A DNA stretch of 61,981 bases, counting the filler. It is 13 parts of 13 records of this genome, joined end to end, with 100 filler letters (N's around TTAATTAATTAA, not from the genome) between each part and the next. Parts side by side here need not be neighbours in the genome. Positions count along the whole stretch, not along the records: positions 45,683 to 50,358 come from SRR7504441_27595; 12 more parts are not named here. One strand, written 5' to 3'. Positions within the stretch are counted from its first letter, which is position 1. Every line of letters starts with the position of its first letter. This document shows, in pieces, positions 1-61,981 of this stretch. Both the position numbers and the translations under genes were made by a program. The notes under the pieces were generated by a model. It saw only the letters and a list, made by a program, of their open reading frames with translations, was not told the DNA's origin and made no database searches.

Positions 1-807
1 CCGGCCTCACCTCTGTAAATAATCGGTCGTAGCTTCGGCTTTCCTTCTCCTCCTGCTTCCGGCGGCGCTCTTGATCGTCAGCCTTCTTCTGCTTCCTGGC
101 CTTATCCTTCCGCTCGGCAATCTCCCTCTGGTCCCGCTTCTCACGCTCGCCTGCGGGCCGTCTGGGCGCCTGACACGCCAGCCGCACCTGCAAAGTCGAG
201 TGCAATGTCCTCCGATTTGGTCTTTTCAATCCGCTTGACAATCTCACGGTCCTTGGGCACTTTCTTCACCTTGATCACCGCCTTCTGGTCGTGGAACCCG
301 ATCGTGCCCGCGTCCATATCCTGCCGCTTGTGCAGGTTTTCCCACGCCGTATATACAATGTCCACCTGTCCGAACTCTATCCCCGCGCCGACTGGCCACA
401 CCTCGCCGCACTTTGACCCTTCGATGCTGTTGTTCTTGGTCAGCCTGCCCGGCCTCCAGCTGGCCGGCTCGGCCTGCGCACACGCATAGCTCGTGCAGCA
501 TACCCTCAGGTAAGTGGTCCAGTCGCCCTGTCTCTCGAAACCCCTGCACCCGAGCTGGCCAGCACCACCGCCCGCCGTGCGCCTTCCGGAGCGGCCCCTT
601 GGGCAGCCGCAGGTACACGTGTGCCGACGAGTAATCGTCAACGTGGAACCAGATGTCCTCCGGCCAACCGTAGCTGCCCGGACTCAGCGGCGCGGGCAGG
701 GGCACCGACCGGATCAGGTCCTCATTCTCGAACTTGTCCCGGCCCATGTACACCGTGATCCCGTACTCGGCGTACGCGTCCTCGCATATCGTGTAGAAGA
801 ACACCAT
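1..807 (-). CDS. CCDC25: CCDC25 (NFACT-R/DUF814 family), 3'-partial, at least 5 tiny introns
   Basis: Spliced translation [73 protein letters not shown] matches the CCDC25 signature; introns of 36, 39 (GC-AG), 37, 36 and 37 nt restore homology. Confidence 0.93.
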
Positions 808-878
808 TGTTACACCACAGCCCGGCACCCCCGACGAGGCAACCCTGCGTGCAGCGTTCGGTCGTTGGGTGCCGCTCG

Positions 879-3020
879 ATGGGGGGGAAGCGGAAGCGGC
901 CGGCGGGCGGATCGCCGTCCCGCAAGCGCGGTCGGTCGGCTGGGGTTAGCCCGGAGCTGGCTGGACTGTCGGTGGCCTCCCCCTCGGGGCCGCCCCTCCC
1001 GGCCCTGCCACCGGCCACTGCACCGCGCCCCCGAGCGCTGCCCCCGCCCGCTGCTCGGCAGCCGGCCGACTCCGTGAGCGCGCGGCGGCCGGCCAGCCAG
1101 CTGCCAGTTGGCGCTGGGCGGTCGCTGGCGGTGCCCCACGCGGAGCCGGAGATCGCGCCGTGCACGACGCGGCCGGCCCGGTCGCTGAAGCTGTTCGTGC
1201 CGCGGCTGCGACAGTTGATGGCTCTGGAACACGCCCGCGGGGTGTACCTGGCACTCGGACTGCAGTGCGGGCTGATGCTGGCCACGGTCGACTATACGGC
1301 CAGCCAAGCCCTAGGCCCGTGGACCGCGGCGGTAGGATGGGCAGTCATGCTCGCCGCCGGCTGCCAAGACGGGCCGATCTGGTGGTGCGCTGGAGTGGGT
1401 GCCGCCGCGCTGGCGCTATCAGGACTGGTCGGGCTAGGGCTGCCCGGGGCGCTGCTGCTCTGCGCGTCGCTCCCGGGAGTCTGGGCGTTCGGACAGGCTG
1501 GGCTGAGCACAGGAGGACTTGCACTTGGGGTTGTGGCTAGCCTAGGCTACTGGCGCGGATACTGCCCCGAACGGTGGGCCCGACTGGCCGCGCTGGCACT
1601 CCCGGCGGCGGTGGCGGCAGTAGCGGGGTGGGTGGGCGACCAGCGAAGGTTGCTGCACCCAGCACTCACCGTGCAAGGCGCGCTGGTGAGGGTGCCACCC
1701 AGGGCCACGGCTGTCGGATCGGGCCCGGTGCAGCCCTGGCCGGGCCAGCAGCTGCTGATGCGGGCCTCGTGGGTGCCGCCGACCGAGCACGCCAGTCCTG
1801 AGCTGCAGCTGCATCTGTCTGGCTGCTTTGGGCTGGCCGACGCTGTTCTCTGCACGCTAAAGGCCGGCGAGGCGGTGCGGCTCTATTCGCCGGGCGCGCT
1901 GTTCGACGCCCAGCTCAGGCTGCGGGTGCTCCTCCCGGCGAGCAGCGCGTTCATGCCGGAGAGCCGGTCTGCTATCCTTGTGGTGGAGGCCGCCCATCCG
2001 ACTGTCCGACCTGGCCAGGAGTTTCGTCTAGCCCCGAGCCCGTGCCAGCTGCTGCGGGCGGTGAGTTGGGCGGTCGGGACAAGTCTGTGCCAGCTGATCC
2101 ACTGGTTGCGCGCCCCGGGGCTCCCAAGCGGAATGGTGAGTCGGAAAGATCTCCACACAATCCTGGATGAGACAGCCGAGCCAAATGGCGTGGTGCACTT
2201 GCCGCAGCTCCGACACGCTTTGGACGGCTGCCTGAGCTTCCGGGCCGAACCTCCCACGCTGGCGGAGCTCGAGGGCGAGATCGGGCTGCTGATCTGCCGG
2301 TACTGGTCGGCATGCGCTTGTGCTGATTGGTCCGAGTTTGGCGAGCAAGCTGCGCATTACCAGCCGGCGCCGGTCAGCCTGGCCGGTATGGAGCTCTTGG
2401 GCTGGCAGCGCGCGGCGGTCCAGCTGCTCACACCGGGGCTGCACCAGTCAGCGCGGTCGGGCAGCCCGGTCGGATGGGACCCGCGGGCACTCAGCCAGCC
2501 GTGGGCGAGCCTGCCGCTGCCGCTGCGGAGCCTGGCGTTCAGCCATCTGGCAGAACAGCTCAAGGCGCTCCAGCTAGTGGCTGAGCAGGCTGGTCGGCAG
2601 CTGGTCAAGCGGCGCTGCAGGCTGCCTGGGGTGCAACGGCTTGAAGAGGCTGAGCTGGACTGGGCCTCGCAGGCAGCCTCGCAGGCAGTCGGGCAGATCA
2701 AGCGGCAAGTCGAGTTGGGCCGGGGCAGGACCGGGCTACCGGCGGGGCTGTTGCACTGCCTGGCAGTGGACACGCACGACCGATGGGCACTCCGGCTGCG
2801 GGCGCTCGGGTGGGCGTATGGCACAAAGCGGAGTGCTGAGCTGCGGACCGAGCCGCTGCTGGTGCCGTTTGGAGCGCTCGGGCAAGCGACGCAGCGGGAA
2901 TATCTTGAGAGCAGCACACTGTTGGTGCAAGCCATGGCACGGGCAGGGTGCTGTGTGGCTGATTGTGGTCGAGTACCTGCGGAGAAGAGTCAGGCCATGA
3001 GTGTTTCAAACGGCGATTAG
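879..3020 (+). CDS. Membrane protein with C-terminal ryanodine-receptor (RyR, PF02026-type) repeat(s)
   Basis: Long ORF; several hydrophobic segments at ~1240-1640; C-terminal [41 protein letters not shown] matches the RyR repeat pattern (LA...H..WA......GW.YG........HP.LVP+..L); a weaker repeat begins [13 protein letters not shown]. Confidence 0.7.
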
Positions 3021-3213
3021 TGAACGATTGCTTTAAATACCAGCACTTGGCGAGTTGGCAGTAGTTATTAGTTAGGTATAGTTAAGTATCGTAAACCGGT
3101 TACATTTGAACAATAGTGTATGTATCACTTGTATGTATTCAACTTTATGAGCTCTAGTTAACCAACTCCCCCCCCGGTGGCCGATCAAGTGCAATTATAA
3201 CGACCCACTAGAC

Positions 3214-4987
3214 TTAGAGGATCAACGCGCTTGAAACAGATGCATTCGCGCTCCACGGTTGAAATGGATCTACCTCTGCAGCCAGACTCTCGCCGCTGCC
3301 CGCCGTGAGCTCCATCAGCCCGTCCACCGCCCGGTCGAGCGCCTTGCACCCGTCGGCCTCACTCTCCTCTGCCAGCTCGGCGCTCTGGACGGCCGCTCGT
3401 CTCAGCCTCTCGAATTCGGCCGTGGCAGCCCGGAGCTCGACCACCTTGGCCTCCGCGGCCGCCCCCCGTCGGGCCAAACCCTGAAGCTCCGCCTGCATCG
3501 CCTCCGCCTCCGCCTCGAGCGCCCGCCGCGCCGCCTCAAGCTGAGAGCACTGCTGCCGCTCGCGTTGGGCCTTCTGTCGCAGCCCCCGGTTGGCCTCGGC
3601 CAGCTGCTGCACGGCCGCGCGCTCGTCGGCCAGCCTTCGCTTTGACTGCTGTAGTTGGTGCTTTGACTGGTGCAACTCGTCCTGCATCTTGTGGCCCCTG
3701 CCGAGCTCGGAGCCCCTGAGCGACTCCACCTGGGCCAGCTCGGCCCCGAGGTCCTTCTTCTGGTCCCGCAGCCCCCGCAGCTCTGCCTCGGCCTCTACGG
3801 TCTTCCGGTTCTGCCTGTCGACTTGCGCCTCAAGACTTCGAACCTCCTCGCCCGCACTGGCCGCCGCCTCAGCTGCCGCCTCCAGCGCCCGCTGCTCTTC
3901 GCTCAGCCGACTGAGCAGCGTCTCCTTCCGCCGGGCGGCCTCCGAGGCTCGAATCTCTGCCTCGTGCCGCTTCTCTCTGGTGACTCTCAGCTGGTCTTGG
4001 CTGCTTGCCTCGGGCCACTCCTGTGCCGCCGGGGGCGCTGCCAGCTGAACAGGCCTGCGCGGGACCGGCGCCCCGCCCGGGAGCAGGTCGGCCAGCGCCG
4101 CGCCAATGTATTGCTCGAAACGGAGCTGGAACTCGGTGTTGTCGGTCTGTAGCGCAAACAGCATCTGACTCGCTGACACACCGGCTTGCAGCTCCCACCA
4201 GCCGACTGCCTGCTCAAGCCGATCTGCTCGGGCCTGCGCCGCCGCCCACTGGACCAGCATCAGATTCGGCTCGCGCGCAGTGCCCCCACGCGAGGCCGGG
4301 AACCAGAGGGCCACCACGCCGCGCAATGGTGAGCCTCGGTCTGCAGAGCGGAGGATTGCGTTCCCGTACCGGTCTACCCGGATCTTATCCTGGTCGAACC
4401 GCTCGAGCACATCCATCCGCTGCCAGAGCCGCTCGAGCAGCTCCGGGCTCACCGACACGGACCGCTCCCGATTCGCAGCTGCGGCCGGGTGAGTGCCGCC
4501 GGTCGGTTCGGGCGCACCGGTGAGTGTGGGTATGGAGGCCACCTTGGGAAACCATTGATCGAGCCCCTCCAGCCGAGACAGACGGTCAGACAGCTGGTAC
4601 GGCACCCACTGCTCCGGCGGCGCCCGGCGGAACAGATAACTCGCCCGGTCGCCACAGGCGTCTGGCCAGCCCTCTGGGTAGCCTGCTCCACCGGCTGGCG
4701 CCCCGGCACCAGGACCGAGCCCACCGTTGGCCGCGTGCTCGCGGGCCTCGAGGAAGCTCTGGGCGTGCTGGCAGAAGTCGTCCTCCAGGTCTGTGGCCGG
4801 CTGGGCCGGCGAGTGGACCAAGTCTGCAAGGAACTCGGCCCGGCTGGTCGGGGCCGGGCGCGGGGGCGATCCCGGATGGCCCGGCTCGGGGGAGGGAGGG
4901 CCGCCGAACTGGAGCTTGAACGGGTTGGACAGGTCGCAGCTGTTGCCGCCCGAGCTGATGTCGAACAGCGCCCGGCGCTCTGGTGAC
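3214..4987 (-). CDS. Coiled-coil protein with degenerate HNH-like domain, 5'-partial
   Basis: ORF >535 aa; W...D..GN.I...P.SRGG....NL..Q pattern resembles plant-type HNH proteins; long E/Q/R/A heptad tail. Confidence 0.6.
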
Positions 4988-5087
4988 NNNNNNNNNNNNN
5001 NNNNNNNNNNNNNNNNNNNNNNNNNNNNNNNTTAATTAATTAANNNNNNNNNNNNNNNNNNNNNNNNNNNNNNNNNNNNNNNNNNNN
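4988..5087. other. Artificial contig linker (N-run + TTAATTAATTAA six-frame stop + N-run); 12 copies in the window
   Basis: Identical 100-nt blocks at 4988, 9459, 12599, 19064, 22289, 29251, 33079, 37398, 45583, 50359, 55592 and 58854; genes are cut at these points. Confidence 0.97.
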
Positions 5088-5576
5088 GGAAGGCGGCGTC
5101 TGCAGTGAGGGGGAGATCGCGGCGACGATGCCGGCGGACCGGGGATACCGGGACAGGCTGATTGCATGTGGCTGGAGCTGGTCCGGCCGGCCGGTCGAGC
5201 CGGTGGCAGGCATGACCGACTTGCGAGCCCGGCGGGAGGCACTGAACGACACAATCCGGGCGGACGAGGCTCGGAAGATTGAGATGGAGAACCGGCTGCC
5301 CCGGCTGTCGATGGACGTGTCCCGGTGGGCTGGCGGGGCCGGGGAGAGCAGGAGGGCCCGGCCAGGTCGAATGATCGGATCCAGCGGATGGAAGCTTCGC
5401 TGGTGGAGGTGGAGGCCACGATCGAGGAGATAGAGGAGTGCCACCGCAGGGTGGGCGGCCGGTTCAGCGGGAGGGCAAGCGGGCCCGGGCAGGTGTCAGA
5501 GGGAAAGACCCGGTACAAGGGCGTAATAGACAAAGAGCGAAAGTACCGCGAGGAACGGAGAGCCAAGGGCTATTAG
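5088..5576 (+). CDS. 3' end of a hypothetical coiled-coil protein
   Basis: Frames joined by GT-AG mini-introns (..DVSR/SNDRIQRMEASLVEVEATIEEIEECHRR/VSEGKTRYK..KGY*). Confidence 0.5.
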
Positions 5577-5812
5577 AGCGCAGCCCCGGGGTTGTGCGCC
5601 GCAGCTGCCGGCGATCGAATGCTAAACCCACCGGAGACGCCAGACGGCACCAGGCGCGGGCCTGGCGGCAGGGCGCTGCAACGTCGCATAATATTCGTAA
5701 TATTCGTGAACAGAGACTTGAGTGTATATGATAACTATGATTCAGCAAGTATGAAACAAAGTGACTAGATGCTAACGCTCTTTAGTCAGCCACAGTACCA
5801 GAGCGCAGCCGC

Positions 5813-6514
5813 TCAGCCCACGCCCGCCGGCTGCCAGTTCACCCAGCCTAGCACGCTGCAGGGCACACTCAAGCTCACTACCAGCTCCTTCAGCCGACCG
5901 GCCTCCCGGACCACTTGCAGCTCAAACTGGGCATAGGCCGCCTCGTACGCCCCGGGCACGTCCATACCGAGCTGCTGCACCGGCTCGGCCGGGCCGCTCC
6001 ACATGTAGAGCGGGTGCGGCCGGCAGCCCCGTGCCAGCGCCTTGACGTGCAGGTGCAGCTTAGCCGGCCAGCCGACGCTGGCTGGCTTGATGTGGTGCCG
6101 ACCGCTCAGCTCTATCGTGCGCCCGACCGGCACCGGGTCGAGCACGCCGTCCGGGTCTGTGACGGTCCTGGCTGCACCGGCGGCCTGCTCCAGACGACAA
6201 GTCCAGCGCCGCCTGCGGGGCGAAGCGTCCAGGAGCAAATCCACCCAGCAGACGACCAGCTCAGGCGAGGCGGCCAGCTGCCGGGCCGGGCCAGCCGGCG
6301 GGGTCCACCAGCTGCGCTCTCGGGCGCAGGCCAGCATCAGAAGCACCGGCCGAGAGGCGGGCTGCACGGGCCCGAGAAAGCGGCGCACCCGGCGGGCGGC
6401 TTCGGCCGTGGCCAGCCCGGACAGCCGACGACAGCTGGCGCGCACGGTGCGCAGCCCGGTTAGCGCCGGCAGCCGCACCAGCACCCTCTCGACGAGCTCG
6501 TCAGGCAGCAGCAT
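5813..6514 (-). CDS. F-box domain protein
   Basis: N-terminal LLPDELVERVLVRLP...LRTVRASCRRL is an F-box motif; intronless 233-aa ORF. Confidence 0.7.
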   Translation of the reverse strand: MLLPDELVERVLVRLPALTGLRTVRASCRRLSGLATAEAARRVRRFLGPVQPASRPVLLMLACARERSWWTPPAGPARQLAASPELVVCWVDLLLDASPRRRRWTCRLEQAAGAARTVTDPDGVLDPVPVGRTIELSGRHHIKPASVGWPAKLHLHVKALARGCRPHPLYMWSGPAEPVQQLGMDVPGAYEAAYAQFELQVVREAGRLKELVVSLSVPCSVLGWVNWQPAGVG

Positions 6515-6541
6515 CGCATTGAGAAATCCGTTATCAAATCA
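6515..6541. promoter_or_regulatory. 27-bp bidirectional promoter spacer with TCCGTTA (6527-6533)
   Basis: Lies between divergent ATGs 6514 and 6542; same motif in six other divergent spacers. Confidence 0.65.
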
Positions 6542-8753
6542 ATGCCGACCGAGTGCAGCGGTGAGGTTGTCGCGCTGCCTGTTGGTCTGAGCCTGAGCCG
6601 GACTGGGGCGGTCGAATGCCGGTTCGGGACCGTGTCTGGGAAGAAGGCCGACGAGGCCGCGCTCTGGCGGCTCTCTCGGTGGGAGCTCAAGCAATTCGTG
6701 CTGCAGCGGCTGGAACCGCTCGGGCCCGACGCGGTGATAAGCACCGCGGTGGTGCCGGGCGCCCCCAAGCAGCCGCCGAGGCAAGTGCCGCTGGGCGTGC
6801 ACTACTGAGCGGCCAGGGACAGCGTGACTGTCCAGCTCCGGGGGGCGGGGGCGGTGGCACGGGCGGTGGCGTTGACCGACAACCTGCGGCACACCTTCGA
6901 TGGCCACCGGTTTACGGTGGCCGCCAGCCGGCAACTATGCGGACTGAGCCCGTGGCAGGCACTCGTATCAGCGCATGCGAGCGGGGACGAGTCGGGATCT
7001 GCTGGGGAGCTAGCTCGCATCGGGTGGCCTGACTGCACGGGCGGCTGCGTGACTGGGGCGGCAGGTCCGAATTCCTCTCGCGAGCTCAGCTGGAGGGGCA
7101 CTTGTCCGAGGAGCGGGCCGAGGCTCTGTCGGGCGACCTGGTGCGGGCTGGGCTTGCGGGGCTGAGCGGGGCTGCAGGCGGGGGCGTTTGAGGCAATGCC
7201 TCCTGCAATCAGGCCGGACACTGTCAGAATCAGCGCGCTGCCACGGCGGTGCTTACCTCTGGCCGGCGCCTGGCTCAGCGAGCCCGCAGCTGGTTAGCGG
7301 ACGCCTGCCCGGACGGCGGCAAGGATAGTATGGCCGGTGTGCGGGCTGTTCTCGAGACATTTGGCCAGGCACCGAGCGCTGCTGCGCACTCTGATCTGTG
7401 GCCAGCTGTCGCAAATAGAAGAGATCACACACCCGGCTCCCCCGCCGCCGACCGGTCTCGACGGGCTCGAATTGGGCTGGCTCGGAGACGAAACGATCGA
7501 GGTTTGTGCACAATTTGGCTCGTTGGAAGGCGTTCGGTTGGCTCTGGCTGGGTTTGGACTTGGTTCGATGTGCAAGCAGGGCTCCAGCCTGGTAGTGCAC
7601 CCACTGGCCCGACTGGAGCCGGCCGGGTTCTTCCTGCCGACGATGGTGACGGCCAGGGCCAAGCGGAGGGCACTCGAGGTTGGCTGCAGTCGGCAGGGGC
7701 TTACTTCTTGGCAGGATAAGGCTCGGAAGGCGAAGCTGCGAGTTGAGCAGGAGCGCAAGGCTGCGATCGAGGTGGGTCGGCCGAGCTGGCTGTGTGCGAG
7801 TGGTGGTAGGAACGGAAGAGGAAGGAAGAGGAGCGGAGGCTGAGAGAGCAGGAACGAGCTCAAGAAGCGCAAAGGCTGAGAGAAGAAGAGGCCCGGCTGA
7901 AGCACGAGGAGGAGGAGCGCGCCGCCAGGGAGGCCAAGGAGAAGCGGCGGGAGGAGAAGGAGAGGCGAAGGAGGGAGAAGCGGGAGGAGGAGGAGCGTTT
8001 GAGGCTCGAGGAGCAGCAGAAGGAGGAGGAAGAGGAGAGGCAGCGGCAGGAGGAGCAACTCCGCAAGGAGGAGGAGGCGAAGAGGCTGCAGCAAGAGGAG
8101 GAGGAGCGGGTGCGGCAGGAGCAGCAGCGGAGGGAGGAGGAGGAAGCGCGATTCGAGCGGGAGCAACAGGAGCGGCAACGCAAGCAAGACGCTGCAAGTT
8201 CAGCACGTGAATCTGATCGTAAAAGAGTCAGGCCGGCATCTGGCCGCTTGTTCACTCTCTCTAAGCGTCAGCTTCAAGACCAGGGCAAACAGCCAAGCCG
8301 CAAACCGGCCAAGGCCGCACCGGTGGTCGACGAGCAAGAGGAAGAGCCTCCGTCCGAGGAGCAGCCTGGGTTGGCGTTCAGCTCGGATTCGGACGAAGAG
8401 TTTTGGCGGAAAGAGTCGCTCGAATCCGGGTGCGGCCTGCTGGCGCCTGGAGGCCAAGGCTGGCTGCAGGAGACCGAGTAACCGCAAGCGGCCAAAGCGT
8501 GAAGACGAGCCCCCTCACACTGGTGGTGCACGCTGGCTACTGCCCATGGGCCTTACGCGTTGTCGCAGATAATAAAGCGGCGGTGCCTTCACATGAGAGC
8601 GAGGCTCGGAGGCGCGCTCTCGCCACGGTCAAAGCTAAGAAACCGAGAGGCGTACCGACTGCTGACGACAAGCGTGCAATGGAAAGTATGATGCGCGAGA
8701 AGGCAATGCGCTCTCTTGCGATGGCCAAAGCAAAGGCGTCGGCCAAGGCATGA
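6542..8753 (+). CDS. AKAP17A: AKAP17A/SFRS17A (XE7)-like splicing factor, multi-exon
   Basis: SRWELKQFV, RPDTVRISALPRR, VRAVLETFG, EVCAQFGSLEG resemble AKAP17A motifs (SNWEV, RPDTIHLEGLPCKW, VFEKFG, FEAYVQY), followed by a long E/R/K charged tail; GC-AG introns at 6781-6816 and 7369-7405. Confidence 0.6.
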
Positions 8754-10620
8754 GGTGAGATGAAAACATGACATTGTACTTGTAAAAGTATGATTGCATG
8801 TCTGTACATGTACAGGACAGCACAGTACAACCGTATGCAACGCCATTGTCTCAATCGGCGTAACATTAGTTCTAATCGGCGAGAATCGTGGAGAATAAGC
8901 GAGCGAGCGCTTTATACCCAGGCGCGTAAAATCATAAACACGTATTTGATGACAAGGGATGGTACAGGAATGGTTAATTAAACATTGTTTGTACTGTATG
9001 AGTAACTTAACTCACGCGCTCAATATTGATAATTTTGTATTAATCAAGAAGGCCTTGCAAGGGGTTGCGAGACTGCCAGGGACGAACTGTCGGTGCACGT
9101 GCTCCGTCTGTGACCGAAGCGCTGAAGTGATTAAGTAGGTGGATTAGTTAGAACCAACATTAAACTAGGTGCGTCGCTGCTATACGGCCGGGCTAATAAG
9201 GCCGCGCAAACTAATTTACTTGATAGTGTGCACGTGTCTATCATAAGGCTAAGTATGTCTATAGCCAGAGGGACGGACCAAGAAGAAGCGGAAGAACTCC
9301 AAAGCGTCAATGGACAATAATACATCCACCTATTTTTTGAACCAGGTACTTGGTTTGGAAAATCGAAATGTATGCCCGATGTCGTTGTCATTGCGTGGCA
9401 TGGGGCCCTTGATGCGAACGACGCCGTTACGGCGTTGGCGTTGTTGTTGCTGGCGTTGNNNNNNNNNNNNNNNNNNNNNNNNNNNNNNNNNNNNNNNNNN
9501 NNTTAATTAATTAANNNNNNNNNNNNNNNNNNNNNNNNNNNNNNNNNNNNNNNNNNNNTGATAGGTGACCTCGTTCCTATAATTATGTGGCGGCAAGGGA
9601 GACAGCGGCATCAGCTTCCCGTTCGTGCTCCGACTCCTCGATCAGGCCAGCCTGCACGCCTCCCAGCGTGTAAACCGGAGGGTTTCGGGCCAATGACCAA
9701 GCCGCCGACCCCGCAGCCGGTTGAGCAGGACTGCCAGTCAAAGCAAGGACCGATCGTCCCGGCGGCCGAAGCGGCGCAGATCCGCCCGTCGGCGGGGGGA
9801 TGCCACCGATGCCGTTGATCCCCCAATTATTGCCGTCCTCGTAGCCACCGTGCCAGGGCGTGCCGTGACGATTGTTCATGCCTTGCAGCCAGCACAGCCT
9901 AGTTTACCGCCTTATCGCGGCTAATCGGAGGCCCCCGTTTCTCAGGCCATCTCGGCGTTTACTGAAGAGTACCGAGTCACTCCCGCGTGTTATTGGGCCC
10001 GCACACACCAGCAGCATCCCCCGCCTCCATTCGCTTTGCCGGAGACCTGGATGGCGCACAACAGCTGCAAGCGGATTGCTTCCGGGGCTTGGGGGACACC
10101 GGGAGGGGCTGAAACATACGCGAGTTGGGACGAGGAGGCTAGAATTTGAAGCAGCGCAAAACAAGCTTCATTCAGAGCAAGACAATAAGGCGGAAAATCT
10201 CAAGGAGCAACGGCTCCGGAATGTCTTCAATCGCCGAACCCTTTATATCAATCAGCTACATCACGATCCCTGCAATGCCCCAAAGCTGAACATGAAACAC
10301 ATGCATGGCCACATTGTCTCTGATAAGGTTGTCAACACAGCCGAGTAAAAGGCTTGAAAACAACGCCATGAACTAGCCATGAACAACGTTGAGTGTATTC
10401 CGAGTGCCCAAGCTAATGAGCTAAGGCATTTGGATACTGAAGCCGGATTTCGATCAAAGCAGTCTTAAAATTTAAGTTAAATGAACATACGAGTACAATA
10501 CTATCATATACGTGTACAAACGCATTCGACATGCCAGTTAATTAGCTGGTTAGGCTATGCTGTGCAATACGGTACTGCGGAGCTGTGCAACGAGAGCTTT
10601 GTAGGGCTCACGTACGTAAC

Positions 10621-11204
10621 TCATACCGTAGGGGAGCATCCATCATCTGCATCATGGTACGCATGGGTGGTATTGGAGCTGATCGCTATGTCGGCCATTA
10701 GCTGACTACCCACACCCTCGGCCAATCGATGCTTGGGCTGAATGGGCTCCTGCTCACATGTATTTGTTTGCTCGCCAGCGCCCGAGACTACGACCAAACT
10801 TCGCGCGGAGGCTCGGACTGGCCGCACCGTCTCCAGTCAATCAGTCCCACGCTGCCACCTGCACAGATCTGAGCAGCGCTGATACGGGGGGCTGCCACCG
10901 AGACTTCTTTGACGGGCGCCCGATGCCGGATCGCGGACTCGAACGAGCGAGCCTCGGCGGCCTCACGCCGGCTTGCCGCCAGCACCTCCTCCACCGACAA
11001 CTGTCCCAGGCGCTCAGCCGCGGCAAGGCTGGACCAGACCCCGGACCGCCCGGCTTCGGCCACCATAGGGGCTGCCCGGGCCCGCTTGCGATCCTGCCAG
11101 CGGAGTAGCACGGCTACTCCAGCCACTGGCAGGGCGAGGAAGCCCAGGATGACGAACAGCGATTGGTGAGCCGCGCACCACTCGAGCACAGCTGCAGCGC
11201 TCAT
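10621..11204 (-). CDS. Small single-pass membrane protein, hypothetical
   Basis: N-terminal TM helix LFVILGFLALPVAGVAVLL followed by basic residues; a GT-AG mini-intron extends the ORF to the stop at 10621. Confidence 0.5.
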
Positions 11205-11272
11205 GTCACCTCTGCGAGCACACCCGGGTCTTCCGTTAGACTCGAGCTGCCCTCGCCTCGGCCGCTGCGGGG
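11205..11272. promoter_or_regulatory. Bidirectional spacer with TCCGTTA (11232-11238)
   Basis: Between divergent ATGs 11204 and 11273. Confidence 0.6.
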
Positions 11273-12598
11273 ATGTTGGCTCGGGCGTGTGGGCCGCGCA
11301 TGGCTCGGGCGTGTGCGAACGATATGCGCCAGTGGGCCCGGGGGCTGGCGCTGCAGCGTGGGGTGCTTCCGATCAGCGACGTGGCCAAAACTGTCCCGTT
11401 CTACACGGTAGGCCCCGTCGACGGCGGGCCCGACCGGGCGGCAGGAGGCGCTCGGGATGCAGCTGATTCACCGGGCGGACCTTCCCACAGGGACTAGCTT
11501 CTTCCTGGCCAGCCTGGCCCGATCGGCCGAGCCGCCGCCCACTGCCCTGGCCGAAAGCCGCGAATACCTGCGCCAAGGTGGCGCCCAGGGAGCTGGCCCT
11601 GTCAGCCGGCGGGCAGGAGGGTTTGGACATTGCTTGGAGCTGTCGTACGCGCCCGGCCAGCGGGCTGGACTCGCCGGGGTCGGCTTTGTAGTGAACAGGG
11701 CGTTTGCAGATCACGTGCTCCCCGGATTAGCAGGCAGGCCGCCCGGGGTGCTGGGCCAACCAGCGGCAGGACCGGGTTCGGGGGACGGTACGACTGTGCG
11801 GGATCCCGAGGGGTACGCCGGCCCAGCGGTGCACGCCCGACTGACCGCGGGCTGGCAGAAACCTTGTTAAGCTGATTGTGGCGGGTGAATCGGCCCCAGC
11901 AGAGATGGCTGCTGCCTCTCTCAACCACATCACACTCAATGTGAGCGACGGCGCGGTGTGCGGCTGGAGAGATGCCTGGCTGAGCTGTGCGGGCAGCGGG
12001 CGGTCGAGTGGTACAGCCGTGTGTGCGGGATGCGGCGTGTGCACTCAACTATCTGCCCTGGGGGAGTCAGCTCGCATTGGCTCAGCAGTCCCAAGGTGGC
12101 CCAACCATACTCCAGCCACAGTCACTCGGCTGCAGGTTGGCCGCGCGCTCGTCGCTGGTTCCGATCAGGCCAAGGCGGTGCTGTGGGAGCCTGGTGGTGA
12201 GCTGGGCGCCTTTGGTCGTGGCTCAGCCGGGGATGCAGAGTGCTGGCTTGAGCTGCAAGAGACCGGCCCAGCCTCCCAGTGCCTCCTCCCACGACTCAGG
12301 TCTGACATGATGTGCGCGGCAGGTCGTCAGTTGTGCCGGCTGTTGGGTTCGTCACTAGAAGCGTCAAGCGGAGCCTGCAGGCAATGGAGGCAGCCAACGT
12401 CGAAATGGTGTGCGATGTGCAACCGGGCAATGAAGGTCCAGTCGGGACTGTTCGAGACCCTGATGGGAACACTCTAAAGCTAGTGGAGCGGCCTAAGTCG
12501 GTGGTCAAGTCGGCGAGAGGGGTGGCAATTTTTGATGGGGAGAGGGTGCCGCTAGGGCAAGCCAAGATCAAGGGACTCCTCACAGGATTCCCAGAGCG
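11273..12598 (+). CDS. Two-domain glyoxalase I/VOC-fold protein with probable mitochondrial presequence, 3'-partial
   Basis: Motifs ..ISDVAKTVPFYTEALGMQLIHRADL, CLELSY, VRDPEGN, LNHITLNVSD...WYSRVCGM, VRDPDGNTLKL; Arg-rich N-terminus. Confidence 0.75.
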
Positions 12599-12766
12599 NN
12601 NNNNNNNNNNNNNNNNNNNNNNNNNNNNNNNNNNNNNNNNNNTTAATTAATTAANNNNNNNNNNNNNNNNNNNNNNNNNNNNNNNNNNNNNNNNNNNNAG
12701 GCGCCAACAGGGCGATACGCTCTGCGGCTGTGCTGGTAGGGCAGCAGCCGGCCACAGGGCGGTGCG

Positions 12767-15700
12767 ATGGCGACCCCACTGTCGCCGCAAGACTTCGCCC
12801 AACTCCGAGCGGATGTGCTGGCCGCCGAGCAGGGTGGCCCATCGCGCTGGGGCCGCTGCTCAGCGGTGCGGGCGGTGCAGGCGCCCAGGAGGCCAAGCGC
12901 AAGGCCCAAGTGGAGCGAATCAAGCACTCGGCCCAGCTGCAGGAGCTCACCGAGCAGGCGTGCTGTCCAGGCCTATCCGGCTCACCCGCTGCCCGCAGAT
13001 CGCCGCTGCCAAGACCATCGTCGAGAACACGCCGGCCGGCGGATCGCCGCTCAGAGCTCGGCCGCAGCCGGGCGCGCTGGCCGCCCAGTCGTCGGGGCCA
13101 CCTGCCAGCCGGCTCCTGCTCTCCGAGAAGCGCGCGCTCGACCGGAAGCTGAGGGAGCAACAGAGCAGCGGGCAGATGCTCGGGCGGGAGCTGAACAAGC
13201 TGCAGGCGCGCCCACGGCCCGGCTGGCGGGGCGAGCCGCGGGGGGTGCAGGACCAGTTTGCCGAGCTGGACGAGGTGTGGGCGCCGGTCGGGCCGTACCA
13301 GGTGCCCAGCGGCGGGCGGGGCTGTCCGAGCCTAGTGCAGTATGCGCCGTGTGAGATCGTGTCGATCGACAAACTGCACATCGTGGTGATCCGAAAAGAT
13401 ACCAAGGAATGCATCGAGTGCTCGCTGGACCAGATCATGCCCAAGGCACCCCCGCCACGCTGGCCGGGCTCAGGCTGACCGCAGGACCCAAACACTGTCG
13501 CCATGCCCGAGAATGTCGTAGACCTGGAATTCCTCAACCCACCAGCGCTGATGCAGGCGCTGAGGTACGTGTGGGAGAACGGGGATAACCAGGCGCTGTG
13601 TGGGACCAACATCGTGACCATGTGCAACCCGACCGACCCGCTCGGCCGCTCGAGCGATGCCGACACTGTGATGCGCACGCTGGTGCGGAAGATCACAGCG
13701 GCGGCGTTCGACGACTGCCAGGTGCCAGTTTTGCCGTTAGCGGGTCGGAGGGTCTGGGACAGATGCGGGCGCTGGTGTGCTCCGGGACGCAGGGCTCGGG
13801 CAAGAGCCACACCTCGAGGGGCATGGTAGAGATGATGTTCAAACCATTTGAGGATAAGAGCACCGGCCATTGCCACGTGGGCACCAGCGAGGCTACTGTC
13901 AAGACTTGGGAGCACATCTGTACGGTGCTGGACGCGTTCGGCAACTCTGGGTCGACCAGCCGGTGTGGAAGTTTCTTTGAGGTGCAGCTGGGGAAAGCGC
14001 AGGCCAAGGCTGAGTGGTTCTCTTCGGAAGCTGACCCCACGCGGGCATCCTCCGTGGTCGGGGTCGCTGTCACCTGCTTTGGGCTCGAATCCAACCAGGT
14101 GGGCGCGCTCTTGGAGCGCAGGCGAGCCGTGTGAGGGCAGGTGGTCACTCAGCGGGACGGCCAGAGGAACTTCAACGCCTTCCACATCCTGGCTGATGCG
14201 CACGACGCGTCCGACCTCAACCACCTGAGGCTGCGCGAGCCCAGGACATTCAAGTACTTAGAGAAGGACACCTCGGGGATCTCGCACAGTGCGGCTGAGT
14301 TGAGCAACCTAGAGACGTCGCTTGGAGCGCTAGGAGTTGGTGATGAGGAGATCGGCCAGATGTGGGCCATAATGGCAGCGATTCTGCACCTGGGGGACCT
14401 GACCTTCTCGCTGGGAGACAAGGAGATGCTGATGGTCGAGCCGTTGGTCACCGTCCGCACAGTCTCCGCGCTGCTGGGACTCAACACAGTCGAGCTGGCG
14501 AGCACACTCGCTGGACTCGGGCAAGACCCTAACCGCAAGTCGATGGGCTCTCGGCACAAGCCGGAGGACATGGCCGCACAAGGCCGCGACGCGCTCGCAC
14601 GGATTCTGTACGATCGGCTGTTCAATTTCTTGGTGCAGCGGCTGAACGACGCGTCGTGTGCTGATAGTTCGACTGCAATAGTGGCTGTGCTTGACCCTCC
14701 TGGCGCCATTCTGACCACTGAAACGTCTCGGGGCAACTTCCAGACCTTGCTGCGCAATTTCATCCACGAGAGGATATTGCACATATTTGCGACACAGATG
14801 TTCACTCTGCAGCAGGTGGGCACTGACTGTTGTCCAGGCCTAGCCATCCCGCCGAGTCTATAACTGGCCTGGTGCATTCTGATTATCTCTGTGCACAGAC
14901 GAGGATGAAAGCAGAAGGAATAGTACCACTTACCGATCTGGAGGCGCCTGATGTAACAGGCAGACTCGAGTTCCTAGAAAAGAGAGGCGGTCTGTTCAGT
15001 ATTGTCGATGAGGTGCAATTACTGTGATCTAGGGCTGTGCTGAGCGCGTGCATGTACAGATTCAGGCCCTGCCTCAGGCTCAGGCCTCGGTCCTGTATCA
15101 GAAGGTGCCACAAGAACAAATATACATCTTCAGCATCTGACCAACTGCCTGTGCCACAGATGCTGGCAAAGCTTGGAGGCAGCTCGCCTGATTTCTTCAT
15201 GGACGTCCCAGTCGCACAGGGAGCACCAGGATCTCCAGCGCCTAGCCCTGGACGCAACAACAGCTTGGGTTTCACCTTCCGTCACTCTTTTGGAGAGTGC
15301 TACTACAGCCTGAAGGTGCATTACCACACTGAATTGGAAATCTCACCTGAAGGCAGGATTTTCTTGATGTTGACGGCGACGATTCCTTCTCTCCAGCGCT
15401 GCGTGGGCTTCAAGGAACTAACTCGGCACTGCTGCTTCAGGTCAGATGCGCTCTCTGTCGAATGCTGAAATGGTGTCTTGTCAGTTGTTCCCAGCCCTGC
15501 TCTATGGGGATCCAACCCAGTATCAGAGTGCTTTGCGGATGACAAAGTCAGCAATGATGCGAGCTCAACTAGCTTCACTCAAACAGGTGAGCTCCCCAAT
15601 ATTGGTGCAATGGCGCTATTTTGCTGTCCATGGCCGTTTGTAATGCATGTCTTGACGCGCCACCCTTTGCTGGTGTTCCCCATGAAGAGTATCTTCACAT

Positions 15701-18000
15701 AGAAAGGCTGATGCCTGGCTCTTTGAGCTAAGGCAGTGGAGCATCTAGAACAGAGATCTGAGGGCAGCATACTAGCCAGTTGGTGCTGTAGACAGTGTCT
15801 GTCGTGATGCTGCATTGAGCTGCTGGTGGTGTGTGCCAGATGCTCAACCCTGCAATCATTACATTCGTCCACTGCATTACCATCCAGTCTTTCCAGTCAC
15901 AAAACACAGCCTTTGATATGCCACTTGTGCAGGTGCCGTTGTCATACTAACCCCCTGAGCCGTATTCCTGTGCAGAGCCAGCTCGACGCATTCTGTATTC
16001 TGCCATCTATCATGTGGCAGCGTTTTGGTTATCCGATATCCATGTCAATTGAGACTTTTTGGGACATGTACTACATGCTGTGTCCGTACAGACCTTTGAG
16101 TGAGGAATACCCGTTCCCAGATGGCACTGTGAAGGGAGCAGTCGCAGCGCTGCTCGTTGCTCAGCCCTTTGAAAAGCACCATTGGCGCATTGGGGAGACT
16201 CTTGTATTCCTACGGCCGAGACCCTTGACAATTCTAGAACAGCGACGCGACGCGGCTCTGCACTCTTCGGCGTCTGTCATCACATCGAGACTGAGAAGGC
16301 AACGGATTTTCAAGTATATGCAATTACGCAAAAGTGCGATTTCTCAGCTCCAGCCAATCATCCGCGGAATCCTCACCCGGCAGCTATATAATCGCGCACT
16401 CGAGCTGGCTTTCATGGCTTTTTCGGAGAGAGAAAGCAGGCAATTCAACGTCGAGCTGTCTCAGGAGGAGGCGCGCCAGGCGCGCGAGATGAAGCAGATG
16501 GCCGCGGAGGAGCAGGCCTCCATCGATTGCTGGAAAACGCTGAGGTTACAGCAGAATGCCGAGGATGCAAATTTGGTCGCAATGTACCACGAAGGAGTTC
16601 GGTCACAGGCTGTGAATGCCAACTGGAGACTGCAGAAGTCACTGAGTGGCAAGAATAGTGTCGACGAAGACAGATCCGACGAGCTGTGCGTTACTGCAGG
16701 CAATGAAGTGTACGCTTATAACGATGCGAATCACGAGCACCCTATCTCAGAGTTTGAGCAAATCTCGCAATTAGCACTGGACACTGTTCGTGACATATCC
16801 AAAATCGTCATCGACGACACCCTTGACTACCAGGAAGAGGTTATGAAGAGGGAGCACGCCGAAGAGACACGACAGGCGGTATGCATGCAACAGATGTACG
16901 AAGTGGACATGTACCATCAGGCAATAGAGGCGGAGCTCGCAAAACGCGAGAAGCCAACTCCATCTGCAGAGCTAGCAATGATGATTGAATCAGAGTCTAA
17001 CCAGAGATGGAGGGAGACAATGCGGCGGCACAGTAAGATTGAAGACTTGATCACTAAGCAAGAGGAGAACTCGGACAGTGCAGACTCGCATGAGATGCAC
17101 AAGCTCGCTGGGGATGACCTGTTTGAGATGCTAAAGAACAACGCGACTGATATCTTGCAAGGTCGACTGGACGCTGGGGATGATCCTGCAAAGATGGCTG
17201 CCCAAGACAGGTTCCTTGACGCGCAGGAAGTCCAGTTTATGGTGCAAGACCTGCTTGACGACATCATCCTGAATGCCCAGAAGGAAGGCGAAAGGCTCCA
17301 AAAGATGCGAAAGGCCATTGAACAAACCGAGCTTCGGAAGCGCGAGATTGAGGCTGCTCGCACCGAGGCTACTCATGAGATGGAGCGGGAGCATAACGAA
17401 CGGCTGGAAGCCTTGAGAACCCAGAAAGAGAGGCAAACAGCCCGGCAGAAAGCCGCAGCAGAGAAGAAGCTGGCCGATGATGCGGCAAGGAGGCAAAAGG
17501 CGGAACAAGATGCATTTTCAATGCAAGATGATCTTGATGGAGATGGGATCGAAGACAGTTCATCTCCTGTTGTCAATGCCCTCCGACGCGAGCGACACAC
17601 GCCTGCATGGCGGAAGCGCTCGGCTGCAGCCAACAAGTACAACGAAATGGTGAGCTGCGCCTTGATTCATCATGTGCGTACTGAGTCATTTGGGCAGCAA
17701 AATACTAGCCCTGGGGCCACTATGAGCCCTGGAGGGACCTTGACTAGGGCGCAACAATCTATAGAGAACGACCTTCAGCAGCTGCAGGTCTAGCGCCGCA
17801 TACGATGGAAGTCTTAATTTTGGGCATTGTGACAGGGTCTGCTTAATGTGGCGGATCAAATGACTGATGAAGATCAAATGTTGAAATTATTGAGCACTAG
17901 TCAGGACCCTGGTGCTCTCGGCGGCGACCCATACAAGTACATGTTCAAGTACAAGTACAAAGCGCTGGTGCTCGACGACGATGGCGAGATGCGACAATAG
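12767..18000 (+). CDS. Highly divergent myosin (motor domain, IQ motifs, coiled-coil tail), many introns
   Basis: DLEFLNPPALMQAL, P-loop SGTQGSGKS, VLDAFGN, RNFNAFHIL, AAILHLGDL, RDALARILYDRLFNFLVQRLN, NFIHERILHIF, GGLFSIVDE, FTFRHSFG, GYP...F...Y, IGETLVFLR, IQ-like LQPIIRGILTR; last exon ends TAG at 18000. Confidence 0.88.
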
Positions 18001-18223
18001 ATCAAATTAAAGCTTTTTACAAGGTTTATGTTCTATTTATGTTATCAACGCGAACTATCATACATTTGCGATGCCAATTAAAAAATCATCATGTGCTTTT
18101 AATTAAATATTGTCAAGTGACTAATATTTTAGGCTGCTGGCCAGTCGGCTGCCGAGAGCGACTGCCCAGAACTGTTTGTCGGAGTGACTACAAGCGGCGT
18201 TTGCTACTGAACAAGCTACCGGC

Positions 18224-18943
18224 TTATTGCCCGCTGTCTTTTGTATGCATATGCTTTGATGATCTCCGGCCAAATTTGACGGCTTTGTTACATTTGATTA
18301 GACCTTCATCTAAGCTAGTGATGCCACCTGTGAGCCTGCAGGTCAGGGCACCCGTTGGGCGAGCGGCCACCCGGCCTCAGCTGAGTCTCGCCACCGCGGG
18401 CAAGCCCTTGATACCCGCGAGACCCAGCTCTCGAGGGCGGCTTGGACGGGTTGGGATGCCAGCCGCCTGCGGTCCGGATCGCACCCGTCAGCCAGTGGTC
18501 GGAGCGCACCGTCCGGATCGATCAGAAACTGGCCGCAGACGCTCTCGCGCATCCCCCGGGGCACTTCCTCCACCTGGCAGGACCAGCCGCATCGGACCCG
18601 CCGCCGACGGCCGGGAGACCTTTTCGGCGAACGCGCCGTCCCATCCGAGGTCGAAAGTCTTCATCTTCACCGCTGCGCGCACCGCCGGTCAGTCCGGGGC
18701 TGGTGCCGGCAGCGACGGCTCGAGCAAGCTACACGCACCTGCGCGTGCGGCGGGGCTGCTGCCGGCTGTCTCGCTCCGGTTGTCGGGCGGCGGCGGGCCA
18801 CGGGGACGGGAGCCGCGCCGGGAGTTGCGGCGGGGCTCGGTGGAGTGGCGGGAGCCGGAGATAGACAGGCGAGCCCCGGAGATCATGTTGTCCATGGCTG
18901 GCGGAGAGATGCCCCGGCTACATCACCGCTGCTCCCTGATCAT
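18224..18943 (-). CDS. Hypothetical multi-exon gene (boundaries uncertain)
   Basis: GC-rich stretch with several well-formed mini-introns on the minus strand linking MKTFDLGWDGAFAEK/VEEVPRGMRESVCGQFLIDPD; no recognisable family. Confidence 0.35.
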
Positions 18944-19386
18944 TTCGTTCTCGAGCTCGCCTGTTTGGATCCCTTGATGCTAAAAAAGCTTCAGGAAATG
19001 CAACGCAAATATGCAATAGGATGACTACGACTGTAGGGACTGTTTCACGATCCCCAGAGTTACNNNNNNNNNNNNNNNNNNNNNNNNNNNNNNNNNNNNN
19101 NNNNNNNTTAATTAATTAANNNNNNNNNNNNNNNNNNNNNNNNNNNNNNNNNNNNNNNNNNNNATCCAGTTGTACAAATCAATGAAATCACAGAATTCGA
19201 ATAAATCTTCGAGGTCGGACGCGCAATCATTTGTTTAATTAATTGCCATTCTCGTTTTGTGTTCACACTACTAGTACAATTAATGGCTGTTGTCATGCAA
19301 CCCAACAACGCCCAAATTGACCAATAATGAATTGAAACGCTTGTACTGAAAACCCTTCACTTGCGAGACCACAGGGAACCAGCTGG

Positions 19387-21140
19387 TTATACATGCCCAG
19401 CTCTGATGTGCACCACTACCTCGTCCTCGCTTAAGAAGCCTTGCTCCAAGTTCTTATTGTTGTCCACGTAACTCCTCCTTTCCCAGACCTTGACATCAAA
19501 GTACACGTAGGTCGGGGCCCGGTTGCCCTTGCCACCAGCCTCTGCTTGCTTGCAGAACCACATGCCTGCAGCACCGCTCAGTCTGGCTGGGCCCCAGGCA
19601 CTCACCCAGTTCTGAGTGGAACTTCCAGTCTCGTGAGTGCAGCTCCGAGGCCGCCACTGCCTGCAGCGTGTCCTTGGGCAGCATGTAGAATATGTAGAAC
19701 AGGGTCTCCAGTTGGAACTTTTGGATGTGCCCAGTCTTGAGCGTGGGCGGCTGCATGTAGTAGCACATCGGTAGAGAGAACTCCGGCTCCCGCTGGCACG
19801 GTGCGTCAGCCCAGGGCGATGCGAATGTCGAGTACAGCGGCTCAGTGCTGTTCAGGTTGAGTCCGAGGGTAGTAAGATCGGTGCCAAGTGCCAGCGTGTT
19901 CAAGTCGGCTGATGTCATCTGGATCACGTTCAACAGCCCGAGCAAGCCCCAGGGTGATCCAGCCTTGCCCGACGCTTGTGCTGGCTCCTCCTTTTGCCCG
20001 CCGCCTGTCCGTTGTTGCGGCTGGAGCAGATCCGAGCCCTTCTTTGGCGCCAGGGCGGGGAAGTCGGAGTCCGCCATCTGAAATGCGTGGGACAGCTGCG
20101 AGCCGCCCATGTTGCCGAGCATCGGCATCTCCTGCGCCCCGGCCCGGGACCCGCCGTGCTGGACCACGCCGCCCAGCGTAGGGAAGTCGTCAGCCCCAAA
20201 GCTTGGCGCCATCTCAGAGTGGTGCGCCAAATCGTCTCCAGGCATGCTCGGCATGCTATTATTCCCCACAGAGCTGGCCTGGCCGACCAGGCCGTTGAAC
20301 CCCATCTCGTGTCCACCCCCAAAGCCGGCATTGCCACTGGCCGGCCCCCGACCGCCCACTGAGAGTGGATTGGCCATTAGGCCACTCTGGTGGAGCATCG
20401 CCGGTCGGCCGGTTGGCATCCCCGGCTGTCTGTTGGGCAAAGCGAGCCCGACAGACAGTTGGCCGCCCACGCCAGCCATCGAGGTGACCCCGCCCAGGCC
20501 TCCGTTCATTGAGTTTGGCATCCCTGACATCCCGGCTCGATGGCTGTGACCTACAGATCCAGAGCTGCCTCCCCGCTGAAGCTGCGTCTGAGCGTGCCCG
20601 TGCGACGGCGGGGCTTGCTGCCGGCCGAAAGCACCCATTGTAGGCATCCCTCGCCCGCCGCCGCTGTACCCACCTGCCCCGTAAAGGTTGAGCAAGCGCA
20701 TAAAGTCCAGGGGCTGATTGGCAGGTCAGGCCGCATCCGACCGCCGGCCAGTGTGACACTCGCAGGGGGCAAGACGTTGGCTCGGACAGGAGAAGACGGT
20801 TGCCATCGACAGCCGGCAAACGACCAGCATCAAACGAGTGGCAAACTCGAAGGAGCGTCGATCGGCCGGTCGACAGCGGGGGGGCGACGGGAGACCCGAG
20901 TTATCCAGGGGTGCGAGCTCAGCAAGGCCCAAGCCCCAACACGGGGCCAGGCGACACGGGATGGGGGGGCACACCTGATGGGAAAAGTGAACCCGGAGGC
21001 GCCGACTGGGACTGGATGAACGAGGATCCCGGCGGCTGGTGCTGCGGCTGCTGCGGCTGCTGCTGCTGCTGCGGGATAAAGCTGCTCATGTAGCGCGACA
21101 CGCTGGCCGCCTCCAGGCCGCCCACCGGATTGTTTTGCAT
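19387..21140 (-). CDS. CNOT2: CCR4-NOT complex subunit NOT2
   Basis: DFPAL motifs, WGLLGLLNVI, LALGTDLTTLGLNLNS...LYSTFASPW, EPEFSLPMCY, ETLFYIFYMLPKD.LQ..AA.EL..RDWKFH, YVYFDV..WE; poly-Q N-terminus; 301-nt first intron 20674-20974. Start could be 21089. Confidence 0.95.
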
Positions 21141-21221
21141 CCCCCTCCTCGACCCACCTCAAGTGTGCGGTCGACAAAGTCCGTTGATTTGAGCAGCCTC
21201 CGCGTCCGCCGCCGCTCATCG
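21141..21221. promoter_or_regulatory. Bidirectional spacer with TCCGTTG (21180-21186)
   Basis: Between the NOT2 and Mpv17 starts. Confidence 0.65.
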
Positions 21222-21806
21222 ATGCTGTCGGACGCACTCACCGCGGGGCTGCTGACTGGCTCCTCTGATCTACTGGCCCAGGCGCTCGCGCCTGCGTCCG
21301 AGCCACCCGGCTCTCAGCTGCTGCCCGGCAAGAGCCTCCGACTCGGGCTGTTCGCCGGTGGGGTACTCGCACCACTTGGCAGGCAGTGGTACCAGCTGCT
21401 CGATCGGTTGGCCGGGCGGGCGGGCGTGGGCGGGTGGGCGGAGTTGGTGTTCAAGGTGGCCGTGGATCAGACGGTGTACGCCCCGCTAGTCAACTGCCTG
21501 TTCATCGGAGCCGTCGAGTGGGTGGAGGGCGGACCAACTGACAGCTGGTGCCGGCTGGGTGCCCGATGGCTGGCTAAACTGCGGCGAGACCTGCCTATGG
21601 TGATGGTGGCCAACTGGCGGGTGTGGGTGCCGGTCAGCCTGCTCATGTTCAAGACGGTGAGAGACAGCCCACCGGCTGGCCAGTGAGGCTGGCTTCAGGT
21701 GCCAACGCATCTACGAGTGGCATTTGCAAATGTTGTGGCCTTCTTTTTTACACTGTATCGCATCAGATTGCTCCGCGGTGCAAGGCACAAGAATCTGGAG
21801 GCTTGA
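21222..21806 (+). CDS. Mpv17/PMP22 family membrane protein
   Basis: SDLLAQ, R.GLF.G...P....WY..LD, KVAVDQTVYAP, ANWRVWVPV.L.MF/VPTHLRVAFANVV; one mini-intron. Confidence 0.9.
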
Positions 21807-21822
21807 GTTGGCACCGCCTGCA

Positions 21823-21924
21823 GACACCCAGCTGGCCGCCTCCGGGCCGACCACCGGATTGTTGCATCCGCCTCCTCGTCGACCCTCCCAAAGCTGCTCG
21901 GTCGACAAGTCCGTCGCTTGTAGC
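21823..21924 (+). repeat. Degenerate direct repeat of 21097-21194 (NOT2 5' end plus bidirectional promoter)
   Basis: gctggccgcctcc(a/g)ggccg..ccaccggattgtt..gcatcc..ctcctc..gaccc..aag..cggtcgacaa(a)gtccgt(t/c)g aligns between the two copies. Confidence 0.85.
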
Positions 21925-22484
21925 TTCAAAGTGCAGGCAGTCCTTCCCGGCAGGCCCGGCGCGCCTGGAAGGAATTCAGCCAAGGATTATCCAACAAGGA
22001 GGCCAAATCTGCCAAATCTCAAAGGTACGAGGCAGCAGGACGTGCACACGATCACCCTGTACGAGAATCACAGGAAACCTACGTATTCACTTTGTCATTT
22101 TTCAAGTTTTGAGCACCGGAGCACACTAGCACACACTGACCATGACAAATGACAATATATATTATATTTTTGTACGAGTAATATATTTGTAACACTCGTA
22201 CGATTAAGCAGTTAATTCGAAGCCGGCGCTTATTATGATTAGTCCCGGCCCGCGCGATAGACGTGGAGCTCTCGCCATCTACTGCCCANNNNNNNNNNNN
22301 NNNNNNNNNNNNNNNNNNNNNNNNNNNNNNNNTTAATTAATTAANNNNNNNNNNNNNNNNNNNNNNNNNNNNNNNNNNNNNNNNNNNNATAAACGGACAC
22401 TCATGCGCAAAAAAAAAAAAAATGTTGGCGGGAACAAAACTGTTCTCAAATCGTGAAGTGATGCTTATCCCTGGAGGGACCCGA

Positions 22485-25063
22485 TCAGATTTGAGCCGAA
22501 CTTGCATCGCCGACCCCCGCCCCTAGGCGCTCGCCCCAGATTTGCGCCTCCAGTTCTGCCTCTGCTGGCGCTGCCGTCTCCACTGGGGGCGCTGCCTCTG
22601 CTGGCGCCGCCATCCCCTCAGCAGGCGCTGCCGCCTCCTCAGGGGCCGTGGACTGCTCGGAGGAGGTAGCCTGTGACGCCCTCTGGGCCTTGGCTTTCCA
22701 CTTGTCCGATGCTCTTGCCACTCCATCTTGCACCCTCTTTTCTCTCTCTTGGCTCGAGGCTTGACTCCTATGAAAAGCTGTGGCGACCGCCTCCTTCTCG
22801 TCTCTCTTCCGTTGCTGCTCTGAATGAATTTGCATTAGAGTCTGCTCCCGCTGCAGGTCGTGGTCAAGGATGGCCTGATGCGCCGTGACAGCCGCTGTGA
22901 AAGGGTTAACTGTTGGCATGTTCTTCGGATCCATCTCGCCTTCAGTGACCGTGAGCAAATCGTTCTGCTCTCCGGAATCGTTGACGTATTTGTGCCGGCC
23001 GATCTTGTCGGCGGGTACCGAGATCCCATCCTGATCCACCACCTCCTGGTAGTACCGATCCGCTTGTTTCACCGCTTCCTGCAGACACGACAGCTCACCA
23101 CTAAATGGTAGGCACAAGCCAGCACGGGTGGGCCAACTATTGAGTGGCTATCTATTGTGTGTGAGCTATCGCCGGCTATCGAATAACGCACCGGTTCTGC
23201 TTCTTCGTAGCTCATTTTCTTATGAGACATCAGGAAGTCCAAGTTGCCCAACCGCCTGCACTCGTGTACAAATATTGGGAGCCAATTATCAAAGAAGGAG
23301 TCAATCATCCCCACCCCCGCGATCGACATCCGATCAACTGTCCCACGCAACTGTCAGTGCCACGAAATACGGCGGGCAACAGACCGAGCCACGGCGATTT
23401 ACTGGTCACCAGCCACATCGGGTGTTCGCCGCCGAGGTACTTGTTCGGCTGGGAATCGCCTCCCATCGAGATTGAAGCCTCAACGAACCCTGTGAAGAAG
23501 TGGTACGGCTGCCACTCGGATCAGCGGCTGGGACAGGCCGGCACGCACATTGTTGTACCACAGCATGACCCGGTAAACAGGCGAGTGCACACTATTCGAT
23601 AAAATGAACTGCTCCGTAGAGCCTCCTGCCTCCGAGATCGCATGTGTAGTGTGCACGAGCAGCGTGAACTTGGCCGGTGTAGCCGCGGACCCGCCCGCCT
23701 GCCGGCCTTTCGACACGCTGCAGACCGGACGGCACGCACCTGCAGGCCTATGGCATACCGTCTGTGCTCTGGAGGGTACGGGTAGTGAGGCACGAAGTGC
23801 CACATATCCTGATTCTTTCGGAGGTGGGCAAACTGGCGGGACCGGGAGATGATCCTGCGGGCCGTGTCACATATTCCGTGCTCGACCTGTCGGATCCAGA
23901 AGGATTAGGTGATCCAGCAGGGCGCGAGCACCGCGCGATCGCCGTATGAATCGGTGTGCAAGTCCGCGAGGTCTTTCATAGAAGTCGAGATCTGCTGCAC
24001 AAACCGCTCGTCCAGATCGTACACCCAAGGGTTGACGTTCCAGAAATATTTCATCCAGGGCATCGCCAGGTACTGCCAGCGCCAGGTCAAGCTGGTGTGG
24101 TTATATTTAGCGCACCATCGAGGCGACGTTGTACGCTGTGCCGCAGAAGCCGTGCCGGAGCGACTGGCCACAGAAGCAGGCGAAGATGTCGCTGCAGTGC
24201 AGGATCAGCCACGGGCCGTTCCGGTAAGGGTCGAGCGCTTTGTGTGATCTACACATCGCAGCCCATCGACAGGTGCAAGCGGTCCAGATGATTCCGAAGA
24301 AGTAATACATCACGTAATCGAGCAGAAGCGCCAGCAGCGCCAGGAACAAGCTGGGCAGGTGGATGCAAAACGCCACCCAGAACGTAATCCAGAACCCGAC
24401 TGTGCGTTCAAGCTTATCCACCGGAGGCGTCAGACAGCGGACGTAGAAGTAGCCCGGAAGCAGCGCAACGAAGTTGATCATGAACAGCGGCAGCCCGAAG
24501 GCGAGCACCTTTATGGCCAGCCAGAACAGCGAGCAGTACCAGACGTAATCGTCCGCGCACTTTAGGCTCTCGTCCCGCTCCCAGTCCATGTCAGCAGAGG
24601 TGTCGTAACACAGGTTCTTCCACTTCTTCTTGACGTGCTCCATCATCTCCGGGGTCTCGCCGTTTAGCGCCATCCGCTCGGCCTCGCTGACCGTCACCGT
24701 CCGCGCCCTGCGCATGGCATACGATTGCTCCTCCCAGGTCTGCTCGAATTCGTTGCGCGCACTCTTGCTGCAGCAGATCCCTTCGAGCCGTCGCCACTCC
24801 TTCTTGGCGCACTCACTCAGCTGCATGTGGCAGTTGCATTTGGAGGTAATCGCAGCCTTGGTGACCCGACCGCGGCAATGCCCCTTCCCGTCGGCCACGT
24901 CGATAGCGGTCTCGGACACGTCCACCCTCGGGGCCACATCACGGCTCAGCCCGACGGGCTGGTCTGGAACAAACGTGGGGGTTCGGCTCATCATGGTTCG
25001 GCTCACTTCTGTCGATGGGGGCGCGGCGGCCGGCTCTGCGGCCGGCTCGTCCGCGGGCGCCAT
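22485..25063 (-). CDS. Multi-pass membrane protein of unknown function, multi-exon
   Basis: Long first exon with a TM cluster; GT-AG introns join ..ASM/YLAMPWMKYFWNVNPWVYDLDERFVQQISTSM../..WHFVPHYPYPP..; low-complexity APAEA tail. Confidence 0.7.
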
Positions 25064-25194
25064 CGAAAGGAGTGAGCGGAGCCAACTGGCTGGTGCGACG
25101 ACTCTCCACCCGACTGCCTCGAACGGCGATATCAGCAAAAATCCGTTACGGAAGGCCTCGGAAGCAGAGGCGCTCAGACGGTGCTCATCACAGG
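25064..25194. promoter_or_regulatory. Bidirectional spacer with quasi-palindromic TCCGTTACGGA (25142-25152)
   Basis: Between divergent ATGs 25063 and 25195. Confidence 0.6.
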
Positions 25195-26271
25195 ATGGAC
25201 CGAGTGATCTGGGTGGCGGCTTTGATCGCGGGCGGTTTGGCGGCGGAGATTCGGCGGCCGGTGCTGGACCTGGTGAGCGTGGCGGCCCACCGGGCAGACG
25301 GCAACCTGCGCGACCCGAGCCCAGCCGTCAGAGACCCGGCGACCGGCCGCTGGCACTTCTGGGTGGACTTCATCGCGGGGAGCCACCAGCCTGGCTGGCA
25401 CGCCGCACTGCACCACTACTCGGCCGAGGCGATCACGGGGCCGTGGCGGACGCACGGGCAGGCTATCAACCACTCGGCCGACCCAGCCGCATGGGACTCC
25501 GCCGGTACTTTCTCGCCGTCTGCGCTCTACAGCCCGGACGAGCGACTTTGGTACTTGTTCTACTCAGCCTCCAGCGCCAACCAGTCGGCCTTGCTCACCT
25601 GCGCCCAGATGGTGGCCTCAGCCAGCTCGCCTGATGGGCCATGGACCAAGCTCGGCGTTGTGGGCCAGCCGACCGGCAGTCCGCCGGCCTGGGGTCCGTA
25701 CGCCTGGAACGCTCGGAGGCTCGACTCTGGCCGCGCACTGGTGATAGGCGGACGGAAGGGCTATTGGACCAAGGGCGTGTCGGGGCCTGTGGGCAAGCTC
25801 AATTCGGTGGCGCAGGAGGGCTTGTATCGGCCTGTGGACCCCGCGACGTTCCGGCCACCATGGAAGGAGTTTCCATCTAACCCTATATTTCCTACCGCCC
25901 AGTTCAACCCGCCCGGGTACGAGAACTGCGAGTTCTTTATGGGCCCGCCTGGTGAGGCTGGCGAGCCGCGGGGGCTGCTGCATGTGATCTGCTGCTGGCA
26001 CGGGAACCCCTTCCCCACTCAAGGTCACTATGCACACATAGTCGTCAATCTCACCTCGAGCCCGTACGGGCTAAATTGGCGGTACGTCGAGTCGATTTCG
26101 CCGGGGAATAGCTCGCTGGCGAGAGAGCTGCAGCCGGGCGAGCCGACTCCCGTGTACGAGGGAGTGCCGGGCGACCAGGCGGCTGTCAACTATTTCATCG
26201 CTCGGATGGGCGACGGTAATACAGGGGCCGGCGCGCTGTCTATCGGGGTGTACAGGCTGACCTGGGTGTGA
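25195..26271 (+). CDS. Secreted five-bladed beta-propeller glycoside hydrolase (GH117/GH43-like)
   Basis: Signal peptide; LRDPS..RDPATGRWHFW, WDSAGTFSPS, WYLFYSA, A.SPDGPWTK, NPIF, YENCE; intronless. Confidence 0.7.
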   Translation: MDRVIWVAALIAGGLAAEIRRPVLDLVSVAAHRADGNLRDPSPAVRDPATGRWHFWVDFIAGSHQPGWHAALHHYSAEAITGPWRTHGQAINHSADPAAWDSAGTFSPSALYSPDERLWYLFYSASSANQSALLTCAQMVASASSPDGPWTKLGVVGQPTGSPPAWGPYAWNARRLDSGRALVIGGRKGYWTKGVSGPVGKLNSVAQEGLYRPVDPATFRPPWKEFPSNPIFPTAQFNPPGYENCEFFMGPPGEAGEPRGLLHVICCWHGNPFPTQGHYAHIVVNLTSSPYGLNWRYVESISPGNSSLARELQPGEPTPVYEGVPGDQAAVNYFIARMGDGNTGAGALSIGVYRLTWV

Positions 26272-26307
26272 AATCCGGCATGCTAAGGCTCGATCACTAA
26301 ACGAGCA

Positions 26308-26694
26308 TCAATCTAAGTACCGTAACGTACCGTATATTATTTGATCCACTCTCAGCTGACGTGACACGACGCTCATGAAGAAGCCGATCGCAATCGAGAG
26401 CGGCGTGGAAATGTAGCCGGAGTAGTTGTGACAGTAGTTGCACCAGGCCAGAAAGCCGTAGCGCTGCTCCTGGTAGCTGGCCGAGAAGACGAAATACAGC
26501 ACCAACCAGAACAGCACTTCGCCCCAGAGCACCCGCCATATGCTCGCCCGCCACAGCCGGAGCAGCTTGATCAGCCCGAAGAAATCGGTCACGAAGTTGA
26601 GGCCTTTCTGGCTCCATTCGGAGGCGAAGGTTTGTCGCCGGCCGCCCTGGTACGATCTGAAGCTCGGGATGTCGTAGAACTTGCTCTTCACCAT
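26308..26694 (-). pseudogene. Bestrophin N-terminal fragment (truncated after TM2)
   Basis: LLRLWRASIWRVLWGEVLFWLVLYF...YCHNY...PLSIAIGFFMSVV matches the bestrophin N-terminus (LLLRWRGSIYK..., PISFVLGFYVTLVV); homology stops before RWW and the frame runs into AT-rich DNA. Confidence 0.7.
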
Positions 26695-26798
26695 GAGCAA
26701 CGCCTGTTCGCCGGCCTAGAGCACGCGAGATCGTCTTTGTATTCGTGACTCTCAACTGACGGCTTTATGTCCGTTATCTGCGGTTGTGGTCTTGTGGG
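26695..26798. promoter_or_regulatory. Bidirectional spacer with TCCGTTA (26770-26776)
   Basis: Between the bestrophin stub and the TPR gene. Confidence 0.6.
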
Positions 26799-28949
26799 AT
26801 GGAGCAAGCTGGACAGGCGCCCGCTTCGCCGCACGCGCTGGCGACCTTGGACCCGGCCGAGGCCGCACTCGAGGCCAAAGTGGCGGCCCGGCTGGCTGCC
26901 CGGGCCACCGAGGCCAAGCTGGCCGTCCTGGACCGCCCGCTTCCGCCGTCCCCACTGTCGGACGCCACCCAGTGGCCCGCCCGCGCCAGCGAGCTGGTCA
27001 GACGCGCCCAGGCCGCCATCGGGCCGGGCGCGCCGGCGGGGCACCCGGCGCTGCTCGAGCCAAGCCCGCCGCTCGGTCCGGGCGGAGAGGTCGGGCGGGT
27101 GAGCCCAGACTTGTTTGGCGCGGCCGAGTTGGGCGAGATGTGCGCCGGAGTGGCTGTCTGGATGGACCGGGAGATGCGCGGACAGTTTGACGACAAGCAC
27201 GACCCGTTCCGCTGGATGATCCACCTCGGGCTTTGCGCTGAGCTCCCCGAGCGGCTTGACACCGAGCTGAGCTGTGTGCTGGAACCTGGAGCCAGCGGAG
27301 CTGTGATCGACCGCACCCTGGTACGGCCTGGCTTTGGCGGCTGCCAGCCCGGACGGCAGGCGGCGATTCGGAGCGGGGACTTTGAGCTGGCGGCGAGCAG
27401 CGCGGCTGAGGCTGTCGAGGTCGCCACAGCCCATCAGGAGAGCACTCAGCGCGCGAGAGCGATGGTGGCGCAGGCGGTCACGGCGCGCCGGTCCGGGGAC
27501 CCATCGCGGGCAGTGGCGCTGGGCCAGCAGGCAGCGGCTGCAGCGGTCGAGGCCGAGGATGCGCGCGGGCTGGCCGAGAGTGTGAGCGGGCTGGCGGCGG
27601 TGCTAGCGAGCCAAGGCTGCCTCGACGAAAGCATAAAATTACTTGAATCCGCGCTCAGTTCGCTTCCAGAGAAGCTGCCGGCTACCCGGGGACTGCTTTT
27701 GGCCCGGCTGGGGGTGGTCCTGCTCAACCAAAGTGCGCTGCTAGTTAGTATGGTCAGCCGCTCACTGTACGGTGATTTAGGTGAGTACCACCCAGCAGCA
27801 TGGGCGCTCCACGAGGCCGCACAGCTGCTAGCGGCGGCAGGGGACCGTTCTGCCGCCGCCCAGAGCCGGCTGAGCAAGGCGCTGGCTCTCGAGGGCCACG
27901 GGAGAGAGCTTTTGCCATATGCCGGGAAGGGATTTTCTCGCAGAGGTGAGGGCTTGATATCAGCAGCACTCGGTGTGGAGGAAGTGCTCGAATGGTCGCT
28001 GGCTGAGGGGGACAAGGCGCTGGCGGGCCGGGCGCATCTGCAGCTGGCGAGGTGAGGGCCAGGGCAGGGGCGTGGCGCGAGTGGTGGGCAGGCTGCATCA
28101 TGGCGAAGGCCGAATGTTGTTGGCTACGCAACACGCCCGTAAAGGGCTCCGGTGTAGTGAAGCTACCGGTGATCAGGTGGGCCGGCTGATGGGTCATCAG
28201 ATGCTTGGAGTGGTGTTGAGCGAGCACGGGGATGACCTTGACGGAGGGCTCGAACATCTCAACTCCGCGCTGATGATCGCTCACGAGTGTCGGAGCGTTC
28301 AGCTGTGTGTGGTGGCGTACCAGTCGCTCTGCGGCCTCTTTTACAAAATGTCGGCAATCTGCCACAAGTATAGCTCGCCTGCAGCCGGCACAGCGTACGG
28401 TGCCTGGACGAGAGGGTTTGCAAGCTTGACCGACGCGCCCAAGAGCGACACGTGGGGACTGGACACAGATAGGGTCGACCCGACCGCCCACTACTCGACT
28501 GTGCGGGTGCACCAGCCGTCGGACGCAGCCCCGTGGACTCAGATGACGTTTGATGAGTTTTGCACTCAGGTGTACAACTTTCAACACAAGCCGGTATGTG
28601 TAATGCGCGCCGGATCGGACTGACTGGATTGCAGGTTGAGTTGATCGAGAAGCTCGAGCCCCTCACACACTGGAAGCCGCCAGCATACACCGCTGAGCCG
28701 ACCAAGCCTGGGGAGAGCGTAGGTGTGCTGGAGAAAATGGACCGGGTGCGCGAGAAGGCGGAGTATGCTCGAGGCAAAAAGCGGGAGGTGATCGCGCGGA
28801 GGGTGGGAGAACTAGAGGAGACAGAGCGATTCCTGGAGGTGTGGGGACTGACGGAGCCGGAGCTTCAGCGGCTGAGCATGCTGACCGATCCGTTTGATCA
28901 CCACGCGCTCAAGGAGATCCCTACTGAGACCACCTGCCTGGCGGATTAG
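26799..28949 (+). CDS. TPR-like helical repeat protein
   Basis: Repeated A...LG......G....A patterns (LAAVLASQGCLDESI, LARLGVVLL, HQMLGVVLSEHGDDLDGGLEHL); mini-introns join ORFs 26784, 27973 and 28560. Confidence 0.6.
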
Positions 28950-29736
28950 GCTCTACATGTAATTCTCCGCATTATGTGTGGTCACATCGTGCCTCTATGA
29001 GTATTTAACTCACTTCCATTAATTTTAATTCGGGTCATGATTGTGTGAGTACATGTACGTACTGCGTACAATCATGTATTGAATATAATTTGCACTCACA
29101 TGATTGTATTGTAATCAATTAGTAATCAAGCATAACTAAAGCTAGCATTTGAAACGTCGGCTTGTCGATGTTAGTGACTACACTGTATGCCCATCGCCAA
29201 GCTCAGAGTACACATCACTCCCGAGGATGGCAGTCATGTAAAAAAAGAACNNNNNNNNNNNNNNNNNNNNNNNNNNNNNNNNNNNNNNNNNNNNTTAATT
29301 AATTAANNNNNNNNNNNNNNNNNNNNNNNNNNNNNNNNNNNNNNNNNNNNGTGAGTGGGTGAGTGCCCAAGTGCCAAGACAAAATATTACAATACGAGCA
29401 TGAATACGAGTACGACAAGTACGAGTACACGTGTGCACGGCCAGCACGGCTTTCAGCTCTTAGTAGCTTATTAGTAGCTAACAATTAAATCAATGTACAA
29501 AAATTAAATGATAATGACGGCCAACGCTAAGTTTGTGCATCAAGGGCTTGGAATGGGTGTCTGTCCGGTGGCCCACCGCAGCGTGATGAACTCCTCACCG
29601 CAGTTCTCACAGCTAGCTGCAGTCATGAACGTGGCTCTCACCTTGATGCTCTTGAAAATCAAATCACCCTGGCGCTCAAACACCGGGCTTCACCGTGATG
29701 CCTCATGATGTCTGGTCACTGATTTGCGCTCGGTGA

Positions 29737-32700
29737 ATGCCAGCGGGGAACGAGCCCAAGAGGGCGAAGCGCCCGCCAGCGGCCCGAAAGCGCAAGAGGA
29801 CGGAGCAGAAAGCCGGCTCGGTGCCGCGGAGCGACCAGGCCAGCGGGGGCGCGGAACAGCACAAGTCAAACCCAGCGCCTGGAGGAGCTGGCCAGAAGGA
29901 GCTGTGGAGCGTGCAGCGCCAGGAAGAGCTGGCCAGAACACACCACAAGGAGGTCACGCGCATTCTGGAGCGCCTTCGCCGGCAGGATGAGTATTTGATC
30001 TTCGACCGGCAGACGGTGACGCGCCACGAGATCGGCTCCCCGGGCGCGGTCACCGAGTTCTTCGAGGGGCAGGTCCTCTGCTGGGCTGCGCCGCGCCTGA
30101 CTGGGCTGGGTGCAGACTGTGATGGTGTCGGATCCGATGTCGGCCCAGAACGAGAATCAGGAGCCCGGGATCGTGATGGCCAGGGAGGACGACGGCAGCT
30201 ACCGGGTCAAGTCCCTGTTCGACGGGCGGATCTACTGCGTCGAAAGCAAATTCGTGAGCAGCTCCGACGAGCACCGTGCTGATCGCGTGCGCCGGAAAGC
30301 CAAAAAGCCAGTCGATGGCTCCAGCTGCTCAAGCCTGGCCAACAGCAGTGGCACAGCGAACGGCGCCACCTCCACTGCGCTGGACCCGCCTCTGCCGACC
30401 CCTGTCGTGTTCCTGGACGACCTGGAGGCTAATCTGGCTGCCCGCGTGTACACAGTGAACCCAGCACAGGCGGCCAGCAGGCCGACAGTTGCTATCGACT
30501 GGAATCGAATCCGATCTGACTTTGAACAAATGTGTCAGAAGGTGATGAACCGATTCGAACCAGTCAACCAGGTGTGCGCAGCTGCTGTGCTAGTGGCAGC
30601 GCCTCACTCGGGCCGGGTGCAGCCTGGGTGTCCGCACTGGGTGGCCAAGAAGCTGCTTGGGCTGGGGGGCGAGTGGTTCCAGAGGTCTCAGGAGAAAATG
30701 ACCACGGATTGTGATAAAATGTTTGTGGAAGAGGTGATTGACCAGAATCGCGAGGCTGCTGTCCAGGTCAGGCTGCCCTGTGCTGGTCAGGTCTGACTGG
30801 CGACAGGGCGAGTGGCGCAAGACAGCGTTCCCTGCCAGGCAGTATGTGCACCTGGAACACTATGAGCCAGTGGATGATATTGACCAGCAAGACCAGCTGG
30901 TGCGTGGTGCGGGAGATTCCGGCCGAGCCCATAGTGCAGGTGGTCCAGAGGCAGATGGAGACCTCAGCAGAGACCGGCATCCTTCGGTACGATTACGCCT
31001 ACAGCGGAGGCCAGAACCGAAATCAGCATGGAAAGAACAAAGTTCAGGCGGAGCTAGAGGCCAAGACAGAGGTATCGCGTCCGCTATCCTGCCTGAAAGC
31101 TTACGAGTGGCTCCCAGGTTAGGATGTGGCTGGACGGAATCCTGACTCAGGTGGAGAACTCGATTCGACTGGAGAACGATCAAGCCCAGGCTGACTGTTA
31201 CCGGGGGATGAAGCTGGACGAAGCAGAGCTCAAGGAAAGCGCTGTGTGGGGCATCGATTGCTACACCAGGTGCAACGTAGAGCTGGTGCTGGAGACGCAG
31301 GCAGCACAGTCAGCATTTAATGGCAAGAGCAAGCTCTGGCGAGAAAGGTTTGTTGAAAAGTGCCTGCTGCCTGCCATCAACAGACAAGACGCAGAAAACG
31401 CTCATAGGATGGAAGTAGCCCTGCAAGACATCGCTGCCAGTAGTGAAGATGCGCAAGAGCGGCTAGCCGCCGAGGCAATACTCGAGTGGTTCAACATAAT
31501 GGGCCCGGACTACTTCAAAATACATCCTAAAGGGACTGGGGTCCTCTGCGGACAAAAGGCTGGGATCGAAGCCGATATTTTTATACAGCAATACCTGGGA
31601 CAGGTTGTGCCTCCCTGGCGCTGGTGCGAGATGCAGGATGGAATCGAGGCCTGTCAGCTGAAGCGCAGCTGTAAGCCCACGTTGCCTGACTTCTACAACA
31701 TGTTGCTTGAATGCCACAAAGATGATTCACGAGGATACGCTGTGCTCTATGTGGATGCGAGCATGAAGGGAAACTTGGCCAGTAGCTTGAGCCATTCATG
31801 CAACCCAAACTGTGAAGCCACTGTCGCTGCAATCAACGGCGGGTATGCAATTGCCTTGTACTCTCGGCGCAAGATTGAGTATGGCGAAGAGCTCACCATT
31901 GACTACTCTGCTGCCACCAACAACTTGACCGAGTGTCATGCTGCAGTCTGCCTCTGTGGTACTCAGCTCTGCCGTGGGACCTTTCTGCGATATCTTGAGG
32001 ACGAAGTAGGCTCTTATCTCGAGTCTCACCACACCATCTGTCACCGACTAGCCTTGCTGGCCTTTTCAAGTTGCCAAGGGGAGCGATCGCGCATCATAGA
32101 TATGGACAAGCTGAGCCGGCATGGCCTGCGGGCTGGCGCCTTGCGAGACAACCCACTATGGCTCAGGCGGTATGCCTCTCTGGTGCTAAGCTTCATCGAG
32201 AGTGAGCGGGCAAATGCCCAGCAGCAGGAGACGATCACGGGTCAGGAGGCCTATTTCCAAGCTGAGTCTATGTCTCGAATGCAGTTTGAAGAGCGGGTGC
32301 AGAATGTGGCCATCACTCAGGACCGTGTGCGCCACATTCTGTCCCTATTCATGGCCCAGACGCAGTTGACGAGCAAAGAAGCACCAGCGCCTTTCCACGT
32401 GCTGTCGGAAGAACAAATATGTGCCATGCTCTGGAGCTCAGAGACCTCAGTCGCAGCCCAATTGGTGAAAGCTGTGTCAGCGTATGAAGTCCAGAAACAA
32501 GTTAAACAGTCTAGCAAAGTTACACACAAACTGCAGCAGATATTGCTCAGTAAGCAATGCACATCCATTGCTGACTGTCGTGCCGGGCTGCGGCTTCTGC
32601 GCTCCCAGCTCCCAGCCAAAGATGCTTCTCACAATGCAGCTCGCGATTTGCTCACGCTCTATATCAACACCCGGCTGTTTTTCAAGGTACATCCATACCT

Positions 32701-33078
32701 CACAGATGGTGGCAAGGTGCCCTCCAAGCCAGTAAGGGTCATGGCCAAGGACCTGGATGGCGTGTTGCTTGCCCGCTACAAGACACAGCATATGATGACC
32801 ACACCACAGAATGGGCCAGTGCGGAAGAAAGTCTGCACAGAGAAAGAAACGCGGAAAGGGCACCAAGTGACACCGTGGCATTTGACCCTGAGCGGCTCAG
32901 ATGGCGAGATTATTGTGTGTAGGGACAAACAGGCAGTGCTCCGGTGGGATGAAGAGACTCAGTGCCTGCGTGCAGAGCTTGAAGACAGTCTAGTCTCGCT
33001 CAGCACATTTGAGCAGATGAGCGGTAGTAACTCCCACAATCCCAAGAAGTCAATCCGGCTCAAGTCTAGTGGTCGCAC
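29737..33078 (+). CDS. SET-domain histone methyltransferase, ATXR3/SDG2-like, 3'-partial
   Basis: VWGIDCYT, HPKGTGVLC, YLGQVVPPWRW.E.QDGI, PDFYNMLLE..KDD..GY.VLYVDA..KGN.ASSLSHSCNPNC, GEELTIDY, post-SET CLCGTQLCRGTFL. Confidence 0.88.
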
Positions 33079-33310
33079 NNNNNNNNNNNNNNNNNNNNNN
33101 NNNNNNNNNNNNNNNNNNNNNNTTAATTAATTAANNNNNNNNNNNNNNNNNNNNNNNNNNNNNNNNNNNNNNNNNNNNCATTGAAGCCACCGGCTTTCTA
33201 CACGTACTTCGGCATGAATACAATTTCTGTAGTGTCAGATCACTGCACTTCAATATTTCAATATGTACAACATGATAATTATTCACAAGTGCTCACATCC
33301 GACTGTCTTA

Positions 33311-35056
33311 CTAACTAGGACCACTGGCACCGAAACCGCCCGAACTCGTATTCACCGTAGCATGCATGCTCGCGAGCAGAGCGGCTACGGCCTCGTGGCC
33401 TCCCCCTAGCGCCAGCTCGTACGGCGTGCCGTGCCTGCCTCGCCCGCAAGGGTTGCTCGCCAACGACAGCGCCCGGTCCAGCTGGCCACACGCCTTGAGT
33501 GCCTCGATCAACTCCTCGACCACCGCCTCCCTCCCGTGATACGCCGCCTGGTGCAGCGCAGTATGGTACCACGGCCCGCCATTGGTAACCATTGGGTCGG
33601 CGCCTTCAGCCAACAGCGTGCGGATTTTGTCACGATTATCCGTATTCCTTGCAGCTTCGTTCAACTCGGCGTCGATCGACTTCTCAGAGAACTGTCGGGC
33701 CAGCCCAACCGCCTCGTCGGACAGCTCCCCGTCAGCCCCGACCAGAGCGGCCAGGGCATCTTGCTTGTCGAAACCCATCTCCTGTAGCAGCCACGCGTTC
33801 AGCTCCAGCACGTTCTGTTCAGGGTCTGCTGAATCCGGCGGGCTGCTGGCGGCGGGCGGGGCGGCTTGCCGCTGTGTGCGAGCTGCAAGTTGGATGGCCT
33901 GGGCCACCAATGCGTGCGGCCGGCCGTGCGATTTCGACAGCTGGCCAGGGTTGTCAACGAGGAATTGTACAGTGGTGCTCAGGTGCTGCTGCAGCCGACC
34001 CACCGCCTTGTGGTCAACACAGCCGGCAATCGCCCGCATGAACGGCCCTAGCACGAGCAAGCCGGCCCCGAGAAGCGGCTTGGGGACTTTGTGGAATAGC
34101 GGCTCTACTGTGTGAAGCAGTCTGCACAGCTCCTGTGACTCACGGGGAAACCGGCAGCACAGCTGCTCGACGCACTGGTTGAGCGGGGACTTGAGCAGTC
34201 CGGCCAGCGTGTGGGGGTGATCTGGGATAACCGGATCGTACTGAACCCTCACACTTGCAGGCAGTGCGCCGTGGTGCACCGCACACAGGCTGTGCTCGCC
34301 GAGTCGGCCCCGCCAGCGCACCCCGCGTATCGGCCCGCACGAGCACTGCTCGCACCGCACCCCCGGATGCTCGCCCTCGCACTGCGGCTCCTCCGCTCCG
34401 CCAATCACCTCCAGGGAAACCCAGAGCCGCTGCCCAAACCGCCTCTCCCGCGGCAGCGCAGTGGCCAGCCGCCAATAGGTGACGTACGGCCCTGGCTGAT
34501 CGGGGGCCCGGAGCCGCGCCGACACCTCCACTTCCTGGTTGGGCACAACTGACCCCTCCACAGGGGCCTCAGTCTCGCCCTCGAATAGACTTCCCCCCAC
34601 GTGGATCAGCCGGGAACCCTCGGGCCAGCAAGTGGGGCCCGTGTTCCGGAGCCGCCAGGTCTTGACAAACCACTCGCCCGGGGCGCACCGCCAGCCGTCC
34701 GGCCCAGTGACGTGTGCCACGAACCTGGCCTGAGGCACCGCGCACGGCCCCGCACAAGCCGCCAGGGTGCGCCGCGGCTCGGGGCAAGCCGTCGGGTGCT
34801 CCGGGAGGGTGACGGTGAGTCGGATCCGCCGGTCCGCCTCCAGGTGGGCGACGGCCTCGTCCAGGTCCGGAGGGCTGGCTATGGTGATGAGGTCGCCGTC
34901 CTCGTCCGTGTACGTGAGCCGGAGCGGGGAGTCCGGCGGGAGCTCGAAGGCCCGGCGGACGCCGGACTGGAGGGCGGGCAGTGTGAGCTCGACCTCGGCC
35001 CACCGCCGCAGGTCGCCCCCCAGGTCGGCCTTGACGATCCAGGGCGGCTCAGCCAT
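33311..35056 (-). CDS. NBR1-like selective autophagy receptor with C-terminal ankyrin repeats
   Basis: PB1 (IVKADLGGDLRR..LTYTDEDGDLITI), NBR1/FW domain (FVKTWRLRNTG..WP..FGQRLWV), ZZ-like (HPGVRCEQC..GPIRGVRW), UBA (LQEMGFDKQDALAAL), ankyrin (TALHQAAYHGREAVVEELI). Confidence 0.8.
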   Translation of the reverse strand: MAEPPWIVKADLGGDLRRWAEVELTLPALQSGVRRAFELPPDSPLRLTYTDEDGDLITIASPPDLDEAVAHLEADRRIRLTVTLPEHPTACPEPRRTLAACAGPCAVPQARFVAHVTGPDGWRCAPGEWFVKTWRLRNTGPTCWPEGSRLIHVGGSLFEGETEAPVEGSVVPNQEVEVSARLRAPDQPGPYVTYWRLATALPRERRFGQRLWVSLEVIGGAEEPQCEGEHPGVRCEQCSCGPIRGVRWRGRLGEHSLCAVHHGALPASVRVQYDPVIPDHPHTLAGLLKSPLNQCVEQLCCRFPRESQELCRLLHTVEPLFHKVPKPLLGAGLLVLGPFMRAIAGCVDHKAVGRLQQHLSTTVQFLVDNPGQLSKSHGRPHALVAQAIQLAARTQRQAAPPAASSPPDSADPEQNVLELNAWLLQEMGFDKQDALAALVGADGELSDEAVGLARQFSEKSIDAELNEAARNTDNRDKIRTLLAEGADPMVTNGGPWYHTALHQAAYHGREAVVEELIEALKACGQLDRALSLASNPCGRGRHGTPYELALGGGHEAVAALLASMHATVNTSSGGFGASGPS

Positions 35057-35133
35057 GTGAGAGCTGCTCTGGTTGGTTGGTACAGGCCAGCTGTGGTGCT
35101 GATCCGTTGCCAATCCTGGGGAGCTCTGGGGCG
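35057..35133. promoter_or_regulatory. Bidirectional spacer with TCCGTTG (35103-35109)
   Basis: Between the NBR1-like and POLR3H starts. Confidence 0.65.
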
Positions 35134-36032
35134 ATGTTCGTGCTGGTCCAGCGGTGCGACAGGTGCGTGCTGGGGGCGGGCGGGCCGACCCGGCGGGCCC
35201 AGCCTGGTGATCCCGGCCCCACTGCTCCTGCACAACCACGCGGACGTGCTCAACAACATCTTGAGCAACAAGTACGCTGGGAAGGCGCGGGCGGCCCAGG
35301 CCCGGCGCCCACCCGCCGGGGCAGGTGCTGCTCGGCGAGGGGCTGTGCCTGGGGATATACGACATCACCGAGATGAGCGACGCGTTCGTCTTCCCCGGCA
35401 AGGGCGAGCCCACCGTCAAGGTCCGCCCGCCGAGCTGTGGGGCTCGAGCCACGGCCAGGTCCGATTCCGGGTGGTGGTCTTCCGGCCGTTCATAGGAGAG
35501 GTGATCATGGGCACCATCAAGAGCCTGGACGAGGACGGGTACCCGCCCCCCTCCGCCCGCCGGCGAGCCCGGCACAGGCTGATTGTGTCGCTCGGGTTCT
35601 CGGAAGAAATCGTTATCCCGGCCTCTTTCCTCAGGGAGCCGAGCGAGTACCGGCCCGAGTCGGAGGACCACACCGAGCACCCGCGAGCCGGCTGGGTCTG
35701 GCTCTACGAAGACCAGGACGAGAACGGTGGCTGCCTCACACAGCCGGGTCCGGGTGAGAGAGTTTGGTGCAGGGGACAGCAGTGAATCCAAGTTCTGGGC
35801 GGACGTGGGCGATTCAGTCCGGTTTCGGGTTCACGCGGTGCGCCGGCGGGAGGGGGGTGGGCAGCGGGGGCAGGTGCACTTTATGCAAGAGAAGCCGGGG
35901 GGCGAGGCGGGCGAGCCGGACACCGTGACGGGGAAGCTACTGGCTAGGTTGGATAGGAACAGCCCCCGGCCGATGTGGGTAGTGGGCACGCTCAACGAGG
36001 ACGGGCTAGGCCCGCCCAAGTGGTGGACCTAG
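35134..36032 (+). CDS. POLR3H: RNA polymerase III subunit RPC8/RPC25
   Basis: MFVL..D, NKYAGK/VLLGEGLCLGIYDI, VRFRVVVFRPFIGEVIMGTI, SLGFSEEIVIP, WVW, VRFRV, EDGLGPPKWW*; six mini-introns including GC-AG 35285-35324. Confidence 0.93.
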
Positions 36033-36260
36033 ACTTAGTAGTGTACATAATTATACATGCATAACAAACACTATACTGGTCGCCGGCTGTTGTGTAAACC
36101 GATTTGATTGCAGATATACTTGTCGCCGGCTATTGCAAACATAGTCTACTACTGTAGCGAGTGGCCGTACGATCGGCTCCTCCCCGCACCCCCCTCCCTT
36201 GCGCGTTCAACCGGCCTCCCAGGCGAGCCCGCGAGCCACCTCGGACCGCCCCCATTCAGC

Positions 36261-37285
36261 ATGATTCATGATTCAGCTGCCGTTGGCGTGGCAGCACCCG
36301 GGACTGGTTCAGCGTAGGGCAGATGGCCGGGGAAGGGCCTGAGGGGATCGACCGGATCCTGGACTACCTGTACCTGAGCGGGCGGAAGGGGGCCAAGAAC
36401 CGGGGGATGCTCCGGCAGCGCAACATCAAGCACATCCTGAACATGACCCCGCCCCGGTCGGTGGACGAGGTCGCCGGCTGCCCTAACTTCTTCGAAAGCG
36501 AGAAGGAGCTGACCTACATGCGGGTGCCCATCTTCGACAGCAACAGCGAGAGCATCACCGAGCACATTGAGCGCTGCATCGCATTCATCATGAAGGTCAC
36601 CCAAGCCCGTCGGTGCAGTGCTCAGCGGGCGGGGCAGGGGCGACACTGGGGGAACGTACTGGTTCACTGCAATAGAGGGGTGAGCCGGTCGGCGGCGATC
36701 GTGGTGGCCTACCTGATCAGGCACAAAGGGATCGGCGTCAAGGAGTCTCTCGAGTTCGTCAAGGTGTCTCCCAGATCCCCCGGCCCTGGTCTCACAGCCG
36801 CGGCCAGGCCCGACGGTCCATAGCCAATCCAAACGACGCCTTCACCCGGCAGCTCGAGGAGTACGAGCGGCTGGTAACCGAACAGCGAGATCGGCACGAC
36901 CCCGGTGCCCCGCCGCTGTAGGGCTTAAGGCCTGACGCGGGAGGCAGGGCCGATTAGTCCACTGCTGGCCCCGCAGCGGGGGGCGGCCAATCGCGTGTCT
37001 GCCGGGCCGGCGCTGCCGCCACACCTGCAGCACCTGGCCAATCAGGGCGGGGAGCCGGAGGAGGAGGAGGGCTGCGCAATAGGCCCGGCGGCAGGGCCGG
37101 AGCTGCCAGCGCACTTGAAACATCTAGAGACGCAGGCGGATGCAGCCGGGGAGGGGGGAGCCGAGCCGGCTGATGGCGAGCAAGCGGCCGGGATCGGGCC
37201 GCAGCTGCCGCCGCATCTGCAGCATCTGCTCAATCCTGCTGCCAGCGACGAGGAGCCGGAGCCCAAACGGCCAAAGTTAGACTGA
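36261..37285 (+). CDS. Dual-specificity protein phosphatase with repetitive C-terminal tail
   Basis: ILDYLYLSG, IKHILN, VHCNRGVSRSAAIVVAYL (HCx5R), ..ANPNDAFTRQL; start at 36261 (via a 35-nt intron) or 36323. Confidence 0.9.
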
Positions 37286-37932
37286 TCCATGGAACTGTAC
37301 GAGTACGTAGCCAGATGATCATTCGATTCGTGATTGACGCTAGCTATATAGGAGTACATGTACACACAAGGATTGATACAGCTTTATTTACATGCCGNNN
37401 NNNNNNNNNNNNNNNNNNNNNNNNNNNNNNNNNNNNNNNNNTTAATTAATTAANNNNNNNNNNNNNNNNNNNNNNNNNNNNNNNNNNNNNNNNNNNNATG
37501 GGGTGTCAATTCAAATCCCAGACCCTGAATCGCTGGCGCTCGAGACCGCCAACCGGCCAACACGCCGCACGATAAGACGCCAGCGGCTAGACGATGAACC
37601 GCAATAAACTTTTACGATAACCTGCGCATGCATCCTTAAGCTTGGCCCTGGCTAATCAGAATCCCGGATCCCGGTAGATCCCGGGATCCCACCGTACTGA
37701 AATGAATTCGAATGAGAAGACTTAGGAGAAATACGTGCGCAAGGCTCATCAAGGGCATACCCGGAGTCTGCGGGACCGGCCCGCCCGAACTTCGCCCTTG
37801 CTTGCAAGCTCTGATGCGTGATGCAATGATGCTCGGATGCTTCCCTATCCGCCTATCAAATTCAGTGTCAATGCTTGAGCTGATCATGACAAGAAATTCC
37901 ACACGCAAACCGTTGGATCCACGCATGGAGTG

Positions 37933-40900
37933 ATGAGGGCGAGCAGGCCAAAGTCGCCGCGCACCGCCCGGCGGCCGAAGTCGCCCGGCCGGGCCAGGAC
38001 CCCGCGTTCCCGGTCGGTCGATCCGAGCAAGACTCCCCGGCTGCACAAGCCGTTCACCCCGGCCCCAGTCTCCCAGCACAGCGAGTTCAGCGCGCAGGTG
38101 GCCGATGGGCAGGAAATCCCGCTGCCTACCTGGGCGCTCCAGCCGCTCAACAACCCGGAATGGGCCGAGGACCTGCGCCAGCTGTTCCACTACTATGCCT
38201 CGTACGGGACGAGCGCGGAGGAGTCGGCGGTGGAGTCAATCACCCGATCAAACTTCTGGAAGCTGATAAGGGAGTGCGAGCTGGTGGATCAGAGCGTGAA
38301 TGCGTCCAATGTGGACCTGATTTTCCACCAGTGCTTCCCGCGGCACCGGCGGAGCAACAACAAGCCCAGGATGAGCTACCACCAGTACCTGCTGGCCCTG
38401 GCGCTCCTCGCCCAGCGCAAGTACGGCCACAGCGACCCGGTCGGCGGACTGTCTCACCTGATCCACCAGCACTTGCTGCCCAACGCGCACCGGGTGCAGT
38501 GCAGCTTCCGGTCGGCCGCAGCCTCGATCCCACCCCCGCCGTGCGACCTGGCCACAAGCCGAATGTTTGAAGAACTCGATCCGACCCTCTCTGAGCTCTT
38601 CCAGCTCTACTCGCGCAACAAGTCCATCCAGAAGCGCGGCCGGCCCGGGTGGCCCAGCCGCCAGCGGTTGGCTGACGGCAACGGACAGGATGCTGCTCAG
38701 GGAGCTGCACAAGCTCGCTGAGGATCTCGGGATTGTCCCCAAATTGCTTTCCTTCGCCGAGGTGGGCGCGCGCGCGCTGCCAGGCGAGCGCCGGTGGCCA
38801 GGCCACCCAGCTAGCCAAAGCCAGCCTGAACGCTAAGGGGAGCGACTTGCTCGATTACGAAGCCTTTCTGGACTGGATGTACCGAGCCGCCACCCATGGG
38901 TTGGCCAAACCTCCGTACGCGAGGCACGAGGCCTGCCAGGGCCCGGGGCTGAGCCGAGGCAGCTTGTACGAGACAGCGGCCGAGAAGGTGGAGAAGCTTT
39001 TCGAGATGATCGACCGGAGCCCGCTCTGGGTAAAGGCAGCGATTAATCAACGGGGCGCCCGACCAAAGTCGGCATTCGCGAAGCAGCGTCAGGTGGCCGG
39101 TCCTATGTGCCGGCTGAGCAGCGGCAGGTGAGTATGATCGAGGCGGGGCAAGTGCTCCAGAAGATGGCGCTGGCAGACCGGGCCGAGCTGGTCGGGCTGA
39201 TCATGAGCGAGTTGGCCAATCAGGGGCTGACCAGCATGCTCGAGAGCACTTTTGAATTCTACTGCACGAGTGCGGAGAGTGCCAGCTCGGACGCAATGAA
39301 GGGGTTCATGTTCTACAAGTTTGTGCGAGACTCCCAGCTGCTCGAGGTGCCGGCCGCTCGCGTGTGCCCTGACCCGGGCCAGGCGGCCAGGCACGAGCAG
39401 GTTGACTTGCTCTTCCTGCGATGCGTCAACCAAAACGACAGGCGGGCTGGGCCGGCGGTTGGGGGTTAAACCGTGTGGACAGCTCGCCGATCCCGCCGTC
39501 CAAGCTCCGGATGCGGTACGATCAGTTTCTGCTGGCGCTGGTCGAGCTGGCAAAGGTGCGGTCGACTGCGAGTGTCTCGAGCTGTGGGGTCAGGCTGCAC
39601 TGCCGGACGAGCCAGACCCGGTGGCCGGGACAATTAAACTCGTGTCGGAGCGTGTGCTCAGGTGATGACCGCATGTGTGTAGCATTCTCACAGGGCGCAG
39701 GAATGCTCGTCGAGTGGAGAAGTTCGAGACTATGCTTACGCTCTGCCCAGATGTTAGGGCAGTGCTTGAGCAGGACGAGGTGCGAGCCGGCCGGGGGCAT
39801 GACGCGAGGCGAAAGCAGGACTTGATTGAGGCCGTGTTTGGGTACTACCACGACATCGACCTGGAGGACGGGCGGGTCAAGGTGCACGGTGCATGGGACA
39901 CAGAGCTGACCTCGGGCAGGTGTCTGGCAGCGACCCTCGGCTCTCGCTGGAGGGCGTGCTGAGGATGGCCAAGGAACTCGGACTATCGGCGCACGTGGCG
40001 TCCCACCAGGAGCTGTGCGTGCTGTTCAGGCTGTGCCGGGACCAGTCGGACACACCCAGCCTGAGCAAGGCCCAGTTTTGCGAGTTGCTCTGCCGGTGCG
40101 CCATCCTGTGGTGCGGGATCGACGAGCACTCCGAGGTGCCCACCGGCTGGCCAGCCACTGACAGGATGGCAGGCCTCGGAGCTCGTGGCGAGCGTTGCTT
40201 CGTTCTTGGAGAAACTGTGGGATGCTGAGGGCATGAAGGCGGTCGAAGCCTGGAAGTGTCGCACCCAGACCAGCAAGGCCGCCCTGCTCAAGTCGCCCCG
40301 CTCGGCTCCGCGCAAGCAGCCCCCAGCACAGCTGCCCGCAGTCTCCCCGTTTGGAGGCTCGCCTCACACCGCTCAGAAGATGACGCCAGTGGCCAGCACC
40401 ACCCTGCTCTGCCCGTCATGGGCTGTGCAGTTGTATAGCAGCCCGAAGAACCATCAACTGCTCAGCACAGTTTTCCTGCACTACAAAGCGATCGAGACAC
40501 CTCACGACGGGCTCTCGCCCGGTGGAGTGCAGAGCGAGATGAATGTGTTCACGGCCAGCAAGCTGTACAAGCTGCTCCGCGAGCTGGAAGTGATCCAAGT
40601 GCACGCCGAGCTGCCTCAGGTCGACAAGATCTTTGGCCAAATCCTAGGCTGCAACTTCCACCGGTACCAGGAGATCACGTTCGAGAACATGAAAACGGCC
40701 CTGGCTAACATCACAGGCGACAGCGACAAGCTGGCGGCGCTGCTGCTCAACCAGCTCCCAAAGTTGGCCCAGAGGCTGCCAGCCCAGCAGCAGGAGCAGC
40801 AGCCGGCAGTGGGGCTGGCAATCAGCCCAGCAGCCACCACCGAGCAGGAGTGGGACATGTTGCTTGGAATATTCTGCCACTATGCCACTCGCACCACGTT

Positions 40901-43900
40901 TGTCAACCCGACTGAGTTGTGGAGCTCGCCAGATAAGATCCGGTTTGCGCCAATGAATGAGGCTCGGGTGTCACAGCGGCAGCTGGGGATACTAGCCTCC
41001 GAGCTGCTGCTGATGCCCAATCTGATCTCTAGAGACCTGGCGCTCGGGGCGTTGCTCAAGAAAGCGATCGGCGATGCTGCTCTGAGCACGACAATGGGCA
41101 TGAATATGCTCTGGCCGCAATTCTCGCAGTGGATCGTGCTATGTGAGGCCGAAATGTTCGAGGAGCCATCCGGGCTGGCGAGGATGATCGGACAGATGCG
41201 CGCCGCCAAGCATTTCGACATGATCATGGGCGGGTGGGCTCGAGTGGACCGAATGATTGGGCACGAACTTGTCGAAAACTTTGGGCCTTACGACCCCAAG
41301 ATGGACATGCGCGTGCTGCACCAAAACATCGGCGGCTCTGCGCTGCTGCTGCAGCAGTTCATGGACCACCTGGTGCTGGCAGAGAGGGAGATCAGCCTGC
41401 GCGAAGTGTTCCGGTACTACTGCTCGATGGGGGAGGACTGGCCAACTGACGTGCTCACCCTCCAGAAATTCATCAAGCTGTCGTCTGACGCGTGCCTGAT
41501 CGACAATGTGTTGCCGCATCAGATGATTGTGCTGGTGTATCAGCATGTTGTTGGCAACAAATTGTACGGGATGAAGTGGGAGGACCTGCTGGTCGGGATA
41601 ATCGAGCTAGTGCTCCTCAAGTTTGGGACAGCCCCCGACAACATGGCCACCCTCGCCGACGCGCTCGACGGCCTGGTGCTCGCCTACTGCCACAAGCGCC
41701 CGATCAGGCTGTCGCTTGAGGACGCCGAGCAGTTTATGGCTCCAGAAGTGATGGATGTGCTGCTAGAGAGAGACGACCTGCTCCAGGACTTGTTTGCCAG
41801 CTTTACGAGCCCGCACGAAGACGTCCGGCTGCTCTCGTCCGAGCAGCTGCTTGACATGGCCCTCCAGTTCGAGTTGATCTCCAGCTGGACAACAGAGGAC
41901 GACCTGGTCGAGATGTTCCGCCTGTCCAACGTGGAGCACCCTGGAGCCGACCTGATGTTCACTCAATTTGTGGAGCTCGTCTGCCGGCTGTCTGCGCATG
42001 CTGGCCGCTCGGACACCACGCCTGCCGCCCGGCTTAGGGCGATACTAGACCGGATTGCATCCACCTCAGCGGCTAAAGGGCTCAAGAAGGCCGCAGCAGG
42101 CCCTTCACACACCCCTCATTTGATGCGGAATGCGTCTCCGCGAGCCGCCACCCCAGCAACAGTCGTGACGCCGCGGGCTAAGACTCCGCGCCCTTCTACA
42201 CCAGGCCGGAGCCGACCCTCCACGCCTGGGCGAAGCCGGCCGTCCACACCAGGCAGGAGCCGGCCGCCGACCCCTGGCCGGAGCTGGGCCCCATCAACTG
42301 CGACTGCGCTGGAAGGCAATATCACATTCACCTCGGATCGGTTCGGCCGCAGTGTGATCATAGGCGACCCAAGCGCACCGCAGGACGACGAAGTGAACAG
42401 TATGCGAGTGCAGAACGAGGAAGAGGCCGCGTATACACTCAACATGCTCTGCCAGGAGGATGCGGAAGCAGTGCGATCCGTGTTCGACTTTTACTGCTCT
42501 TATGCGGAGTCGCAGCTACAAACCACGATGAAGAGCAGCAATGTGTACAAACTAGTGCGCGATGCCAGGATCGAGGGTGACGCAGTCAACTCAAGCAATG
42601 TAGGAGTGATAATTGCCAAATGCCAGCGAGTAGGCTGCGCCTCCTCGCGAATCGATCTGACCACTTTCTACATGATGTTGGCTGAAATGGCGCAGCGGCT
42701 CTACCCGGGTCAGCACGACTCGATGGAGCAGTTCCTGGACGAGTATCTAGCACCGCTGGCATCTCGGATAGTCAAAGCCCCAGTCGGGCCTGACCAGAGC
42801 GACAGCGATGCCAAGATCAGCGGGCTGCTCAAGCAGTGCTATGAGGACCTCATGACTCTATTCGATCATTACTCCACCCTCCAGGTCACCAACACCAAAA
42901 TATTATTAATTATTAAGTATTAGTCAGTGGTGCGATGAGGACTTGGTCTGACCCTTGCTACAGGCTCCTGGCAAGCGGCAGCGGAGCAGCGGCGACTGGA
43001 ACACGATCCTCACCGCCAACACCACCATCTCGCTCAAGGAAGTGACTAAATTTGCCGAGGAGTTCGACATAGTGCCATCGTTGCTCTCCAAGATGGAAGT
43101 GGGCCGGCTGATGCGTGCAGTGCTCGGCGCGAGTCCCAATAATCAGTTGATCCTGGACCAGTCAGGCTTCGTCGAGTGGGTGCGGCGTGCAGCGCTGCAC
43201 GGCTTCTCGAGGAGCGAGTACACTGACGAGTACCCGGATGACGCCGCAAAGGTCGAAAAGCTGCTCAAGGAGATTGACTCCTCGCGCGTCTTGCACTCGA
43301 TCAAGGCGGCGAGGGGCAAGCGGCACGATGCGCTCTTCTCGCGGCACCACAACGAAGCGATGCAAAAGAACGCACAGCGACGGGACTTGACGGAGCGGAA
43401 GGTTCAGAGGGATATCGAGCAGCGGTTGTTTCAGCTGCTCGAGAACAAGGGAATGCATGATGACCTCCGACGTATTTTTGACTTTTACGCCTCGTTTGGT
43501 GAGGACTCTAAAAAGGATTCGATGAAGGGGTTCATGTTCTTCAAGCTCGTGCGCGACTGCCAGCTGCTAGATAACCGACTCTCCTCCGAGCGCGTCGACC
43601 TGATATTTGCTGAGAGCGTCGGCAAGTCTGGAGGGAGGAAGCGGCGGGCGCGTCTTGGTCTTAACAAGTTCGTGCTGGCGTTGAGCTCTTTGGCAAAGAT
43701 TAAGCTGCCGCACTTGGACCTGTTTGATGGATTCCTGCAGCTGTGTGAAGACTATTTGCTCCCTCTCGCCCGGAGAGCCGACGAGTCGGCGCCGGTATTT
43801 GGGACGTTCCATCACAGTGCCGTGCAAGACTTGCTCGAACAGCGCTCTCTGCTCTTGTCAGTAGTTTTCAACCATTATGCGAGGTTAAGCAAGTCTGTGT

Positions 43901-44257
43901 CGGGCGCAACACAGCGAACGGTGCGTTGCTCCTACGCTGGGTGGTGGCTGATTCTGGGTACAGATGACTTTGAGAGACTTTCTCAAGTTTGCAGGAGACT
44001 TCGGAATTTCGTCCTCGATTGCGTCTAATCAGGAGCTGTCTAGAATATTCTATGCGACAGTGGATATCAAAGAGGAGGCCAATATGGAGCATTGGAAGCA
44101 AGTGATCACACGCTGCGCGATGCACTGGGGGAACCTCAAGATCGGAAGGACGGCCCCGACCGACATTGCGGACCGTCTCCTCAAGTTCATCAATGTGATG
44201 GAAAACTCAGAGGCAATGATTCCAATAGAGCAACGGTTTGGATCTGCAAGGCATTGA
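37933..44257 (+). CDS. Giant protein with ~12 tandem p25-alpha/TPPP-like (EF-hand-like) modules
   Basis: Repeated L..(V/I)F..Y.....M....F.K..(R/K)(D/E)..L.D.......VDLIF.......(M/L)...QF..AL..LA matches the p25-alpha fold; many mini-introns join the ORFs. Confidence 0.75.
42189..42284 (+). repeat. Coding 24-nt tandem repeat, (RPSTPGRS)x4
   Basis: Peptide RPSTPGRS RPSTPGRS RPSTPGRS RPPTPGRS with synonymous divergence between units. Confidence 0.9.
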
Positions 44258-44354
44258 ATTAATTATTAACTTTAACGTCGAGGCTAGACCTGAAGTGAAC
44301 TAATCTAACTATACTATTTTTATGTGTTTATTATAACAGCCTTATCAACGATGA

Positions 44355-45565
44355 TCACCGCCTTGCGGTCGAGTTTCGCTTTTTGGCCGTTGCACCTTCG
44401 GCTTGTCGGTGCAGGTGCAGCGGAAAGTTCTCAGCAATTACCATCCCATTGGCTAGTTTGACCACCACGTTCACTTCGAACTCGATCTTGAAGTTGCGCG
44501 AGCTCATTGTGGGGCAGGTGAACAGCCGCGGGAAGAACATGTGTATCGGCATCACCCACTGCTCCCCCTGCACCGCCCATCAGCCTAACCCAGACACCAG
44601 CAGCGCCTGGCAGACGTCCCCGGACGCGATCTGGACGCTCTGAATCTCCGTCGCCTCTCTCGCCACCCCCTCTGAGCAGCCGCACGTCTCTATACGGATC
44701 AGCTGCAAGTCTATAGAAGCCAGGCCGGGGTCATCGCACTTGTCCACGATCACAACCCCCTGGCCAGCCCTCAAGCGGTTCAGACGCGCCGCGCACCGTC
44801 AGCGGCTTCCGCAGGTCACAGTTCAGGTTGTCGATCTTGCCGCACACCCTGAAATCAGGTATGGCACCCTGGCCGTCCGGCTGAGCCGCTGGGCGATTTT
44901 GGGCCGCGCCTTGTGCACACGCTCGACCGAGGCTGGGACTATATTGAGCTTGGCCGGGTTGACCTTGACGCTGGTGCTCTCCTGCCGGCTGCTCAGGCCG
45001 ACCGGTCGCAGCCGGGCACCGGCGACTCGACTATGAACTCGATCGATTTTTTGACGTTCTGTTTGAGCGCGCTGGTGACCAGTTCCACTGCCAGCGTGTA
45101 CTGAATGTTGACATACACCCCGTGGTAGGTCTCGTGCAGCTGCCCCCCGCTCTCACTCACCGCCCCGCCTGCAGGCACCTTGTCCTCGGCCGTGAGCTCA
45201 ATGCTGAACTCGATCTTGGTCTCTCCCCGCTCGCACCGGCCTTCACTCGCCAGCGTGCGGCGGGCGCTCACGATCGAGACAGGCTTCATCGATGAATAGA
45301 AGGCCTCGAACAGCCTGCCCGCGCCCGATCCGGCGCGCCGACGGCAGCGGCACCCGACGCTCTTGGCGGAGAGCTGCAGCCCGATGGCGCCGTCCATCTC
45401 CATGTTGATTTGCTTGTAGCTGAACACGTTGGGGGTTTGGATCACCACGTGCCCAGAGATGGTGTCCTGCCCCAGCCCACTCAGCCCCATCGGCCCGCCC
45501 CAACCCACCCCGGTCCGGTACACGCGGTCGAACCGGCTCAACTTGATGTCCAACGAGGTTGCCAT
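44355..45565 (-). CDS. VPS26C: VPS26C/DSCR3 (retriever subunit)
   Basis: LDIKLSRFDRVY, LQLSAKSVGLFEAFYSSMKP, LHETYHGVYVNIQY, IDLQLIRIETCGCSEG.AREATEIQ.VQIA.GDVC, IHMFFPRLFTCPT...NFKIEFEVN. Confidence 0.95.
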
Positions 45566-45947
45566 GCTTCCCGGTGTGCCGANNNNNNNNNNNNNNNNNN
45601 NNNNNNNNNNNNNNNNNNNNNNNNNNTTAATTAATTAANNNNNNNNNNNNNNNNNNNNNNNNNNNNNNNNNNNNNNNNNNNNTCGTTTATTAGGTAAACC
45701 CTAAATACCCTCCGGAACCGAAGATTTCGAGCTCAATTGCCGAGGTCGTGCAACTATTATATTATCATATCAAGAATCAAGACAGGCTCTGACGTACAGC
45801 TGGGTTCAATCTGTACGAGACTAGACTACATGCAAACCGACGCTAAGTCGGTGCTCAATGATCTATCAATCAATCTCTGTGTGTCGCGCTAGCTAGCTTT
45901 GCTCAAGCCACTAGCCACTGGTCAGTACCTCGGCTCCGGCCTCCGGC

Positions 45948-46670
45948 TCATGCTGCAATGGCGCTGGCCACAAACCTGGCTCGCAGTTTGCGCACAAACC
46001 CAGGGAAATCATTCGACGCTCTGAGCGCCTCGAGCATTGAATCCAGCTCAGGCAGGGCCGGCTTGCAGCTGCCCTCCGGGATCTGGTACACATTGTCCGA
46101 GTCGACGCACACTACCACCGAGTGCTCCTTGAGCGCGTCGGCCGGGTCGATGTGAGTGAACACCACCCGGAGGAAGTCATCCTCAACCCGCTCGAAGCGG
46201 AGCCCGAGCCGGGTCTCGTAGGTGAGCTGGCCGAGCTCCTTCTCGAGCCGGTACTGCTCGCACTGCTGCTGGTACCGGGCGATGGTGGCCTTGACCTCCG
46301 CTATCTTCTTCTCCTCCTGGGCCACCTGGTGCTCCGTCGTGAGGCTGGCGGACATGAGCCCCTGCAGCTTGGCGTTCAAAGAGGCGATCTCGCGGTCCAC
46401 GTCGGCCAGCTTATCCGGGCTCACCCCCTGGTCCTGGGCCAGCGTCTTGGCCTGCTGCAGCAGCGCCTTCTCTTGGGTGTACAGTTCCTTGATCCGCGCC
46501 TCGGACACCTCGGCGCCCTTGGTGCACTGGGTCTGCATCTCGTTCAGGCTGTTCATGTGGGTGTCCTTCCACGAATCGAACCGCGTCTTGGCCTGCTCCA
46601 GCATCCCCTCCAGCCGCGCCTCCATCTGCTTGAAGTTGTTCTCCGTGCTGGGCTCGCCCACCTCTTCCAT
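45948..46670 (-). CDS. SPC25: Kinetochore Ndc80-complex subunit SPC25
   Basis: Coiled coil followed by RWD-like head YETRLGLRFE...LRVVFTHIDP......Y....C.P.LP.L..L...L..SNDF..FVRKLRARF. Confidence 0.88.
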   Translation of the reverse strand: MEEVGEPSTENNFKQMEARLEGMLEQAKTRFDSWKDTHMNSLNEMQTQCTKGAEVSEARIKELYTQEKALLQQAKTLAQDQGVSPDKLADVDREIASLNAKLQGLMSASLTTEHQVAQEEKKIAEVKATIARYQQQCEQYRLEKELGQLTYETRLGLRFERVEDDFLRVVFTHIDPADALKEHSVVVCVDSDNVYQIPEGSCKPALPELDSMLEALRASNDFPGFVRKLRARFVASAIAA

Positions 46671-46716
46671 TTGGACTTGAATCGGTGCGTTCCGTTGAAA
46701 TCCGGAGTGCGGTGAA
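46671..46716. promoter_or_regulatory. 46-bp bidirectional spacer with TCCGTTG (46691-46697)
   Basis: Between the SPC25 and RNA ligase starts. Confidence 0.65.
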
Positions 46717-47945
46717 ATGGTACCAGCCAGCACGCTGTTCCGCCGGTGGTACGCCGACCGGTGCTGCGTGCCCGGGCCGGCAGTGGTCACGGACGAGTGC
46801 ATTGCCTCGCTCGAGCTCCAGATCACGGGGCTGGCCGACCAGGTGCGAACCCTCAAAGAGGTGGCCCTGGCGCCACGCGAGGAGTGGCTGCCGCTAGTCG
46901 AACAGCTCAACCAGCTCAAGGACCGACTGCCCCAGAGCCACAGCCTGTCGCGCTCGGCCTTCAACGCCGGCAAGAAGCGGGCGGCCGCCACCAAGCGGGA
47001 GGAAGACCTGGCTCGCCGGCAGCAGCTGGCTTCGGAGCTGGCAGCCCAGGCCGAGCTGATCGTATTCCCAACCACCCAGCGCAAGGTGACGCACGTGCTC
47101 AGAACGGTCGGTCACGGCGACCAGTTCAAGTACGCCGGGGCCGAGCTGTCGGACGCGCTCCCTGAGGGGTGCGATGTGTGGAGAACCGAGAAGTGGTGCC
47201 GGCCCGGCCGGGGCACAGGGCTGAATGCGGGGAAGGGACGGCACAACGGTGCAAGCCACCCGAGACGGGATATTCAAGCGTCTGGATAAATTCGCCCGGG
47301 GCTCCAAGCAGAAGCGGAGCATGCCTGTGGCCGATCGTTACGAGCTCCGCCTGGTCGCTTGGCGCGCGGTGCGGTGCGCTCTCTTGAGAGGTTTGAGTGG
47401 GGGCCGCAGGGGCCCGGGGACTGGCGGGGGCTCGAGACGGACGAGTGGATAGCCGACTGTGTCGGGCGTTACCTGCCTGTGTTTGAACGCATCCCACCAG
47501 GCTGCTGCATTTACTTTGAAGCAGTGCACAGCAAGATCAACCAAACGTTCAAACAGGTCGCAACCCGCCCCGCCCCGACCGAGCCCCAGGGCAGGTGGAC
47601 GGGCTGGCCGAGATCCGGGTGTTTGACCTGGCTCGGAGCGCTGTCCCGGTGGAGCAGATTCCTCTTGGCTCTCAGTGGCCTGAAGGCCGGTTTGAAGACT
47701 TTAGCGCGACGCTCGAGCTGTGCAAGGAACTCGGGCTGCCGGCGGTGCACCACACCCGCGAGCGGCTCGACCCGGCGGCGGTGTGGGAGTGGCTGGTCGA
47801 GTTGGGCAGCAAGCAGTATCGGGACGTGCCCGCTTTGCTGGAGGGTTACGTGCTGCGAGTGGTGGGCGATGGGTCGCAGGTGGCTAAGCTGAGAGCCGAG
47901 TATATCAGCTCCAGGCAAGAGAAAATGAGCGCCGCCCGACCCTGA
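46717..47945 (+). CDS. ATP-dependent RNA ligase, RLIG1/C12orf29-like
   Basis: After splicing: motif I TEKWDGT, III YFE, IIIa VFD, IV EGYVLR, V AKLR; upstream TQRKVTHV..QFK..AE.S.AL recalls RLIG1 VQRKMPCVF..PFKVLATE. Confidence 0.7.
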
Positions 47946-48047
47946 TTAAAACGCAATCCTATTTACACATACGTATATTCAATACACTTCGTTAAAAGGC
48001 GTCAGAGTCTGCACACGAAGCACCACACCTTCCGGCATCCGCACAAA

Positions 48048-49904
48048 ATGGTCGGATTGGTCGCAGGGAGAGTGTGCGTTGCGCTCGGCGTAGCAGCGCT
48101 GTTGGCCGACTGCGCCGGGGCCGGGCGGGCCGAGGCGCCAGTGTGGCTCTTCGTCGACCCGGGAGTGGTGCCGGAGCGGCCGACGGGGTCTCAGGCGGTG
48201 CCCGGGCCGGTGAGCAAGGCGGCGGGCAACCCGCTGCTGGTCGAAGACCGGATCTGGGACGTCCGTTGGGACAACACGTACATCACCGCCCGATGGGACC
48301 CCGGGCTCCAACGGACGCGGCTCTGGTGGAACTCGCAGCTCACCTGCAAGGGCGACGGCACCACGGTCATCTCGCCGCACGACCAGTGCGGGCACCCCTC
48401 GTGGCACGCCGACCCCTCGTTTACCGGATTCTGGCCGCAGCAGGACGCGCTCAAAGGCGGGCTGCTCTACGCGGAGGCTGGACGGGAGGGGCTCGAGTTT
48501 ATCAAGCCGGAGTTGGGGATAATACCGGGGTATGCGTACAGCATGGCCCAGAAGCGGAATGTGATGGTGAGTAACCTGACCAACATCCTGCTCCAGGCGT
48601 ATGCCGACCCTAACCGGGGCGTGATCTACGACGCGCATGAGACAAACAAATCTCGCCGGTACAAAGCTTTCGGCAGCTTCTGGAATGATGAGAGGAGCGC
48701 CCCGGGCGATTGTGCCAGGCCTGATAGTGCAGTGGACGGTGATGTCTGGCCGGGCTGTGTCAACATCGGTGTGGCGTACAGTCCCGACGGGATTCACTTT
48801 GACCATGCGCTCGACGAGTCGGCGTTTCGGCCGGGCAACCAGCCGGGCACCCGGCAGATCGGACAGGACGATGGAGCGCTTGACCTTGCTGTGTGGGATG
48901 AAGACCTGGGCTCTTACTGGGGACTGGTGCGCGTGGACGTCAAAGGGTTCTCGATGGGCGGGAAGAAAAACGACCCCTGCTCCGACCACGGGGGCACGGT
49001 GATGCTCCAAGGTTAGGGTCAGGGTTAGCCAGGGGTGGCAAGGTGATACCGCCCAATAATTGCTCAAACGGACGAAGGACTGGTCGTTTCACCACTAAAG
49101 ACTTTGTGACATTCACGCACGCAGTTCAAGTGTTTAACGGTGGGTCCACGCCAGCCAGCAGGCACCGCTGAAGCTCGGGCAGGCACCGCTGACTATGAAA
49201 TCTATACCTTGCAGCCGTTTCGGCTGCCCTCGTACCGGGCGGGTTACTACCTAGCCACGGGGATGTTCTTTGAGGCTCACGAGGAGCAGGAGATCGTCGA
49301 ATGCGAATTGCTCCAGTCTACAGATTTCGGTGTCTCGTGGTCCCAAATAGCCCCGAGGGTGCCATTCATCCCACGAGGCAACGCCACCATCCGGCCTGAC
49401 GGGACTACAGACCCAGCCGGGAATGCATTCGACTCGCACACGATCTACACTGCCTGGACAGGCGACCAACTCCCGTTCCTGGATCCAACCGACCCCAGCA
49501 AGACCCGGTTCTATTACTCTGGCGGTAACGGACCGCACTCGGGTCAGCGGGACGATAGTATTGGGCTGGCATACGCCACGACACACGCCTACGCGGGGCT
49601 TAGGGTTCCGGGTGGTAGCACCATCATCTCTGCGCCGCTGAGAGTCGAAACTAAGCCGCGCGTGCTGTGGTTGCTCGCTGAGATCAAGGGCGGCTCGGTC
49701 ACAGTGGCTTTGGGCAGCCAGCAGCAAGGGCAAGCTGGGAGGTTCGAGTTAGTGGGGCATGTGAACCGAACAACAGGGCTGGAGCGGGTGCACCTCGACT
49801 TGACTCACCTGGCTCACCTTTTTGCCGCGCTCCCGGTGCTCCACTTGCAAGTCCGGTTTGGTTCGACCGGGTCCGTCGACCATTATGCATTTGGGCTCGA
49901 GTGA
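48048..49904 (+). CDS. Secreted beta-propeller glycosidase-like protein (bacterial-type, clan GH-J-like)
   Basis: Signal peptide; NPLL.ED..W, YAE..EG..F.KPELG, RRYKAF, AYSPDGIHF, STDFGVSW, FYYSGGNGPH, IGLA; two mini-introns. Confidence 0.6.
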
Positions 49905-49920
49905 TCAATGCATGCATTTG

Positions 49921-49971
49921 AAAATGACCATATGCGCTGTCCCCTCGTCAAAAAAAAAAATGACCATATGC
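49921..49971 (+). mobile_element. Micro retro-insertion: 14 nt + poly(A) between 15-bp target-site duplications
   Basis: AAAATGACCATATGC-gctgtcccctcgtc-A-run-(AAAA)TGACCATATGC. Confidence 0.6.
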
Positions 49972-50009
49972 ATGTCATTGTAATCCCTGTCTGTACATAC
50001 ATGATTGTA

Positions 50010-50306
50010 GTCACTTTTAAGTCACTCCGATTGTGCTGACCAGTAAATGGGGTAGCTTGGGGTGAAATATTAGAAATAATTGAAGAAACCTCTTCCGCTT
50101 GACCAACCAGTTAATACTGCATTACCTGACTGTAAGTAGAATAAGTAGCCATTATAGTTCTTTCCTAAAAACTAAGGGTTTCAGTTAGTTTGCCACTGAT
50201 TCAAAAACGCATCCATTGCATCATCCTGAGAACCAGTTTGTTGCAATCTTTCTAGCTTTTTCGCATCGGAGGCACGTTTGATTTCAGCACCAGGCCGGGT
50301 GGCCAT
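50010..50306 (-). pseudogene. Decayed bacteriophage fragment: scaffold C-terminus, SD-like RBS, major capsid protein N-terminus (DUF5309/SU10-type)
   Basis: ..AEIKRASDAKKLERLQQTGSQDDAMDAFLNQWQTN* (stop 50181), AGGA at 50163-50166, ATG 50152 MATYSTYSQ[18-nt insert]VGQAEEVSSIISNISPQATPFT; AT-rich, prokaryotic operon layout. Confidence 0.72.
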
Positions 50307-50732
50307 GGTTGATCGGTGGGGTTGCAGCTTTAATGCGAATAATGCTAGATCCTAACTANNNNNNNNNNNNNNNNNNNNNNNNNNNNNNNNNNNNNNNNNN
50401 NNTTAATTAATTAANNNNNNNNNNNNNNNNNNNNNNNNNNNNNNNNNNNNNNNNNNNNCTGGACGGCCCTGCCCAAAGCCTCGTCCACTGACCGGACCGT
50501 GCGGCCGCGAGCACTGCGGCGGGCTAGCGGCGGGCCTCCCACAGCTGCCGCCACAGTGACTCACCGTGTGCGAACTGCGAAGCGGTTCGCCCTACCGGTA
50601 CTTGTACACGTAGATTGAAGCGCGCCTGAAAATCCCAGTGTGTTCGTGAGTGCCGCGCGAGAAGTGCTGCAAGCTGCTGTCAGACTGAGCCCTGCCGAGT
50701 CACCGACCACTCGGACAGCGCGGACCGTGGGC

Positions 50733-52171
50733 ATGTCCTCCAGCGCCGGGCTGGCGTTTAGGCCGGGCCAAGTGATCGTGCTCGAGGACGGCCAGGAGGC
50801 CCCCTCGCCCGCCGCCCGCCCAGGTGCTCCCGCCCCGCCGGAGGCCTGACCAGCCGGCAGCCGGGGCGGCCCGGGGCGGCTGTGACTCGTGCAGCAGCGC
50901 GGACGGGCGGTACTGCTGCCCGGGGTGCCAGCCAGCTCGCCGGGCCGCCCGACGGTGGGCAGCTGCGGCCGGCGGTCGTGCAGTCTGGAGTGCGTGAGGC
51001 GGCACAAGGAGCAGCACAAGTGCACTGGCAAGCGCGGCCGGACGGAGTTCGTGGCGATTGACAAGTTTGACGACTCGCTGCTGCTCCGCGACTACAGATT
51101 CCTCGAGGAGGCGCCCGGCCGGCCACAGCGCCCCCCGATGGGCCGGTCAGGTCAGCCGCGAGGAGGAAGTATCCCGGAAGGCGGTGGCGGCCGATCGGGT
51201 GGCCAGCCGGTGCAAGCAGCTGCAGAAGCAGGCCGCCCAGCGCGGGGTCAAGCTGATGATCATGCCCTCCTCCTTCTCGAGGCGCCGGCTAAACAGCACC
51301 TCATACAGCCGGAAGACTGGCCAGCTGCTCTGGCGCGTGGAGTGGCTGTTCCCAAACGCGGGGGTGATCAAGGTGGGTGCCTGCTCGGCCGGCTGGACCG
51401 CGTTGCAGGTATCGGCCCAGCTGCCCGAGAGCACAGTGCTGCTCACCGCGCTCGAAGGTGCGGCTGGCCTTTGTCTGGCTGAGCCGCTCTAGGCATGCTA
51501 GAGGACCGGCCCGGCAACAGCGCGCTCCGCTGCCAGCTCCGGCCATACTTGGAGCAGGGGCTCGGCTCGCTCGGGTTTCTGCTCCGGGCGGAGGCGGCCC
51601 AGGGCAGTGCGGCCCAGCGGTGCTTCCAAGTGCTCGACCCGAAGCTTGCACTGGCCGATGCTCTCAAAGACAAAGTGGCCGGCTGGGCTAGCTGGCGGCT
51701 GAATAGCCCGGCCAGGTGGTGATAGAGTTTCCGTCGATCGTGATCATGCTGGCGTCCGAGGCCGCCGCGCTGGTGACCAGCCAACTGGCTTTCTCGGGCC
51801 GAGCGGTTGGGATTTAGGATGAGAGCAACGTGACCGGCCAGCTGCAGCCAGCAGATGAGCCCGAACCGAGCTGCGCCGAGCCGTGCGGTGAACCCGACCG
51901 AGCCCCGGACCAGACTGAAGGTGCAGCTGGCCGTCTGTCTGCCAGCGCCACTGGCAGTCGATTTGATGCTGTGCTTGTTGGAGCTAACTATTTTACTATA
52001 CGCACGGCTACTGTCCTGCAGTGCATACATTAATACTGCAGTGTCAGATCAATCCACTGACCCGTTTGTGTGGTTGCAGATTGTGAGCTCAACACGATTG
52101 ATGATACTACTGAAATCGACATCCTAAATGCGCTAGAAGAGGATTTGATCCGTTTACCATCGTCATGTTGA
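50733..52171 (+). CDS. ZNHIT6: Box C/D snoRNP assembly factor ZNHIT6/BCD1
   Basis: zf-HIT CDSC....RYCCPG/C..RSCSLECVRRHK...C.GKR.RT.FV, LLRDYRFLEE, MPSSFSRRRLNST, LWRVEWLF, LKDK/VVIEFP; last exon inferred. Confidence 0.92.
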
Positions 52172-52420
52172 GCATGGTATTCAAAACGGTTGACCGACTA
52201 GCGTTCGTCGAGTTAGCTCGTTATTGATTATTTGAAATCAGCATTGAAATGACGGTATTTTTATTTTTATGATACATTATGTGTAGGCAGCTCCACTCCG
52301 GATCGTGATTGTTTTCAGGATTGCAGCTTGGACCAGAACTATAGTAGAACTATAGCGACTACAGGACTGATTGTAGCACGAGTTGTGTATGTACAAGGAC
52401 GAGCCAACATCCACGCGCCC

Positions 52421-55400
52421 TCAAAAGGTATTTTTCTTGAGCTCCTCAACAAGATTTATCTTCTTTCGGTTGCGACCGAGCTCCTCCTTGGTCATGCCAG
52501 CATGGATGCACCGACGCACCAAAGATTCTTTCTCCTCTCTTTCCACTTTGCAATGATCCTGCAACTTGTGTACTTCGCGCCTAGAACCCAACAACTGTTA
52601 AGCAGGGGGAAGGGGCGAGCAGAACAATTTGACAACACACTATATCAATGAAATCTTGTCAAGGCTTCTTACTTGTAGGTCTTTAAATCCGTGTAGAGCA
52701 GCCTCAGGCCAAGCAAAGTGGCGACAATGACTGCGATGAGGATCCACTGATTGGTGACATACTTCAAAATTTCCTGCAGAGTTGAAGAGCTCCGAACAAC
52801 GTCCCGAAAGGCATCGATGGGCGCAGTCAAGTTGACAAAGGGCCCGCACTGCTTGCTGTCTATCAAGAATTTTCCAGCTGGTACAGCCGAGATTGCGAGG
52901 GTCAGAAGCAGCAGGTACAAGAAGAACTTGTTGGAGTCTGAAGCGCCCCACGGCCTCTCAGGAGGCCGGTGAGTCCTCAGATATGTCGAGCGCTGGACCA
53001 TGAATATAACAATATTCATCACACATCCCCACAAGCAGAGGACGGGACAGACAATTGCACCGCACCAGACCATTGCTTGACGGTACATCAGATCGATCAC
53101 GTTGTTCCCAACTAGCTCGTGATCAAACACCTGGAGCTCCCCATAGTACTTGAGCTTGCCAACCGCCTCGACCACAACTTGAACTGAGGTGAGCAGCATG
53201 TCCATCGTCATGGTCTCGTAGAAGATCTTGGCCACCTGAGACCAGTTACCACAAAGACAAGTGACACAGCTTTAAAACAAAACCTCAGGTAAACCTGCTG
53301 ACTGCAAGCATAGCAAGCCGTCTTGGTACAGAGGAAAACAAATTGCGCGCACCTCTGTCTCGACACACGCATCTTCTTTGCCTTTCATGAAGTTGCCGTC
53401 TTCGACTTCTTTGTAGATCTGGATGCCACACATCAATCAGAGCAATAGGGCGGGCGCTCACCTCCCAAAACAGGACCATCAAGGTGAATATCTTGAAAAT
53501 ATAAACTCGGCCCACAGTGGTTTGTAAGATATCTGATCGAAACGGCTCAGCCAGGGAAGGAGGCCATTCAGCTACGGGGACCTGCGATGCTCTCCCGGCC
53601 TTCAAACAGGATCGCTTGAGTCATTATTATGGGCATGCCCTGCTTGACCATAACAAGCAGCAAAGGCACAGCAAACTCGAATTTGCTGTCCAGATAATCT
53701 GCGTTCTGGAAGATCTTGATAGTGCAAAACACAGAGAGGGCAAACACACCAAGCGTCACCACTGCTCCGAATGTCCTCCGGAGCACAATCACAAAGATCC
53801 TGAGAGTGTTGCCCTGCCTCGACTTTATTCTGGCAGCAGCTCTGTCTTCGGCAATGTTAATCCGCAGTTGTTGCGCACAGCCGTTGGTCAGGACTGACTG
53901 AGTGGACTGGTTGGTCACGCTAAAGTCCTGCTGGGACAGGAAGGTCTTGGTGTACAGCCCTGTGACCGAGCTGCCTGTCGACGCTAGCGATCGCTCAAGG
54001 AAAATACGATTGATGATGGTGACTAAGCTGATCGCAAACATTGCAGCAACAGCCAGCGCGTACGCTAGGGCCATGTCGTACTTGGCATCCAAGAATTCTG
54101 TCTGCGGCACATAGCCCCCGTAGAAGATCCAAGTATTCTCCAGCCCGTCCCCAAAAATCAAACTGCCTGCGTGCACCACAGAATCAGCCACAGTCGCAGT
54201 CTTGAGGCATCCACCCACCTGCAGTGATGTGCGCTTCGCGGTTCCGGCCATTGGATGTGTCCACAATGTCCGGAACTACAGTGAGCCCCACCCACACCAC
54301 CCCAAGCACCTGAGGTGCCAACAGTGAGCCTGGGAGCTATCGGCAGGCGAACCAGATTCAGCAGTATCATCCACCTCAAAAACCGAAAGTATGAGCCCAC
54401 CCCGGAACCGAAATTGCCCTCAATCTTTCGCACTGATCCGAGCAGCAGAGGGAAATCATTCAGCCAAGCATTTGCGCTAAAGTCCTTAAACCATAGCTTT
54501 AAGCTGCGCATGGCCTTCTGGCAGCATCCTCGCTTCTTGGCAGCCTCCCTGCGGCCACACTCAGCGGCCGACCATGCATAACCTCACATGGCTTGACGCT
54601 CGATCAAGGAATCTTGGAATTGCTGCCTTCGCTCTCGCAGCGAGGCCATGTTTGGAGTCAGAACATCGCTGTTACTCTTTTGGTCGGCAATATACCTATC
54701 ACCATTCAGCCAGAGCAGCCGGCGGCGGCTCACCTCTGGGCTATAATCACGGAGAGCGGGTCAAAGTCGGCGGGGGCCATCTCCCAGTCGCGCGATCCCA
54801 GCTCCCCCGCCTCCTCCTGCGCAAGACTCGGCCGCCCACCAGGAGCACAGACATACCCAGACGGCGGCTTGTTTGCACTTGCGCAGCGCAGCTTGCGGGT
54901 CCCAGGCCTGCCCGTCGGCCCAGGCCTGCGAGATCGCGTGCGAGGCCGCTTCCTGCAGCCGCCGGTCAGCCGTCGGCCGTTGGTCCGGCTGCCTGCTGCA
55001 GCGAGTACGGCGCGGGCGGCTGTTGATCCAGAACTGTGAAGTCGTCCAGCGCCTCGATCCGGCGCTTGAACCAAAAGTCAAAGTCGTGCACCGTCCAGCT
55101 CAGCGCGCACGAGCCGTCCGGGTTGGTCCCGACCGCCTCGAGCACGCGGTTGCACTCGAGGTCAATCCTCTCCACCTCCAGCACGAGCTTGAACCTGCCG
55201 GCCCGTCAACCCGCCCGCGCCAGCCGCACCAAGTGGCCGCGTTCACGGTCAGGTCCTTGAGCTCCTCCGGGTGGTTCAGCGTGCTGCTCTGGTCCAGATC
55301 GTACCTGCGGCCCGGCTCGCTCGGCCCGGCTCTCTCGGCGCCTCTCGAACAGCCGCTTGATGATCGCCAGCCGCTCATGGTCGCTGAAGTTGGTCTCGAT

Positions 55401-55591
55401 CCGCCGGAACGACGCCTTCTTCCGCTTCTGCCCACCGCTCTGCCGGGGGCGGGCCGGGGGGCACCCTGCCGGTGCCCATCATGCCCAGCCGCTTCAGCTC
55501 CCGGGCGGTCTTCCAGGTGCCATGCTGCGCCCGAGCTGCTTCCTGGCGGGCGGCGGGCGGCACCGGCTTGTGGAGCAGCTGCTGCTGCCCG
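52421..55591 (-). CDS. Transmembrane channel-like (TMC) protein, 5'-partial
   Basis: VRKIEGNFGSGVGSYFRFLRWMILLN, GLENTWIFYGGY, YDMALAY, NVIDLMYRQAMVWCG..CP, CGPF. Confidence 0.9.
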
Positions 55592-55691
55592 NNNNNNNNN
55601 NNNNNNNNNNNNNNNNNNNNNNNNNNNNNNNNNNNTTAATTAATTAANNNNNNNNNNNNNNNNNNNNNNNNNNNNNNNNNNNNNNNNNNNN

Positions 55692-56530
55692 GCCCCGTAA
55701 CCTGTGGCTGAGAGCGGCCGGTGGCAGCGGTGGACGTGGCGTATCAGGCCCAGCAGTACGGCCGAGCGCTGCTAATGAGTGCTCGATCGCCCGAGAGCTC
55801 CACAGAACAGGTCGGGCCAGTGAGGACCGGTGCCGACCAGGGGGCAGTGCGGGGCGTGCCTCAGCCAGGCAGCTAAGGTGCTCAAGCAATCAATGATCGC
55901 CACAATCACCTGCCGCGGTCCCGACCATCCGCAGGTCGGTTATGCATGCCCGGGACGCTCTGACGGGTCGGGGATCAAGGTGGGGGTGGTCAAGTTTCAG
56001 CTTGGCGTGATCAAGCAGATGCGCGCGGTGGTCAAGAAGACCGGGCTAGTTCAGGTCACTGCACTGTACAGCAGTAATAGTTCAGCACAGTAGCTAAAGC
56101 CTAGCTAAAGCCGCCCCCTCACTCTGTAGCGCAGGCCATACTGGCCAAGAAGGAGATCCGGGCCTCGGCCGAGCACGTCGAGGCGTTCAAGGCAGTAGTG
56201 GACACAGTCGAGGCCGACGAGGCCGCAGCACTCGACAAGTTCAGACAAGAGGCGAGCAAGCTGCCCGAGCCTCCGGTGCGTGAGAGCAAGTCCAAGTTCC
56301 GGGCCCAGCTCTGGGAGGGTCGCCTGGGCCGGACCGAGCACAGCCAGCCGGTCTCGATCCAGCCAACAACTCCGATAGGCACGAGGCGCTGGCTAGTCGC
56401 AGGGGCTGGGCCGGTCCTACGGCCACCGCAGCCAGGGATGTTTGGTGGGGTGCCGGGCGGGTATCACGAGGGTTGTGCCTGGAGGTTGCCGCCACCGAGG
56501 ATGTTTTGATCACCTATGAAAGTTGTATAT
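55692..56530 (+). CDS. Hypothetical multi-exon gene, 5'-partial
   Basis: Mini-introns link coding-like exons (..CLSQAAKVLKQSMIATI..GPDHPQ/VGVVKFQLG..); family unknown, end uncertain. Confidence 0.4.
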
Positions 56531-56701
56531 ATGTATTAGCTTTGAGATTAGTCACACATCTTAGGGTCCCTAAATACACGTTGAAAGAATTGAAACATAC
56601 CAGGTACTTGTTACTTATTGCATTTAAAAATACATTAAAAATACATGTGCATTGGACATGGCAATTAATTTCTTAATTTGGTCTGAAGGAGGTGTTAGTC
56701 A

Positions 56702-58853
56702 TCAATTGAGGTCACAAGGTGTCTCAGGGTTTGGAGTCTTGTACCACCAATCGAAGTCTAGCTGAGGGCCGAGAGACGCAGGAATGGGTTCCCAATAAAT
56801 ACTGCCAGTATGCAGATATCCGACCAATGTGACAGTTTCATTTGCAGTGATCCCAACAGCAGCCGGAGCAAAGTTGGTGTGGTACCGTAGAAACTTATCC
56901 TTAGGAGACCTGACTCCACCTCCAACAGCGTCCCAAAGCCGGCTGTACGAGTCATACATTCTGAGCACAAATCTGTCACTTCCAGCGTACTTTACTGTTC
57001 CACCTCCTTTGATCTTGAAAGTTGCTTTACCCAATACAGCCGACCCACAGGGAATCGTCGCCAACTTGGGCGTGAAGCGCAGAACCTGCTGCCCCTTCGA
57101 AAGATCTCTCTCACAGCTGCACACGCCCCGGCAGAACGATCTCCTATCGTGACAACGCTTTTCAAGCTTTGCTGCTTTCCCGCCAGAAAGGTTCACAGTT
57201 TGGTATTTGACGCACCAGAGCTTTTGGATCTTAAGGTTTGTTGCCACAGGAAGCTTCATGTCGGATGTTGTCTCTGCGAATTTGATCTCAAATACGCCCA
57301 CCAAAGGAACGTCCTTATGAGCACTCTCCTGCGAATATACAGATTCCATATTATGTAACTGAACACTCGGGTCGCTGCAGGCGCGCGGGAGTTGAAACTG
57401 GTACCAGCCTCCCCAATCTCTTCCTGTCCCAGCTTTTTTCTTCCCGTCCCGATCAAAGTGGTAGCGATGCTTCCATTTTTTACCGCAATGGAATGTGAAA
57501 GTCGAAATTTGATGTTCGACTCGAAGCATGCGGTGCCGGTATATCCAAATAGCACCAATGACTTGCTTGTCGTTGCCTGCGTGCGAGTAGCTGATGGAGC
57601 CACCATGTGAGAATGTCGTGAGACTGTTTGGGTCGCCATCTTCAATATTGTCACAGTAGGCAGATGAAGGAATCGGTTTCAATGGTAACGCTTTATTGCA
57701 GACAGCCGCTCTTGTGCTCACGCCACATCCAGTCGCACCCCAAGCAGCAATGTCCTGACCACCAGATCGCCACATCTTCATACCACATTTGCCTCCAATG
57801 GACTGGGGTTTGGAGCTGGCCGTTGGGGCATTTTTGCCCTGTAAGAAAGCCTCAAATGTCGTAACTGACTTTATCCCCAGAGATGCAAAGGGTGCAGGCC
57901 GCATGTTGACAATTTTCCATCGAGCTGATGGTCCAGGGCAAGGCTTGTTAAACTTAAACTGTCGCCAGCCGCTTGAAAAGTGCCTGCAACTCTTGTCGTG
58001 AGTCCTTTTGCACTTGTCTGTCAAAGGATAGTTCAGGACAGTGACCCATCCTGACTTGTGCCAGCATTGAAGGTCAAAGAAGTAAGCTACTGAGGCATCA
58101 GTATATCCTGCACCAAACACAGCAATAATCAAGCACTGAGATTTGAACAATTTGGGCGTACCTGGGGTTCCCCCAACAGGAGCCCAAAACATGTGCAGTT
58201 TGTCAAATGTCATTGCCTGGGCATATAAGAACTCAAGAGAGCCTCCAAAGGGAGAGGATGCTGAGGTCTCAGTATCGCCGTCTGCAACAGCCTTGATTGA
58301 ATGCGTTGGTAATGTTGACCCACTGACAGCCAAGGCACGGGAGAATGTGTTGCCGCATGCAATGTTCATGCGCCGTTCGTTTAGTCTCAAATAAGCGCAT
58401 ACCTCCTCAACACATGCACGCTGAGGCTTCATGCCAGGAATGGCAAGAGGATTTGGAGAATATTCTCCCATCTGTCGTCCGACAATGATTGTTACTGAAT
58501 CTTTGGATATCCAATTAGGAAAAATGCGTGTACCCACGTTGAGCTGCGAAGGAACAGTCCCTGCCTTCTTCCATGGCGGTGCTAGCCCCCATATGCTTTT
58601 AACATTCTCACCTATGCCCCGAGTGCCGGGCAGCAAACCACAGTGAGGAGCCCTGAATTCGTCTGATCTGCAGGGAACTTTAGACGATTTGCAGGACTTG
58701 GGAGCCTTGACTTTGCAGCACAATCTGTACTTGCCTTGCTCCAGGTCCTTAGAAAATGCATACTTTGGGATAACCACAGTGAGCTGCTTGACAAATCTGT
58801 CGGTGCTTTCAGTTTGTAACAAGGCGATTTGGTTTGTTGCCAGTTCCTTGGCT
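56702..58853 (-). CDS. Cys-rich, probably extracellular protein with two discoidin/F5-8-like repeats, 5'-partial
   Basis: Intronless ORF >700 aa; internal repeats AVADGDTET...GGSLEF and NIEDGDPNS...GGSISY, each followed by GW.QF.....C. Confidence 0.55.
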
Positions 58854-58953
58854 NNNNNNNNNNNNNNNNNNNNNNNNNNNNNNNNNNNNNNNNNNNNTTA
58901 ATTAATTAANNNNNNNNNNNNNNNNNNNNNNNNNNNNNNNNNNNNNNNNNNNN

Positions 58954-59469
58954 CTTGCCGCCCTTGCCGCCCTTCCCTTTGCCCTGGGCCCTTGCCTCGC
59001 TAGCCTGCTTCTTCGCCCACCGGCAGTCCTTGCACCTGCAGCCAGCCTGGTCAGATCACCATTCAGCGTCCACCAGCGCACCGCTTGGGCTGACCGGTAA
59101 ACCCTTTCTCCTGATAGAAGTCCTGCGGCCGCCCGCTCAGGCGCTGGCTGGCAGGCCGGCTGAAACCTGCTCGGGAACCGTAAACAGGAACCCTTCGCCG
59201 CACTCGGTGCACTCCACGTCGATGTCCTGCTTCTCGCCCGCCTCTTCCTCCTCCTCCTCCTCCTCTTCATCCTCCTCTTCGTCACTCTCCTCCTCGGCAT
59301 CCTCGTCGGCCGAGCTGTCGTCGTCGGCTTCCACCGCCTCCTGGGCCTCCGCAGGCTGGTCAGCCTGCTCTGGCTCGGACTCCTGGTCCGCTGCAGCCAG
59401 GAGCTTTGGCTTCTTTGCCTCCGTCTCCGCCACGTCGTCGGTCACCCTGCGTTTCATCAGCCCCGGCAT
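58954..59469 (-). CDS. Acidic-tract protein with zinc ribbon (zf-trcl-like) and GKG-rich tail, 3'-partial
   Basis: DIDVECTECGEGFLFTVPEQ/DFYQEKGF/..RCKDCR matches the CxxC..F.F...EQ.FY..KG...RCxxCR ribbon. Confidence 0.8.
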
Positions 59470-59961
59470 GTATGCACTCTTCGTTCGTGTCCCGCCAAAT
59501 TTTCGCGCTCGTCCAACAGTCCGAAGGAGGCCGGGTGCACAGCTACTGGTAGCTGTCTGAGTACTTGGGGTTAGCGGTCAGGGGGGTGGGCTGGGCCGGG
59601 CGGGGCTGCCGACTACCGGCTGCCACGATAGGGTGCGAGAGGGGCTGGCGCCCGGGTGGGCTCGAGCTAGGTAACTGCCCCGCTGCCCCGGCCACCGCGC
59701 CGCTGATTTGAGTGTCAGGGTCGTATACTGTATACGTAGACTACGTACTACCTTGGCGACAAGCAGTCCAACTAAATGTTAACCCCGGCGCGCGGCGCAA
59801 AATCGGTCACATCGGGACCGCGAATCCCGGATCGGACCGGCTGCCGGCATTATGCACGTTTGAGGGGGGCTCGAGCGCGCGAAGTCCTGCAGCTGTCTCT
59901 CAGTGCTCAGTCCGCTCCCGCCAAATGTTCGCAACTCCCCGGACCCCGGACACCCGGACAC

Positions 59962-61837
59962 ATGCCGCTGCTCGCGACCGCGGTTCTGTTGCTGGCGCTC
60001 GCGCAGGCTCCGCTGACTGTGCTGGCGGCCCCTCGCCCCAACATCGTGTTGGTGGTGGCCGACGGTCTGCTGTGTGATCGGGCGGGGCTGACCCGGCCGG
60101 CAGACCTCGGATACGACGACCTCGGGCACCACTCGGTGCTCGGCAACAACGGCCGGACGATCAGCCCGAGCATCGACAGGCTGATCGACCAGGGCGTGGC
60201 CCTCGAGGAGTACTACACTTTTAAAGTGTGCTCGCCCTCCCGTGCCTCCCTGCTCACCGGTCGATACCCCTGGTGCCCCGCGCCCCGCCCCGCCGGACTG
60301 CGGTTTCAGGGGCGCCGGGTTTTACGATATGAGCGACGATGGTAACCACTGCACCGACCAGTTCAAGCTGCTGCCGGCGCTGCTGAGAGAGCAAGGCTAC
60401 ACGACCCACGCGCTAGGGAAGGTGGGCCGGACCCGGGGGCGCGCTGAGGCTCGGGGTACAGTGGGATGTAGGATCGATTGTGGAGCGCTGCACCGCCACG
60501 CGGAGCGGGTTCGACTCGTGGCTGGGCTACTATGAAGCCTGCCTGTCGGACTATTGGTACCACTGGAGCCCCAACCAGTGTGACCAGCAGGGGCCTTACG
60601 TGGACCTATCCAACTCGAGCACCACTCAGATACGCAAGAGCAGCCCTACCCTGAACGGGACGTACAATGCGCATATTTTCACCCAAGAAGCCGTGCGCAT
60701 AATTGAGGCCAAGGCCGCTCAGCACAGCCCATTCTTTATGTATTTGGCATACCAGAACGTGCACCTCGCCTGCGGATCTGCTCCCGGAAATGTGGCTGTC
60801 AGGAGCGGTAAGCATCATGGCCTACAGGCGCCGTGCGCCACCGCTGCGTTGTATGGGACTCAGCCTTCGGACACAGTCAAACTGCAGGGCGCCATGGTCA
60901 CTGAGCTCGATTTCGGGCTTGGAAACGTGACCGGTGCTCTCATAAGAACAGGCCTCTGGAACAACACTGTGCTTGTTTTGGTCTCCGATAACGGCGCCCA
61001 GCTCGACCACGGCTACAACGCGCCGCTGAAAGGGGGGAAGCACACCTTTTGGGAAGGCGGCCTGAGAGTAGTCTCGTTTGTATCGTCGCCGCTGATCCCG
61101 GAATCGCGGCGAGGCAAGCGGCTGAATGGGATGGCGCACAGCAGCGACTGGTATGCGACTTTCATCGAGGGCCTGGCTGGCGGCAACACAAGCAACAGTG
61201 GCCCTCGTGAAAGTGATGGGCACAATCTGTGGCCGGCTATAATCAGCGGCGGCGAGTCTCCTCGCAAGGAAGTTGTTCACCAGGTGCGCGCTGTAGATGG
61301 CTTGGCTGTTACTCAGTCTCTGTCCAGGTAGACAACAGCCACTTCCATGCCCAAGATGGCGACTCTTTCATCAACGGAGTCAAAGTGAGCAGCGGCAATT
61401 GTGACGGCAGCTGCGGGGTCGCTATACGAATGGGCAATTGGAAGCTGATCGTCGGACACCCTGGTGACAAGAGGATGCTGAGATTCCCCAGCCCATCCAA
61501 CACCTCAACAGCGTTCGGATTGACAGGAGGGGAGCGCGAAGCTGGGACCGATCACTGCCGGGCCCTGGACGGGCACACTCAGACGAATCCTGAGCGCGGA
61601 ACATACCTTTTCGACTTGTCCACTGACTTGAGTGAGACGAACAATCTCGCTCACGACCCGGCGAACGCCAAGCTGATTCGGTCGATGAAGGCTCGGTTGG
61701 AGGAAGCTGGCCGGGACGGGCCTCCACCGGCCTATGTGTTCAGCAACCAAGATGACGAGGCCAAGGGCAAGCAAGCGCAGTGTGATGTCACACAAAACGT
61801 GGGGTATTTAGAGCCAGGTGATTTGCAAGTGATTTGA
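59962..61837 (+). CDS. Secreted formylglycine-dependent sulfatase (arylsulfatase B-like, S1)
   Basis: Signal peptide; PNIVLVVADDLGYDD, CSPSRASLLTG, GYTTHALGKW, SDNG, N.PLKGGK..FWEGGLRV, H.SDW..T, LFDLSTDLSE..NLA. Confidence 0.95.
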
Positions 61838-61981
61838 ACTAGACGTCGCTTAATATTATGAGTACATACGTACCGTACCTACGTACCTATACCATACCGT
61901 TCGACGAGTATAGCGGCGTTTGAGTGCTCGTTGAAGAGCTGGGAGACTCCTCTAAACAACCACGGCCTTTATTACGCCCAG

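Follow-up and report, generated by a model that had tools for sequence, protein, structure and literature searches.

Near the end of a contig with eukaryotic genes lies a short stretch that reads like part of the head genes of a bacteriophage, and the question which it raises is whether this phage DNA resides in the genome of the eukaryote or has been joined to it only by an artefact. The window, that is the whole stretch of DNA analysed here (62 kb), consists of 13 contigs of 3.0-8.1 kb each which have been joined artificially and do not form one molecule. Since the contigs are held together by linkers (Table 1), features which seem to cross a linker are not real, and a position near a linker lies near a true contig end. 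The phage-derived piece is situated within the final 332 nt of contig 45683-50358, with the linker starting at 50359, and only 65 nt of the contig (50294-50358) follow it. The original prediction had noted that the piece is close to a contig end, and with the linker at 50359-50458 this is indeed the case.

Judged from the proteins that it encodes, contig 45683-50358 is eukaryotic. A Pfam profile search revealed an Spc25 kinetochore domain (PF08234, E 2.7e-16) encoded on the minus strand at 45948-46700, and a gene consisting of two parts matches a EukProt protein; the eukaryotic noncoding setting which had been proposed for the piece agrees with both. Other contigs of the window encode p25-alpha domains, an NBR1-like protein and NOT2/3/5 domains. 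When the NOT2 homologue was looked up in a protein atlas, the lineage returned was no narrower than Eukaryota. The p25-alpha (TPPP) domains are found one each in two adjacent long open frames on the plus strand, 40065-42920 and 42952-44025 (E 3e-09 and 3.6e-07). This protein family is associated with cilia, and the pair of frames may be taken as a hint of a flagellated source organism. The GC content of the host is about 60% and that of the low-GC islands, including the stretch with the phage piece, about 40%. Islands of this kind, 150-320 nt in length and similar to the stretch with the phage piece, are located at several contig starts and ends, and the contigs probably break at AT-rich intergenic DNA.

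Table 1. Positions of the linkers, the low-GC islands at contig ends and the features of the contig with the phage-derived piece
Feature	Position in the window	Strand	Remarks
Artificial linkers between contigs, first six	4988-5087, 9459-9558, 12599-12698, 19064-19163, 22289-22388, 29251-29350		n=12, identical: N44, TTAATTAATTAA, N44
Artificial linkers between contigs, last six	33079-33178, 37398-37497, 45583-45682, 50359-50458, 55592-55691, 58854-58953		as above
Low-GC islands at contig ends	8851-9360, 19171-19380, 22041-22280, 28931-29250, 29361-29550, 33181-33330		
Contig with the phage piece	45683-50358		4676 nt; linkers on both sides
Host gene, two open stretches	48048-49016 and 49110-49904	+	stop codon ends at 49904
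15-nt direct repeat	49921-49935 and 49957-49971	+	self-BLAST 15/15, E 0.004
AT-rich spacer, 91 nt	49936-50026		between host 3′ flank and phage piece
Phage-derived fragment, 267 nt	50027-50293	-	blastn E 4e-80 to L001/L002
4-nt insertion, capsid frameshift	50039-50042	-	then 12 homologous bases, 50027-50038
Capsid codons about 11-31, GQAEEVSSIISNISPQATPF	50043-50104	-	SU10_MCP E 0.021-0.039, profile positions 4-29
Span of the 18-nt insertion	50105-50125	-	50108-50125 or 50105-50122 (3-nt ambiguity)
SU10-type capsid codons 1-9, MATYSTYSQ	50126-50152	-	same as start of L002 protein
Phage intergenic spacer	50153-50180	-	AGGA at 50163-50166, ten nt before ATG at 50150-50152
End of scaffolding gene, 36 codons and stop	50181-50291	-	94% aa identity to L001 342-aa ORF and to P0007
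GC-rich non-phage flank, 34 nt	50294-50327		relatives instead continue in AT-rich scaffold codons
Contig end, AT-rich, 31 nt	50328-50358		unlike phage and X2 contig

When the whole window was compared by blastn with the fetched viral loci, 50027-50293 was the sole match and no second phage piece was detected in the 62 kb. With two insertions left out, 222 of 245 bases (90.6%) are identical to the viral locus L002. On the minus strand an open frame at 50181-50351 ends in ...KKLERLQQTGSQDDAMDAFLNQWQTN, with the stop codon at 50181-50183, and a tblastn search of IMG/VR with this 56-aa frame yielded one contig, L001, with 94% amino acid identity over residues 21-56 (E 2e-20). This value and that of blastn (E 4e-80) lie far outside what chance would produce. 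The profile matches are weak and lie at the right positions: PHROG 3927, head scaffolding protein, was matched with E 0.009 at positions 305-340 of 342, PHROG 1328, major head protein, with E 0.013 at positions 3-38, and Pfam SU10_MCP (PF17236) with E 0.021 at positions 4-29 of 292. The PHROG 3927 match together with the place directly upstream of the capsid gene identifies the first frame as that of a scaffolding protein. A complete capsid frame (about 300 codons) is absent, the homology stopping after about 31 codons, at 50027. The score of the fragment against PF17236, 13.9-14.8 bits, lies under the gathering cut-off of 24.1, as is expected for about 30 residues, and the relative L001 reaches 260.6 bits. 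An SU10-type capsid gene is the origin of the fragment, yet the fragment itself does not count as a member protein of PF17236. As a control we searched 10 ORFs, among the longest of 48 (35 aa or more) from 14 other low-GC islands; four of the 10 came from islands 8851-9360 and 22041-22280 and none from 19171-19380, 28931-29250, 29361-29550 and 33181-33330. None of the 10 control ORFs matched a named phage family (best E 0.043).

By its homology to L001 the piece is the end of the scaffolding gene and the start of the SU10-type (PF17236) capsid gene of a marine tailed phage. This is what the original prediction had recognized as a scaffold C-terminus joined to an SU10/DUF5309-type capsid N-terminus, and its details, the minus-strand scaffold frame, the AGGA ten nucleotides before the ATG and the start MATYSTYSQ, were all found in the places given there. 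The homology to phage proteins on which it relied is supported by the profile matches as well as by the tblastn and blastn results.

We then asked which phage could have been the donor. The portal of L001 is of the SU10 type (PF23899, E 2.6e-185), and so is its capsid gene (PF17236, E 2.7e-77); between the two there are an 85-aa and a 342-aa ORF. This order is the same as in the annotation of Methylophilales phage Venkman, namely portal, hypothetical, scaffolding protein and major capsid protein. The SU10-type head module (PF17236, PF23899) is known from Venkman and from marine and freshwater uncultured Caudoviricetes, and the fragment shares with it the order of scaffold, ribosome-binding site and capsid; it differs in that it comprises 36 scaffold and ~31 capsid codons and that the capsid is broken. 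The deposited phages nearest to the L001 capsid are spring uncultured Caudoviricetes (about 40% identity) and the OM43 phage Venkman (37%), and the nearest cultured phages share 37-41% capsid-protein identity with L001. The label of a marine podovirus of the HMO-2011 type, given as an example in the original prediction, had to be rejected: for Puniceispirillum phage HMO-2011 the annotation of the coat gene is P22-like (PF11651), and in a BLASTP comparison with the capsid protein of L001 the best E was 7.5.

Four IMG/VR contigs, L002 (the same contig as L001) and L003-L005, were aligned as relatives. The 25-nt core of the spacer between scaffold and capsid shows no variation among the four viral contigs and the window, and an exact scan of IMG/VR with the conserved spacer returned the same four contigs only. 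Exact scans of IMG/VR with the left junction, the window-specific scaffold stretch and the GC-rich flank were without match, as was a DNA search of 50,697 deposited phage genomes with 49990-50358. A closer donor was not detected at near length in a collection of 5.8 billion proteins, and a longer search there returned only P0007 (342 aa, 94% identical). Cluster P0007 of the scaffold protein also occurs on a contig of 43.1 kb which is possibly a complete genome; the IMG/VR contig of L001/L014 is 14.2 kb long, and the nearest phage group is known from four IMG/VR contigs only. The donor would be a fifth, unsequenced member of this small phage group and a distant relative of Venkman.

The capsid part of the piece is interrupted twice. 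The 18-nt insertion, which had already been described with its in-frame stop, brings a TAA codon at 50111-50113 and is followed on the minus strand by VGQAEEVSSIISNISPQATPF; its placement is ambiguous, the position given originally (50108-50125) being one of the two that are possible. Further indels had been suspected after the TPFT motif, and there we find one 4-nt insertion, after which 12 homologous bases remain. In the alignment of L002-L005 neither the 18-nt nor the 4-nt insertion is present in any of the four related viral contigs, and the 18-nt insertion with its flanks has no exact match in IMG/VR. An 18-nt spliceosomal intron was considered and rejected, as none of the possible placements has GT...AG ends. 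By eye, the end of the 18-nt insertion looks like the phage bases just upstream of the captured piece, a likeness which we do not count as evidence. The 15-nt repeat excepted, short-word BLAST yielded only chance-level matches for the 18-nt insertion, the 65-nt flank and the 91-nt spacer when these were compared with the phage loci and with the window; for the spacer, no match to the phage loci or to other parts of the window exceeds 15 nt. With no complete frame, with bacterial translation signals and in antisense orientation to the neighboring gene, the fragment would be nonfunctional in a eukaryote.

The point differences tell more about the history of the piece. Differences from L002 at codon positions 1, 2 and 3 number 5, 3 and 14 (66, 65 and 65 sites, respectively), and the excess at the third position, 14 of 22, has a binomial P of 0.003 (14 or more). 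Compared with L002, 50 of the 65 comparable codons are identical, 10 differ synonymously and five change the residue, and none of 31 intergenic positions differs. The viral contigs differ among themselves in the same way (for example 7, 2 and 14 by codon position for L002 versus L003), and at some sites the window has the states of L003-L005 and not that of L002. As the differences are mostly synonymous and at third positions, the divergence arose between working phages and not by decay. The lesions are limited to the two insertions and the truncations. Since the point differences still look as if they had been under selection, either a capture would be recent or the true donor is not yet sequenced. 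The substitutions give no sign of a long residence, and fresh contaminant DNA would look alike. The piece had originally been called decaying, a word which is not borne out as it stands: the piece is nonfunctional, its lesions are the insertions, and of the 22 differences 14 fall on third codon positions, with 10 synonymous changes among the 15 codons that differ.

On the host side the piece is preceded by a gene of which both parts align to one 511-aa EukProt protein, P0004 (44% identity, E 1e-55, and 42% identity, E 4e-49), and the alignment of 49110-49904 reaches near the C-terminus of P0004. No Pfam family was matched by 48048-49904. Homologues with 42-58% identity occur in EukProt, JGI, ENA and Logan data. 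On this evidence 48048-49904 is a two-exon gene encoding a conserved eukaryotic protein, which is probably secreted. The phage piece begins 123 nt beyond the stop codon of this gene and in the opposite orientation. In between there is a 15-nt direct repeat, the two copies of which are separated by a 21-nt spacer with a run of A at its end; this arrangement resembles a target-site duplication or a templated repair insertion.

Independent evidence on the junctions comes from metagenomes. A search of sequencing runs matched the window only in marine or aquatic metagenomes, and four of these, X1-X4, were examined. Their cover within 49936-50358 is confined to 50270-50307, and the 50026/50027 junction lies outside of it; the gaps in cover speak neither for nor against the piece. 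The 3′ end of the host gene is present in X1 (6 differences in 428 nt) and in X2 (1 in 239 nt; 99.6% identical), which shows that these waters are inhabited by the organism or by a strain close to it. In X1 as in X2 the host contig matches the window up to 49935 and no further, through its end or through divergence, and this position is the site of the 15-nt repeat. Past this position the X2 host contig continues with 24 letters unlike the window. Even with up to 3 mismatches allowed, these letters have no match in the window, so that an empty site does not emerge from them, and since the contigs leave the window at this point the join between host gene and phage piece is without independent confirmation.

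The situation is different on the other side of the piece. A 151-nt contig of X2 (depth 2) matches 50270-50307 exactly, that is 24 phage bases and 14 bases of the flank. Beyond 50307 the same contig stays similar to 50308-50327, from which a 4-nt indel and two C/T differences set it apart, before the likeness is lost. Being similar and not identical, the X2 flank cannot copy an assembly error of the window, which disfavors a one-off chimera. A second, diverged version of the left junction between phage and GC-rich sequence (50293/50294) exists in nature. The genuine integration that had been claimed thus gains some support from X2 at this junction, and on the host-gene side, where X1 and X2 diverge at 49935, it is unsupported. 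Exact scans of JGI metagenome contigs were without match for both the left junction and the host 3′ flank, exact scans of 185,579 prokaryote species genomes were without match for both the phage spacer and the GC-rich flank, with neither a prophage nor a bacterial carrier coming to light, and a plasmid and vector search with 49905-50358 gave no match.

Three other explanations have to be weighed against residence in the eukaryote. The one which survives best, and which we consider unlikely and yet a serious competitor, is a chimera produced in assembly, cloning or amplification: phage DNA of the sample, stemming from a culture contaminant, an ingested particle or a co-sorted virion, would have become attached to the contig end when a read was chimeric or the template switched, an event from which the small insertions would also stem as artefacts. 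The piece is located at a contig end, which is a typical site for chimeric reads, the assembly is highly fragmented, the metagenome contigs depart from the window at 49935, and the substitutions are patterned as in living phage. In addition many protist single-cell genomes are accompanied by phage DNA (PMC7541821). However, the junction of a chimera should be seen in this assembly alone, and 50293/50294 is also seen in X2, in diverged form; the assembly cannot have been built from X2 alone, as the X2 contigs differ from the window. A simple two-piece chimera would not produce what is seen within 430 nt, namely three or more breakpoints together with two internal insertions; the stop codon and the frameshift in the capsid are unexpected in DNA from infective particles, and a vector or plasmid match is absent.

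A remnant that is real and resides in some other GC-rich genome, be it of a bacterium, a large virus or a mobile element, so that only the join at about 49935 is false, seems improbable to us. The independent data back only the left junction, the host-gene side diverges in the metagenome contigs, and bacterial genomes contain phage remnants far more often than eukaryotic ones do. Against a bacterial residence speaks that the nearest cultured relative of the phage group infects a Methylophilales (OM43) strain; OM43 bacteria are low in GC, which would place a GC-rich bacterium outside the expected host range of the phage. Furthermore, the flank has no exact match in the 185,579 species genomes or in IMG/VR, which is weak evidence, and the eukaryote itself is present in X2. 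Very improbable, finally, is a location within a multi-copy eukaryotic repeat or transposable element that once acquired phage DNA, which would account for the two diverged flank versions and for flanks of X2 and the window that differ and then become unalignable though the nearby gene is 99.6% identical, but 49900-50358 has no second copy in the 62-kb window.

The X2 junction, the disabling insertions and the non-phage DNA on both sides of the piece (on one side 91 nt followed by 4.2 kb of the eukaryotic contig, on the other 65 nt with 34 GC-rich bases among them) together favor a dead copy that resides in the GC-rich genome of a cell. The GC-rich flank is also like the host in composition, and we count this for residence. 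Against residence weigh the location at the contig end, the thin support of the junction by a single contig of depth 2, the lack of exact matches in the JGI contigs and the fresh-looking substitutions. On balance we lean towards resident, inert phage DNA in this eukaryote as the probable explanation, with considerable reservation. The join on the host-gene side (49935/49936) may be chimeric. A more specific statement is that the nuclear DNA of a marine flagellate contains, in populations in the wild, a scrap of a lytic phage of free-living marine bacteria which was captured recently and is present in at least two diverged versions that could be alleles or copies; we put it forward tentatively, as a possibility falling somewhat short of probable.

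If the piece is resident in the eukaryote, its origin could be pictured as follows. The donor would be a lytic marine tailed phage with an SU10-type head module, which contributed a short piece of double-stranded DNA. The piece would reside in cellular DNA rich in GC, most likely in the nuclear genome of the organism to which the contig belongs, a marine and possibly flagellated eukaryote. Free linear phage DNA, which came from ingested particles or prey or had been taken up as such, may have been captured passively when end joining sealed a chromosome break. Filler or templated additions of such a repair could then account for the two small insertions, the 15-nt duplication and the 91-nt spacer. 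For numts such a capture by non-homologous end joining, with or without microhomology and with filler DNA, is described in the literature (PMC2820518).

Several known systems are comparable. Endogenous viral elements and transfers from bacteria and their prophages to eukaryotes are established, for example Wolbachia with its prophage in insects. The locus would have in common with them that viral sequence is resident in a eukaryotic genome and decays as a pseudogene. Endogenous viral elements, however, come from viruses which infect the host or its germline, and the Wolbachia transfers from an intracellular symbiont, whereas the phage considered here likely has a free-living marine bacterium as its host and the piece measures only 267 nt. 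Numts and nupts are likewise short and nonfunctional foreign DNA in noncoding nuclear sequence, their junctions are without long homology, and the extra bases are filler-like (PMC2820518). Their donor is the organelle of the same cell, in contrast to the candidate insertion from a free bacteriophage at this locus. A further parallel is the phage DNA in single-cell genomes of marine protists, which is common and does not involve integration (PMC7541821). Marine phage sequence in marine protist data is the shared feature; in that study the phage sequences form separate contigs and are taken as ingested particles (PMC7541821), whereas the piece described here is flanked on both sides by non-phage DNA joined to it and bears disabling lesions.

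Capture of foreign DNA by the nucleus is a known event, and a scrap from the lytic phage of a free-living bacterium in a marine protist would be unusual. In a literature search we found no published phage scrap in a protist nuclear genome, which is weak evidence of absence. Should the piece turn out to be an artefact, it would be a warning that the contig ends of fragmented protist assemblies may carry phage sequence which mimics gene transfer. Either way the phage piece is without a function of its own. If it is real, it would show in a clean and datable case how phage DNA from the environment becomes mere filler in a eukaryotic genome, and would be a direct molecular trace of a flow of DNA from phage to eukaryote through the ingestion of viruses or prey and the repair of breaks, in which neither selection nor gene function plays a part. 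It would represent the raw-material step of the “you are what you eat” mode of gene transfer, before selection acts, and would make it worthwhile to count such scraps across the genomes of protists feeding on bacteria or viruses.
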